NCBI RefSeq assembly: GCF_001194135.2
Contig: NC_069002.1
Span: forward strand, 22,467,695-22,531,694
Length of the DNA: 64,000 nt
Source: Octopus bimaculoides
Lineage: Eukaryota
Reading direction: 5' to 3'
In this document: positions 1-64,000 of the stretch, piece by piece
Layout of the letters: every line of letters starts with the position of its first letter
How positions within the stretch are numbered: the stretch's first letter is position 1
Notes under the pieces: model-generated
The model's input: the letters and a program-made list of their open reading frames with translations, nothing else
Database searches by the model: none
What the model was told of the DNA's origin: nothing
Translations under genes and position numbers: made by a program

Positions 1-1000
1 ATTCCATTTATGCACAACAGATTAGACTGTTGGAAAAAATTGCAAACAAGTAACCTTAGATGCCAAGAACTTTCCCAAGTATCCTAGATGTCCCTAATAA
101 CAGTTTTATGGAGCTGCACTAAACTAGGTCTTATGCCTATTTCTTCTTATCCATCAATTCAAATCTTTAGGAATAGTTCTTAATGCACCTACCTACAGGA
201 ATACATTTTACCCACAGTTTCTCTTAGTAAGCACTTCCCTTTACTGGTTGTCCTTAATGACAATATCTGGTCACTTAGCCTTCATCACCTGTCTGTATGT
301 ATTGCCATGTATGTTACATAGTATAACCATTTACTCTTTTCCTCAGATCATTTCCAGTGTATATTTATGGCATCTCTTTTTCTGGTAGTATTTTATTATT
401 CTAACACAATCTTCAGTCTCAGTCTGATGCATCTATAATATTCCTTCTAAATCTTCTTGTTCATCTATTTGTGTGTTGCAAACTGTTTAGTTGATTTTTA
501 AATATTTGTATGTCTGTCTGTAGTCTAATTCTCTTATCTCATTTCTTTATCTAATATGATATTAATTTTCTTTCCTTTTTGTCTATTCGGCCTTGACACA
601 TTTTTTTCTTATCTAAATCTCAAATCAGTTTCTTTAACAAATCCATGTACTATCCACAGTAGCAGTTCTATTTGTTTAAAACCTGAGGTGGATTATCTTT
701 TCATGGCATTACATCCAACTCCAGTTCTAGAAGTTAAAGGCGTCACTGCCAGGCAGAAAAGGAAGACTCTTCTTTTGGAAATTCCATTCTGAATAGAAAT
801 GGGTTTCATTTGGATAACCGCTTTTGTATCTGCAAAATTGATTGCTATTTACTCCTGACATGTTTTATCTATTTTCTTATCATTCAATACTACCTGACTA
901 AAAGACATTTTTTTCAGGATCCATGGATGGAGAACATTAAAAACCTTCTGGTATTCAATCAATGTCCTGCTACATAGACCCAACTCTCTCTCTGTGCAAT
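1..1000 (-). mobile_element. Highly decayed Dong/R4-type non-LTR retrotransposon remnant
   Basis: Minus-strand fragments resemble the PDIVIKD restriction-like endonuclease motif (~250-275), VGALRTIPK (~165-195) and a degenerate RT segment (~730-830); many stops. Confidence 0.5.
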
Positions 1001-3759
1001 CTTCACATATAGCTAGTTTAATCAATAATTGATCTTTACAACAGCCATATCAGCCTCTGAAGCATCCTTTCTACTCTTCTGGAAACAGTTTACCCCATAT
1101 TTTTTTTTTACTGTATGTGGGCTATTTCTGTTCCTGTTATGGCTAGCCACAATTTTTCATATACTGTGTTCATTGTTTTGACCAATTGGTCATTATTGTT
1201 ATTATTATTATTATTACTACTATTACAGACTTTATGGCAGTGTTTCACTTGACTAATATCTTTGGGAAAGGCATGAATGTGGCATTATCTCACATTTCTC
1301 CACAATATGATTTATATCATATTCAATTCATAATACCCATGTATGTGTTTAAAATCTCAAAAGACCAGGATCAATGCCTCAACATCACAGTCCCACCCTC
1401 CTACACACACACACACACACACACCCAGTGCAATTCCATATGTTTCTAGTAGATCTAGAATTAACAACTTAGTATTACTTCAAGTTGATAAAATTAAATA
1501 GAGAAAGACAAGATGTCAAATTGAAGTTTTAGTTATAAATCCTGATGTTCAGAGTTCAAATTCTGCTGCAGACAACTGCATTTTTCTGGGCCTGATAAAG
1601 TAACACACACACAATCTATCTGAAATAAATTTGTAAATTGTGCCAACAACCCTGTGTCTAGCCTTGTTGTGTAATCAGAGCTTGTGCTTCAGCAACAGGA
1701 CCACCAACAACCAGATTGGACGATCAGATTAACGACCCTCAACTTTCATTAAAGCCTTCTAACTACTCGCAAAATCCAGTTGCTTGTATACAACACACAC
1801 ACACACAGAATTAAAAACAGCATTATTATTGTTGTAATAAATAGATGGCATGGTTGGATGGTAATGACAAGATCTGATGAGTCAGACAACCACATTGTGC
1901 TCCAATATCTCAGTTTCAATATAGTTTTTATGGCTGGATGCTCCTTGTGATGGTTCAAGTACAGGGGTTGTTTTAATACAGGTGTTGTGAGAGACATTCT
2001 TAGAGTTAAAAACAAACAAACTCTAGAAAGTTATTTAACAAAGCCTACAACAAAACAAAAAATATATATAAATTTTGCTGTTTTTTTTTTTTTTTAATCA
2101 ATCATAAACATTCATCGTGTATTGCAATTATCTTTGCCTGTGTTTCGCTGATTTAATGTGTTTTTAAAACTGTAATAAATCTAATGATTAGCAATGAAGA
2201 TGTTTAGTTGATTGAAGAAATCTGTAATTTAGGCCATCACAGAATGGCAGAGGAGAGGGGAAAGAAATAGAAAAAGAAAAAGAACCTCATTGAAGATTTA
2301 ACTGTTGAAAATAGAGATTGATTCCAATATGGACAGAGCCACGAAGGAGACGACAAACAAATGCTTGCCTTCAGCAGCAACAGTGTTTCACACAAAATCT
2401 AAATCAAAATCTACAAGAAGTCTTCACTAATAATTGTTGTCATTCAGAGTTACTGCAGCTTAGTGAATAAAGATGCTAAATGCTGTGGATCATCAATCAA
2501 GTTTGCAAGTTCAATCCATCATAATGGTACTAAAGTGGCAGGTGTGTGAAGAAATTTCTTTAACCAATTGAATTATTACAGGTGTAAAAATTAATATAAT
2601 ATACACTTTAATGGTCTTCATCACATCAAAATCTCTTTTTCATTTTTGAAATCCTTGTTATTATTATTATTATTATTACTATTATTATTATTATTATAAA
2701 CATTTATTGTTATAAAAGTAATTATTATTACGGTGGAATGGCACAATCATCACAACTATCTTACAGTATCAATTCCAGCTCTTTACATTCAGAGTTCAAA
2801 TTCCACAGGGTTCATCTTTAGATTTCATCCTCTCAAGGTTAATAAAACAAAGTACATTCTGCTTAGATTAGAAATTACCATTAATCTTTGACAAGCTGAC
2901 AGAACTGTTAAATGTTTTCCGGCATTTCTTCTGAGTTCAACTTCTGTCAAGGTTGACTTTACCTTTCATCCTTTCGGGGTCGATAAAATAAGTACCAGTG
3001 AAACACTGGGATCAATGTAATCCCTTACCCCCTCCCCCATGCCAAAACTTGAAACAGTTATTATTACTATTATTATTATTAGTAGTAGCATTTTTATCAT
3101 TATATCTTCATATTCAAACCTTACACTGGATTAAATGATACAATGTTTACTTTCATTTATAGCAATTCCCACTCTTAATTTTAGCAGGTCAACATCAACA
3201 TATAAAATGCTAGTCTCTATTATTAGAAAACATATTCCTTGTCAATACAAGAAACTGTTTTCTCAGTCTTTTCAAATTTGGAGCTTGTTCTAAGTTGAGA
3301 TGATGCTAGGCAGCTGAAGGAGCTTTACCCAAAGAATACAGTACTAAGCTGTTACAGCTGCAATTCCTCCAGAAATTACAAGGGCAACATTTGAACTCAA
3401 AAGCTACTACCTACTGAACTGCTGTAGCAAACTTACAGTAATTTCAACACTTCACACTCATGTTTCCATCCTCTCATCAATAAATTTCATTACTTGATTG
3501 CATCAGTGCTAAGGAGACAAGAAGACAAAACCTGGTCTTTGAACAACGGAATTATACTCTGCAGACATTTTACTGTTAGGTTTCAATTCCAACACTTTGC
3601 TTCTAACATGGAAAATAATTATTATCTTGTCACCCACAATCACTCCATTTTCTTTATCTGTAATTGCCCTTTCTTCAAAGCATTGTGTTGGTAACATTGC
3701 TCTGAATGAAGTAAGGAGTGGTGATGCGTATTTTGTCTTGTGGCTTACAAAACAACTTC

Positions 3760-4070
3760 ACCAGAGTCAGTGGCACTGATGGTTATGATAAAGGTTCCAG
3801 ATGATCTGATCAATAGAACAGCCTGCAAGTGGCTGAGTACTCCACGGACGTGCATATCCTTAATGTAATCAAGGAGATTCGGGATAATATAGAATGTGAC
3901 AAGGGTGGGTCTTTGAATCATAGGTACGATTCAATTTTGCCAGCTGATTGGACTAGGGCAACATGAAATAAAGTGTCTTACTCAAGAACGCAATACACTG
4001 CCAGGTCTTGAACTCGTGACCTTATGATCATGAGCTGAATGCCCTAACCACTGAGTCATGCACCCTCATG
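3760..4070 (-). mobile_element. Decayed tRNA-headed SINE related to the copy at 38891
   Basis: Reverse complement resembles the 3' tail (gagtactcagccacttgca, gttccagatgatc) and the tRNA-like head (tcagtggttagggc). Confidence 0.55.
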
Positions 4071-4781
4071 AAGTGGTCAGTAAATGCACTAAGACAAAAG
4101 AGAAAGGATTGTGAAAAATCTTTAGTCTTGACCTGTTGAAAAGAGGATAACCTCTGCAGAGCTTGTACAATGGACACCCAGCAGACTGCATGAAGTGGTC
4201 AGTGACTGGAAGGGCATCGATCTGTATAATTCATGCCAAAAACTAGAACAAATAAGAGTCCGACATGGTTCAGAATAAGAACTTACACCATAATGACCTG
4301 TCCAACTCATGCCAGCAGGGAAAACAAACATATGAAATAATGATGTCAGTTTCCAGATGAAAGCAGAGAGGGTTATAAAGGGTGGATCGATGTTTAGGGC
4401 AAAGGATAACATCAATGAAGATCTTGTCAAGGACTGAAAATAGAAACATGCCAAGCCCACAACATCATGGTTGCACATGGCTGAGGAGGATTGCAGGGTA
4501 GCAAAGCTTCAGTCAAGAGTGACAGCTAGAATTGGCAGTCAGACTTGTTAACCTGTGTCAGATTGTATTGGCACCAAGCCATTAATTACTGATTTCTTCC
4601 AACTGCATTCAAGGTCAGTCAAAGATATCAAAACTCCAGTTTATCAATGGGATTTAGCTATTCAACCCTGAATGGGGGACCTGCAGTGTAAGTAAGATTT
4701 GATTAGATTCAAAGAGGGCAATAATTATTTTAAGGCTTTTATCCAACACTCTGCTGTTGCTATCTGCAATCTCAAACTACT

Positions 4782-4829
<48 letters not shown>

Positions 4830-4844
<15 letters not shown>

Positions 4845-5450
4845 ATTCTTTCTAGTTATTGGCATAAGGCCAGCAATTTTGAGGAGAGGGAGCAAGTCAA
4901 CAACTCCACCACGCACACTGCCCACTGTTCAACTGATACTCATTTCATCAACCACAAAAAAAAAAAAAAAACGAAAGGCTAAGTTGATGTTGATAGAATT
5001 TGAACTCAGGACATAAAAAGTCAGAAGAAATGCTGCTAAGCGTTTTGTCCAATGTGCAAACGATTCTGCCAGCTCACCATTTTCATAATAATATAACCCT
5101 TTTTACTATAGGAAGAAGGCCTGAAACTATTAAGGGGGTAGTTGATTACATTAACCCAGTGGCAGAATTTGAACTCAGAATGTAATGGGTGAAATACCAC
5201 TAAGCATTTTGTCCAAAGTGCTAACTATTCTGCCAGCTAATAATAATAATAATAATAATACTTTTTATTATAGGCACAAAGCCTGAAATTTTGTGGGGAG
5301 GAGGATAGTTGATTACATCAACTCCAAAAGGACAAAAGGCAGGGTTGACCCCAGTAGGATTTGAACTCAGAACATAAAGAGCCAGAAGGAATGCTACTGA
5401 ATATTTCGCCCAATGTGCTAACGATCCTGCCAGCTCACCACCACAACAAC

Positions 5451-5480
<30 letters not shown>
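4830..5480 (-). mobile_element. Cluster of about three tandem SINE copies (Meta-domain-like body) separated by (AAT)n
   Basis: Repeated blocks gaatttgaactcagaa...atgc(t/c)(g/a)ctaagc...ttctgccagctc, the same family as at 15540, 21640, 29890, 30650 and 41625. Confidence 0.8.
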
Positions 5481-5485
<5 letters not shown>

Positions 5486-5534
5486 CAACAACAACAACAA
5501 GGGTGTTAAGCATTAACAACGAAACCATCTTTTG

Positions 5535-5567
<33 letters not shown>

Positions 5568-5680
5568 ATGTGTGTGTGCGTGCATGCGTGTGAAGTGGCA
5601 CCTGATGTTTTGACTTTGCAGAGAGCTGGAGTGAGTTGGAGGAGTTAAGACAAGAGAACTCATTAGAAACTACTTCATAC

Positions 5681-5798
5681 CTTAATAAGCATTAAGATGT
5701 TTGCTGCTGTGTAAACAGTGAGACATAAGGAGACAAGGGTTAGAAACACCCCCAAGCCAGGATGACTACCAAAAACCGACAGGGAAATGAACCAGCCG
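5681..5798 (-). CDS. SCAMP: SCAMP TM4 exon variant B (alternative, mutually exclusive candidate): GWFISLSVFGSHPGLGVFLTLVSLCLTVYTAANILMLIK
   Basis: Acceptor gatttctttttctag|C, donor AAG|gtatga; 118 nt, phase 2/0, open frame. Starts with GW, has Gly at position 16, a hydrophobic helix and terminal Lys, like variant A and SCAMP1. Not in the ORF track. Confidence 0.88.
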
Positions 5799-7098
5799 CT
5801 AGAAAAAGAAATCCACAAATGTAGCAGTTTTGTTTATTTGTTATTTTTTCTTTTTAAAAAAATTTACTAAAATAAATAATAATAATAATAATAATAGGAG
5901 ACAACGAAGATTCAAATATTTCATTCCTTTGTTGCTGAGACATAAAAATAAAAGAAAAATAATTTATTAGAAGAGAGAGAAATAAAGAAAGAAAAATAAA
6001 GGTAAAAATAAAAATGAAAATTTCAAAAGTGTTTATGACAAATGTGAAAAAGTTACTAACAAGGGAGAGAAAAATATATAATTAGTAAAATAATAAAGAA
6101 AAATCGATTAAGTAGAGGTGAATGAGAAGTGTTTCTTTTTAATAAAAAAAAAAGCACATAAACAAAAGCATGCCACAAACAGGACTCCAAATAGTAATAG
6201 TAGTTAATGTTTTGCGTTCCATCTTCAGCTACTTTTGTATTGCAGTCCATAACCCCATAAACACAACTTGCTCTGCACTATCGACCCCTTTGCCACTAAG
6301 AAAAACACCCCACCACCATCACAGGTATTTCTTAGCAGAGAAGATTGATCGATTGGTTCTTAAACAAGGTAAGTAAAATAAGGTGAGAGGATTTGAATTT
6401 TAAAAAAGAAAAAAATTTTTTTTGTTTCTTTCAATTTATCAATATTTTGAAACGGGATCATGGAAAGAGGGTGGAGAGGAGGGGAGGTCAGTTCCAACAT
6501 TTGTTTTGCTCACCAGAAACAAAGAATTTGTAGTAAACGTAGAACTCGAACTTTTCCATTTGATTGCACAACTGGAAAGCGAAAGACGAAGGATGACAGC
6601 AGTTTTACTGCTTTAAAGACACAGTGGCATTATTTTTATTGCTTCTGTAATTCACTGTGACAATTTTAGAAATATTTCATCTAGAGCAAGTTGTACATGA
6701 AGGACCAAATAATAAAACAAACCCGCACAGAGTTAAGAAATATTTACAGCCCCTGTTCAGCAAAGCAGGAAAAAAAAAAATGGATTATTATTATTATTTT
6801 TATTACTAAACAATAATAAAAAACCAAAGAAGAAACAATGCATAAGACTGCAAGACATACAGTAGATAATAATTTTGAGGATGGAAGGGGGGCGGTCACG
6901 TGGACAGTCACGAGGGATGACGGTTCATGGGAGTGTAAATATGGTTATGGTAGCAGGAAGCGGTTATTACAAGGTTATTCATAAACTATATTAATGTTAA
7001 AGAACGACAAACAAAATAAATCAGAAGCAATGAACAAGGGGAGAGAACCCTGCAGGGAACGGGTATAGGTGCAACACACAAAAAGAAACAAACTGTAC

Positions 7099-7216
7099 CT
7101 TGACAAGTAGTACAAATGTAAATACAGAAATGAAAATAAAAAATATTCCAATAAATATCATGATGAGTCCGACGGCTATTTGTGAATTGACTGCTGTTAT
7201 ACCACTCAACAAACCA
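7099..7216 (-). CDS. SCAMP: SCAMP TM4 exon variant A: GLLSGITAVNSQIAVGLIMIFIGIFFIFISVFTFVLLVK
   Basis: Acceptor ttgcttatacttgcag|T, donor AAG|gtacag; 118 nt, phase 2/0. Aligns without gaps to the recalled SCAMP1 segment [22 protein letters not shown]...VMFKK. Inside supplied ORF 7021..7323. Confidence 0.9.
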
Positions 7217-7496
7217 CTGCAAGTATAAGCAAACAGTGAAACAAACAATGCTTTCTCATTTTTTGGTGTTGTATATGCTAAAATGAAGAGGATGATGAAG
7301 ACGATGGTGATGGTGGTAGACAATTGTTTCCCCTCAAAACAGTAATTTTTTTTTTAAAGGGCACATTGAAAAATGTAGTCTTAGATATACTATCTCACTA
7401 AAGTCAGAATGTGACAAACTAATGACATTAATAATAATAATGGTAATAATAATAATAAGTTAATGCATGTGCATATCTGGATGCATCACATAAATA

Positions 7497-7560
7497 TGTG
7501 CTTCGTCCAACCCATGCTAGCATGGAAAGTGGACGTTAAACGATGATGATGATGATGATG
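7497..7560 (+). mobile_element. Very short RTE-LINE 3' tail with (GAT)n
   Basis: cgtccaacccatgctagcatggaaagtggacgttaaacgatgatgatg matches the tail of the RT-bearing copy at 51107-53560. Confidence 0.85.
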
Positions 7561-7567
7561 ATATATG

Positions 7568-7771
7568 TATATTTATATAAGGGCATTACTATAGAAGAAT
7601 GCCTCATGCTAAACTACCATAATAAACACATTTTCACTGAACTCGAGGAAATGCAACTCTTGAGGCCAATTTTTGAGAGTTGCATTTCCTCGAGTTTAGT
7701 AAAAAAAATGTGTTTATTATGGTAGTTTAGCATGAGGCATTCTTCTATAGTAATGCCCTTAAATAAATATA
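7568..7771. repeat. Near-perfect foldback inverted repeat, arms 7568-7660 and 7676-7771, 15-nt loop
   Basis: aagggcattactatagaagaatgcctcatgctaaactaccataataaacaca...gaggaaatgcaactct recurs as its reverse complement. ORFs 7543(+) and 7614(-) translate to nearly the same peptide. Confidence 0.95.
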
Positions 7772-7784
7772 AATAAATATATTC

Positions 7785-7929
7785 TAGGAAGGGCATCCAG
7801 CTGTAGAAACTCTGCCAAATCAGACTGGAGCCTGGTGTTGCCATCCGGTTTCACCAGTCCTCAGTCAAATCGTCCAACCCATGCTAGCATGGAAAGCGGA
7901 CGTTAAACGATGATGATGATGATGATGAT
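7785..7929 (+). mobile_element. RTE-LINE 3' end fragment with (GAT)n tail
   Basis: taggaagggcatccagctgtagaaactctgcc...ggaaagcggacgttaaacgatgatg. Confidence 0.9.
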
Positions 7930-7957
7930 GAATAATGATGGATTTTTNNNNNNNNNN

Positions 7958-7994
<37 letters not shown>

Positions 7995-9115
7995 GAAGAT
8001 TTCACTGTAATTGTTAGTTTCAATATCATGGGAGCCAAAGTAGAGATTCTCCTACTGATATCATTTCTTTCTCTCTCTCTCTCTCTTATAAATAGATAGA
8101 TAGATAGGTAGGTAGGTAGACAGATAGGTAGATAGATATCACCAGGATAATATATCCCTTTAAACTCATTTTTGTGATATATATACATCATCATCATTGT
8201 TTATATATGTATGTACATACCTATGTATGCATGTGTGTGTGTGTGTATGTGTGTGGAATAAATAACATGCATACACACAGAGTGAGCAAGTGAGGTAAGA
8301 GAACCTCTACTTTGGCCCATGTCCTACTGAAAGCACAAACGAGATAGTTTAATTGTTCACAAACAGATTCTTTCTTGCTCATAATTCTTGACTCGTAAAG
8401 AGTTCAAAATGCACACACACACACACACACAAAAAAAAACTTTATGAAACAAAAATAACAGTTCAGTAAAAAGAAAAACATTTTACAGGGGTAAGTAATT
8501 AACAATTCTTTGAAGATGTTTCTCTTTGCATATGCTTCAAAGAGCAGCTATTTCCTAAGTAATGTGTGCGTATATACACACAAGCTAATCTGAATTTGTA
8601 TGAAATAAGTAGATAGAACTCAATACAATTTAGAGTTATATTATTATTAGATACTGCTAACAGGAGAAATGTATTTGCTACTTAAAGTTCCACCAGTTGA
8701 AGAGCATAATAATGTTGTGGATTATCATACATAAAAAGGAAAAATCATTCAGACAAATAATACATTCACTCTACATCTCAATCTTACAAGACTGCCATTA
8801 TAGTAGATAAAAAGGGAAATAACTTATGGCTGATTTGTTGGGATTCTTTCCCTTGGACCAGTGGTAAGTGATATTTTTTTGGAAGCCATTTATTTTTAGT
8901 GTTGATTAAAATATGAACTAGAAGTTAAAAAGGTGCTGGGGTGGATGGTGATGTAGAGTGTATAAAATGTGAAGATAAAATGTTCTATTTTAATCCTGTA
9001 GGATTTTACTCGGCTTTCATTCATTCGATTTACTAGTTTATGGGTTATGTTTAAATCGAAATAACTAATTTTGAAATTGGTGCAATGAAACAATATGCAT
9101 AAACCAATAAAACTT

Positions 9116-10325
9116 CATCATCATCATCATCGTCGTTTAACGTCCGCTTTCCATGACTGAGGACTGGTGAAACCAGATGGCTACACCAGGCTCCAATCTG
9201 ATTTAGCAGAGTTTCTACAGCTGGATGCCCTTCCTAATGCCAACCATTCTGAGAGTGTAGTAGGTGCTTTTACGTGCCACCGGCACGAAGGCCAGTCAGG
9301 CGACACTGGCAACGACCACGCTCAAAATGGTGTATTTTACGTGCCACCTGCACAGGAGCCAGTTCGGCGGCACTGGCAACGATCTCGCTCGAATGTCTTT
9401 ACACGTGTCATCTGGCACAAGTGCCAGGAAGGCGATGCTGGGTACAGGGGCCATTGACGGTTTNNNNNNNNNNNNNNNNNNNNNNNNNNNNNNNNNNNNN
9501 NNNNNNNNNNNNNNNNNNNNNNNNNNNNNNNNNNNNNNNNNNNNNNNNNNNNNNNNNNNNNNNNNNNNNNNNNNNNNNNNNNNNNNNNNNNNNNNNNNNN
9601 NNNNNNNNNNNNNNNNNNNNNNNNNNNNNNNNNNNNNNNNNNNNNNNNNNNNNNNNNNNNNNNNNNNNNNNNNNNNNNNNNNNNNNNNNNNNNNNNNNNN
9701 NNNNNNNNNNNNNNNNNNNNNNNNNNNNNNNNNNNNNNNNNNNNNNNNNNNNNNNNNNNNNNNNNNNNNNNNNNNNNNNNNNNNNNNNNNNNNNNNNNNN
9801 NNNNNNNNNNNNNNNNNNNNNNNNNNNNNNNNNNNNNNNNNNNNNNNNNNNNNNNNNNNNNNNNNNNNNNNNNNNNNNNNNNNNNNNNNNNNNNNNNNNN
9901 NNNNNNATCCTCATCCATTCTGACCACGTGTCCATACCAGCGCAATCGTCTCTCTTGCACACCACAGCTGATGCTTCATAAGTTCAACTTTTCTCTCAAG
10001 GTATTAACACTCTGTCTAGTATGCACACTGTCATTACACATCCAGCGGAGCATACTGGCTTCATTCCTTCCGAACCTACGCATGTCCTCAGCAGTCACGG
10101 CCCATGTTTCACTGCCATGAAGCATGGCTGTTCGTACACATGCGTCATACAATCTGCCTTTTACTCAGAGAGAGAGACACTTTGTCGCCAGCAGAGGTAA
10201 GAGCTCTCTGAACTTTGCCCAGGCTATTCTTATTCTAGCAGCTACGCTTTCAGCGCACCCACCCCCACTACTAATTTGGTCACCAAGATAGCAGAAGCTA
10301 TCAACCACTTCTAGTTTTTCTCCAA
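9116..10325 (-). mobile_element. 5'-truncated RTE-LINE (RT C-terminus plus 3' UTR), gapped
   Basis: (CAT)n tail at 9116. Peptide QERRLRWYGHVVRMDED and rc of RLYDACVRTAMLHGSETW at ~10100-10160. N gap 9464-9906. Confidence 0.92.
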
Positions 10326-12490
10326 AGACCATGTAGATAATAAAGAGGTATCCCCATTTAATCAGTGAGGTAACACTGATGCAGTGATATGTGAGACCAA
10401 AGTTAACTCCATCAATGTAAATATAACAGGCAAAATGAGAAGCAAAGATGCATCAATGACGATGCGTCTTTCAGAAACAAAGACAGGAGTACAACTTTAT
10501 TTAGTAGCTGAAGGAGAATAACATTGAAAATAACATCAAATTATTTTACTATTAAGCAATTCATTAGCAGAGTTATGAGATCAGCAGAGAGAATGCTTTG
10601 CAATATCTGCTCTGGATTCTGTGCTAAGTTCAAATTCACTGAGGGCAAACTTTATATGAGCACAATGCTGGTGCAACCCTCCCTCCCACTGATCATGTCC
10701 TGAATGTTCCACTGGGTCCAGGACAGAAGGGCCAAGAGGACTCCCCATCTGTGCACAACTACATGAGCACCTAAAATAATTAACAAAAGCACAGTACATG
10801 CAATCAAGTTGTGTTCAACTATAAGTGACAGATATAGTTTTATTATGCTATTCAAGTGGTGAAACTTTAAGTAACACATATATCCAAATAATAGCACCAA
10901 ATATATATTAATTCTGGTTATAAACACTGAGTTAAAGTGTGATAGTTCACTTTCTTAGACAACAGTAGAATGATCTATCTGCTGAGGAAGAAATAAAGTC
11001 TAAAATAACTGAAATAGCTGGGGCATTTATCAAGACAGAAATGTTACTACATAAACGTACATACACACACACATATGCACACGCATGTGCATGTGTGCGC
11101 ACATAGATATATATTTCATTTGTTTCATTTCTCTATGCAAGCATGGGTTAAATGACTAATGTTATTGAGGCATTGTCTCTTAACGCAAGTAAGCCCATAT
11201 GTTTTTTCAAGTAAGGAATTTCTTATTCCACACAGCAATTAACTAAGAGGAGAAATGCCAACAGAACACTACTCTAACAGTGGGACTTTCAAAAGAGCAT
11301 GTGGAAGATACACACACACACACAACAAGCTTCTCTTTTTTTAAGTCTATCTACTAAGTCCATTCCCAAAGCTTTGGACAGTTCAGAGCTATAGTAGAAG
11401 ACATTTGCTCAAGATGCTATGCAGTGGGACTGAACCTGAATCCACATGGTTAGCAAGTGAGCTTCTTACAACCATGTCTGTGCTTGTATAGATATTTCAT
11501 GATAAGCTAAGAAGCAGTGATTTTCAACTAGTGTCAATCATAAGTTACACCATAAGTGGCGTCAAGACCAGCTGGTTTGTACTGGCATCAATTCATATTA
11601 GTCGTAATAATGAAGTCAAACCAAAGAGTAATATTTTGAAATCATTTAATTTGTACATTTCAGGTCTGCATAATATAGAATAGGAACAGGCATCCACAAC
11701 ATAAAACCTCCTAAATGAAAGCATTTAAAAAATATTTTTGAAATGCTTTAACTTAAGAAGGTTTACATAATGGATGCATTTTCTATTATATATTACTCAG
11801 ACCCAAAATGTGCCAAATAGACTATATATATATCTTTTATTTTGGTTGAGTCAGTCTCTTTCTAATCTGTGTGCCTGCAGGTGAAATTCAGAGCAGCAAG
11901 AGACTCACTTGACCAAATAAAGTATCTTTAATCTCTATCCAGTTATTGAGTGCTTTTTTTTCCAATAGTTAATACTTAATGTATATANNNNNNNNNNNNN
12001 NNNNNNNNNNNNNNNNNNNNNNNNNNNNNNNNNNNNNNNNNNNNNNNNNNNNNNNNNNNNNNNNNNNNNNNNNNNNNNNNNNNNNNNNNNNNNNNNNNNN
12101 NNNNNNNNNNNNNNNNNNNNNNNNNNNNNNNNNNNNNNNNNNNNNNNNNNNNNNNNNNNNNNNNNNNNNNNNNNNNNNNNNNNNNNNNNNNNNNNNNNNN
12201 NNNNNNNNNNNNNNNNNNNNNNNNNNNNNNNNNNNNNNNNNNNNNNNNNNNNNNNNNNNNNNNNNNNNNNNNNNNNNNNNNNNNNNNNNNNNNNNNNNNN
12301 NNNNNNNNNNNNNNNNNNNNNNNNNNNNNNNNNNNNNNNNNNNNNNNNNNNNNNNNNNNNNNNNNNNNNNNNNNNNNNNNNNNNNNNNNNNNNNNNNNNN
12401 NNNNNNNNNNNNNNNNNNNNNNNNNNNNNNNNNNNNNNNNNNNNNNNNNNNNNNNNNNNNNNNNNNNNNNNNNNNNNNNNNNNTATATAC

Positions 12491-12555
<65 letters not shown>

Positions 12556-12872
12556 CATATATATATTATATATATATATAAAATTAGAAGACAGAAAAAG
12601 GAAAGTAATGAGAAGGCCAAAGTGGAATCAAATGCAAAATTCTTTGAGACAGTGTACGTCCAAATTTTACAAGGCCACTCATTTTCATTCTTACTTAAAG
12701 TTCAAATTAATCTATGAATCAAGTTGTGAGGTGACCCTACCCAATTGCAAAACAAGACACACTGTAAAAAATAAGTGAACATAACAAACACTGCATCAAC
12801 ACAAACAGAAGCAACAACAAAAGCGAAAAACAACAACAAAACTGCATGCTGAAAACAGTTTAGTCGTTATAC

Positions 12873-12928
<56 letters not shown>

Positions 12929-12968
12929 AGGTATATATGTACCCATCTAGAGTATGTGTCAATATATA

Positions 12969-14209
12969 TAAGGTGGTATCAGAAAGTTCCCAGACCAAAT
13001 CTGAAAAAAAAAAAAAGCTGTGCTTTAGTAAATAATGTATTTCTAATCTAATTTCTGCTTGGTATCCATCCTCTTTGAAATAGACCCTCTGGGGACATAA
13101 ACAGTAATCTCAACAAGTCTTCCATACCTCAAAAACACTGCAGAAACCCATTTCCTGAAGGCCACACTGAAGGCCCAGCAATTTTCTTTCAATGTCATCC
13201 ACCATGTTGAAACAATACCCCTTCACCTTCAGTTTTGTTTTTGGAAACCTAGTGAAGTCACTGAGAGATAGGGTAAGAGAATATGGAGTGTGTGGCAAAA
13301 CCATTTTGTTTTCAGACAAAAACTACATCTAGATAAAGGTGAGAGCAAGTGGTTTTCATGCTGCAACAACCAACTGTAATTGCACCATAGATTTGGGCAT
13401 TTTTTATAGTGAATCTTCTGCTAAATACCTCAGTTAATCACACTACAGTTGGGAGAAACAAATTATTGGTGAAAGATACCTTTGACATTAAAAACACGAT
13501 GAGCCTGGTTTTCATTGCATTGTGGATCTGTTTTGCTTTATTTGTTTTTACTCACTGCAAGTTCTTTATTGCTGTTTTGTCTTCAGATTTAACTATAAAC
13601 CCAAATGTCATCATCTGTGATAATTCTAAAGATTAGGTATCACTATTAATATTTCCGTGAATCTTAAAGTACATGTGAAAACACAGCTACTTTTGAAGAC
13701 TGTCTCATTTGTCAAACAGAGACCAAATTCAAACCAATGCAATACATGTTCAGATATTCTATATGATTCTCCAGACAGAATCGTAACAGATTCCAACCAT
13801 TTGAGAGAACTGATGGATTGTTCTGCAAGGGAGAAGTTTACAATTCCTCCAATATTTCTGGTATTTTACTACAGATTTCTTGCCTTGAAAGCTCATCATC
13901 TTAAAGTGATACTCAACCAATCTATAACACTCAAAGAACACATGTCACAAATCTTACAAAATACTTCAAGGGTTTCAATAGCAGACTCACAGTGCTTCAT
14001 TCAAAATCTGATGCAGGAAACCTGCTTGAATTTGTCATCATTGTAAAAATCACAGAATTGTTGTAACACAACATTACAAAACTATAAATAATAGTTGGAC
14101 ACAAGTAGATATGACAAAGCCTACTTTGAGATTGAACTCAGTAAGGTTGGCCACCAATAACTACCAATCACATTTATGTACAGGGAAGTAACTTTCTGAT
14201 AACACCTTA
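12969..14209 (-). mobile_element. Full-length decayed mariner/Tc1 DNA transposon
   Basis: TIRs taaggtggtatcagaaagtt and aactttctgataacacctta, each flanked by TA; ~1.24 kb. ORF 13110..13319(-) LPHTPYSLTLSLSDFTRFPKTK is a degenerate mariner HPPYSPDLAPxDFxLFPKLK motif. Confidence 0.88.
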
Positions 14210-15539
14210 TATATATATATATGTAAAACAATGTGTACATATACATTTGTAGCCCTCTTTCTCTCTCTCTGAAATAAAATTCATATTTATTAGTTTTAGC
14301 ATTTAAACCAGCCTATTTCATTGGTTCCTCAGTGCATGTTTAATGAAGATTTACATCAAAGTCCATCCGTCATACACTGAACATACTTTATCTAAAGCTT
14401 CTGTCTTAATGCTAGACTACACACCACCACCATGTCCACCCTGCTCAATCTTATACTTCTGGAACTTTATACAATGAGCCCTTTCTTCCCACTACAACAA
14501 TGCACCACCCAGCACTCGGTGATAAAATCTCTGTATCAATAGTCTTAGACAAATAAAGCCTGGGCAGCTCTTCAACTGGGCAGCTCCTGTCCAACTGTCC
14601 AACCCATGCCAGCATGGAAAACAGAAGCTAGACGACGATGATGACATAAGATCCAAATGTCTGGAACTTACATCCAATGTTGGTTTCTATAGCACCAAGC
14701 TGATGAATGACAAATCTGCCCCAGAATCATAGATGCTTTCCTTATACACAGAATTTAAACTCAACACAGCCAGCTAATGAACTGTGCTGCAGTCAGTTAA
14801 ATTACATTACGGCAAAATAGACTTCAATACATGCAATGTTGGTAATAATCTATAAATCATTACCCTGTCAGTCATCTCAACATACACATGTAAAGACCTA
14901 AAAAAGTCACCAGTATTTGATTTTCTCTTGAAGCTAATAGTTACCTTTTCCATCACTTCCCATGATGCATCTATTTGACCAGACAAGTGTAGTTGAGATG
15001 AGTTTTGAAAACTTTCCCGTTTCTATCTTTAAACCTAGATTCACTTCCCTGCCCATCAGTCTAAGTTAAGCTGTTATCACAATATTGCTGGAGCAATAAT
15101 GATTTTACACAAAATGAAGCAAATATTTTTCACATACAGCAACGAGAGCAAGTCAAGAGACTTTCACATTTCATTATTTTATAACTTTCAATCTTTGTTA
15201 GAAGTGTTTAAAAACCATTTAATTTTTTTTTTATTTAAAAAAAAATTTTTTGTATCTCTCTTACATGTTTCTAATATTTCATCATTTTTGCTCTTTCTTA
15301 TATTTCTTTAATGCTTGTAACTCAAGAATTAGTAGCCGAATTTTCCTCAAATCACAACCTATCATTTTAAATCAAAAAATCATACATACTAGTTGAAAGT
15401 CCAGATGAATCATAATATTTGCTGACTAAATATGTTAAAACAAAGACAGGAAAATTTAGTACATTTTTAATTCATGTTACATACGTTTCATTATAGTATA
15501 GGAAATACATTATGAATATTATTATTATCAATAATAATA

Positions 15540-15890
15540 ATAATCCATTCATCTGGAAGCACAAAGCCTTAAATTTTGGGGGAAAGGACTAGTCAATTAC
15601 ATTGACCTGAGTGCTTGACAAGTACTTATTTTATCGACCCTAAAAGGATGAAAGGCAAAGTCAACCATAACAGAATTTGAACTCAGAACATTAAAACAAA
15701 CAAAATGCCGCTAAGCATTTTGTCCTGCATGCTAACAACTCTGCCAGCTCATTTTACTATTATTATCAATAATAATAATAGTCCTTTCTACTATAGGCAC
15801 AAGGCCTGAAATTTTGAGGGAGGGGGGGATAGTTGATTGCAATGACCCCAGTAATTAACTGGTACTTAATTAAGTGACTCCAAAAGGAAA
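15540..15890 (-). mobile_element. Two tandem SINE copies (Meta-domain-like)
   Basis: ttttatcgaccctaaaaggatgaaaggcaaagtcaac...gaatttgaactcagaac, rc of the family core gcctttcatcctttcggggtcgataaa. Confidence 0.8.
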
Positions 15891-16539
15891 ACAAAAAGCG
15901 GAGGTAATAATATTTTGCAATCATTGTCTGAGGAGTTACAGTTAAGAGATCCTCTACATGTTCTCTACATCTATATTATTAATATATTTACATTCACAAT
16001 ATATTTCTTATGCTTTAATGAAATATATGTAAAATGAAATTAAAAATGTACCAAATTTTCCATTCTTTGTTTTTACAACATAAAAGAAAAAAAAAAAACT
16101 AGACAAAACTACCCAAAGGGAATGTTTCTACCAGTATATATATTAACTGTTGTTTTATAGATTTTTGTTGATTTTTGAAATAAATTCTAAAATCCAAGAA
16201 GAGAGGGAAAGAGAGAGAGCAAGAATGCGTGTGTGTGTAATTAAGCCAAATTCAATTTGGGGAATAAATTTGGCAGGGTGTGTGTGTTTCTGTATTGTTG
16301 GGTAGCAGAAGATAGGTAGCTTTTGAGCTCAAACAATCAAAACACAAATATACAACAACTGATACAAAATATAAGGTTAATAGGGCCTATCGTTAAGTCT
16401 AGGAAGAACAAAAACATTGATGGTGATAATATTGAAAATAATGAAAATGAAATAATGATTTCTTTATAACAATAAATAAATAAGAGTAATGTTAATAAAT
16501 AATAATAATGACGATAATAATAACAACAGTTCATCACTG

Positions 16540-17150
16540 AATGAGCGAGGAAATAAATGAAAGTTCGAGATTACAAGATGGAGAAAGACAGAAAAGAAGT
16601 GATGATGGAAAGAAAAGTAAGAGAGAATGAGTTAGAAGGAAGAAAGACAAAGGAATTGGAAGGAAAAAAAGGTGAAGGAATTGGAGGGTTAAGGAGTTGG
16701 CAGGAAGAAAGGGGAAAAGAAACGAAGGGGGAAGCAGCTGAGAAGAAAGTGAAGGAATTGAAAGGTTGAAGGGCGAAAGAAATGGAAGGAAGAAGGGCAA
16801 AAGAATTGACAGGTGAAGGAATTGAAAGGTTAAGGAGCTGGAAAGAAAAAAGGGGTGAAGGAATTGGAAGGGGAAAAGGGTGAAGGAATTAAAGGGTTAA
16901 GGAGTTGGCAGGAAGAAAGGGGAAAAGAAACGAAGGGGGGAAGCAGCTGAGAGGATAAAAGGTGAAAGAACTGAAAGGAAGGAAGACAAAAGAATTAGGA
17001 GAGGGAAGGAATTGGAAGGGAGAAGAGTGAAGGAACTGAAAGGTGAAGGAATTGGATGGAAGAAGACGAGTGATGGAATCGGAAGGAAGAAGGGTGAAAA
17101 ATGAATGAAATGAGAAAGGAAGAAGACTGATTAATATTTGGTAGAAGAAT
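16540..17150 (+). repeat. Purine-rich (GA) low-complexity tract with internal ~90-100 bp duplication
   Basis: Recurring aaggaatt(g)gaagg units. Block ggtgaaggaatt...aaggagttggcaggaagaaaggggaaaagaaacgaaggggg(g)aagcagctgag occurs at ~16671 and ~16879. Confidence 0.9.
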
Positions 17151-17178
17151 TAAAAAAGTAGAACAGAAGCATACTCAC

Positions 17179-17277
17179 ACTGTGAAACCTGGAATTCCCA
17201 AAGACATGATGACACATGTGCAAAATTGAAAGAAGAATACAAAGAAAAATATGAAGAAATTGAATGAGCTGTCACTC
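17179..17277 (-). CDS. SCAMP: SCAMP coding exon, TM3: (R)SDSSFNFFIFFFVFFFQFCTCVIMSLGIPGFT(V)
   Basis: Acceptor ttttctttttcag|G, donor GT|gtgagt; 99 nt, phase 2/2. RSDSSFNFFxFFF continues the E-peptide into TM3. Confidence 0.96.
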
Positions 17278-18259
17278 CTGAAAAAGAAAAGAAGAAAAAC
17301 TTTAATATAAGGAAAAGACTAGAGTTTGGAATATAGGCAGAAGGTTGTAAATTTTAGAGGGCATGGGTTTGTTGGTTACATCAATCCCACAATACTTAGA
17401 GAGATCAACTTTTGAAGGATGAAGAACCACAACAGGGACTTGATCTTAGGTCAGCAGAAATATCGTAACGCATTAATTTCCAATGTTCTTATAACCGTTT
17501 AGATACAAGGCCAGCAAGTTTGAGGGGAGGGGTTAGTCGATATCAACAACCCCAGTATTTGACTGGTATTTTATTCTATCAACACTGGAGGGATAAAAGA
17601 AAGTTGACCTCAACAGGATTTGAACTGAAAATGTAAAGAGCCAAAACAAATGCCACAAGGCATTTTGTCCAACATTCTAATAATTCTACCAATCCAACTT
17701 TGAAGGATGTAATAGAGTCCCAACAGCTAATAACTGACCTGGGTAGGTTATTTCATGCTTCCCCAATTCTGGGCATGAAAAAACATTGCCAAAATTCATG
17801 GATGCTGTGTTGTTTCTTGATTTTGTGAGAATGTCTACATGTGTCAGACATATGGAATTCAAAAAGGTGCCAAAGGTTGTTGCTGGAAAGATGGTGGATA
17901 ATTTTGTGGGTGTCTACGAAGTCAGTTGCTAGATGTCGGAGCTTTAATGTGTCCATGCCCAGGGAAGCAAGGCACTTTATCTTTCTAAAAGATAGAAAGC
18001 AAGCTTGATAAGACCTACAGAGATGAAGAACCGACACACACACAAACAACACAGTTATAAATGTTAAAAGCATTAGTTCCTTGGTTTTTCTAACCATTTC
18101 ATTGAATCTATTTTCATCTTCTAAAGGATGGCTTTAGAATATTTCAATACTGCTGCAGGTTATGTGAGTGGTCCTTAAACATATTTTCCTGTTCTTGCAT
18201 CCTTCTCTAACTTTGCTTTACATTTCCTTGTTTTACCTCAACATTGTGCACCCCACCCA

Positions 18260-18320
<61 letters not shown>

Positions 18321-18789
18321 CCCTCCTCTATTAGTGATCATGTCTAGAAAGCAAAAATGTCCTAAAACTTTTAGTACTCATTTTCTCTCTTTATAATAAA
18401 TGTGGCACCTTGCACAGCACAGTACCAAACTGTATTCCAATATCCCTACTGGAAAGTCTAAGTGTATCAAAGAGACTAGTTACTTTTTATATTTGGAGTA
18501 AATATCTAAGAACATTATCTGGTTGTGTATTCCTTATTACATTTGGCTCCATGTTAGTTTTGGTTTGACTAAATGGTATTTTCATCTCATGAAAATACCA
18601 TTTAGTCAAAACAGAAAGTGATGGCATCGAATGTCTTTAGAAAATCCTGCTGGCCCCTGATTCCATTATACAAAACTAGCCACTGAAAAGTATTTGTAGT
18701 TCAAGTGAACCATCTTAATTTCTAAGAAGAGCCTTTTGTACAACTGTGTTCCCAAACACCTCATAAATACTACAGCATTTAAACCAACC

Positions 18790-20550
18790 ATCATCATCAT
18801 CATCATCATCATCGTTTAACGTCCGCTTTCCATGCTAGCATGGGTTGGATGATTTGACTGAGGACTGGTGCAACCGGATGGCTACACCAGGCTCCAATCT
18901 AATTTGGCAGAGTTTCTACAGCTGGATGCCCTTCCTAACGCCAACCACTCAGAGAGTGTAGTGGGTGCTTTTACGTGTCACCAGCACGAAAACGGCCACG
19001 CTCGAAATGGTGTCTTTTATGTGCCACCCGCACANNNNNNNNNNNNNNNNNNNNNNNNNNNNNNNNNNNNNNNNNNNNNNNNNNNNNNNNNNNNNNNNNN
19101 NNNNNNNNNNNNNNNNNNNNNNNNNNNNNNNNNNNNNNNNNNNNNNNNNNNNNNNNNNNNNNNNNNNNNNNNNNNNNNNNNNNNNNNNNNNNNNNNNNNN
19201 NNNNNNNNNNNNNNNNNNNNNNNNNNNNNNNNNNNNNNNNNNNNNNNNNNNNNNNNNNNNNNNNNNNNNNNNNNNNNNNNNNNNNNNNNNNNNNNNNNNN
19301 NNNNNNNNNNNNNNNNNNNNNNNNNNNNNNNNNNNNNNNNNNNNNNNNNNNNNNNNNNNNNNNNNNNNNNNNNNNNNNNNNNNNNNNNNNNNNNNNNNNN
19401 NNNNNNNNNNNNNNNNNNNNNNNNNNNNNNNNNNNNNNNNNNNNNNNNNNNNNNNNNNNNNNNNNNNNNNNNNNNNNNNNNNNNNNNNNNNNNNNNNNNN
19501 NNNNNNNNNNNNNNNNNNNNNNNNNNNNNNNNNNNNNNNNNNNNNNNNNNNNNNNNNNNNNNNNNNNNNNNNNNNNNNNNNNNNNNNNNNNNNNNNNNNN
19601 NNNNNNNNNNNNNNNNNNNNNNNNNNNNNNNNNNNNNNNNNNNNNNNNNNNNNNNNNNNNNNNNNNNNNNNNNNNNNNNNNNNNNNNNNNNNNNNNNNNN
19701 NNNNNNNNNNNNNNNNNNNNNNNNNNNNNNNNNNNNNNNNNNNNNNNNNNNNNNNNNNNNNNNNNNNNNNNNTACAGTCTGCCTTTTACTCTGAGTGAGA
19801 GTCCCTTTGTCGCCAGCAGAGGTAAGAGCTCTCTAAACTTGGCCCAGGCTATTCTTATTCTAGCAGTTACACTTTCAGCGCACCCACCCCCACTACTAAC
19901 TTGGTCACCCAGATAGCGGAAGCTATCGACTACCTCTAGTTTTTCTCCCTGGAATGAGATAGAAGTTGTTTCCTGTTTGTTTACAGTGTTTATTGCACCT
20001 GAACATCTGCCACATACAAAAACTAACTTTGTAGTTAATCTGCCTTTGATATTGCTGCACCTCTTGTGTGTCCATAGCTTGCACCGGGTACATCTTATAG
20101 AGTTACTACCTACTCCTTTACTGCATACTGAGCAAGTCCATCTACCTGAAGGGGTTTATGTTTTATCTACCTTCCTACTTATGAGGATTTTGGTTTTTGC
20201 TAGGTTGACTCTAAGGCCCTTCGATTCTAGTCCTTGCTTCCACACCTTAAACTTCTCTAGTTCTGATAGTGACTGCGCAATTAGTGCAAGGTCATCAGCA
20301 TAGAGGAGCTCCCAGGGGCAACCTGTCTTGAATTCCTCTGTGATCGCCTGGAGGACTATGATAAATAGGAGGGGGCTGAGGACGGAACCTTGGTGGACCC
20401 CTACCTCTACCCGGAATTCATAACTGTACTCATTTCCAACCTTCACCTTACTGACAGCATCTCTGTACATGGCTCGCACAGCTCTCACTAACCATTCTTC
20501 TATCCCAAGTTTCCTCATTGACCACCAGATAAGGGATCAGGGGACCCTAA
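18790..20550 (-). mobile_element. 5'-truncated RTE-LINE with RT domain part, gapped
   Basis: ORF 20156..20518(-) contains GVHQGSVLSPLLF and WELLYADDLAL (RT YADD motif). Zinc-finger-like CSMCSKGVGSNSIRCTRCKLWTHKRCS segment; (CAT)n tail at 18790. Confidence 0.95.
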
Positions 20551-20820
20551 CACAAATAGTCTACCTCTTTAATTTTCAAACCAGCCATAGCAGGCCTCTT
20601 ACACCTATCCCATAATGTCATTCTAAAAATAAACAATCACAGCATCAAAATGTCAAAGCAACAAGATAATACATAATTAACTCAAAACACTGAATAAATA
20701 AGCATTATGTTTGATAATCCAAATGCTATTGGAATAACAAAAATGTCAAAGTCAGTGATTCTAATTAAATCCATTCAAATTCTTGCTTATTCTCAAAATT
20801 ATCTGAAACATACGCAGTGG

Positions 20821-21135
20821 GGGTGGAAACAAAATAAAAAATTGTGGAAACTGAAAATGCCTGAGAGCTAAAATGTTGCTATATTTGATTACTAGAAAAA
20901 TGCAAAATTTTTGCTGAGATCAATCAAGGGCATTTACTCCCTCAAGCCCCCTAAACTCCGAAAATGAGGGATTTTTGTAAATTTTTTACAATAGTGGAGT
21001 TTGTTGGGTTTGAGGGAGTAAATGCCCTTGACTGATCTAAGCGAAAATTTCAGGATTTTTCTAGTAATCAAATATTGCAACATTTTAGGCCTCAGGGATT
21101 TTCAATTTCCACAATTTTTTATTTTCATTCCACCC
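20821..21135. mobile_element. Foldback MITE with ~140-bp imperfect terminal inverted arms
   Basis: gggtggaaacaaaataaaaaattgtggaaactgaaaat...caagggcatttactccctcaa versus ttgagggagtaaatgcccttg...atttccacaattttttattttcattccaccc. Confidence 0.88.
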
Positions 21136-21370
21136 TAATTCAATAGAAATACAATGCCTCCCAACCAGACACCTCCCAAAAATCATCCCAAATGGTTTGC
21201 CATTTCTGTAGTCTGCTCCCTCTCTGTCATGACAAATAACAAGAGATAAGCAACATTATATTTTTATTTCCCTTTAATCATAATTAAAATGTATTTGAAC
21301 TGGCAGAAAGATGAATTTGAGTATGCACACATACACACAGACAAATATAGGCAGGTACATATTTACTCAC

Positions 21371-21530
21371 CTGAAAGCTTTATAGAGGGGTCGGTACCAA
21401 CAAACAAATGAACATGGAGTGAATAATAAGAACCAGAGTATAGAAAATCCGAATGTATTGGCTCCATCACTTCTGGCAACCAGATTAGCAAGACTTCCAA
21501 GGAAATTTAAGAATAATACAAAAACATACA
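21371..21530 (-). CDS. SCAMP: SCAMP coding exon, TM1-TM2 and E-peptide: (L)[52 protein letters not shown](R)
   Basis: Acceptor ttttttttgcag|TG, donor AG|gtgagt; 160 nt, phase 1/2. [24 protein letters not shown] is the conserved SCAMP E-peptide region. Confidence 0.97.
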
Positions 21531-21639
21531 CTGCAAAAAAAAAATAATAATAATTATAAGATTAATAAAAAATTAAAATTTTTCCTTTTTCAAAAAAAAT
21601 TTATCTAAATTTTGTTTTTGTTTTTAATAGTAATGAAAT

Positions 21640-21830
21640 TTGTGTAGAGGGGGTAAGTTGATCACATTGACCCCAGTACTTGACTGGTACTTATTTCATC
21701 AACCCTGAAAGGTTGAAAGGCAAAGTTGACTATAGCAGAATGTGAACTCAGAATGTTGAGACGGACGAAATGCCACTAAGCCTTTTGCCTGGAGTGCTAA
21801 CAATTTTGCCAGCTCACTGACTTAATAACA
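21640..21830 (-). mobile_element. SINE (Meta-domain-like)
   Basis: ggtacttatttcatcaaccctgaaaggttgaaaggcaaagttgac...gaactcagaatgt. Confidence 0.8.
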
Positions 21831-23159
21831 ACAAAAAAAAACATCAAGAGAGATAAAACCGGAAACCAGAATGGAAAAGGCAGTTTGATTATATGAAGCC
21901 AATCCATTAATATTTGAACAGTATTTATTTAGTAGTGGCAACATGTGGTGTGTGGTCAGTACAAACCAACCCACAACCCCACCCCACTCAACATTCTGAC
22001 CTTGCACCTATGTCATAAATCAACACAGACAACTACAATTTAAATAATTAATTTAATATTTGTTATCTTTCATAATATTTCTAAATTTTGGTAAAATATT
22101 AAAAAAAAAATTCTTTTATTGCATTTTGATTTACAATGAAAATAACATGTGCTGCTGGTTGGGTTATTTACCAAAAAGTAAGGATCAGAAGTCCAGGAAT
22201 TTAACTATTTAGCTCCAGACTGACCTTCACGCTCCTGGCAGCATCATTATGGAATCTAACTGCACTATTTAGCAAAAGTTTGCCCTCTTTCTCACTCATA
22301 GTAAATTCATAATTGGACACCTGCTCTATATCAATATCACATGATCAACCAAACTACATCACTGGTCACAATGCACTTAGCATCCTTTTAGCTTTTGAAT
22401 GATGCCACCTTGCTGGCTAGGCGAACAGGCCAACATTCCCTCTGATCAGATGGCTATTCCATTGCAGGGTTACCCATTTACAGCTAAGTGAACTGCAGCA
22501 ATGGGAAGTGAAGTCTTTTGCTCAAGGGCACACTGCACCAGCCAGTCAAGGAATCAAACCCATGGTTTATCAACTATGAGTGCAACACCCTAACCACTAG
22601 GCCGTAACCTATATCAATATACAGCTCCCATATATTACAAATTGATAAAAACTGTATCACTATAGCCAGATGGAGGACACATTTGCAAAACATTATATGA
22701 TAAACACATTATTTTCAATAGACCGATCAATATAACTCAATTAACAAATCTATAATTGCATTTATGACGCTGTGGATGTATGTCAACTGTATTCATCAAA
22801 ATACTTGACACTATGTCTGATGGTAAGACTAATAAATTAGTAAATGAATTCAATGACAGCTAGCACTTGGTTTCTGACAGTTCTGCCCCAAATCTTTAGA
22901 ACAGGAATGGTGATAATTGCATAACTCAAAACTTCAAGATAAAATCATTAGCATTGCTGGTACAATATAATATTTCTAAATTTTCTTTAGTGAAAGACTA
23001 ACAATAACAACAGTAATATAACAACAATAACAACAACAATAATAATAACAACAGTTTCAAAATGTAACACAAGGTCAGCAAGTTTGGGTGGTTCCCTTGT
23101 GTACATACATGCAAACATCAAAATGAAACATGAGAAACAGAAAAAAAATGGAAACTCAC

Positions 23160-23288
23160 ACATCCATAGGTAGTAAGCAAATTTTACAGTTTTCTGAAAT
23201 TCAAGAGGAATATCAACGCTGAAATCTTGGTAGAAGCAAGGTCCAATAGGGAACCATTTAGGCAGTGGTGGCCAGTTGTTCTGTTTGC
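23160..23288 (-). CDS. SCAMP: SCAMP coding exon: (G)[42 protein letters not shown]
   Basis: Acceptor ctatttacag|GC, donor GT|gtgagt; 129 nt, phase 1/1. NNWPPLP and [12 protein letters not shown] are diagnostic. Inside supplied ORF 22987..23316. Confidence 0.97.
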
Positions 23289-23412
23289 CTGTAAATAGTA
23301 AACAAGAAAACATCAATAGATTCTATGATGAAAATAGATATTACAAAGTTGCTAAACGTAACATATTTGTCACATGTTAAGGACGAATGAAGGTCGGTCA
23401 TTCTCATTTTAA

Positions 23413-23631
23413 CTCTTTCGTTACTGTATTTATTTTGAGATGTGCTGTTTTTCTCTCAATTATTTTAAATATAACAAAGAATTTAGTAAAATAACTTAGT
23501 TATCGTTAAGCTAGTGTTAGGAACATAAATAAATTGTCACTAAAATTTGGTGGAAGATTTTAATTCAAAACTTATGAAAACAAGACATTTGTACTACAGA
23601 GCCGGTTTCAGCCGGGTTGGTAACGGAAGGG
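23413..23631. mobile_element. piggyBac-type MITE with TTAA target duplication
   Basis: TTAA-ctctttcgttact ... ggtaacggaaggg-TTAA. Decayed relatives in the opposite orientation at ~34560-34800 and ~42940-43110. Confidence 0.8.
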
Positions 23632-23888
23632 TTAATGACAACAACCAGAAATAGCAGATGACCACCATTGTCTTTATTTGCTATTTGCTTTCCAGTCTGG
23701 CATGGGTTAGATACAATGAATATGAAATACTTTGAAATGCATAACAAATCCTAACCATCTTTTGTTTTAATGTTTGCCTCAAACAAAGTGTGGACAAATT
23801 GTAGCATTGGAAATGGCTGGGAAAAGAATTAAGGGCTATGGTGAAAGCAAACAGCAGCCATTTTGAATAGTAAATATGTGTAAAATAC

Positions 23889-24155
23889 CATCATCATCAT
23901 CATCGTTTAAAGTCCACTTTCCATGCTGGCACGGGTTGGATGGTTATACTGAGGACTGGCAAGCCAGAAGGTTGTACCAGGCTCCAGTCTGATCTGGCAA
24001 GGTTTCTACAGCTGGATGCCCTTCCTAATGCCAACCACTCTGAGAGTATAGTGGGTGCTTTTTATGTGCCACTGGCATGGGAGCCATTCAGGCGGCACTG
24101 GCAACGACCATGCTCAAGTGATGCTTTTTTTACATGGTACGGGCACGTAAAAAGC
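23889..24155 (-). mobile_element. RTE-LINE 3' end fragment (diverged)
   Basis: catcatcatcgtttaaagtccactttccatgctggc...ctggatgcccttcctaatgccaaccac. Confidence 0.85.
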
Positions 24156-24602
24156 CCATAAATATAAAAAAAGAACCCGTAAACTTTCATTAGCCAAAGC
24201 CTAAAACATTTTATTTTATGATAAAATGAATAATGGATATGGCATACCCAGAAGATTAACTAAAAGAGCAATCTTTAATCGTTAATATAAAAAACATTTT
24301 AGAAATGTAGAGGTTAAGTGGCTTAAATGCTCTAATGGAGACAGCAGAACAAGTTTTATCTCTCAGTTGACTGCATGTGGTGTAAGGAGCTGAACTTAGT
24401 ACAGTGAGATAACAAAACAATCACTGAGTATAGAACAACAGACTTGTTTACAAAGAGATGTACCTATACAGGGTCACAGACAGTATAGCACATGGTAAGA
24501 AGAATATGTCATTGCTCGTCTTCTTAACCATCAGAAACGGTTACAGTAATGTGAGGAATGTAGAACTAAAACAAAACAAAAAACATTATAAACAAATTCT
24601 AC

Positions 24603-24669
24603 CTTGGAGCTGCATGTTGCGCATCTCTTGCTCTTTCCGTTGCAATTCTGCTGCTTTTCTTTCCAGCTC
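24603..24669 (-). CDS. SCAMP: SCAMP coding exon, coiled coil: ELERKAAELQRKEQEMRNMQLQ(G)
   Basis: Acceptor ctctcttttttttaacag|GAG, donor AAG|gtagaa; 67 nt, phase 0/1. ELERKAAEL is a SCAMP hallmark. Confidence 0.95.
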
Positions 24670-25686
24670 CTGTTAAAAAAAAAGAGAGAACTGTGAATGT
24701 CTGAAAAAGAAGACATCCTGACAGTAATGACATTAGAAGTGAGAAGATTAGAAAACAGGAATCTGAGAGACAAAGACAAATCTAATTTATGGTGGTGAAG
24801 GGGTTTATCCAGCTTGCCTTTATTACAGATGGTAACGAGCTGCATTATTTACTGCTATTCCCTTGTTTCTTAATCAGGTTACACCTAATTTTCCCACGTA
24901 ATCATCACTAAACCACAATATACTTGTCTGAAGGAAATTCAAATAACAATGAATAAAAGACACAAGCAGACTGTTGCAGTAAGCAGTGTCAAGAATGGTG
25001 AGGTTACTATGTCTCATCTCAACTTGGTATTCTGGGAGGTGGGGGAGGGGTTAACACTAATGAATCATCATCATCATCATTTAATGTCCATTTTTGCATA
25101 GGTCAGATGGGATCTGTAGAAATGGATTTTCTAAGGCTGGATGCCTTTCCTTGTTACCAACCCTCACCTGTTTCCAGGTAAGGTAATATTTCCCAACGGC
25201 CAGGCATGAATGCAGAGAATAAACAGATTGAGATTGTATGAAGAAGAGGAGAAATAGGATTAGAGAGGGAAAGTTATCATCATCATCATCATCAGTGTTT
25301 CAGGCCTGTAAAGGTGTTGTTGTTAGGAAGGGTATCCAGTTGTAGAAACTATGCCAAAACTGACAAATAGATCCTGGTGCAGTCTTCTGGCTTGCTAGCT
25401 CCTGTCAAACCGTCCAACTCATGCCAGCATGGAAAATGGGCATTAAATGATGATGAAGATATCATATATATTTATTAATATGTAGCAAAAGCAACAGAGT
25501 GACTCAAGGGCCAAGATTTTCATACACTGGCACTTATCAAACTAGTTACAGATGAAAAAGCCATGGATTTATATAGCTGGTGAAAAATTATATTGGTCTA
25601 GAAAAAGCTATAACAATTACAATGCCACATGGATAATTCATATTTTTCAAATAGTTTGCCCATCAAGGAGAATCTCTGCACACATT

Positions 25687-25734
<48 letters not shown>

Positions 25735-27212
25735 CAGCTATTGAAATCCATCTTATATGGTGCTATAAGCCTCCTCTATAAACATTTCTTTAGAACTCTT
25801 GAAACAAGTTTTCCTTATTATTTCTCTGACTTTTAAATCCATCATTAAGATCTCTCACTGCCATCGATGTATCTTATAACTTTTAATTCTTTATTCAACA
25901 TTTTTAATCTTAAATTTAATATGATTTTTAATCAATGTATCACTCTTTTAACCATTTCAGGTATATTTTTACCTCATGTATTTCTATGAACTTAGCTGTT
26001 CTTTCTAGCGTGAGGGAATCCTATGATGGATACCTCTTATGTGCTTAAATGTACACTGTATTTATATTCTAAATAATATATAGCTATGTTTCTTTCTTGG
26101 TGATTTATTGTGTTTTATGTATTATGTTGGGGTAAATCATAACTATAGGTTGATTATCTAAATTTTGTCTCTTCTTAAACCAAGTTATACAATATATATA
26201 TATATATATANNNNNNNNNNNNNNNNNNNNNNNNNNNNNNNNNNNNNNNNNNNNNNNNNNNNNNNNNNNNNNNNNNNNNNNNNNNNNNNNNNNNNNNNNN
26301 NNNNNNNNNNNNNNNNNNNNNNNNNNNNNNNNNNNNNNNNNNNNNNNNNNNNNNNNNNNNNNNNNNNNNNNNNNNNNNNNNNNNNNNNNNNNNNNNNNNN
26401 NNNNNNNNNNNNNNNNNNNNNNNNNNNNNNNNNNNNNNNNNNNNNNNNNNNNNNNNNNNNNNNNNNNNNNNNNNNNNNNNNNNNNNNNNNNNNNNNNNNN
26501 NNNNNNNNNNNNNNNNNNNNNNNNNNNNNNNNNNNNNNNNNNNNNNNNNNNNNNNNNNNNNNNNNNNNNNNNNNNNNNNNNNNNNNNNNNNNNNNNNNNN
26601 NNNNNNNNNNNNNNNNNNNNNNNNNNNNNNNNNNNNNNNNNNNNNNNNNNNNNNNNNNNNNNNNNNNNNNNNNNNNNNNNNNNNNNNNNNNNNNNNNNNN
26701 NNNNNNNNNNNNNNNNNNNNNNNNNNNNNNNNNNNNNNNNNNNNNNNNNNNNNNNNNNNNNNNNNNNNNNNNNNNNNNNNNNNNNNNNNNNNNNNNNNNN
26801 NNNNNNNNNNNNNNNNNNNNNNNNNNNNNNNNNNNNNNNNNNNNNNNNNNNNNNNNNNNNNNNNNNNNNNNNNNNNNNNNNNNNNNNNNNNNNNNNNNNN
26901 NNNNNNNNNNNNNNNNNNNNNNNNNNNNNNNNNNNNNNNNNNNNNNNNNNNNNNNNNNNNNNNNNNNNNNNNNNNNNNNNNNNNNNNNNNNNNNNNNNNN
27001 NNNNNNNNNNNNNNNNNNNNNNNNNNNNNNNNNNNNNNNNNNNNNNNNNNNNNNNNNNNNNNNNNNNNNNNNNNNNNNNNNNNNNNNNNNNNNNNNNNNN
27101 NNNNNNNNNCGATGAGAGAGATAAATTCTTGGCAACCTTATGTATCTTTTTCCAGTGAAATTATTCACTGATATCGAAAAAGTGAAAACAAGCAATGTTA
27201 ATTCTCTAAATT

Positions 27213-27307
27213 AGGTATTAACAGTAACTGCACGATAAAGTGTAGTATATTGCCACTTAAATGTGGCTGACCCACTTCACTTTATCGTGCAGTTACTGTT
27301 AATACCT
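27213..27307. repeat. Perfect 30-bp inverted repeat with 35-nt spacer containing a small inner hairpin
   Basis: aggtattaacagtaactgcacgataaagtg (27213-27242) and cactttatcgtgcagttactgttaatacct (27278-27307); the spacer holds gccac-ttaaat-gtggc. Confidence 0.95.
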
Positions 27308-27334
27308 GGGGTTACATATATATATATATATACT

Positions 27335-27730
27335 TTTAATTTTTTGTTTCAGTCATTTGATTGCGGCCATGCTGAAGCACCAACTTTTGTCGAGCAAATC
27401 AACCCCAGGATTTATTTATTGTAAACCTAGTACTTATTCTATCAGTCTCTTTTGCCAACCCGCTAAGTTACAGTGATGCAAAGGCACCAGCATTGGCTGT
27501 CAAGTGATGTTGCTGAGGGGCAAACGCAGACACACATACACACACACATATATATATATTATATATACACTTACACTCTTTTATTCTTTTACTTGTTTCA
27601 GTCATTTGACTGTGGCCATGCTGGAGCACCGCCTTTAGTCGAACAAATCGACTCCAGGACTTATTCTTTGTAAGCCTAGTACTTATTCTATTGGTCTTTT
27701 GCCAGACTGCTAAGTTATGGGATGTAAATA
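27335..27730 (-). mobile_element. Two tandem 3' halves of the composite SINE seen at 42048
   Basis: gtttcagtcatttgactgtggccatgctggagcaccgcctttagtcga...aagcctagtacttattctat, rc of 42320-42440. Confidence 0.8.
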
Positions 27731-27818
27731 TACTAATGAAGCAGTTGTTTTACAGCTGGTTTACTGTCCCTTCTATGTATCATTACCAAGTGACAGTAGC
27801 ATTTTTTTTTCTTCTTTG

Positions 27819-27859
<41 letters not shown>

Positions 27860-29173
27860 AATAAGCCAGACAAGTGTAACAGCAATGTAGATGATTTAAT
27901 ACTGATCATGCAGGAGGTCACTTCCCAGATAGCTGGGCTGCTGGAACAATTCCCAGTAAGGAAGACAGAAAGGTAAACAATGCAAAAAATAAAATAAAAA
28001 ATAAAAGAGAGAGTAGGGAGTAAAAACAAGAGTGCCCTGATCACAGAACAGAGACTATGAGGCTATGAAATTGAGTGGCCACTCATGAAGCCATTGTCCT
28101 GAGTATGAGCAGCAAGAGGTGACAGTCATATTTTAATGAGCACATGCAAAAGGTGAATACACTGTTGTACCTGATACAGTGAACAGGTGAGATTGGAGGG
28201 TGGTGGGGGTGGAGATAACAACATCAGCAGCATTAGTAGTAGTAGTAGTAATGGTAGTAATGGTATTAACTATAATTCCATCAAATAATGCTAAATCAAT
28301 AAATAAATAAATAAAAAAGGGAAGAATCCATCTGGAAGGAGGCAGAACTATTGATCTTCCATGCAATGATACAGCAACATTGTTGACCGACATTTACAAA
28401 TGGACAAGAGGTAAGTAGGTTGGTCAGATAGCCCAGTCTAGTTTGTTGAAAGAGAGAGAGACTGTAACTAGTATTGACTGCTGGCTAATGAAGTACTATC
28501 AGTAGAGTGTGGTAGTGGGGGGAGGTAATTAGAGATTAGAGGAACAGATGACAAGAGAAAACAGTAGCAGATTAAAAACTAAAGCTAAAACAGCAACTAT
28601 TTTTGTTTGTGTATAAGGTTACACCACAGTGGCACTGGCCAGGCTAGATAGTCCCTTTTGTGTGTGTGTGTGTNNNNNNNNNNTACACTTTATGCATTAG
28701 TTCAAATAAATTATTGTTATTATTATCAGCTTCTGGTCAGCTCTGACACAGCAGACCTGTAATCAAAGGGGTTACAGCCTTCACCATCCAGCTCCCCCAA
28801 CACACTGCAGGCAAAGTCTATCTTAGACAATGTTATCTAATTCTATTTTGCTTTAGGGAGATTTAGCTGCTATTTCTATGAGGCTGAGCAACTATATAGA
28901 TCAACCATGAACCAACTATGGCCTATGAGAACTTTTTGAATAACACACCTCATGAAAAATTACCTTCTATCTTTCCTAGCGGTGCAGCCCACTTCATGAT
29001 GAGCCATGTCTCATTTGGCCCATTTCTCATGAAAGGTTGTGCATGCCTGACATAGAGACTTCTTCACTAACCAAACTAAATATAAGTAACAAGTAGAAGT
29101 GGTTTAATTAAATGGTGCCATCACATGTTTAATCGATTTCATCTCAGCTGTCTTTCAAAGAAGAAGCCCTTAA

Positions 29174-29398
29174 CTCTTTAGCATTTAAACTGGCCATCTC
29201 CAGTCCAAACATTTTATCTGTTTTATGTTCAAACAAGCCACATCTGATTTCTCATACCTACCCTACAATGTCATTCTAAAAATGCAACAATCACATTGAT
29301 TACTGAACTCACAAAGCTGTGAGATAAAGCATGATTGATTCAAAACAATGTGAATAAAGAAGCATTACATTTGACAGAGTAATCTGAATGCTGAAGGG
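29174..29398. mobile_element. Second piggyBac-type MITE family with TTAA target duplication
   Basis: TTAA-ctctttagcattt ... aatgctgaaggg-TTAA. Further copies at ~32920-33140 and ~59420-59600, and one split around the RTE at 18790-20550. Confidence 0.8.
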
Positions 29399-29889
29399 TT
29401 AAATTAGAAACATGATTGCTCTGTCAGGAACTAGTTACAAGAATCAGATTTGTAATAAGTTTAAGATGTTAATATCATTGTATCTCTTTGTTTCTTTGGG
29501 AATACACACCACACAAAGCAGGGCCAATCCCTCAGGTCTGATCTGAATGTACTTTTATTGAAAGCAGGTCTCTCAACTGATTCATTAAAATCCAGATAAC
29601 ATCAGTGATGGTTTATTTCCCATAGAAATTATCATTATGTAGCCAGTAGTTGTGACACTAGACTAAAGAAGCATGGTTTACAGGTTCAAAATCATATAAT
29701 TTTTGATATATATATCCCTGTACATGACACATAACTGTTTACCTACAGACAATATTTAGTCTATTTGGATGTACTCATCTAAACTCTGAGTTCAAATCCT
29801 ATCAGAGCCAATTTCACCATTTGTTTCTTGGGGACTGATAAACTAATAAGCACAAACTGGACTGGACTGTATTGACTCTACTACTACAA

Positions 29890-30110
29890 ATATGTTCTTT
29901 TCTACTCTAGGCACAAGGTCTGAAATTTTGGGGGAGGGGGCCAATCAATTAGATCGACACAGTATGCAACTGGTACTTAATTTATCAACCCTGAAAGGAT
30001 GAAAGGCAAAGTCAACCTCGGTGGAATTTGAACTCAGAACGTAAAGACAGATGAAATACCGCAAAGCATTTTGCTCGGCGTGCTAGCGTTGCTTCCAGTT
30101 CACTGCCTAC
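29890..30110 (-). mobile_element. SINE (Meta-domain-like), well preserved
   Basis: ggtacttaatttatcaaccctgaaaggatgaaaggcaaagtcaacctcggtggaatttgaactcagaacgtaaagac. Confidence 0.85.
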
Positions 30111-30317
30111 AAATATGTTGCTCTGTGACAATGTATTATTTTTATTATTATCATCATCACCATCATCATCATCAAGTGAATAGTCAGATGGCAGAATCAT
30201 TAGATCACTAGACAAAACGCTTAGCAGCATTTCTTGTAGCTTTATGCTCTGAGTTCAAATTCTGCCAGGGTTAGCTTTAGCCATCATCCTTTCGGGGTTG
30301 ATAAAATAAGTAGCAGT

Positions 30318-30535
30318 TGTAGGGCAGGATCTATGATAGACGAACTGTAGACAGGAACATTGCTGCAGGCTAGCTAGGGAGCTGGTCTGCAGCAAAGTAG
30401 ATTTCCAGTCAAGCGGGCTTCGAAGAGACAGAAGTAACTGGTGGCTGCTGCCCTAATGTGCTTAAAGGAATAAATCTTTCACTAACACATTCTCGTCTCC
30501 ATCAGTTTATCTGTGAATAGCTCGACAAAGCTATA
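30318..30535 (+). mobile_element. Solo LTR (218 bp) with 4-bp TSD cagt, inserted into a SINE
   Basis: cagt|tgtag...ctata|cagt; AATAAA at 30469-30474. Removing it restores the SINE sequence aagtagcagtcaaacac. Confidence 0.7.
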
Positions 30536-30649
30536 CAGTCAAACACAGGAATCAATGTAATTGACTAACCCCTAACCCACTCCCCCAAAATTTCGACCAT
30601 TGTGCTTACAGCAGAAAGGACTTTTATTATTATTTCTATTATTATCAAG

Positions 30650-31070
30650 AAGACAGTGAGCTGGCAGATACCTTAGCACACTGGGCGAAATGCTTAGCAG
30701 TATTTCATTTGTCTTCAAGTTCTGAGTTCAAATTTCACTGAGGTCGACTTTGCTTTTCATCCTTTCAGGGTTGATAAAATTAGTACCAGTTACGCACTGG
30801 GGTCAATGTAATCAACTTAATCCCTTCCCCCAAATTTGAGGCCTTGTGTTTCCAGTAGTAAGGATTATTATTATTATTATTATTAAGTCAGTGAATGGCA
30901 AGGTAGCAAAATTATTAGTACAGTTGAGAAAATGTATTTCTTGCAATTCATTACATTCTGAGTTCAAATCCCACTGGGGTTGAATTTGCCTTTCATCCTT
31001 TCAGGGACAATAAATTAAGTACCAGTTGAGCATTGAGGTCAATGTAATCCACTAATCCCTTCCCTTCAAA
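30650..31070 (+). mobile_element. Two tandem SINE copies (Meta-domain-like) separated by (ATT)n
   Basis: ctgagttcaaatttcactgaggtcgactttgcttttcatcctttcagggttgataaaattagtaccag. Confidence 0.85.
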
Positions 31071-31269
31071 AATGCCCACTTATCTACATAATAGTGGCTT
31101 TGTTTTCTATGAACTGTTCCACGTCTCACCCAGAGGCCTCAAGTAACAGCAAGTTGGATGTTTTACTATGGGTGTTACTCATGGTTAGCAACAATATGTC
31201 ATGTGGAAAGAACACTAGAATCTGACAAGATTCTGTTAAATTTGTGAATTTTTCAGTTTTGATAGAGCT

Positions 31270-31625
31270 TTATGAGAATCAGGTGTTTTCAAGTTGACAA
31301 TGCTTTTTAAGGATGTAGGCAACATCCATGAGAAAAATTTCTTTGTTTAGTTCTGATGCCTTGTAATTTCTTGGTATCTGACCATAGTGTTTAAGAGTGC
31401 CTTTTGGTATTGTCCCCAAAGCTCTGATGATTACAGGTAGAGTTGTTCTTACATACCACATTTTTTAGACTTCTATTTCAAGGTCTTTATATTTAATTTT
31501 TCAAATACTTTTACAGAAGTGCTGCACTCTACAGGGACTGATACATCTATCAGCAGACATGCTTTTGTCAACGTGAGTTTTTACCACAATATCTGGTCAA
31601 TTGGCTTGTGTAGTGTGACCAGCTG
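31270..31625 (-). pseudogene. Decayed Dong/R4-type endonuclease C-terminus
   Basis: ORF 31279..31461(-) MWYVRTTLPVIIRALGTIPKG resembles the xMWxxxxxxPxxxGALGxIxK motif; rc RPDIVVK-like segment at ~31590-31610. Confidence 0.7.
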
Positions 31626-31861
31626 TGGTTGTTAATAATAACAATAATAGTAATCCTTTCTATTATAGGTACAACGCCTGAAGTTTTGAGGGAAGGGGTT
31701 AGCCAATTACATTGACACTGAAAGGATGAAAGCCAAACCTCAGCGGAATTTGAACTCAGAACATGAAGATGGACAAAATGCCCCTAAGCACTTTGCCGAG
31801 TGTGATAATGATGCTGCCAGCTCGCCACCTTAATAATAATAATGATGTTGTGAGACTTTAA

Positions 31862-32275
31862 TATTCAGACTGACACAGTAATAGAAGCTAGAAGGCCTGA
31901 TTTAGTAGAAGTAGACAAAGAGAACAGAAAGTGCTAGGTAATTGATTTTATAGTCCCAAACAATGAGAGAATCAATATGAGACGTATAGATAAAAAAGGA
32001 AAGTGCCAGGAGCTAGCTATTGAATAACTGAGACTATGAAAAGTGCAGGTAAAATGTATCCCAGTAGTTATAGGTACATTGGGAACTATCCCTAAAGATC
32101 TGAACATGTGGATAGAGGAAATAGACATAAAGCCTAGTTTAGTACAGCTCCAGATAACAGTGTTATTAGGGACAGCAAGGATACTTAGGAGGGTTCTTGG
32201 CATCTAAGGTAACTTGCTGTAGCCCGATGTTAGGATTTTTTCTTTTCCAACAGTCTTATCTGTTGTGCGTATATG

Positions 32276-32306
<31 letters not shown>
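31862..32306 (+). mobile_element. Dong/R4-type LINE 3' end (restriction-like endonuclease), decayed, ending in (TAA)n
   Basis: IEARRPDLVEVDK...VIDFIVP...IPVVIGTLGTIPKDL...VLLGTARILRRVLGI* with internal stops; flanked by TAA tracts. Confidence 0.85.
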
Positions 32307-32310
<4 letters not shown>

Positions 32311-32635
32311 CCAAGGCACACATAGCTGCTCTTGGTAGTGCAGTGAAAGCACATGATAAAAATAAGACCACTGAATAATAATAATAAAGTGAACTGGCTG
32401 AAAATGTTTTATGTGACAGTCATTTTTTATTTTTACATTTCCAGTTTCAAATTCCATCAAGGCCAGCTTTAGTTTCTCCCCACCTTTCTGGAGCCATTAA
32501 ATAAATACTGGAGTTGCTTCAATGGCTTGCACATACTTCTAAATAAATTGTGTGTAACTGTAGGCTTTTGGAAATGAACTATAAACAAAATTGTGACATA
32601 TTTCAAGTCAAGAGCCAGGCTGTGTGTATATGTGC

Positions 32636-32637
<2 letters not shown>

Positions 32638-32720
<83 letters not shown>
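32638..32720. repeat. (GA)n microsatellite, representative of many (CA)n, (AT)n, (AAT)n, (TAG)n, (CAT)n and (GAGT)n tracts
   Basis: Direct reading. Other examples: (TAG)n ~4782-4842, (GT)n 12875-12925 and ~18263-18313, (GAGT)n ~41527-41590. Confidence 0.98.
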
Positions 32721-32722
<2 letters not shown>

Positions 32723-35700
32723 TATGAACTTGGTGACAGCTGACTGATGATATTCAGAAACATTTAGGCCAAAGATACTAAACAATTTGCGTTAAATTAT
32801 ACTAATTAGTTTAATGAGTTAATGAACTGAAAGATACAAAAGAAAATTTGCACAAGAACAAGCTTTTTGCTGACATGACAGCAAGGGTTTTTCTCAAATT
32901 TATACAGTTTCCAGGCAGTTGCATTTAAACTAGCCATATCCAGCTCGAATATTCCACCGGTTTTATGTTCAAACCAGCCAGATCTGGCCTCTCTCATCTA
33001 CCCTACAATGTTATTCTAAAAAAATAAACAATCACATCACTGAAATCTCAAAGCTACAAGATAATGCAGGATTAAATTCAAAACAATGTGAATATAGAGG
33101 CATTTCATTTGACAGAGTAATCAAAATGCTAAAAGGTTGAAGGATAATTTATTGAGAGATCTAAGGGTTAAAACAAAATGACTTCAACACAACACTATCC
33201 CTTCAAATATACTCCCACACTTACAACTTTCATCCTCAGCAGTTGTAATTGTTACTCCTGGCTACCCTACCCTCATAGCGTTCAGGTTCTTTACGTGAAT
33301 ATACAGCAAACAGACCTGAACATAATCTCTAGATATTTTTAATCTTGGCAGATACTCCAAATGAAGAAATCTCAGGATCTATAATCTACTCTGGTCATAA
33401 TTCTTTTATGATTATATAGACCAGTTTAATACTATTAGACTTTCAAAATACTAGCTATAACTAACAACCATGTTTTTTTTTTTAAAAAAAAAGGACATTA
33501 AGTCATATTTCTAAAACTGAAATTATGTATGTTATTGCACCATGTTCTTCATTGCACACTAAAATTTTATTGATAACCTTGCTAAACAGAAAAGCTGAGT
33601 TAAAACCATAACACTTGCAGCACCAAAGCTGATGTAGGAAGTTAAATTATTTCTATGCTAAATTTTGAGTTTTAAAACAAAATCTTTGTATATTTAAAAG
33701 CAAACAATTACCTCCTTCCCTCCCACCCAGCAAACTTCTTACCACACAGCCATAGTTTTTTTTGTGTTATATAATCATAAATTACAATGAAGCTAATAAT
33801 GATGTCGAATACTGGCACAAGACAGTGGCAGGAACTGGTGATTACATTGATCTCGGTTCATATGGATATGGGTAATTCATTTTGTTGACTCTCAAAGGAT
33901 GGAAAGTAAAGTTGGCTCTAGCAGAATTTGATTTCAGAACATAAAAAAGCCATCTAAATACTACAAGTAATCCAGTCCCACACCACCACAACAATAATAC
34001 CTGGCTTTTCACCAGGTATTTTAGATAATCTTTCCTAATTTACAATGAGCAATTGACTGACTCTAATCTAATCGTTTAATTATTTTCTTAGTGTTTCTCT
34101 ATATTGCTAATGGAAAGAAAAAAAAAAAAAACAATTATAATTGGTATACGAGAGCTAATGTTACATTGAATTGCCATCACAGTTGTTAGCTTGGCACTAA
34201 GTTTATTGGCTTGACAAGTCATAGCCTGGACTACAGATACCCCAAATCTGTTGCTGTTCAAACTTTGAATACAAGAATATGTATTCAAATAGCAAACAAT
34301 TACAACAATTATATTGAGACAACACAGGAAACTATATTTTTGAAAATTAGAAATATAACAAAACAGTGAATCTATTGATGCTAAATAGACCGATAACACT
34401 CTCCCACCCCATACACACACACACTGGAATAACAAAGGATATGTAGTGTTTATCAAGCAACAGGGTAATCATTAAAGTTTCTACTTCCTTCAGTGTCATA
34501 AAAGACCAGGTGAGTCTGTTGCATTTCTTTCTTCAGGCAATTGACACCTGGCTAAATGTACAGGTAACTCTTTTGGTATCAACCCATCTGAAACCACACC
34601 TGGTTTTATGATAGAAACTTCTTTCTTTGAAGTGGCTTAAATTAAAACCTTCCATCAAAATCTCGTGTCAATTTAGGTTTCAAACACCTGTTTAATCATG
34701 GCAGTTATTTTATTTCCATTCTTCATCATTTCCTAAATTAAGTGAAACTAAGGCAGTGTATTTCAACAGAAATACTGTCATGAACACAGGCTCAACTTAC
34801 TCGGAGGCTCAACTCAGTGACAGCTTACCACCATTCCATAGCGGTCACTCCCATATATTTTATTAATTTTCTAATTATTTAGTCCGAGGTTCAGCTTGGT
34901 GCCATTGTGAAGAATGTACCTAGACTGCTGCAGTCCTGGGTACAAAGAATAGAGCAAACAAATGCGATTAAGGCCCAGCAGCAGGAAAAGCAAGGAAGTG
35001 AATCAAGTTTTCTTTGGTGAAGGTGATACAGAGATCACAGAAACTGTTGTAGTAGTATTAGACAAGAAAGAAGGAGTGTACATTATGTTGGTGAACAAGT
35101 GGCTGTACATAAATGGCTCTGGTGTCAGGCTTAACGATGAGCATTCCAGTGTCCAGTCAACAAAATAATTTGCCATTTCAAAAACAATGTAATTCTCACA
35201 CAGAATCAGCATTCATCAAGGTTTATAACAAAGATGGCCATTAAAATTACAATTACACTCCATTCAACAGATTTCCACACAATTTCTGTTCAATTTTGGG
35301 TCAACCCAACAAAATCATGAGACAACTGACCATGGTGCCATAAAGCGGGATTGAACCTGGCACTTCATGATTACAAAGTGAGTTTCTTAACCATTTAACC
35401 AAGCCTGCACCTACTGGGCATACTATATCTTAGAACAGGGGTCCTCAGCCACTGAATTGTACATGATTTGATACCAAACCACATGGAAACAAGAGATTTT
35501 AAAAATTTCATTTCTATTCTACTGACTATATCAGTCTGCTGGGTGTTTTTGTATTATATATGAATTATATATATATAATTATCACCATCACTTAGTGTTC
35601 ATTTTCCATGCAGGCATGGGTTACACAGTTTGACTGGAACTGATAAGCCAGAGAGTTGTACCAGGCTCCAGTCTGATTTTTGCTTGGTTTCTACAGCTGG

Positions 35701-36132
35701 ATGCCTTTCCTAACACCAACTACTCCAAGAGTGTGGTGGGTGCCTTTTACGTGTCACCGACACAGGTGCTTTTGTGTGTCACCAGCATGGGTCTCATTTA
35801 CTGTCACCAGCATAGGTACCATTCAGGTGTCACTGTCACAGGAGCCATTTACTGTCACTAGTACAGGTGCCTTCTATGTGCCATGCATTTTATTGTGTTT
35901 TGTTACGTGCATGATCTCTCTGCCTGTGGAGAAACTGTCTTGCATGAAGCTGCTCAGTGGTACAAAAAACGTTGAGAACTGCTGGGTAAGTAAAACCAAT
36001 ATCAATTCTTATTTTGAAAAAAACAAAACAAAAAAACATCAAGATTCTTGTTAGAGTATCATATATAAAGATTTGAATTAATGATCCTAATCAATTAAGT
36101 GTAAAGACACAAATCATTAATCTATCACTCAC

Positions 36133-36285
36133 CTCTTGTCTGCGCTGCAGGTCACTAGTATCTATTTTCTGTGCCCCAACAGCTGAGTATGGTGGGGCCT
36201 CCTCAGATGGGGTCATAATGGCTGGCTGTGATGCTGGTGGCTGTGAGGGTTGAGGAGCAGGAATGGTTGGCCGGGAAGCTGGAAC
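36133..36285 (-). CDS. SCAMP: SCAMP coding exon, Pro-rich linker and start of coiled coil: VPASRPTIPAPQPSQPPASQPAIMTPSEEAPPYSAVGAQKIDTSDLQRRQE
   Basis: Acceptor aattcctttcag|GTT, donor GAG|gtgagt; 153 nt, phase 0/0. QPAIMxPxEExPxY and LxRRQE resemble SCAMP1. Confidence 0.93.
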
Positions 36286-38890
36286 CTGAAAGGAATTTTA
36301 GAAGAGAAACAAAATCTTAAGACATTCCTAAGATACACATGTGGGGAGCAGAACATAATATTAATTGATAAAAACATCTACTGTAGTTATATCCTTTCTA
36401 CTGTGGAAATCAGATATAGCCACTCAAAATGTCATTAGCCTCAACTGCAGAAAGCAGTTTTAAATACCAATCTATCTTTTTATGAGGATTGCCATGTTGG
36501 AAGTAATTTTTTGTTGTCAAGTTTGAGGCAAGATGACTTGCAGAAAATACCAATTCTATTTTTTGGTAGATATTTAACATTATTACTGGAATAACCATGG
36601 AATTTAATTTTGCAGTTAAAGGAATGTACAATGAAAAGAATAAAATTCTCTTCTACAAAGAAAAAGAAAACAATGTTACACAAGGTAACATCAATTTGTT
36701 TCTGAATTCATACCACCATATTGGAATTTCCAAACACAATTGGTTAGAAAATATTACTGGAACATTATTACTACATAAACTTTGTTTTCAAGAAGAAATA
36801 ACTGATGGCTGATTCATAACAAAATAATCTGTTCCTATATACAATGTCATATGATATTTTCTTTCATCCTTTCAGGGGCAATAAAATTAAGTACCAGTTG
36901 AATACTGGGGTGAATGTAACTTGACTTACACTCCTCACTGAAATTGCTGGCCTTGTGCCAGCAATTTGAAACCAATATTTCCTGCAAGGTTTCTTGGCTA
37001 TTTGTTTCCGTTGTATCTTATATTCCTCCATTAATCATTGCTAAATGGAAAAGAGTGATTCTGATGGCCAGAGTCATGCTCTAATGTCAAATGGGCCATG
37101 AAGTGAGAGGGGGAGCCTCAGACAACTGCACAATAACCATGAATGCATGAAATGGTAGCATAATCAATCCACCAACAGGTACCATACAAGCAAATGACTT
37201 ACTAGTTTAAACTAAGGCAACACTAAAATTAGCTGGCAACATTAGATTGGAACACGATACATTATCATAATTTAACATCCGTTGACCTTGGATAAAACTG
37301 ATTTTATTAATAAAATCATTTCAGATCAAAAACAATACAGCGTCAACAAGGGAGGTTCCATGCAGCTGCATAATCTGCTAGAAATAACAGCCAAATCACA
37401 TCCTTCTGTCTTAAGAGAAGAGTAAACCGAATGTTATTCTAGAGGAACAGTGATTAGGGGCAGATTGGAACCAAAGGAAGAGAGTAGATTAGAACCAAGA
37501 ATCTCACATTCTAACCATTCCTGTCACTCTCCCATCTTCAAACAAATAATGAATTTCTTTGAGTTCACTCAAACTGTTAGAAATTGCAACCAAATTCAAA
37601 CTAAAAATACATGGTACTGTTTTAAGAAAGACATATTGGCTAATGTAGTCCTAGGTACATTATATCAGAGCATAAGATGAAGTTGTCACTCCTAGAATAG
37701 CTTGGATCACATGTCTCCTGAACCAGGCTTCACTTAAGAGAAGGAAACAAGAGACATACACATAAAGCTTGACCTTGTGCTAAGCAACAACTTATGTCTC
37801 CTGAATCAAGCCTGACCTGAGGATAAACAACAAATAAATATTAATGAAGTTGAATAATTGTTGTTGAAAATGTACATTAAGAAAGAAATATTGAGAGTTC
37901 AAATCCAGATAAAGGTTACACATGATTGTACATGACGGCAGAGGATTACCAGAAAATAGTGACCAAAATGCAGTGTTGTATAAATAGATGAATAAAAAAA
38001 AAATATCAAAAAATCATATCTTTACAGTTAAGACAAGACAATCTCATGTGTCTTAATGTTATTGTACAGTAAATCATGAAAGAACAATATCCTTTATTTG
38101 TAACTAAACAACAGAGAAATTTATTGAAAGCATAATTGGTCCAAGCAGGAAATGAAGGTGCATCGGCTAAGCAAGGAAAACTTTTAGATTCACAGACAGG
38201 CTTATTCACCATGACAACTAATTATATGATATCACCAATGATATCATACTAGAAGTGTCACATGATGTTGGAGGTTGACCTAGATTTTATTAAATTAGAA
38301 TATAGAAACTACACTTCAGTCTCTCAAGTATTTGTCCAACTAAGAACTAATTAAAATTAATATCACTTTAAGACACTTTCTTAATAATATTATTAAATTA
38401 AATAAGTCTTTAGCATCAGGAAGAACAAACCAATATCAGAATACCGTTGTTCTTTGAAGAAGGACAATTCTAGCAAGGAACACACACACACACACACAAG
38501 ATGCAATTCACTTCATTAATTAATTGATCAATTTAATTAAAGTATCAAAGACTTTCATCACATGATTTTCATTTTTCCAATGGTCCCCCTGCAACTGTTT
38601 TTTCAACCTTATAATGTCTAGCATTTATACATATTTAGGTTGTACCTCTGTGTATATGTCTATATGCACACACACACACACATGTACATATGGATACACA
38701 AACACACATATATACAATAACTGACAAAAAAACAACTCAAGCCTTGTTACCAACTGAGTTGACAAAGCAATATACAATAACAAAGCTGTGTGTGTGTGTG
38801 TGTTTGTGTGTGTGTGTGAGTAAAGTGAATGCAAACAAAAGCAAGAAAACACACAAACATACATATAGATGCTCTGTAATACATGGCCGT

Positions 38891-39275
38891 GGAGGCGCAA
38901 TGGCCCAGTGGTTAGGGCAGCGGACTCGCAGTCATAGGATCGCGGTTTCGATTCCCAGACCGGGCGTTGTGAGTGTTTATTGAGCGAAAACACCTAACAG
39001 CTCCACGAGGCTCCGGCAGGGGATGGTGGCGAACCCTGCTGTACTCTTTCACCACAACTTTCTCTCACTGTTTCTTTCTGTTTTTGTTGTGCCTGTAATT
39101 CAAAGGGTCAGCCTTGTCACACTGTGTCACGCTGAATATCCCTGAGAACTATGTTAAGGGTACACGTGTCTGTGGAGTGCTCAGCCACTTGCACGTTAAT
39201 TTCACGAGCAGGCTGTTCCGTTGATAGTATCAACTGGAACCCTCGACGTCGTAAGCGACGGAGTACCAACAACAA
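38891..39275 (+). mobile_element. Young-looking tRNA-derived SINE with A/B boxes and (CAA)n tail
   Basis: A box tggcccagtgg, B box ggtttcgattcc; CpG-rich body; ends gagtaccaacaacaa. Confidence 0.8.
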
Positions 39276-39527
39276 TACATGGCCAACATTATAAACACAG
39301 CAGCAGCAACACCCTAATTACAATTATATACTTACATGCATTTATATTTATACAAAGAAGCTTGAATAATTATAATTAATAGACAGCAAGGATTATCAGA
39401 AAGGCTCTAAGTACTTGAAGCACTGCTGAAAACTTATGGGTACCTAAGGTTACAGGTAGTAACCTGCTACTCACATAAATCCTACCAGGAATAAGACCGA
39501 ACCGGGGTCAAACCAAATAATAATAAA

Positions 39528-39892
39528 AAGAACACTCAGAGAGCACAAACCTCCACCAAAGCAACACCAACGTCCTCTCAACAATTAACCGGAGATGATT
39601 TTTAAAATGATAATATCTGAGATCAACTCAACTATTCTCACAAACAAGAATACTAAAAATGAATCCGACCGCTCTCAAAAATTAAGTAAAAAACAGGAAA
39701 AATAATCCAGAATTCTTGTCCAATACCAGGTCGATCCCAAAATCTAATCAGTTTATGTCTGTCATGAGGCCAAACATCCCTGAAAGTTTCATCCGAATCC
39801 ATCCAGCAGTGTTTGAGGCATCTTGTCCATGGACAAACAAGCAAACAAACACATCTGAAAACAATACCCCCGTTTTCGCTAAGGCGGAGGTA
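39528..39892 (+). mobile_element. Helentron/HINE-like non-autonomous element
   Basis: Subterminal inverted motif acctccaccaaagc near the 5' end versus gctaaggcggaggt at the 3' end, with an (ACAA)n stretch before the 3' end. Confidence 0.5.
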
Positions 39893-40429
39893 GTAATCCT
39901 TTCTACTAAAGGCACAAGGTCTGAAATTTCAGTGGAAGAGGCAAACTGATAACATCAACCCAGTGGTCAACTGTTACTTATTTCATCAACCCTGAAAGGA
40001 TGAAAAGCAAAGGTCACCTCAGCAGTGTTTGAAACTTAGCACTAAACACTTTGTTCAATATGCTAATGATTTTGCCAGCCCACTGCACTGAATCCAGCTC
40101 ATTGCTTTAATAATAATAATAATAATAATCCTTTCTACTAAAGGCACAAGGCCTGAAAATTTGAGGGAGGGGACTGGTCAATGATACTCAGTTTATCAAC
40201 CCTGAAAGGATGAAAGGCAAAGTTGACTGTGGCGGAAGAACAGCAGGGAAGAATTAGATTTGGAAAGAATAGCATGGCACCATAGGCTGCTGTTAACAAG
40301 CTTACTGTGCATGCAAAACACCAGGAGTTCCAACAAAACCTGAGTTAAAAGAATAATAATAACAATAGTTTCTAATATAGGTGCTTGGCCCCAAACTTAA
40401 TGAGTCTGTAGCCAATTCAATCAACTCCA

Positions 40430-40652
40430 GTTTGAAGGAAAGTGGGGCAATAATGGGGTAGCGGTTAAAAAATTGGGGTGATAATGGGGTGGTGATTCAT
40501 GTAAAAACAACAAAATAATGGGTTCATTAGGTTAAGTTTTATTTGTGAAATACAGTTGCTTTGAATTTGCTTCAGAAAGAGGTGGTGGCACTAGGAATGT
40601 GGCCTGGGTGTCAAGGGAATGTCAGCCCGAAAAAGTTTGAGAACCACTGGTT
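40430..40652. mobile_element. hAT-like MITE remnant
   Basis: Ends aaaagtttgagaaccactgg (rc ccagtggttctcaaac, typical hAT MITE terminus); the other end is not resolved. Confidence 0.4.
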
Positions 40653-41624
40653 TACTGTATTGCAGAACTCCTCCAGCCCTTGCCAGACAGGAAATAAAGA
40701 AACTGCGATGGCAATACACTAAAGATTAAGACAATGAATCAAGTAAATATATTGATCTCTTTAATCAATATCATCATCATCACCATGATAAAGTTTATTT
40801 AAAACAATGATGATAATATCAAGACTATTGATTAGAGAAAATTGCCTGATTCATTGTCATCCCCAAGTAAAAGAAATTCAAAAAATATTTAGAAATATTG
40901 AAATTATAAATTTCCACCAACCCAATATCCTACCACACAACTTTTAAACTTTTAATGATTTTATTTAACCTTTAGCTGCTGGCTAAGTAACATTATATAA
41001 TGATCCGAATAAGATCTGATACAAAGAAGAATGGACAGTTTAGTTTGACTGCAGACAACCTATCTGGAGTCAGTGGCAAGATAAAATATACCCAGTCAAT
41101 AACAAAAGAAACAATAACAAAATTGGCTGGGTTTCTGTAGCTGTGTGTTTGTGTGTGTGTGTGTGTGCCAGATCAAATGGACCATAACGAGACACTATGA
41201 AACTCACCCAAGCCATCTCAAATTGGAAAAACCAGACATAAGATGATGATGAAGAGATAATCTTGTGTGCCAAAAATACCATTTTTAAAATCTATTCTTG
41301 TAGTTTTAATTAGTGACTAGTTGAATTTACTGGCTCATGAAAATTGATATCACATAAAGTCAACAATCAAGGTGAATGACAGTGGTATATCTAAACTTGT
41401 GTTAGTGGACCACACTATTAACATATTTGTAATGAGATGAATAAATATAAAGTGGCTATTGGTAAGTAATACACGTCAATAGTGTTTGGCAAGGACAAAG
41501 AGCATAGAAGCAACCTATTTGCTCAGGAGTGAGTGAGTGAGTGAGTGAGTGAGTGAGTGAGTGAGTGAGTGTGAGTGTGAGTGTGAGTGTGTGTGTCCAA
41601 AGATATACATTACTATTATTATTA

Positions 41625-41990
41625 AGGTGGCAAGCTGGCAGAATCATTTGCACGGCAAGCAGAATGCTTGACAGTCGACTTTGCCTTTCATCCTTTCGGG
41701 GTCGATAAATTAAGTACCAGTTACGCACTGGGGTCGAGGTAATCAACTTAATCCCTTTGTCCTTGTTTGTCCCTTCTATGTTTAGCCCCTTGTGGGCAAT
41801 AAAGAAATATGTATTTTGTCCACCTTTACATTCTGAGTACAAATTCCACTGAGGTCGACTTTGCCTTCCATCCTTTCAGGGTCGATAAGTGAAGTACCAG
41901 TCAAATACAGGGGGCAATGTAATCGACTAGTCCCCTCCCCACAAATTTCAGGCCTTATATCTTTAGTAGAAAGGATTATTAGTCTTATTA
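41625..41990 (+). mobile_element. Tandem SINE dimer (Meta-domain-like)
   Basis: ggtggcaagctggcagaatc...gtcgactttgcctttcatcctttcggggtcgataaattaagtaccag, core present twice. Confidence 0.88.
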
Positions 41991-42047
41991 TTGAAGTAAT
42001 AAAGAATAAATAAATTAGTAATAAAGAATAAATAGATAAATAAATAA

Positions 42048-42218
42048 GGCGTAGGAGTGGCTGTGTGGTAAGTAGCTTGCTTACCAACCACATGGTTCCG
42101 GGTTCAGTCCCACTGCGTGGCATCTTGGGCAAGTGTCTTCTACTATAGCCTCGGGCCGATCAAAGCCTTGTGAGTGGATTTGGTAGACGGAAACTGAAAG
42201 AAGCCCGTCATATATATG

Positions 42219-42249
<31 letters not shown>

Positions 42250-42450
42250 CTGTGTTTGTCCCCCTAGCATTGCTTGACGACCGATGCTGGTGTGTTTATG
42301 TCCCCGTCACTTAGTGGTTCGGCAAAAGAGACCGATAGAATAAGTACTAGGCTTACAAAGAATAAGTCCTGGGGTCGATTTGCTCGACTAAAGGCGGTGC
42401 TCCAGCATGGCCGCAGTCAAATGACTGAAACAAGTAAAAGAGTAAAAGAG
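42048..42450 (+). mobile_element. Composite tRNA/CORE-like SINE with central (TA)(TG) microsatellite
   Basis: ggcgtaggagtggctgtgtggtaag...ggttcagtccca...ttgggcaagtgtcttctac; 3' part ends gtaaaagagtaaaagag. Confidence 0.8.
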
Positions 42451-43424
42451 TGTAATAAAATCAACAAAACAAAAATTAAAAGTGTGTGTGTGTGCATGCG
42501 TGTGTGTGTGTGTGTGCATGCGTGTGTGCGTGTGTGTAAATTAGTTTCAGTAAAGCTTAAGGCTTTATTTAAAAATGCTTAAGAATTTTACTAGGGGGTG
42601 GGGGTCTGATAAAGACTCAGTTGTGGGGAACCATTGTAATGAGTCTCACATCTGATGATAACAAGAATTAAGCACTGAATATTGGTAATTTACAAAAGTT
42701 GCAAAAAAGCAAGTGTAATTAGTCATCTAACAGAATAGGGCAGGGCACAAACAGAAAAGGAACTAAATGTTTTGTTTTAGGATTCTGAGAATGAAAACTC
42801 ATCTCTTTCGATAGCTTTAAATACTTTAAATATATTCAACGGAACAGATGCACATCATCGTCATCATCAAACATCCATTTTCCATGCTGGCATGAGTTGA
42901 ACGGTTTCCTGAAAACTTGTAAGCCAAGTGCCACACATATTTCTTTAAAACCCATTTGGTACCAACTCTGGTTCTATGACACAAACTTCCTGTTTTAAAG
43001 AAATCTAAATTAAAACCTTCCATCAAAAGTTCATGTTAATTGATGTTCCAAACCTCGGTTACTAACGACAAGGTTATTCTACTAATTTCTTCATTATTTT
43101 TAAAATGAACTCAAAGTGCTCAACTGCAAAGATCTGCAACTGTCACTGAATCAGGAACTGCATGGAATCAATTCAAATAATGTAATTGCTTGGGGTTGTA
43201 AACTGGAAGTAAATATTCTTTTGTGCAAGAAACAAAGATTAGCTTAATTTTAAGAAGGACTTCTTGTTGAAAGACTTCTCATTTGCACCATTTGTGTTTG
43301 TTACTTTCAAATTTATCAAGAGAATTTCTTAGCAATTATTCTTCCTTCAATATTCAAGCAAAATGGCAACACCTGAAGCAGTAAGTTAGAATTCAGGGAT
43401 ATTATTTATCAATTATTTATTTAT

Positions 43425-45620
43425 TCATCATCGTCATTTAATGTCCATTTTCCATGCTGGCATAGACTGAAAGGTTGGACAGGGTCCAACAGATCAGAGA
43501 ATTGTGCCAAGCTCTAATATCCACTATGGCATGGTTTCTATGACTGAATGCCTCTGCTAATGTCAATCACTTTACAGCGGGCACTGGATACTTTTTGCAT
43601 CACTGGCACTAGTGAGGTTGCCAAGTAACTCACAAAACAAGACCCCCTTGACCGAGTGGGGGTCAGTGTAGTACAGTGGAAGGTGGCTTTATGCTAGATG
43701 TTGAGAGAGGCAAGAGTATGATAGAGAAACAGGAACAGGTGCCTTGCTGTAGAGGAGATACCAACAGAAGAGAGCAAAGACGATGGTGATGATGTTGTCA
43801 GGACATACCCTCACGGTGCAATAGGGTGAATATGAGGGGGGAGGACAGGGACAGAGGAACAAAAATGTTGGGTGGGTGAATTTTTGAGAGAGGAAGGGTT
43901 AGCTGAAGGAAATAGGAGGTAAGTGGCAGTACAAAAGGAGAAAACTATAGGTGAGAAATAGGGAGATGATGTAAGGGGAGAGGTGCATTGTGACAGGGAT
44001 GGAGATCAGAGGTAGGGGTAATTATGGTGAAGAGTGATGAATTTGGGGGTGTGCATAGATGACCAATAGGAGGGAGAGAGTTCAATGGAAAATACAGTAG
44101 TAGTAAGAGATGATAATGAGAATGTGGAGTGAGTGACATGGGGAGGTGGCTCCAAGGAGAGGGAAAATTGGTAGCAAAAGAGTGGGGAATGAAATATGTG
44201 TGCATCTCATATAAGTACAAGAGCTGAGTAAAGAGTACTGTAATTAGAAGCATGCTGGTGGGATGGATTTTAGCAAGATGAATTGTGGGGATGGCTTCAC
44301 AGGGATAGATTGAGTGCAGAGGTACAGACAAACTAATAGGTTGTTAGGATCTCATTTTTGGTGAGATAGATGGGTCTTCTTAGGCACAGCAAATCACCAG
44401 TCATCTAGTCCTGTCATCTCTTCTATGAGGCTCAACATCCCGAGATCAGTCTTCACTACTTTGTCCAAAGTCTTTCTGAGTCTTCTCCTTCCACAGGTCC
44501 CATCCATATTTAACAATTGCAGCTGTCCTTGTCCATACATATCACATGACCATACCAATGTAGTCTTCTCTCTTGCACATTACATCTGAGGACTCTTATG
44601 CCCAACTTTTCTCTCAATACATTTGCACTTTGTTGTATTTGTGACATTGCATTTCCAACAGAGAATGCTAGCTTCATTCTCTTCTTGCCTTTCATTCCAA
44701 GAGAGAAAGTGACCTTTTGTTACTAGCAGAGGTAATAGTTCTCTGAACTTTCTACAATTAGTTCTTATTCTAGCAACTACACTTCCCACTCACTGCTAAT
44801 TAGGTCACCTAGGTACCTCTAAAGATCTTCTTAGGCATTCAAAAAAAATCTATTTCCTGTGTGCTCTTACTGCATATTGTTCCTGCACATCTGTCACATG
44901 CAAAGCCTACATTCCCTCGTTAATCTTCCTGAGATTCTACTACACCTCTTGTGTCCACAGTTTGCACTGGATACACAATATGGACAGTTTACCAACACCT
45001 TTTCTACATATAGAATAAGGCCATCTACCTACCGGGATTACTGTCCTGTCTGTTTTCCTGCTAACAAGAACTTTGGTCGTCAGCACAGAGGAATTCCCAC
45101 TGACACCCAGTTTTGAAATCCTCTATTGGAGGACTGTAATAAATAAAGAGGGGACTGAGAACAGACCCCCAGCAAACTCCTATTTCCACACTGAATTCAT
45201 TACTATACTCATTACTAACTCTCACCTTACTGACAGCACCCCTCTACACAACTTGAACAGTTCTCAACCCCTAACTTCCACAGTGACCACCAAATCAGAC
45301 AGCAAGGAACTCTGTCAAAAATTTCCTCCGGGCTGACAAATGCCAAGAACAGTTCACTTTTGGCTAAATGCTTCTCCTGCAGTTGTCTTCCTAGAAAGAG
45401 GCCATTATCAATGCGTCTTCCTGGCACAGAACTAAACTGCATCCCATCGAGGCTCACATTTTTATCCTAATTAACTGAGCTGTAACTCTTTCTGTAACTT
45501 TCAAGAACTAGTCCAGCAACTTGATCTCTGAAATTACTTCTAAGACATCTTTTTTACCCCTGTAACAGCTGACTAGAATGTTGCTCCACCGGTTGTTGGG
45601 TATCACACCTTCCTGTATGA
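43425..45620 (-). mobile_element. Older, heavily decayed RTE-LINE subfamily copy
   Basis: ORF fragments QERRLHWYGH, KFRELLPLLVTKG, MQFSSVPGR...RQLQEKHLAK and DRVP...IWWSL; catcat tail at ~43426. Confidence 0.88.
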
Positions 45621-46079
45621 CCTGACTGACCATGAAGGTGTTTATTAATGATGACCTGATTACAGCAGAAAGCTTGAACATGGATAAAATGATTAAAGTG
45701 ACATTTCAATGTCATCTACAAACACCAGCTAAATTGTATCAGGATTAATTGATAGGGAGCAAGAGTGGAGTCATCATGTAATTGGTATTGCATTAATGCT
45801 TTTGTTAGAGAATGGTAAGAATTAAGAAAAAAATACATAACTTATAAATATATTTTAAATATGGGGTCTTAGTATACTGGTGGTTTTATGAGGAGAATGT
45901 AATTACTGTAATAAAAGTTAATAACATTAACTTGTTGGGCCTTTCAAAAATCTTTGAATGAAAGAGATGAACGCATATCTTGTAATTCTTTGTCTAATGG
46001 GAGTTGTGCGACTTCCAAGTTAGAGATTAACTGGAGCACAAAATTAACTCTAAGACAGGAAATTAATGCCCAGGAATTC

Positions 46080-46930
46080 ATCATCATCATCATCATCATC
46101 GTTTAACGTCCGCTTTCCATGCTAGCATGGGTTGGACTATTTGACTGAGGACTGGTGCAACCGGATGGCTACACCAGGCTCCAATCTAATTTGGCAGAGT
46201 TTCTACAGCTGGATGCCCTTCCTAACGCCAACCACTCAGAGAGTGTAGTGGGTGCTTTTACGTGTCACCCGCACGAAAACGGCCACGCTCGAAATGGTGT
46301 CTTTTATGTGCCACCCGCACAAGAACCAGTCCAGGGGCNNNNNNNNNNNNNNNNNNNNNNNNNNNNNNNNNNNNNNNNNNNNNNNNNNNNNNNNNNNNNN
46401 NNNNNNNNNNNNNNNNNNNNNNNNNNNNNNNNNNNNNNNNNNNNNNNNNNNNNNNNNNNNNNNNNNNNNNNNNNNNNNNNNNNNNNNNNNNNNNNNNNNN
46501 NNNNNNNNNNNNNNNNNNNNNNNNNNNNNNNNNNNNNNNNNNNNNNNNNNNNNNNNNNNNNNNNNNNNNNNNNNNNNNNNNNNNNNNNNNNNNNNNNNNN
46601 NNNNNNNNNNNNNNNNNNNNNNNNNNNNNNNNNNNNNNNNNNNNNNNNNNNNNNNNNNNNNNNNNNNNNNNNNNNNNNNNNNNNNNNNNNNNNNNNNNNN
46701 NNNNNNNNNNNNNNNNNNNNNNNNNNNNNNNNNNNNNNNNNNNNNNNNNNNNNGCTGTTCGTACACATGCGTCATACAGTCTGCCTTGACGCATGTGTAC
46801 GAACAGCCATGCTACATGGCAGTGAAACATGGGCTGTGACTGCTGAGGACATGCGTAAGCTCGCAAGGAATGAAGCCAGTATGCTCCGCTGGATGTGTAA
46901 TGTAAATGTGCATACCCGTCAGAGTGTAAG
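46080..46930 (-). mobile_element. RTE-LINE 3' portion with an inverted duplicated segment at its 5' junction
   Basis: Minus-strand tail at 46080; after the gap rc RLYDACVRT, then plus-strand DACVRTAMLHGSETWAVTAEDMRKLARNE from 46787. Confidence 0.9.
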
Positions 46931-49900
46931 TATCTTGAGAGAAAAGCTTGAGAGAATTGATATCTTTAAATGTTTACATGTAATTAACTTAACTGTATTC
47001 AATTTACCTTGGCATGTGAAAGTGACAGGACAACAGGTAATAAGCATGTTCACAGTGGACACCAATAAGCATTATATTCTATCAGCAAATTCCATCCAAA
47101 TTCATACAATAATTATATTTTTATGGTTTTTATATGAGACTAACTACATTTCAGTTAGTTTCTAATAAGAGTAGGAAAATTAAAAATAGAAAAAGCTATA
47201 AGACTAAGAATTAAATTAAACAAAGTCAGTGTATTTCAGACAATGGGTTAAATTCTATTTTGCAGTTATTTACAACCAAAGACATTCACAGATTGTTCAG
47301 AATACTTTTGCTATTTAATATATATTCTACTTCACTAAATATTAATACTACATATGTATATTAAGGACAATGAAAATGTTTGGAGATTGACCAAATTTAG
47401 TTCCAGTTTCAGTGAAGAAGGACAATTCTGTAAGAACATCAATATGTCACAACAGAATTAGCCTCAGCCATCCCCAATTCTCTCTCTCTCAAAATAAACA
47501 CTTTGCTTCCAATATTCAATTTTGATAGGTGGATGCTTCCTAACTTTGACCTGGAAATAAGAATGAAATGGTGGGTTTTCTGGTATAAAGGGTGGGTAGT
47601 TAAATAAAGCTGTTTCTCAATTGAGGGCACAACAAAGTAGCACTTAGACTACTTTTCAACTAAAATGGTCAACATTTTCAACCTTTCTCCATAACTATGG
47701 TAACCACTATCTGCATTGATGGGAAGCTGAGATGTATTCTGTGTCATTTAATAATGAAGGAGAGTTTTTTTTTTGTTTTTTTTTTGTGTGTGTCTTGAGG
47801 ATAGTTATATCACTCAAATTAAATTAATTCCTCACAGAGGCTAATAACAAGATTCAGAAACAACAGAATAATTATCTTCCATTAATTTCCGAGAGTTGAA
47901 TAGTTTTAAGAAGAAACTGAACATTACAACATCTCAGTCTTTCCTAAAAGGAAACCACTTTTAAAGAGTGGTAAGGAGAGATAACTCTGGTGATCTCAAT
48001 TTCATGACTAGATTCAATCCCCATTTCAGAATGAGATATCATTTTACACCAGTCTCCTCTTTACCCTTAATACCAGAGGTAAACTGAGACTAAGACAATG
48101 TAGCTTGTTCTATGTTCTCTGATCTCAACAAGTTTAGATGAAGCTAAAAATCAAGTGAGGGGGTGGTGTCCAAACACAGCTCTACAAAGCACAAGTTTCG
48201 AGAAAAATACAAAAAAAAAAATTTTTTAAGATTAAGAATGGCAGTGTCCTGACTCAGTGCAAAATAGGGAAGAGCAAAAGTCAGATGACCCTGCCGTGTT
48301 ATATATATATATATATATATATATAGGATAACCAAACATTCCTCAACAGATCCCTAGTATGTCAATGGCCCATCTCATAGACAAAATGAAACAAAATGTT
48401 GAAAGTCAGATTGTAGGATTCCACCATATATTAAACAGAACGTTCTAGAAACACATTATTCAAGAGTTTTACTGCACGAAGGTTAGAATGGCTGAAAGAA
48501 GAACAATAGCTGTGGGCAGGATATCTTGTATCTATGACTTTTTTTTTTTATGTGGATTCATTGCTATTCTCAAAATGCCCATCACCATGGCCACTCATAG
48601 CCAAGAAGAGCAGTAGCATAGATGCCATGCCAACTATTCTAATGAAATAATCAAAATAATGCAAAAAAAATAAAAGTGTATACACATAAAGAAGGCATCC
48701 AGCTATGTGTGTGCGCGTGCGTATGTGTGCAGGAAAGAGAGAGAGAGACCCATTTCTTTATACTGTTATCAGTCATCTAGTTAACCAATCAATTGTTTGA
48801 TGAATCAATCTGAGTTGTTTTGTGACAGCTTCTGAGCTTATCTCATGATGTGACCTCATTTTTTCTGTCCTGTGCTAATGTTCATGTTAGTTTCACAAAC
48901 TGATTAATCTGTCTTTGCTTCACTATTTATAGTTTATAGTGATTGGGGAGAGAGAGTGAGAGTGAGAGAGAGAGTGGTGTGTGTGTGTGTGTGTGTGTGT
49001 GTGTGCCTGCGCATGCATTAGTTTGTTTGTTGTTATATTTTGTGGCTAGCATTGATGTGCATAGTTTGTGCATTTGTGTGTATGTGTGTGTGTTGTTCAT
49101 ATGATAGCTTGTTGTTTATTCCTGTATATCACTGTTTAATGGTAAGTGAGTGTAAGGTGGAAGTTGGACATTTCAACTGTTTAGCTTAACTTTCAACACA
49201 AATATTTATCTTACCAAAGTATACAAATTCATCCACACACTGATGAAAGAGGAGTCATTACTTTGTCCACACTTTCTGCTGAGGTCATTCTAAATCTCTA
49301 ATCAATGTACATCTTGTTTTTACTTGTCTTAATGTTGAGTTATGCCGGTACATCAATAAGATTTTTACATCAAGGTTGTTTATCGAGCTGTCACGTTTCT
49401 CTTTGTATGTTGATACAGTACTGATGTTGATTTTTATTTTTGCACTCATACCAGTGTACCTCTATTCTTGCTACTATGTTGTGGGCCATTTCTCCATTGC
49501 AAGTTGTGGTTTCATCTTCCATGTCTCATACAGTACTGCACATTTCTAGTTTTAAAATGTATTTTTGGATTCAGTTTACATTTTAATGCAATTGTTATAG
49601 GCCATTGGTAATTTTTTTCTAAACAGGTGTCCTATCTGTCAATGATCAGTAGATCTGTCTGCTTCTCCAAATAAATAAATTTTCACCTCCTTTAAAACTT
49701 TCTCAAACGTACCTGGTCTTTGAGGGTAGCATCATAAAGACTACACCTAAGAATTAATTTTTATACCATGAGCCTGTCTTGCCTACTTTCTTATTTTACT
49801 TGGTTTATTCCGTATCTTGTTCTGATACAGATGGCAGGTTCAATTAAGGACTGTATTATCAAAGAAAGTATGTTAATTGTTGGAAATGCTGGCTCAGTAA

Positions 49901-51106
49901 AGTGGCCAAGTTTGTGAAACTAACAAAAATTGCACATTAGCATGGTGAAGAGCAGATGTGGGCACATCATAACACCACAGGGTGTAATGAAAAAAATTTC
50001 ACAAACCAATTAAATGATTAATCAAATAATTGCTAAGTTAATTAGTTAACTGATTACAATAAAATATACATGCATTTCTATTGGCAAAATAACTCCTCAA
50101 AGAACATATATACATATGCAAGAAAGTATCCATCTCAACAGCATGTCATCATCATCATTTTACAAAATGCATGAATCTTGAGATTATCTCCCCTTGTAAA
50201 GTGGAGTTAGTTTCAGCTGACATTTGATATTTATGACATGTTCTAAAGGCAGAGAGTTTTAATAAAACAAGAATTTGTTGTATGGTACCTGATACAACTG
50301 TATCCATTTCAGTTGTTCAAATACATGCCACTGGCCACTGAGTTATTTTTCATCATTCATTCTTGTTTAAATATATAAATCAATGAGACTTGTTGGGTAA
50401 GGCCAAAACAATGCAAGATGAGACATAAAGTAAACTACAAAAGGAAAACAAAACAGTTGGATTTTACCTTATATTTCTATATTTCAGGGTTGTGACCCCT
50501 TCTCCAGGACATGTGGATAGGCAAAGGATCAAAAAAGGGTCATTGCTCTAATGTGTGGAGGAAGGAAGGTGACATGCACAGACTGGTATTGCCCTTGAGC
50601 TCATTCTGAACTCTTTGATGGGGCAATTAAATAGTATGCATTCCACAATGTTATCTGTGGTATTATTTCTAGACAGAGATTTCCTCAGGGATAGACTGGT
50701 TAAGTCCCTTCTTGCTAACTGCATGTTTATACAATAGCAGTGGTTCTGTCATCAAAATAGGAGAGTTTAAATTTGGGTAAGGCATTATTCTGCCCTTATC
50801 CAATAAGTCTCTGTAATGTAATATCACTCAATGCTCCAGCCTAACAACTCAATTTTAATATAAAGGAAGCAAGCTGGAAGAATCGCACGTCAGGCAAAAT
50901 GCTTGCTGGCATTTCGTCTGTCTTAACATTCTTAGTTCAAATTCTGGTATGGTCGACTTTGCCTCTCGTCCTTTCATGGTTGACAAAACAAGTACCTGTT
51001 GAGCACTAGGGTTGATGTAATTGACTTTCCCCCTCCCTAACAATTACAGGCCTCATGACAAAATTTGAAATTTATATATATATTGCTAGATACCTCCTTG
51101 TGTAAA

Positions 51107-53560
51107 TTTGTAGATGAGAAAATAATTTGTAGATAAGAAAAAATTTGCAGACAAGAAAAAATTTGCAGATAAGAAAAAATTTGTAGATAATAAAAAATTT
51201 GCCAATGTTCTGCGCCGTGAGGACCAAAGACTTGAAGTATTTCGTGTTGCAAGACAGTGTGTGAGAGAGAATTGTGATGTCGTCGGAGAAAAATGTGTTC
51301 GCATGGATGATGGTACGCTTGCACTAAATGAGGCTGCAAAGAAAGAGGTTTGGAGATGCCACTACGAAAGATTGCGCAATAAAGAGAATGAATGGGAGAG
51401 AGAGAGCCTGCCGAATGTCGACCCAACAGAGGGACCATCTATCCAAGTTGACAGTACCATGGTGACAAAGCAATTAAGAGTATGAAGACAGGGAAAGCCC
51501 CTGGCCCATCAGGAATCACTGCAGAGATGCTCAAAATATCTGGCAGTGTCGGCTATAGCCTAGTCACCTGTATTGCTAACCAAGTGATACAAGAAGGAGT
51601 CATACCCAATGACTGGTGTAGCAGCACCATAGTCAACTGCTACAAAGGTAAAGGCGACGCTTTAGATAAAAATAATTACAGAGGTATCAAGCTGTTAGAT
51701 CAGGTAATGAAAGTCCCGGAGAGGGTTATAGCCCAACTAATCAGGGAGCGAGTCAGTTTAGATGAGATGCAGTTTGGGTTTGTGCCAGGGAAAAGCACCA
51801 CTGATGCTATATTTCTGGTAAGACAGCTGCAGGAGAAATACCTAGCCTTGACATGGAGAAAGCCTTTGACAGGGTCCCCCGAACCCTTATCTGGTGGTCA
51901 ATGAGGAAACTAGGGATAGAAGAATGGTTAGTGAGAGCTGCGAGCCATGTACAGAAACACTGTCAGTAAGGTGAGGGTTGGCAACAAGTACAGTGATGAA
52001 TTCCGGGTAGAGGTAGGGGTCCACCAAGGCTCTGTCCTCAGACCCCTCCTATTTATCATAGTCCTCCAGGCAATAACAGAGGAATTCAAGATAGGATGCC
52101 CCTGGCAGCTCCTCTATTCTGATGACCTTGCACTAATTGCTGAGTCACTATCAGAACTAGAGGAGAAGTTTAAGGTGTGGAAGCAGGGTCTAGAATCGAA
52201 GGGCCTTAGAGTAAACCTAGCTAAAACCAAAGTCCTAATAAGTAGGAAGGTAGATAAAACACAAACCCCTTCAGGTAGATGGCCCTGTTCAATATGTAGA
52301 AAAGGTGTAGGTAGAAACTCTATAAGATGTACCCAGTGCAAGCTATGGACACATAAGAGGTGCAGCAATATCAAAGGAAGGTTAACTAGGAAGTTAGTGT
52401 TTGTATGTGGCNNNNNNNNNNNNNNNNNNNNNNNNNNNNNNNNTGTACGAACAGCCATGCTACATGGCAGTGAAACATGGGCCGTGACTGCTGAGGACAT
52501 GCGTAAGCTTGCAAGGAATGAAGCCAGTATTCTCCGATGGATGAGTAATGTCAGTGTGCATACCCGACAGTGTAAGTATCTTGAGAGAAAAGTTGAACAT
52601 AAGAAGCATCAGTTGTGGTGTGCAAGAGAGACAATTGCGCTGGTATGGACACTTGGCGAGAATGGATGAGGATAGCTGCGTGAAAAAGTGCCACACCCTA
52701 GCGGTTGAGGGAACCCATGGCCTTGGAAGACCTGGGATGAGGTGGTGAAGCACGACCTCTGAACATTAAGCCTCACCGAGACAATGACTTCTGACCGTGA
52801 CCTTTGGAAATATGCTGTGCATGAGAGGACCCATCAAGCCAAGTGAGACCGAAATCCAAGGCCTATGCTAGGGATGTAGCCAGCCCACTTACGCGTAACA
52901 TTCCTTCATTGGACACTAAACTCCGCTTGCGAAGACATGGTGAGGCAAGTGAAATCGAAATCAAACTAAATTTGTAGGAACACTAAACTCCGCTTGCGAA
53001 GACCTGTTGTGGCAAGCGAAAGCGAAATCGTGATGGCACCTGTACCAGTGGAGCACTAAGAGCACCGTCCGAGCGCGATCGTTGCCAGAGCAGCTGTCTG
53101 GCTTCCGTGCCGGTGGCACGTAAATAGCACCATTTGAGCGTAATCATTGCCAGTGCCGATGGACTGGCCCCTATGCAGGTGACACATAAAATACACCATT
53201 TTGAACGTGGCCGTTGATCGTTACAAACGTCGCCTCCCTGGCACTTGTGCCAGTGGCACGTGAAAAGACATTCAAGCGAGATCGTTGCCAGTGCCAATGG
53301 ACTGGCTCCTGTACAGGTGGCACGTAAAATACACCATTTCAAGCGTGGCCGTCGCCAGTACCGCCTGACTGGCCCTCGTGCCGGTGGCACATGAAAGCAC
53401 CCACTACACTCTCGGAGTGGTTGGCATTAGGAAGGGCATCCAGCTGTAGAAACTCTGCCAAATCAGATTGGAGCCTGGTGTCGCCTCCTGGTCCACCAGT
53501 CCTCAGTCAAATCGTCCAACCCATGCTAGCATGGAAAGCGGACGATAAACGACGATGATG
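51107..53560 (+). mobile_element. Largest RTE-LINE copy: 5'-truncated, frameshifted RT ORF, zinc-finger-like segment, subrepeated 3' UTR and (GAT)n tail
   Basis: ORFs 51261-52669: KAPGPSG, WCSSTIVNCYKGKGD, NYRGIKLL, MQFGFVPGKSTTDAIF, GVHQGSVLRPLLF, LYSDDL, VNLAKTK, CSICRKGV...CTQCKLWTHKRCS. Confidence 0.97.
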
Positions 53561-54810
53561 TATATGAAACCCTATTTGCTGACAATAACTCATTGAGTAC
53601 TGAATTCATATTGAATATTTAGAATGAAAACCATCATTTATCAATCTCAGGAAGTAAACAACAGTAATCCACTCAAATTCTCCCCAACAAACCTGAGTCA
53701 ATTATCCTCTCTCTCGACATATGCATGGGGTTGAGGAGAGATCAATCACTTCAAATTAACACCCATTACACCCATTAACACTTTCCCTGTCCAAAGTATT
53801 TCCATAAGTTTTTCATTAAGCATCCATGCTTGCTTTCAGATATTTAGTCAGCCCGTGTTTCATATCTTCTGAGTGATATAAAGCTTTCCTTTCATAAATC
53901 ACAAGTTACTCTGGTAGTTGAAAACAAATTGGGCATATGTATCAGATATGATGCATAGAAGCCAGAGAAATATGATTTGTATATCACATGTGATATGCAG
54001 GACAGGCAAAAGTTTTGAGTATGAAACACATTTCTGTAAGGCCTAAACCACAAGATGAATTTACTCTAATGACATCATTGTTAAAATAATTGAGCCAGAG
54101 AATAACTAAAATCAAATAACTTAATTAAAAGCAGCAGTAATTTCTCTCATGAAATGGCAAAAAAAAAAAAATAGAGAAAGAAAGAAAGAATGGCATTCTT
54201 TAAAAAGATGAACAAATGTCAACTTGATAAACAATTATTATAATAAATAATAGAGTAATTTCTGGGGCAAACACACATGCAGGAGAACATTATAATTCAA
54301 CACTGAACATAGACAGAAAAATAAAAGAAAGCGAACATACAAACAAAAGTAGGCATTCTCAACAAATAACTTGAAACATTATTTGTATAATTATTATCAA
54401 ATTACATAAAAATACAGAACAATGTGAATATACTCAAAACAGTGCAAAAACAAAGGTAAAAAAATGAAATAAAAATTATTGTAAATTAAAATAAAAATAT
54501 TTCAAATCAAAATGAAATTCCCCATTGAAAGATTTTAATGTTTTTTTCCCTTCTGTTTTAAATAATTTAAAAAAAAAAAAAATTAAAAAAAACTCCAGAT
54601 AAAAGAGTTATTCAGTGATCTCTTTAAGCTAGATAGTTAGGCAATAGTGGTAATAATAATAATTAACTGGTGCATCAACTAAGAGCCAGTGATATTAGTT
54701 TTTAGTAGGTTGTTGTTAGAAGAGTAAAGTGAGCAACTGAATGACCAGCCAAACCAATGCTATTAACGTGTGTGCGTGTGTGTAGGAGTTTTAACGAGGA
54801 GCAAGTTTAC

Positions 54811-54897
54811 CGGCTGGGTGTTGTTCTTATCAGCGAAAGGGTTGAAATCATCCAAAGTGCCTTGGGTGCCACTGGTTGCCTGTCTGACGGAGGGATC
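54811..54897 (-). CDS. SCAMP: SCAMP coding exon (probably exon 2), DPSVRQATSGTQGTLDDFNPFADKNNTQP, with an NPF motif
   Basis: Acceptor tttatctgtttccag|GAT, donor CCG|gtaaac; 87 nt, phase 0/0. DPSV...(D/E)xNPF matches the SCAMP N-terminal NPF-repeat region as recalled from SCAMP1. Not in the ORF track. Confidence 0.9.
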
Positions 54898-55321
54898 CTG
54901 GAAACAGATAAACAGTCGCGTCAAGTAATGGAATCACCATGCATCCTTGCATCAGTGGAGGGCAGATATTAGCTGAAGATGGTGGAATAGAGAGATACAG
55001 ACATGTGCATGGAAGAAAAGGAGAGAGAGGAACAAGTAAAGGGCAGAGTAAAAGAGAGACTGGATCTGGGAGCGGGTGAATGAGAGAGAGAGATCAGTTG
55101 AATCAAATGTTATTGTAGAAATGAAATGTGGCTTTCGAAAACAGAAGTAAATATAACCTAAAGTAAACTCTGTGAAGAGAGTGTGTATATATACATTTAA
55201 AATCTAAGATAGGGAAAGAGAGAGAGAGAGAGAGAGAGATGAAGTGAACCTAACTGAAATGGTTCTTTCCAACCTCAGTAACAAAAGTTTCCATTCCAAC
55301 TTCCTATTCTAAGTGCAGTGA

Positions 55322-55350
55322 CCCTAACCCTAACCCTAACCCTAACCCTA
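55322..55350. repeat. Interstitial telomere-type repeat (CCCTAA)n running into an N gap
   Basis: ccctaaccctaaccctaaccctaacccta then N 55351-55447, then a G run. Confidence 0.85.
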
Positions 55351-55985
55351 NNNNNNNNNNNNNNNNNNNNNNNNNNNNNNNNNNNNNNNNNNNNNNNNNN
55401 NNNNNNNNNNNNNNNNNNNNNNNNNNNNNNNNNNNNNNNNNNNNNNNGGGGGGGGGGGTATAAGAAAGAGAAAGAGATTGTGGAGTGTTGATCACAATGC
55501 ATGTGTGTCGCAATTGTTCCATCAACGGCACAAATTCATTGATAATGGAAAACGGTGGAGTATTCCAGACACAAAGCCATAACCAAATCTTGAGGCAGGC
55601 TCAGCATGATTTGGTGTGATATGGCTGAACCATACTAATCCTTTTACAAATATACTTTCATACCCGAGGTCAACTCAAAACCATAGGAGAAGATACTTCT
55701 CCATTATGCACTTTTGCATACTGGAAGAGAAACAAGCACTGAAAGGCAAACTTATTAACCAGCTGCATGCCTCCACCCCTCTCTCACTCTCTCTCTCTCT
55801 CTCTCNNNNNNNNNNNNNNNNNNNNNNNNNNNNNNNNNNNNNNNNNNNNNNNNNNNNNNNNNNNNNNNNNNNNNNNNNNNNNNNNNNNNNNNNNNNNNNN
55901 NNNNNNNNNNNNNNNNNNNNNNNNNNNNNNNNNNNNNNNNNNNNNNNNNNNNNNNNNNNNNNNNNNNNNNNNNNNNNNNNNNNNN

Positions 55986-56184
55986 GGCGATAACTATTAA
56001 TTTCCAGTACCGCTGCTGTAGTCTCCTTTAGAGAGACTTAGAAATATTAATAACTCTATTTCTGAAAACCAGTGGATAGATTCCACTGAAATTAGATAAA
56101 TAACCTTCGAGCAGATAGTCAGCAGCGCCGCCTGGCTAAGGCTTGGCTACTCTGCATTGACAAGGGGCAACACCCTGAAACTAG
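55986..56184 (+). mobile_element. Possible non-autonomous Helitron 3' end
   Basis: Short hairpin gggg-caa-caccc 5 nt upstream of a terminal CTAG followed by T; further small hairpins upstream (agtctc/gagact, cagtgga/tccactg). Confidence 0.4.
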
Positions 56185-56210
56185 TCTATATATATATATC
56201 ATACACACAC

Positions 56211-56266
<56 letters not shown>

Positions 56267-58061
56267 TTTACACAAACGAGTCCCATTGTCAGCACATAAA
56301 TTTATTATATGAAATTAATTCTTAATTTCTGAAAATTATTGCCCCTTTTTCTTTAACAGTCAATAACAATTCCCACTAGGTTTTTGTTTACTTTCTCCAG
56401 CAAAAAGGGGAAATTACAGTTAATAGAGAATTATTTGAATACATCATTCAATACATAACTCCTTCCCTTCTTTAAGTTCTTGTCCTCTACTTCAATTCTA
56501 CAGATTTAACTCACCTTCTAAGTGTTTATGTGTGTGACTCTGCAGTAACTGGGTGTGTGTTGTGTATAGCCTTAGTGTTTCAAGCTAGGCACAGGGAAAA
56601 CCTCAAGCCAGCTAAAATTAATATTTGTTATACTAAACGACCAAACACGCTAATCTACTGTTTCATTATAATTTAAGAAATAACAGAAATTAAATTAACT
56701 AATGTTATTTGTAGAGAGCTATAGATATTTTAATGAGGGATTGGAGACAATGCAGCTAGGAAATTAAAAAAAACCCCAAAACAATGCAATTTTAGTCCAG
56801 ATGTTATCAAAGCCTATGATTTCCTGGAAATGGAGTATAACATTTGTAGAAAGTTCTTGGGTACTGCAGGGGTTATAGTGTCTGGTATTTAGCTAAGAGT
56901 CTGAGGAAATTAAAGAAACAGGCAATGAAGAATAAAGAGTCTGGCCCAAAACATAACAAAATACCATGAATTTGAACTCCTGATTAAAGGCATGGTAGAC
57001 CAGTGAATAAAGATATTATTGTGGAACTGTTCACTGGATCTGGATGATACTGCCAGAATTAACAAATTAACTAATGGTAATGCTTATAGAATGTAAAGTC
57101 AGGCATCAAGTCAAAATCAAACACATTAAAATGTCTACTGAAGTTGACGATACTTCAATGGTTCCTCATTAACCATTCTCATTCATTTAAAATGTTCTGA
57201 ACTTATTAACAACTTGATGAACTCATCTGACCAGGTGCACTGTGCAGTGTTGAGGGTAAGTGCAACTCATGTACACTGCACCTAATTGAAGTCACAGGGT
57301 GAAGAAATAAGGAATTATGGCCATATTTTTATCAACTGATTAGATTAAATTGTGGTCATCAAGTGTATGAAGCAGAGGAGTACATCAATCTACCAAAACT
57401 TTGTCCAATGAGTGACATTTTGCAAATATCACTGGTTTTCAACGAGGTGTCTACATAAGATTTTTTTTGAGTTACAATAAAATGGAGATCCTTGATAGTA
57501 TTTTAGTGGCCTATGACAAATATTGGCTTGCAAAAAAAAAAAAAAAATCCCCAGCTAAGTTTCTTTCTCTAACATTTTACATAGTTCATGTTCCCAGCCA
57601 CTGAAACATGTTCTCAAAGACAGGGGAAAATGGTTGAGAACCAATGTTCTAAATGGGTATATTTTTGGTAAAGCTTCAATACCTACTGCAGCTCTCTATA
57701 GAGAAGGACCTTAAAATGTTGGCTAAATCAGTCATCTACACAAAAATGAATATGTAATGGAGGGGGGGGATTAATAGACTATTTTGTGATAATCCAAGCA
57801 GAATCAACAACTGCACAAAAGACTGTACAGCATAGTCTGAGAAGGACAGATTTGGGATACAAAAATGACCATCTCTTCCTCAACAAAATACTAACTAGAT
57901 GAAACAACAATTAAACAATTATAAAATCATAACTAAATCCAAATTAAAGTTTTTACCAACATTTCCTTCAGTGGACTGGAACAATTTTCTTGGACAAATA
58001 TTTCCTGTTTCACACATACACACACATAAACTAAGCTACAACAGATTTTAAAACCTAAATA

Positions 58062-58735
58062 TCATCATCATCATCGTTTAACGTCCGCTTTCCATGCTAG
58101 CATGGGTTGGACGATTTGACTGCGGACTGGTGAAACCGGATGGCAACACCAGCCTCCAATCTGATTTGGCAGAGTTTCTACAGCTGGATGCCCTTCCTAA
58201 CGCCAACCACTCAGAGAGTGTAGTGGGTGCTTTTACGTGTCACCCGCACGAAAGCCAGTCAGGCGGTACTGGCAACAGCCACGCTCAAAATGGTGTNNNN
58301 NNNNNNNNNNNNNNNNNNNNNNNNNNNNNNNNNNNNNNNNNNNNNNNNNNNNNNNNNNNNNNNNNNNNNNNNNNNNNTTTATGTGCCACCCGCACAAGAG
58401 CCAGTCCAGGGGCATTGGCAACGATCTCGCTCGAAAATCCTTACACATGTCACGGGCACAAGTGCCAGAAAGGCGACGCTGGGCACAGGTGCTATCCCGA
58501 TTTTGCTATTCGCTTGCCCCAATAAGTCTTCACAAGCTGAGTTTCATGTCCAATGAAGGAGACGATGTTGGCACGGGTGCCAGTCGTCGAATTTAGTTCG
58601 ATTTCACTTGCCTCAACAAGTCTTCACAAGCGGAGTTTAGTGTTCAATGTAGGAAAGGTATGCATGAGTGGGCTGGCTACACCCCTGGCAGAGGCCTTAG
58701 ATTTAGGTCTCACTTGGCTTGCCGGGTCTTCTCAC
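58062..58735 (-). mobile_element. RTE-LINE 3' UTR fragment
   Basis: catcatcatcgtttaacgtccgctttcc... through rc of the 52800-52990 region of the large copy. Confidence 0.92.
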
Positions 58736-61409
58736 GAAAAAAAAGTAACTTGTCCTAAGAAATGAAAATTGATGAGGTTTTAGTTCTGTTGACAGTTCTC
58801 GTAGAATTCACTGTTCAAGGAACATCACTTGTTTTGTTCCATGTCTTCCTTGTCGTGAGTAATTTTGCTTTCTTGGCCCTCTTGGATGGAGGTGATTTAC
58901 AAAACCCTTATAATACACAGAAATAATGTAAATCCACTCCCAGAAATTCTGAAGAAATTTAAAGAGTCAGTCCTTGACCATGTTAATACAGTATCTACAG
59001 CATAATGAATTAAACCATTTTCCAGTTAAATGTCAAAGCAAGAAAATGTCAGTGATAGGACTGGAACTGGTCAATAGCACAAGATGAAACAACTGAACAC
59101 ACTCTACAAAGTAGAAGCTCTAAATCACTGATCACCTTTTTATGGTAAACATGTAGCTTCCAAGATAACCAAAAGCTCGGGGGTTTTTTTTCTCTTTAAT
59201 GACAGGAAACATCAGTTGTGAACAGCTGATGACCTGCAACTGAAATAACAAATGTTTGTTGTGATGTAGTGACCGGCCACAGAAACAATACCCAAAAACT
59301 AACCAACCAAAATATTTAGACAAGTCTTCATTTACCAAAAGACTTCAATGATGAATCCATGAAAAAACTGTCCTTCTTTCATCTCTTCTACCACAACTGT
59401 AATGATCTTTGTTCCTCTTAACCATTTAACACTTAAATTGGCCATATCCAGCCCAAATATTCTACCTGCTTTATGTTCAAACCAGCCAGATCTGGTTTCT
59501 CACACCAATTATATCAAAATCTCAAAGCTACAAGGTATTGCATGACTGATTCAAAACAATGTGAATAAATAAGCATTACATCCTAACAGACAAACCAGAA
59601 TACTTAAGGAATAAATTGGACAACCCCTACCACCACCCTGTTCTCTCCTGTCTGATGCATCTGCATCGACCATTCAGCACTTTAATGTATCATTCTCCCA
59701 GACTTCTATATAAAAAATATTTTGTCTAATCCTTCCTTCCTGAAAGTGCAATCTTTTGAAACTCTTTCCTGCCCTTCTTTCTCAACCCCAAACATCAACC
59801 TGCAGCAGTTCAAGTTGACCTCAAGGGTAAAGCTACAAGCACTGTCTCATTCTTTTATGTTAACCATCAAAAAAAAAAAAAAATTGTATTGATTTCACCC
59901 TCTACAGCATTCAGAAATTAAGTAGAAAGAGAGAAGGTGGAGGGGGGAACTAATGTCTAGATTACAAACGTGATTGACAAGAACTGTAGGAAACAGATAA
60001 AACACAACAGACAGATACCCTTTTTGATTCATTTTGATTAACAATTGCTTACATTGTAGTAACAAATGTTGATAAATTTTTACAACAATCATCTTTAATT
60101 GCTTTAATTAATTTTAAAATATTATTATTATTATTGCTTTTGTTGTTGGTTATGAAAAAAAAAACTGGAAGAGTTACCAGATAAAATGTTTTGGAGTATC
60201 AAGATCTATTCTTCTCTTACTTCAGTTCAAATCCCAACAGGTTTAACTTTCCACTCTTCCAGGGATATCAAAATATAAACTAGGAATCTGGTTATTTAGG
60301 GTTCAGTCAACTGCACCATTCCCTTCTAAATTTGGGGAAGTTTTCGAATGCAAGGGGTCAATGGTAGCTTAGACACTATAATTAGGAGAAAATCATCTAA
60401 ACTAAGACAAGACAGTCCTTTTAAATGTGATGTTAAATGTCTTCAGAAGAAAACAATTGAAAAAAAAATTGAAATGACNNNNNNNNNNNNNNNNNNNNNN
60501 NNNNNNNNNNNNNNNNNNNNNNNNNNNNNNNNNNNNNNNNNNNNNNNNNNNNNNNNNNNNNNNNNNNNNNNNNNNNNNGGATGCCCTTCCTAACGCCAAC
60601 CACTCAGAGAGTGTAGTGGGTGCTTTGTAGATACTATTTTTTTGTCTGTGTTGGCAACTTGTAATTTTCATCCATTTTCTCATGAGGAGATTTTGATGTT
60701 GCTGCAGTCGTTGTTTCACCCAAGGTCAAGCAGATTTATGGCCAAAGGTGTGACCAGAGGATGCACTGTCCAACGTATCCTTTTAAATGATAAAGGGTGA
60801 TTTAGGAGAGATTTGGCTGCTGTTACTTGCAGGTTGTATGACTGCATAAATGCTCTTGCTTTCATTGTTGGAGTATCTCCCTTCTTACTGTTAGTAACCA
60901 GTAGAAACTATATTTTTGCCAGTCAGTTTGACTAAGATTTGAACTTTTGATCTTGTAGTCAATAGTGCAGAAGCTTGACCTCACAATCATTATTCCTCAT
61001 TTACATGATGCTGTAAATAAGCAAATGGATTCTTGGGGCAATTAGTAAGTTGATTTCAAAGTGTCTTGTTTCTACAGAGTTACGATGAGAGAAGCCATGT
61101 GATTGGGGACAATACAAAGGATTTTGAGTTTCCTTACAGATTGAAAGATGCTGCCTTCTGTGTGTGCATGTGAAAGAGAGAAAGAAAGTGTGTGTGTGTG
61201 TGTGTGTGTGTGAGTGCGTGCATGCGTAAAAGACAAAATGAAGCAATTCTTTGAGAGACTAACATTATTTTCCATTTACCCAAGGTAGTTAAATACCAGT
61301 GATAACTTGTTGTAGATCCAGTTGGTTAATATAGATTTGGCCAAATGTAAGGAACCATCATTATCAATTAACATTATTATTACTGTTGCTGTTTTTGTTT
61401 TTCCATGCT

Positions 61410-61555
61410 AGTTCAGCGTTGGTGACGAGAAGGTCATATGGGTGTAAAAAACTTATTTCAAATAAAATCTCCATCCAACACATGTGTTGGATGGAGATTT
61501 TATTTGAAATAAGTTTTTTACACCCATATGACCTTCTCGTCACCAACGCTGAACT
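61410..61555. repeat. Perfect 146-bp palindrome with no spacer (73-bp arms)
   Basis: agttcagcgttggtgacgagaaggtcatatggg...atccaacaca|tgtgttggat...cccatatgaccttctcgtcaccaacgctgaact, centre 61482/61483. ORFs 61364(-) and 61386(+) share an identical peptide. Confidence 0.97.
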
Positions 61556-61636
61556 GTTTTTCCAGTAAAAGTTTGTACAATGCAGTAACAATTCTGCCAG
61601 CTCAATACCTTAATAATAATAATAATAATAATAATA

Positions 61637-61950
61637 AAAGACCTGGAAATAGAGATAACTCGAATGTGGAATCTAAAAACAGAAACAATTCCTATCATAG
61701 TAGGTGCCTTAGGTATAATAAAAAAATATTCAGACAAATACATAACAAAAATAGCAGGACTTACAAATATATATAACATACAGAAAATTGCACTACTGGG
61801 TACTGCACACATTCTACGCAAAACACTTTCAATACAGTAAACATAAGAGCACCACAGCAAACCACAGCACATACCCAAGGCGCACAGAGCTGCGCTCGGT
61901 AGTGAAGTGAAAGCACATTATAAAAATAAAACTACTGAATAATAATAATA
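61637..61950 (+). mobile_element. Dong/R4-type LINE 3' end, open 67-codon endonuclease C-terminus, embedded in (TAA)n
   Basis: 61637-61840 KDLEIEITRMWNLKTETIPIIVGALGIIKKYSDKYITKIAGLTNIYNIQKIALLGTAHILRKTLSIQ*; (AAT)n on both sides. Confidence 0.9.
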
Positions 61951-62387
61951 ATTTCTTTTCTGTAGCAATAACTGCACATAACATTAAAAATAAATTAGTT
62001 AATTTCTTAAATGCTCTCAATCCCTAGAGATCTATTGTAGTGTCGCATCTCTTAGCAACTGGCATTAATATAAGTATACACATAGAAACAGCTGAAAATT
62101 AGGTTAGTAATCAGGTGATTGGAGACCAATGACCCAAATTACAGTCAATTAAATTATTAAGTTGACAAATATAACACACAATAAAATTCTACTGAAGTGT
62201 GAATATGGAAAACACTAAAAATAGAAGAAAAAACAACTGAATTCTCGCAACGAAGGAACTCTATAATTTTCATACCTAAAATAATATAATATAGACATGA
62301 AGAAAAAAAAAAGGATTGCTAAAAACAATAAACAAAAACACAAAACACACTTTGTGATTGAAGCAGATGTGTATGGGTGTTTGTATA

Positions 62388-62663
62388 CTGGGCTGTGTGT
62401 TGTGTTCTTGAGCAAGACACTTTATTTTACGTTGCTCCAGCTGGAGAAATGAGTTGCGACATTACTGGTGCTAAGCTGTATCAGACTTTGCCTTTTCCTT
62501 GGATAACATTGGGGGCACGGAGAGAGGAGACTGGTATGCAAGGGCAACTGCTGGTCTTCCATAAACAACCTTGCTTGGACTTGTGCTGAGGAAGAGAACT
62601 TTCTAGGTGCAATCCCATGGTCATTTATGATCAAAGGAGGTCTTTATTATTTTTTTTTATAAA

Positions 62664-62680
<17 letters not shown>
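62388..62680 (+). repeat. SINE-derived block duplicated at 63695-63990
   Basis: ORFs 62377(+) and 63711(+) are nearly identical; same 3' flank ataaatgtgtgtgt. Confidence 0.9.
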
Positions 62681-62696
<16 letters not shown>

Positions 62697-63194
62697 ATGT
62701 ATGTATGTATATATATATATCATCATTTAACATCTGCTTTCCACGTTAGCATAAGTTAGACGGCTTAACTGGAAGTGGTAAGCCAGAGATCTACANNNNN
62801 NNNNNNNNNNNNNNNNNNNNNNNNNNNNNNNNNNNNNNNNNNNNNNNNNNNNNNNNNNNNNNNNNNNNNNNNNNNNNNNNNNNNNNNNNNNNNNNNNNNN
62901 NNNNNNNNNNNNNNNNNNNNNNNNNNNNNNNNNNNNNNNNNNNNNNNNNNNNNNNNNNNNNNNNNNNNNNNNNNNNNNNNNNNNNNNNNNNNNNNNNNNN
63001 NNNNNNNNNNNNNNNNNNNNNNNNNNNNNNNNNNNNNNNNNNNNNNNNNNNNNNNNNNNNNNNNNNNNNNNNNNNNNATATATATATATATATATATATA
63101 TAATCAAAACAAATGGAGAAACAAACAGAACAAGGAAAAAACAACAATGCAAGGACATGGTACACGCAAAGTACCATGCTAGGGAAGGAAAGGG

Positions 63195-63231
63195 TGTTTT
63201 ACGTTTCGAGCAGAGCTCTTCTTCAGAAACA
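63195..63231 (-). ncRNA. Minimal type I hammerhead ribozyme motif, Penelope-like element type
   Basis: Minus strand 5'-UGUUU CUGAAGA A GAGC-UCU-GCUC GAA ACGU A AAACA-3': stem I UGUUU/AAACA, core CUGANGA...GAAA, 4-bp stem II, palindromic ACGU stem III, GUA triplet. Confidence 0.7.
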
Positions 63232-63644
63232 GGAGACAGAGGAAAGTCCAAAAGAAAAGATATCTATCCATCTTTTCTACCCACCATTCCGGGGTGGGTC
63301 AGAGTGGGTAGAGTCCTCTGGCGTTTCCTCTTTAGGGTCCTGACAGAAACAACCTCCATTAGACTTTCTGGTTGGATTCTCAAGCATGATTAACTGAGAC
63401 TATCCATCTCGTTCTTCGTCAACCCTTAGGTCACCAGCCAGTAGGTACAGCTTGAAAAATCTATCTTGTGATCCTTTATCTGTGATTTTCTAATCACAAG
63501 TCCATAGTAATGAAGTCGTGATCTCTCAATGCAGAAGAACAGTGACTCAACCTGGAGAAATTCCCTGATTTCTAAGCTATGCACCTTGTTGAGTAACATT
63601 ACTTCAGAGAGCAATGTCTGCACATATACACAAAGTGAAGATGC

Positions 63645-63968
63645 ATGGCACAATGGTTAGAGTGTCAGCCATGAGATAGTGAGTTCAATTCTCGGACTGG
63701 GCTGTGTGTTGTGTTCTTGAGCAAGACACTATTTTACGTTGCTCCAGCTGTAGAAATGAGTTGCGACATTACTGGTGCTAAGCTGTATCAGACTTTGCCT
63801 TTTCCATGGATAACATTGGGGGCACGGAGAGAGGAGACTGGTATGCATGGGCAACTGCTGGTCTTCCATAAACAACCTTGTCTGGACTTGTGGTGAAGAG
63901 GGGAACTTTCTAGGTGCAATCCCATGGTCATTTATGACCAAAGGAGGTCTTTATTCTTTTTTTTATAA

Positions 63969-63990
<22 letters not shown>
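63645..63990 (+). mobile_element. tRNA-headed SINE
   Basis: Head gcatggcacaatggttagag...gagttcaattctc, body cttgagcaagacac. Confidence 0.7.

Positions 63991-64000
<10 letters not shown>

Follow-up and report, generated by a model that had tools for sequence, protein, structure and literature searches.

In mutually exclusive exon pairs that are frame-enforced and coupled to nonsense-mediated decay, the exon length is not a multiple of three, and inclusion of both exons or of neither breaks the reading frame. In the docking/selector systems of Dscam and 14-3-3 zeta, an intronic tract is complementary to tracts beside each exon.

Secretory carrier-associated SCAMP proteins, which have four transmembrane (TM) helices, are conserved parts of the carriers that serve secretion, synapses and endocytosis. 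The function of their membrane core is still poorly understood. Vertebrate SCAMP1–5 belong to the same family as the octopus protein described here (PF04144), share its four-helix core and show diversity in the same segment, luminal loop 2 plus TM4. Vertebrates, however, diversify this segment through whole-gene paralogues, whereas molluscs alternate an exon: the vertebrate SCAMPs among our matches have one TM4 type, and paired TM4 exons were encountered in molluscs, while a priapulid has a pair that may be related.

Human mutually exclusive homologous exons that arose by tandem duplication have been surveyed (Martinez Gomez et al. 2021, PMC8373072), and a Drosophila survey by Hatje & Kollmar is cited in the same article. 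As these exons are presented in the main text of that article, the octopus pair resembles them in being adjacent, of common origin, equal in length and phase, used one per transcript and ancient, and in swapping a structural segment of the protein. It differs in that the main text of the human catalogue, supplements aside, contains no occurrence of the word SCAMP. Full-text literature searches turned up no account of a SCAMP gene with alternative TM4 exons. The reading of the sequence alone that first drew attention to this locus knew of no described case of such exons; this holds for the literature, where no paper on SCAMP TM4 alternation was found, but not for the databases, which have held the isoforms for years. 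The octopus pair is thus an undescribed but already annotated case of tandem-duplicated mutually exclusive exons. New here are the dating of the pair to the base of the molluscs, the residues that define its two types, an explanation of the annotated protein XP_014778582.1 and the elaborations found in other molluscs.

Results

Organization of the SCAMP locus

The window, the whole 64-kb stretch of Octopus bimaculoides DNA that was analysed, holds most of a single SCAMP gene on the minus strand. Exons were placed using the protein XP_052831660.1/XP_052831661.1 (P0121) as a guide, and the splice junctions were then solved, giving the following features:

54811..54900, minus strand: exon of the N-terminal NPF-repeat region (DPSVRQATSGTQGTLDDFNPFADKNNTQP); 5′ boundary approximate
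36133..36285, minus strand: exon of the Pro-rich linker plus MTPSEEAPPY...QRRQE; 153 nt
24598..24669, minus strand: coiled-segment exon (ELERKAAELQRKEQEMRNMQLQG); 3′ boundary approximate
23160..23286, minus strand: pre-TM1 and TM1 exon (NNWPPLP...YYLWM); 5′ boundary approximate
21371..21530, minus strand: exon of TM2 and the conserved 'E-peptide' region; 160 nt
17179..17277, minus strand: TM3 exon; 99 nt, ending ..ACAGT|gtgagt
7099..7216, minus strand: exon A, the A-type TM4 exon; 118 nt, phase 2 to 0
5799..7098, minus strand: A–B intron; 1300 nt, free of N runs, with an (AAU)n tract (RNA sense) at 6784-6808
5681..5798, minus strand: exon B, the B-type TM4 exon; 118 nt, phase 2 to 0

The window exons match P0121 at 89–100% per tblastn segment, with the mismatches located at exon–intron edges, and exon A matches at 100%. 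The guide protein displays the SCAMP hallmarks, namely three NPFAD motifs, NNWPPLPK and a CWYRP(I/L)YKAFR-type segment between TM2 and TM3; together with the second isoform (P0122, see below) and all listed SCAMP matches, it carries the precomputed domain PF04144.19. The terminal coding exon was sought in 1..5680 and is absent there; it lies beyond the window, which leaves the junctions that join A or B to it unreadable here. AP3B1, which neighbours SCAMP in a snail, a priapulid and a brittle star, was also not found in the window, where tblastx gave retrotransposon fragments only. The window contains 13 N runs. Those at 7948-7957, 9464-9906 and 11988-12483 all fall within the TM3-to-A intron, the first of them being the gap closest to the A/B pair.

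Two interchangeable TM4 exons

Re-reading of the sequence confirmed the anatomy originally proposed for the pair: two exons of 118 nt, about 1.3 kb apart at the coordinates given above, each entered in phase 2 and left in phase 0 after AAG|GT. The acceptors of both consist of an AG after a pyrimidine-rich tract (...cttgcAG| for A and ...ttctAG| for B), the donors read AAG|gtacag and AAG|gtatga, respectively, and each exon is open in frame 1 only. The proposal that either exon joins the TM3 exon ending at 17179 in frame was likewise correct, with the exact span of the TM3 exon being 17277..17179. The junction splits a Val codon, in which the GT of the TM3 exon is completed by T from exon A or by C from exon B. 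Joined in this way, the TM3 GT plus exon A gives VGLLSGITAVNSQIAVGLIMIFIGIFFIFISVFTFVLLVK, with exon A itself encoding (V)GLLSGITAVNSQIAVGLIMIFIGIFFIFISVFTFVLLVK, and the TM3 GT plus exon B gives VGWFISLSVFGSHPGLGVFLTLVSLCLTVYTAANILMLIK, with exon B encoding (V)GWFISLSVFGSHPGLGVFLTLVSLCLTVYTAANILMLIK. The 1300-nt intron between them contains no SCAMP-like open reading frame, and no constitutive exon separates A from B.

Within the octopus, A and B agree at just 6 of 40 residues and 50 of 118 nucleotides. Since a pairwise similarity this low proves nothing on its own, a hidden Markov model (HMM) of the TM4 exon was built from 59 non-octopus SCAMPs and run on all 2711 six-frame fragments of the window. 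Exon A scored 35.6 bits (E 9e-10) and exon B 30.7 bits (E 3e-8), with the next best fragment at 6.9 bits (E 0.86). Aligning either exon with the TM4 segment of the 59 SCAMPs requires no gaps, and significant matches to one family profile mark A and B as homologous to each other in spite of their low identity. A TM3-exon HMM matched one place in the window (47.9 bits; next best 8.9), and it revealed no second TM3 exon of the kind found in oysters. These matches show that the window has exactly two recognizable TM4 exons, although the N runs of the upstream intron could hide more, and that the other SCAMP exons are single-copy. Both exons contain a 25-residue hydrophobic core, with a mean Kyte–Doolittle hydropathy of 2.94 for A and 2.02 for B, and each is predicted to encode the end of luminal loop 2 plus TM4.

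The sequence-only reading had left room for the second exon to belong to a separate paralogous gene copy. The window derives from a draft scaffold with gaps, which would suit an origin of A and B from tandem paralogues or from an assembly duplication. Against this, the two exons lie 1300 nt apart on gap-free sequence, the other SCAMP exons occur once in the window, the termini of the two annotated isoforms are identical, and the same arrangement recurs in an independent snail assembly. In addition, A and B are only 42% identical in DNA and so are not haplotigs. An origin from two genes or from misassembly is therefore effectively refuted.

Annotated octopod isoforms carry either A or B

The A form, a protein of 344 aa, is annotated in O. 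bimaculoides as the guide protein P0121 and in O. sinensis as XP_029649553.1. The B form, also of 344 aa, is annotated in O. bimaculoides as XP_052831662.1/XP_052831665.1 (P0122) and in O. sinensis as XP_029649554.1, which equals CAI9738819.1 of O. vulgaris; in Argonauta hians it is GAB1607691.1 (345 aa). Shorter models of 273 aa exist for both, namely UniProt A0A0L8GRW0 for A and UniProt A0A0L8GSB6/XP_014778581.1 for B. P0121 and P0122 differ only in the 39 exon-specific residues, and after the A or B segment both continue into the same C-terminus (VHRVYRSTGASFQKAQ..., VHRVYRSTGASFQKAQAEFAQGVMRNE). Direct comparison showed that the translation of exon B equals the corresponding segment of P0122. 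The annotated isoforms of O. bimaculoides thus carry A or B, and the same pattern is seen in O. sinensis; exclusivity in the octopus is read here from gene models, produced by Gnomon or by the earlier annotation from which the UniProt entries derive. The prediction of a single gene with two isoforms, distinct in loop 2 and TM4, is borne out by these RefSeq entries (XP_052831660/61 versus XP_052831662/65).

The peptide of exon B is identical at 40 of 40 positions in the three Octopus species (O. bimaculoides, O. sinensis and O. vulgaris) and at 37 of 40 in Argonauta, where the three changes, V to A, S to T and Y to F, are conservative. Such identity is expected under purifying selection and not for a decaying pseudo-exon.

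Only single inclusion preserves the SCAMP reading frame

As 118 is not a multiple of three, only mRNAs that include a single TM4 exon encode the full SCAMP. When TM3, A and B are joined, the product reads ...VLLVK RLVHFPVGFW-stop, with the stop 10 codons into B and 85 nt before its 3′ end, whereas either A or B alone restores the frame with the TM3 exon. Joining TM3 directly to the terminal exon, with both TM4 exons skipped, shifts the frame of the terminal exon. Double inclusion and double skipping are therefore both incompatible with the SCAMP frame. The usual rule for nonsense-mediated decay places the critical distance at 50–55 nt, by which an A+B mRNA would be expected to be removed. The octopus pair resembles frame-enforced pairs in that double inclusion creates a stop lying 85 nt ahead of the following junction, but differs from them in that a both-skipped product has been annotated.

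This product is XP_014778582.1 (P0001), which proceeds to ...GIPGFTV and then enters an unrelated tail of 88 residues. We asked whether a single sequence could specify the normal C-terminus when read in frame 0 and this tail when read as 'GT' plus the terminal exon. The two readings proved compatible across all 54 codons, and XP_014778582.1 thus corresponds to a transcript lacking both A and B. The existence of this annotated isoform means that, among transcripts, exclusivity is not strict. The locus might on this basis offer a three-way choice, with the third product being a three-helix SCAMP bearing a novel 88-residue tail. The tail is exactly the terminal exon in a shifted frame, and its stop would escape nonsense-mediated decay if the terminal exon is the last one. 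Nevertheless, the tail is an out-of-frame reading without homologues, nothing similar appears among the mollusc matches, and the model derives from an earlier, gapped assembly, so a functional third product seems to us very improbable.

The A/B pair is ancient in molluscs

The land snail Candidula has the same layout at its SCAMP locus (L001), where an A-type exon (...GIISGLTVVGSNVAVGLIMIFIGILFGILAVVSFAILIK) precedes a B-type exon (GWINALSIVGSQPAAGGIMLVIAFLFTLEAVVSMWLLIK) by ~2 kb; each is 118 nt long, runs from phase 2 to 0 and ends in AAG|GT. A and B isoforms are annotated on the same contig in Physella acuta (X6 versus X4), Saccostrea echinata (X1 versus X3/X4) and Ostrea edulis (X2 versus X7/X8), and both are also annotated in Crassostrea gigas (X1 versus X7/X8). 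Many other gastropods and bivalves have one type or the other among their annotated proteins. Logan contigs of 1.1–3.5 kb encode full-length proteins of the A type (P0144, P0151) and of the B type (P0139, P0147); given that the gene loci span tens of kb, contigs this short are consistent with spliced mRNAs of both kinds. The tandem layout is shown independently by gene models that string TM4 exons together in Nucella (P0128), Mya (P0131) and Priapulus (P0206).

Type-specific HMMs were built from mollusc sequences other than those of octopus. Octopus A scored 53.2 bits with the A-type model and 25.5 with the B-type model, and octopus B scored 40.8 bits with the B-type model and 1.7 with the A-type model. 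Octopus and snail share 23 of 40 residues in A and 13 of 40 in B, against the 6 shared by A and B within the octopus. The presence of distinct A and B types across molluscs indicates that the duplication is older than the split between cephalopods, gastropods and bivalves.

Further elaborations were observed in other molluscs, with three TM4 exons in Mya and an extra alternative TM3 exon in oysters. The number of SCAMP genes in molluscs is one, with two in stylommatophoran snails.

Beyond molluscs, two TM4 exons stand in tandem in Priapulus caudatus, 130 and 118 nt long and in the same phases. The type HMMs assigned neither this pair nor the TM4 exons of spiders, Lingula and annelids clearly to A or B. 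All deuterostome TM4 segments tested, vertebrates included, were closer to the mollusc B-type than to the A-type HMM. In the Papilio locus that was examined, which contains 804 N, one TM4 exon is present. In the brittle star Amphiura, a pattern search and three-frame translation found no second TM4 exon between TM4 and the terminal exon, and in a shrimp locus (L003) no TM4 exon was recognised in the list of open reading frames. The origin of the pair may be pre-molluscan, or the duplication may have occurred more than once.

Residues that define the two types

To characterise the two types, mollusc exon products exactly 40 residues long were compared, 18 of the A type and 40 of the B type, with the octopus pair among them. 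The A-type consensus is VGIIsGL..VG.N.AvGLIMIFiGIFFglLAV.SFa.LVK, with L18, M20, F22 and G24 invariant and GLIMIF.G forming the core. The B type is marked by W3 (39 of 40), N5 (35 of 40) and S or T at position 28 (all 40). Position 30, which is mostly Leu in the A type, is C, E, N, Y, K, T or H in 37 of the 40 B-type products; it is Y in octopus, E in many gastropods and C in bivalves. Octopus B is the most divergent B-type sequence in the mollusc set and lacks both N5 and M20, residues that the other B-type sequences keep almost without exception; this could reflect relaxed or changed constraint. It nevertheless keeps the B-type hallmarks W3, G17, T28 and a polar residue at position 30.

This divergence, together with an identity to A of just 15%, is what speaks for exon B being a decaying or non-functional pseudo-exon that is spliced as noise and annotated merely because its frame is open. 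Such an exon would hardly be unchanged in three Octopus species and altered only conservatively in Argonauta, and exon B moreover retains its type hallmarks and its type-specific HMM score (41 bits B-type versus 1.7 A-type), its splice sites, its length and its phase. In addition, many of the annotated mollusc proteins and transcript contigs are of the B type. The earlier suggestion would have been undermined by an exon with neither junction reads nor a conserved orthologue; orthologues of B are present in O. sinensis and O. vulgaris, Argonauta, gastropods and bivalves. We regard the pseudo-exon interpretation as very improbable.

The TM4 core of octopus A contains six Phe and two polar residues (S, T, N, Q, Y, C, H), compared with one Phe and seven polar residues, one of them Asn, in the core of octopus B. 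As predicted from sequence, the A helix is very hydrophobic and rich in Phe and Gly, and the B helix places a polar residue at position 30 in the middle of the membrane. Exchanging A for B would thus likely alter the packing of TM4 against the other helices, partner proteins or lipids.

Candidate bases for exon choice

Two mechanisms of exclusion were considered and rejected. Steric exclusion needs an intron shorter than about 60–70 nt and is excluded because the A–B intron measures 1300 nt in octopus; it is ~2 kb in Candidula. U2/U12 incompatibility would need one exon flanked by U12-type sites (donor /RTATCCTT) and can be excluded, since the donors are of the usual GT kind, gtgagt for TM3, gtacag for A and gtatga for B; the acceptors are AG with pyrimidine tracts.

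Pairing between intronic (AAU)n and (AUU)n tracts could instead loop out one exon, in the manner of a docking/selector system. The (AAU)n tract at 6784-6808 in the A–B intron is complementary over 20–32 nt (84–95%) to four (AUU)n tracts around A and B:

7420-7458: (AUU)n tract upstream of A
5865-5896: (AUU)n tract upstream of B
5445-5485: (AUU)n tract downstream of B
5238-5269: (AUU)n tract downstream of B

The 64-kb window contains 16 such tracts, of which five are found in the 2.2 kb around the two exons. An intronic tract complementary to tracts beside each exon recalls Dscam and 14-3-3 zeta, but the likeness is superficial: the octopus tracts consist entirely of A/U trinucleotide microsatellites, sequences that form weak pairs and often occur in clusters, and the snail lacks the arrangement, its Candidula locus showing chance-level matches and no comparable complementarity. 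The intron pairing search in octopus and Candidula found no conserved RNA structure or regulatory element. Control of exon choice by (AAU)n/(AUU)n pairing is a weak lead, and we judge this mechanism to be decidedly improbable.

Discussion

The observations are best explained, in our view with high probability, by an ancient tandem pair of TM4 exons, one of which enters each mature mRNA, giving two SCAMP isoforms of 344 aa. According to this model, an exon duplication before the split of cephalopods, gastropods and bivalves would have produced A and B in tandem, and mature mRNAs carrying exactly one copy would encode two 344-aa SCAMPs that differ in 39 residues. Frame incompatibility, combined with nonsense-mediated decay of the A+B product, would leave single inclusion as the only route to a four-helix SCAMP. 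Trans-acting splicing factors would probably pick A or B, possibly by tissue, and the alternation would then act as a regulated, tissue-dependent 'switch'. The two TM4 variants would be expected to differ in helix packing, in oligomerisation or in lipid or cargo interactions within the vesicle membrane.

What is gained here is a description and a dating, with no new mechanism, as events of this kind are common and annotation pipelines had already captured both isoforms. For the evolution of splicing, the locus is a further case of ancient tandem-exon substitution affecting a membrane protein. For SCAMP biology, the retention of two sharply distinct TM4 types throughout molluscan history argues that the identity of TM4 matters, and A and B are ready-made variants for studying TM4 packing, oligomerisation and interaction with lipids or cargo.

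A broader scenario is conceivable, although we hold it somewhat short of probable: a switch more than 500 million years old, common to cephalopods, gastropods and bivalves and, given the tandem TM4 exons of a priapulid, perhaps as old as the protostomes, may let a single SCAMP gene provide two functionally distinct SCAMPs for different tissues or vesicle classes, one having an extremely hydrophobic TM4 rich in Phe and Gly and the other a polar or acidic residue halfway through the membrane. If this is true, the mollusc A/B pair would be an invertebrate counterpart of the division of labour among vertebrate SCAMP1–5, and it would constitute a natural experiment on the role of TM4 in SCAMP function.

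Alternative TM3 and TM4 exons in bivalves

Two alternative TM3 exons, encoding SDSSFNFFVFFFIFFFQFICTIIQCLGITGYT versus SDSSFSFFVFFFNFFFQAICCIVMLIGITDFT, also occur in Pteriomorph bivalves (oysters and Pinctada; proteins P0180, P0181, P0173, P0189 and P0138). In the Crassostrea annotation all four possible TM3 and TM4 combinations are present, and one Pinctada gene model has both TM3 exons concatenated. The octopus window contains one TM3 exon. Comparison of the Mya arenaria gene model P0131 with P0153 revealed three TM4 segments in series in the former, consisting of one A-type and two differing B-type segments, suggesting that this clam has a cluster of three TM4 exons.

The word-indexed protein search with a 57-aa query (the end of TM3 plus exon B) returned zero candidates, yet P0122, the octopus isoform with exon B, holds the entire query. 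P0001, the isoform in which both TM4 exons are skipped, matches the first 18 residues of the query and was also missed. Short hydrophobic queries give rise to false negatives in this type of search.

SCAMP gene number and gene neighbours

In stylommatophoran land snails, SCAMP is present as two genes located on different contigs, as would fit a duplication, of the gene or of the genome, specific to this lineage.

SCAMP gene pairs of land snails
Candidula: P0002 and P0137
Bradybaena: P0123 and P0130
Arion: P0127 and P0133

In three species, a snail, a priapulid and a brittle star, the 5' end of SCAMP is adjoined by a gene for the AP-3 beta subunit (Adaptin_N and AP3B1_C domains). In the brittle star this gene overlaps the beginning of the annotated SCAMP range. 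AP3B1 is adjacent to SCAMP1 in the human genome too. The AP-3 beta subunit gene is absent from the 64-kb octopus window.

AP-3 beta subunit genes, all on the strand opposite to SCAMP
L001 (Candidula), 1-3417
L004 (Priapulus), 1-7746
L005 (Amphiura), 1-21137

Repeats and hairpin in the octopus introns

The SCAMP introns harbour three retrotransposon-derived reverse-transcriptase fragments, of which one borders an N run (9464-9906).

Intronic reverse-transcriptase fragments
51515-52237, plus strand
20548-20252, minus strand
10329-9907, minus strand

The intron between the alternative TM4 exons A and B contains an (AAU)n tract (RNA sense, 6784-6808), and complementary (AUU)n tracts at 7420-7458, 5865-5896, 5445-5485 and 5238-5269 flank both exons. 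The window has 16 (AUU)n tracts, and five of them fall inside 2.2 kb at these exons, a grouping that may be mere microsatellite clustering.

The intron between TM3 and exon A also carries a near-perfect hairpin of 218 nt in the minus-strand RNA (7561-7778), ~350-560 nt upstream of exon A, with arms of 74 nt each at 96% complementarity, a further nested 30-nt pair and a folding energy of -141.5 kcal/mol (z = -26.8 versus shuffles). The hairpin may represent an inverted-repeat element of the MITE-like kind or else a long dsRNA, which in a cephalopod might serve as an ADAR substrate.
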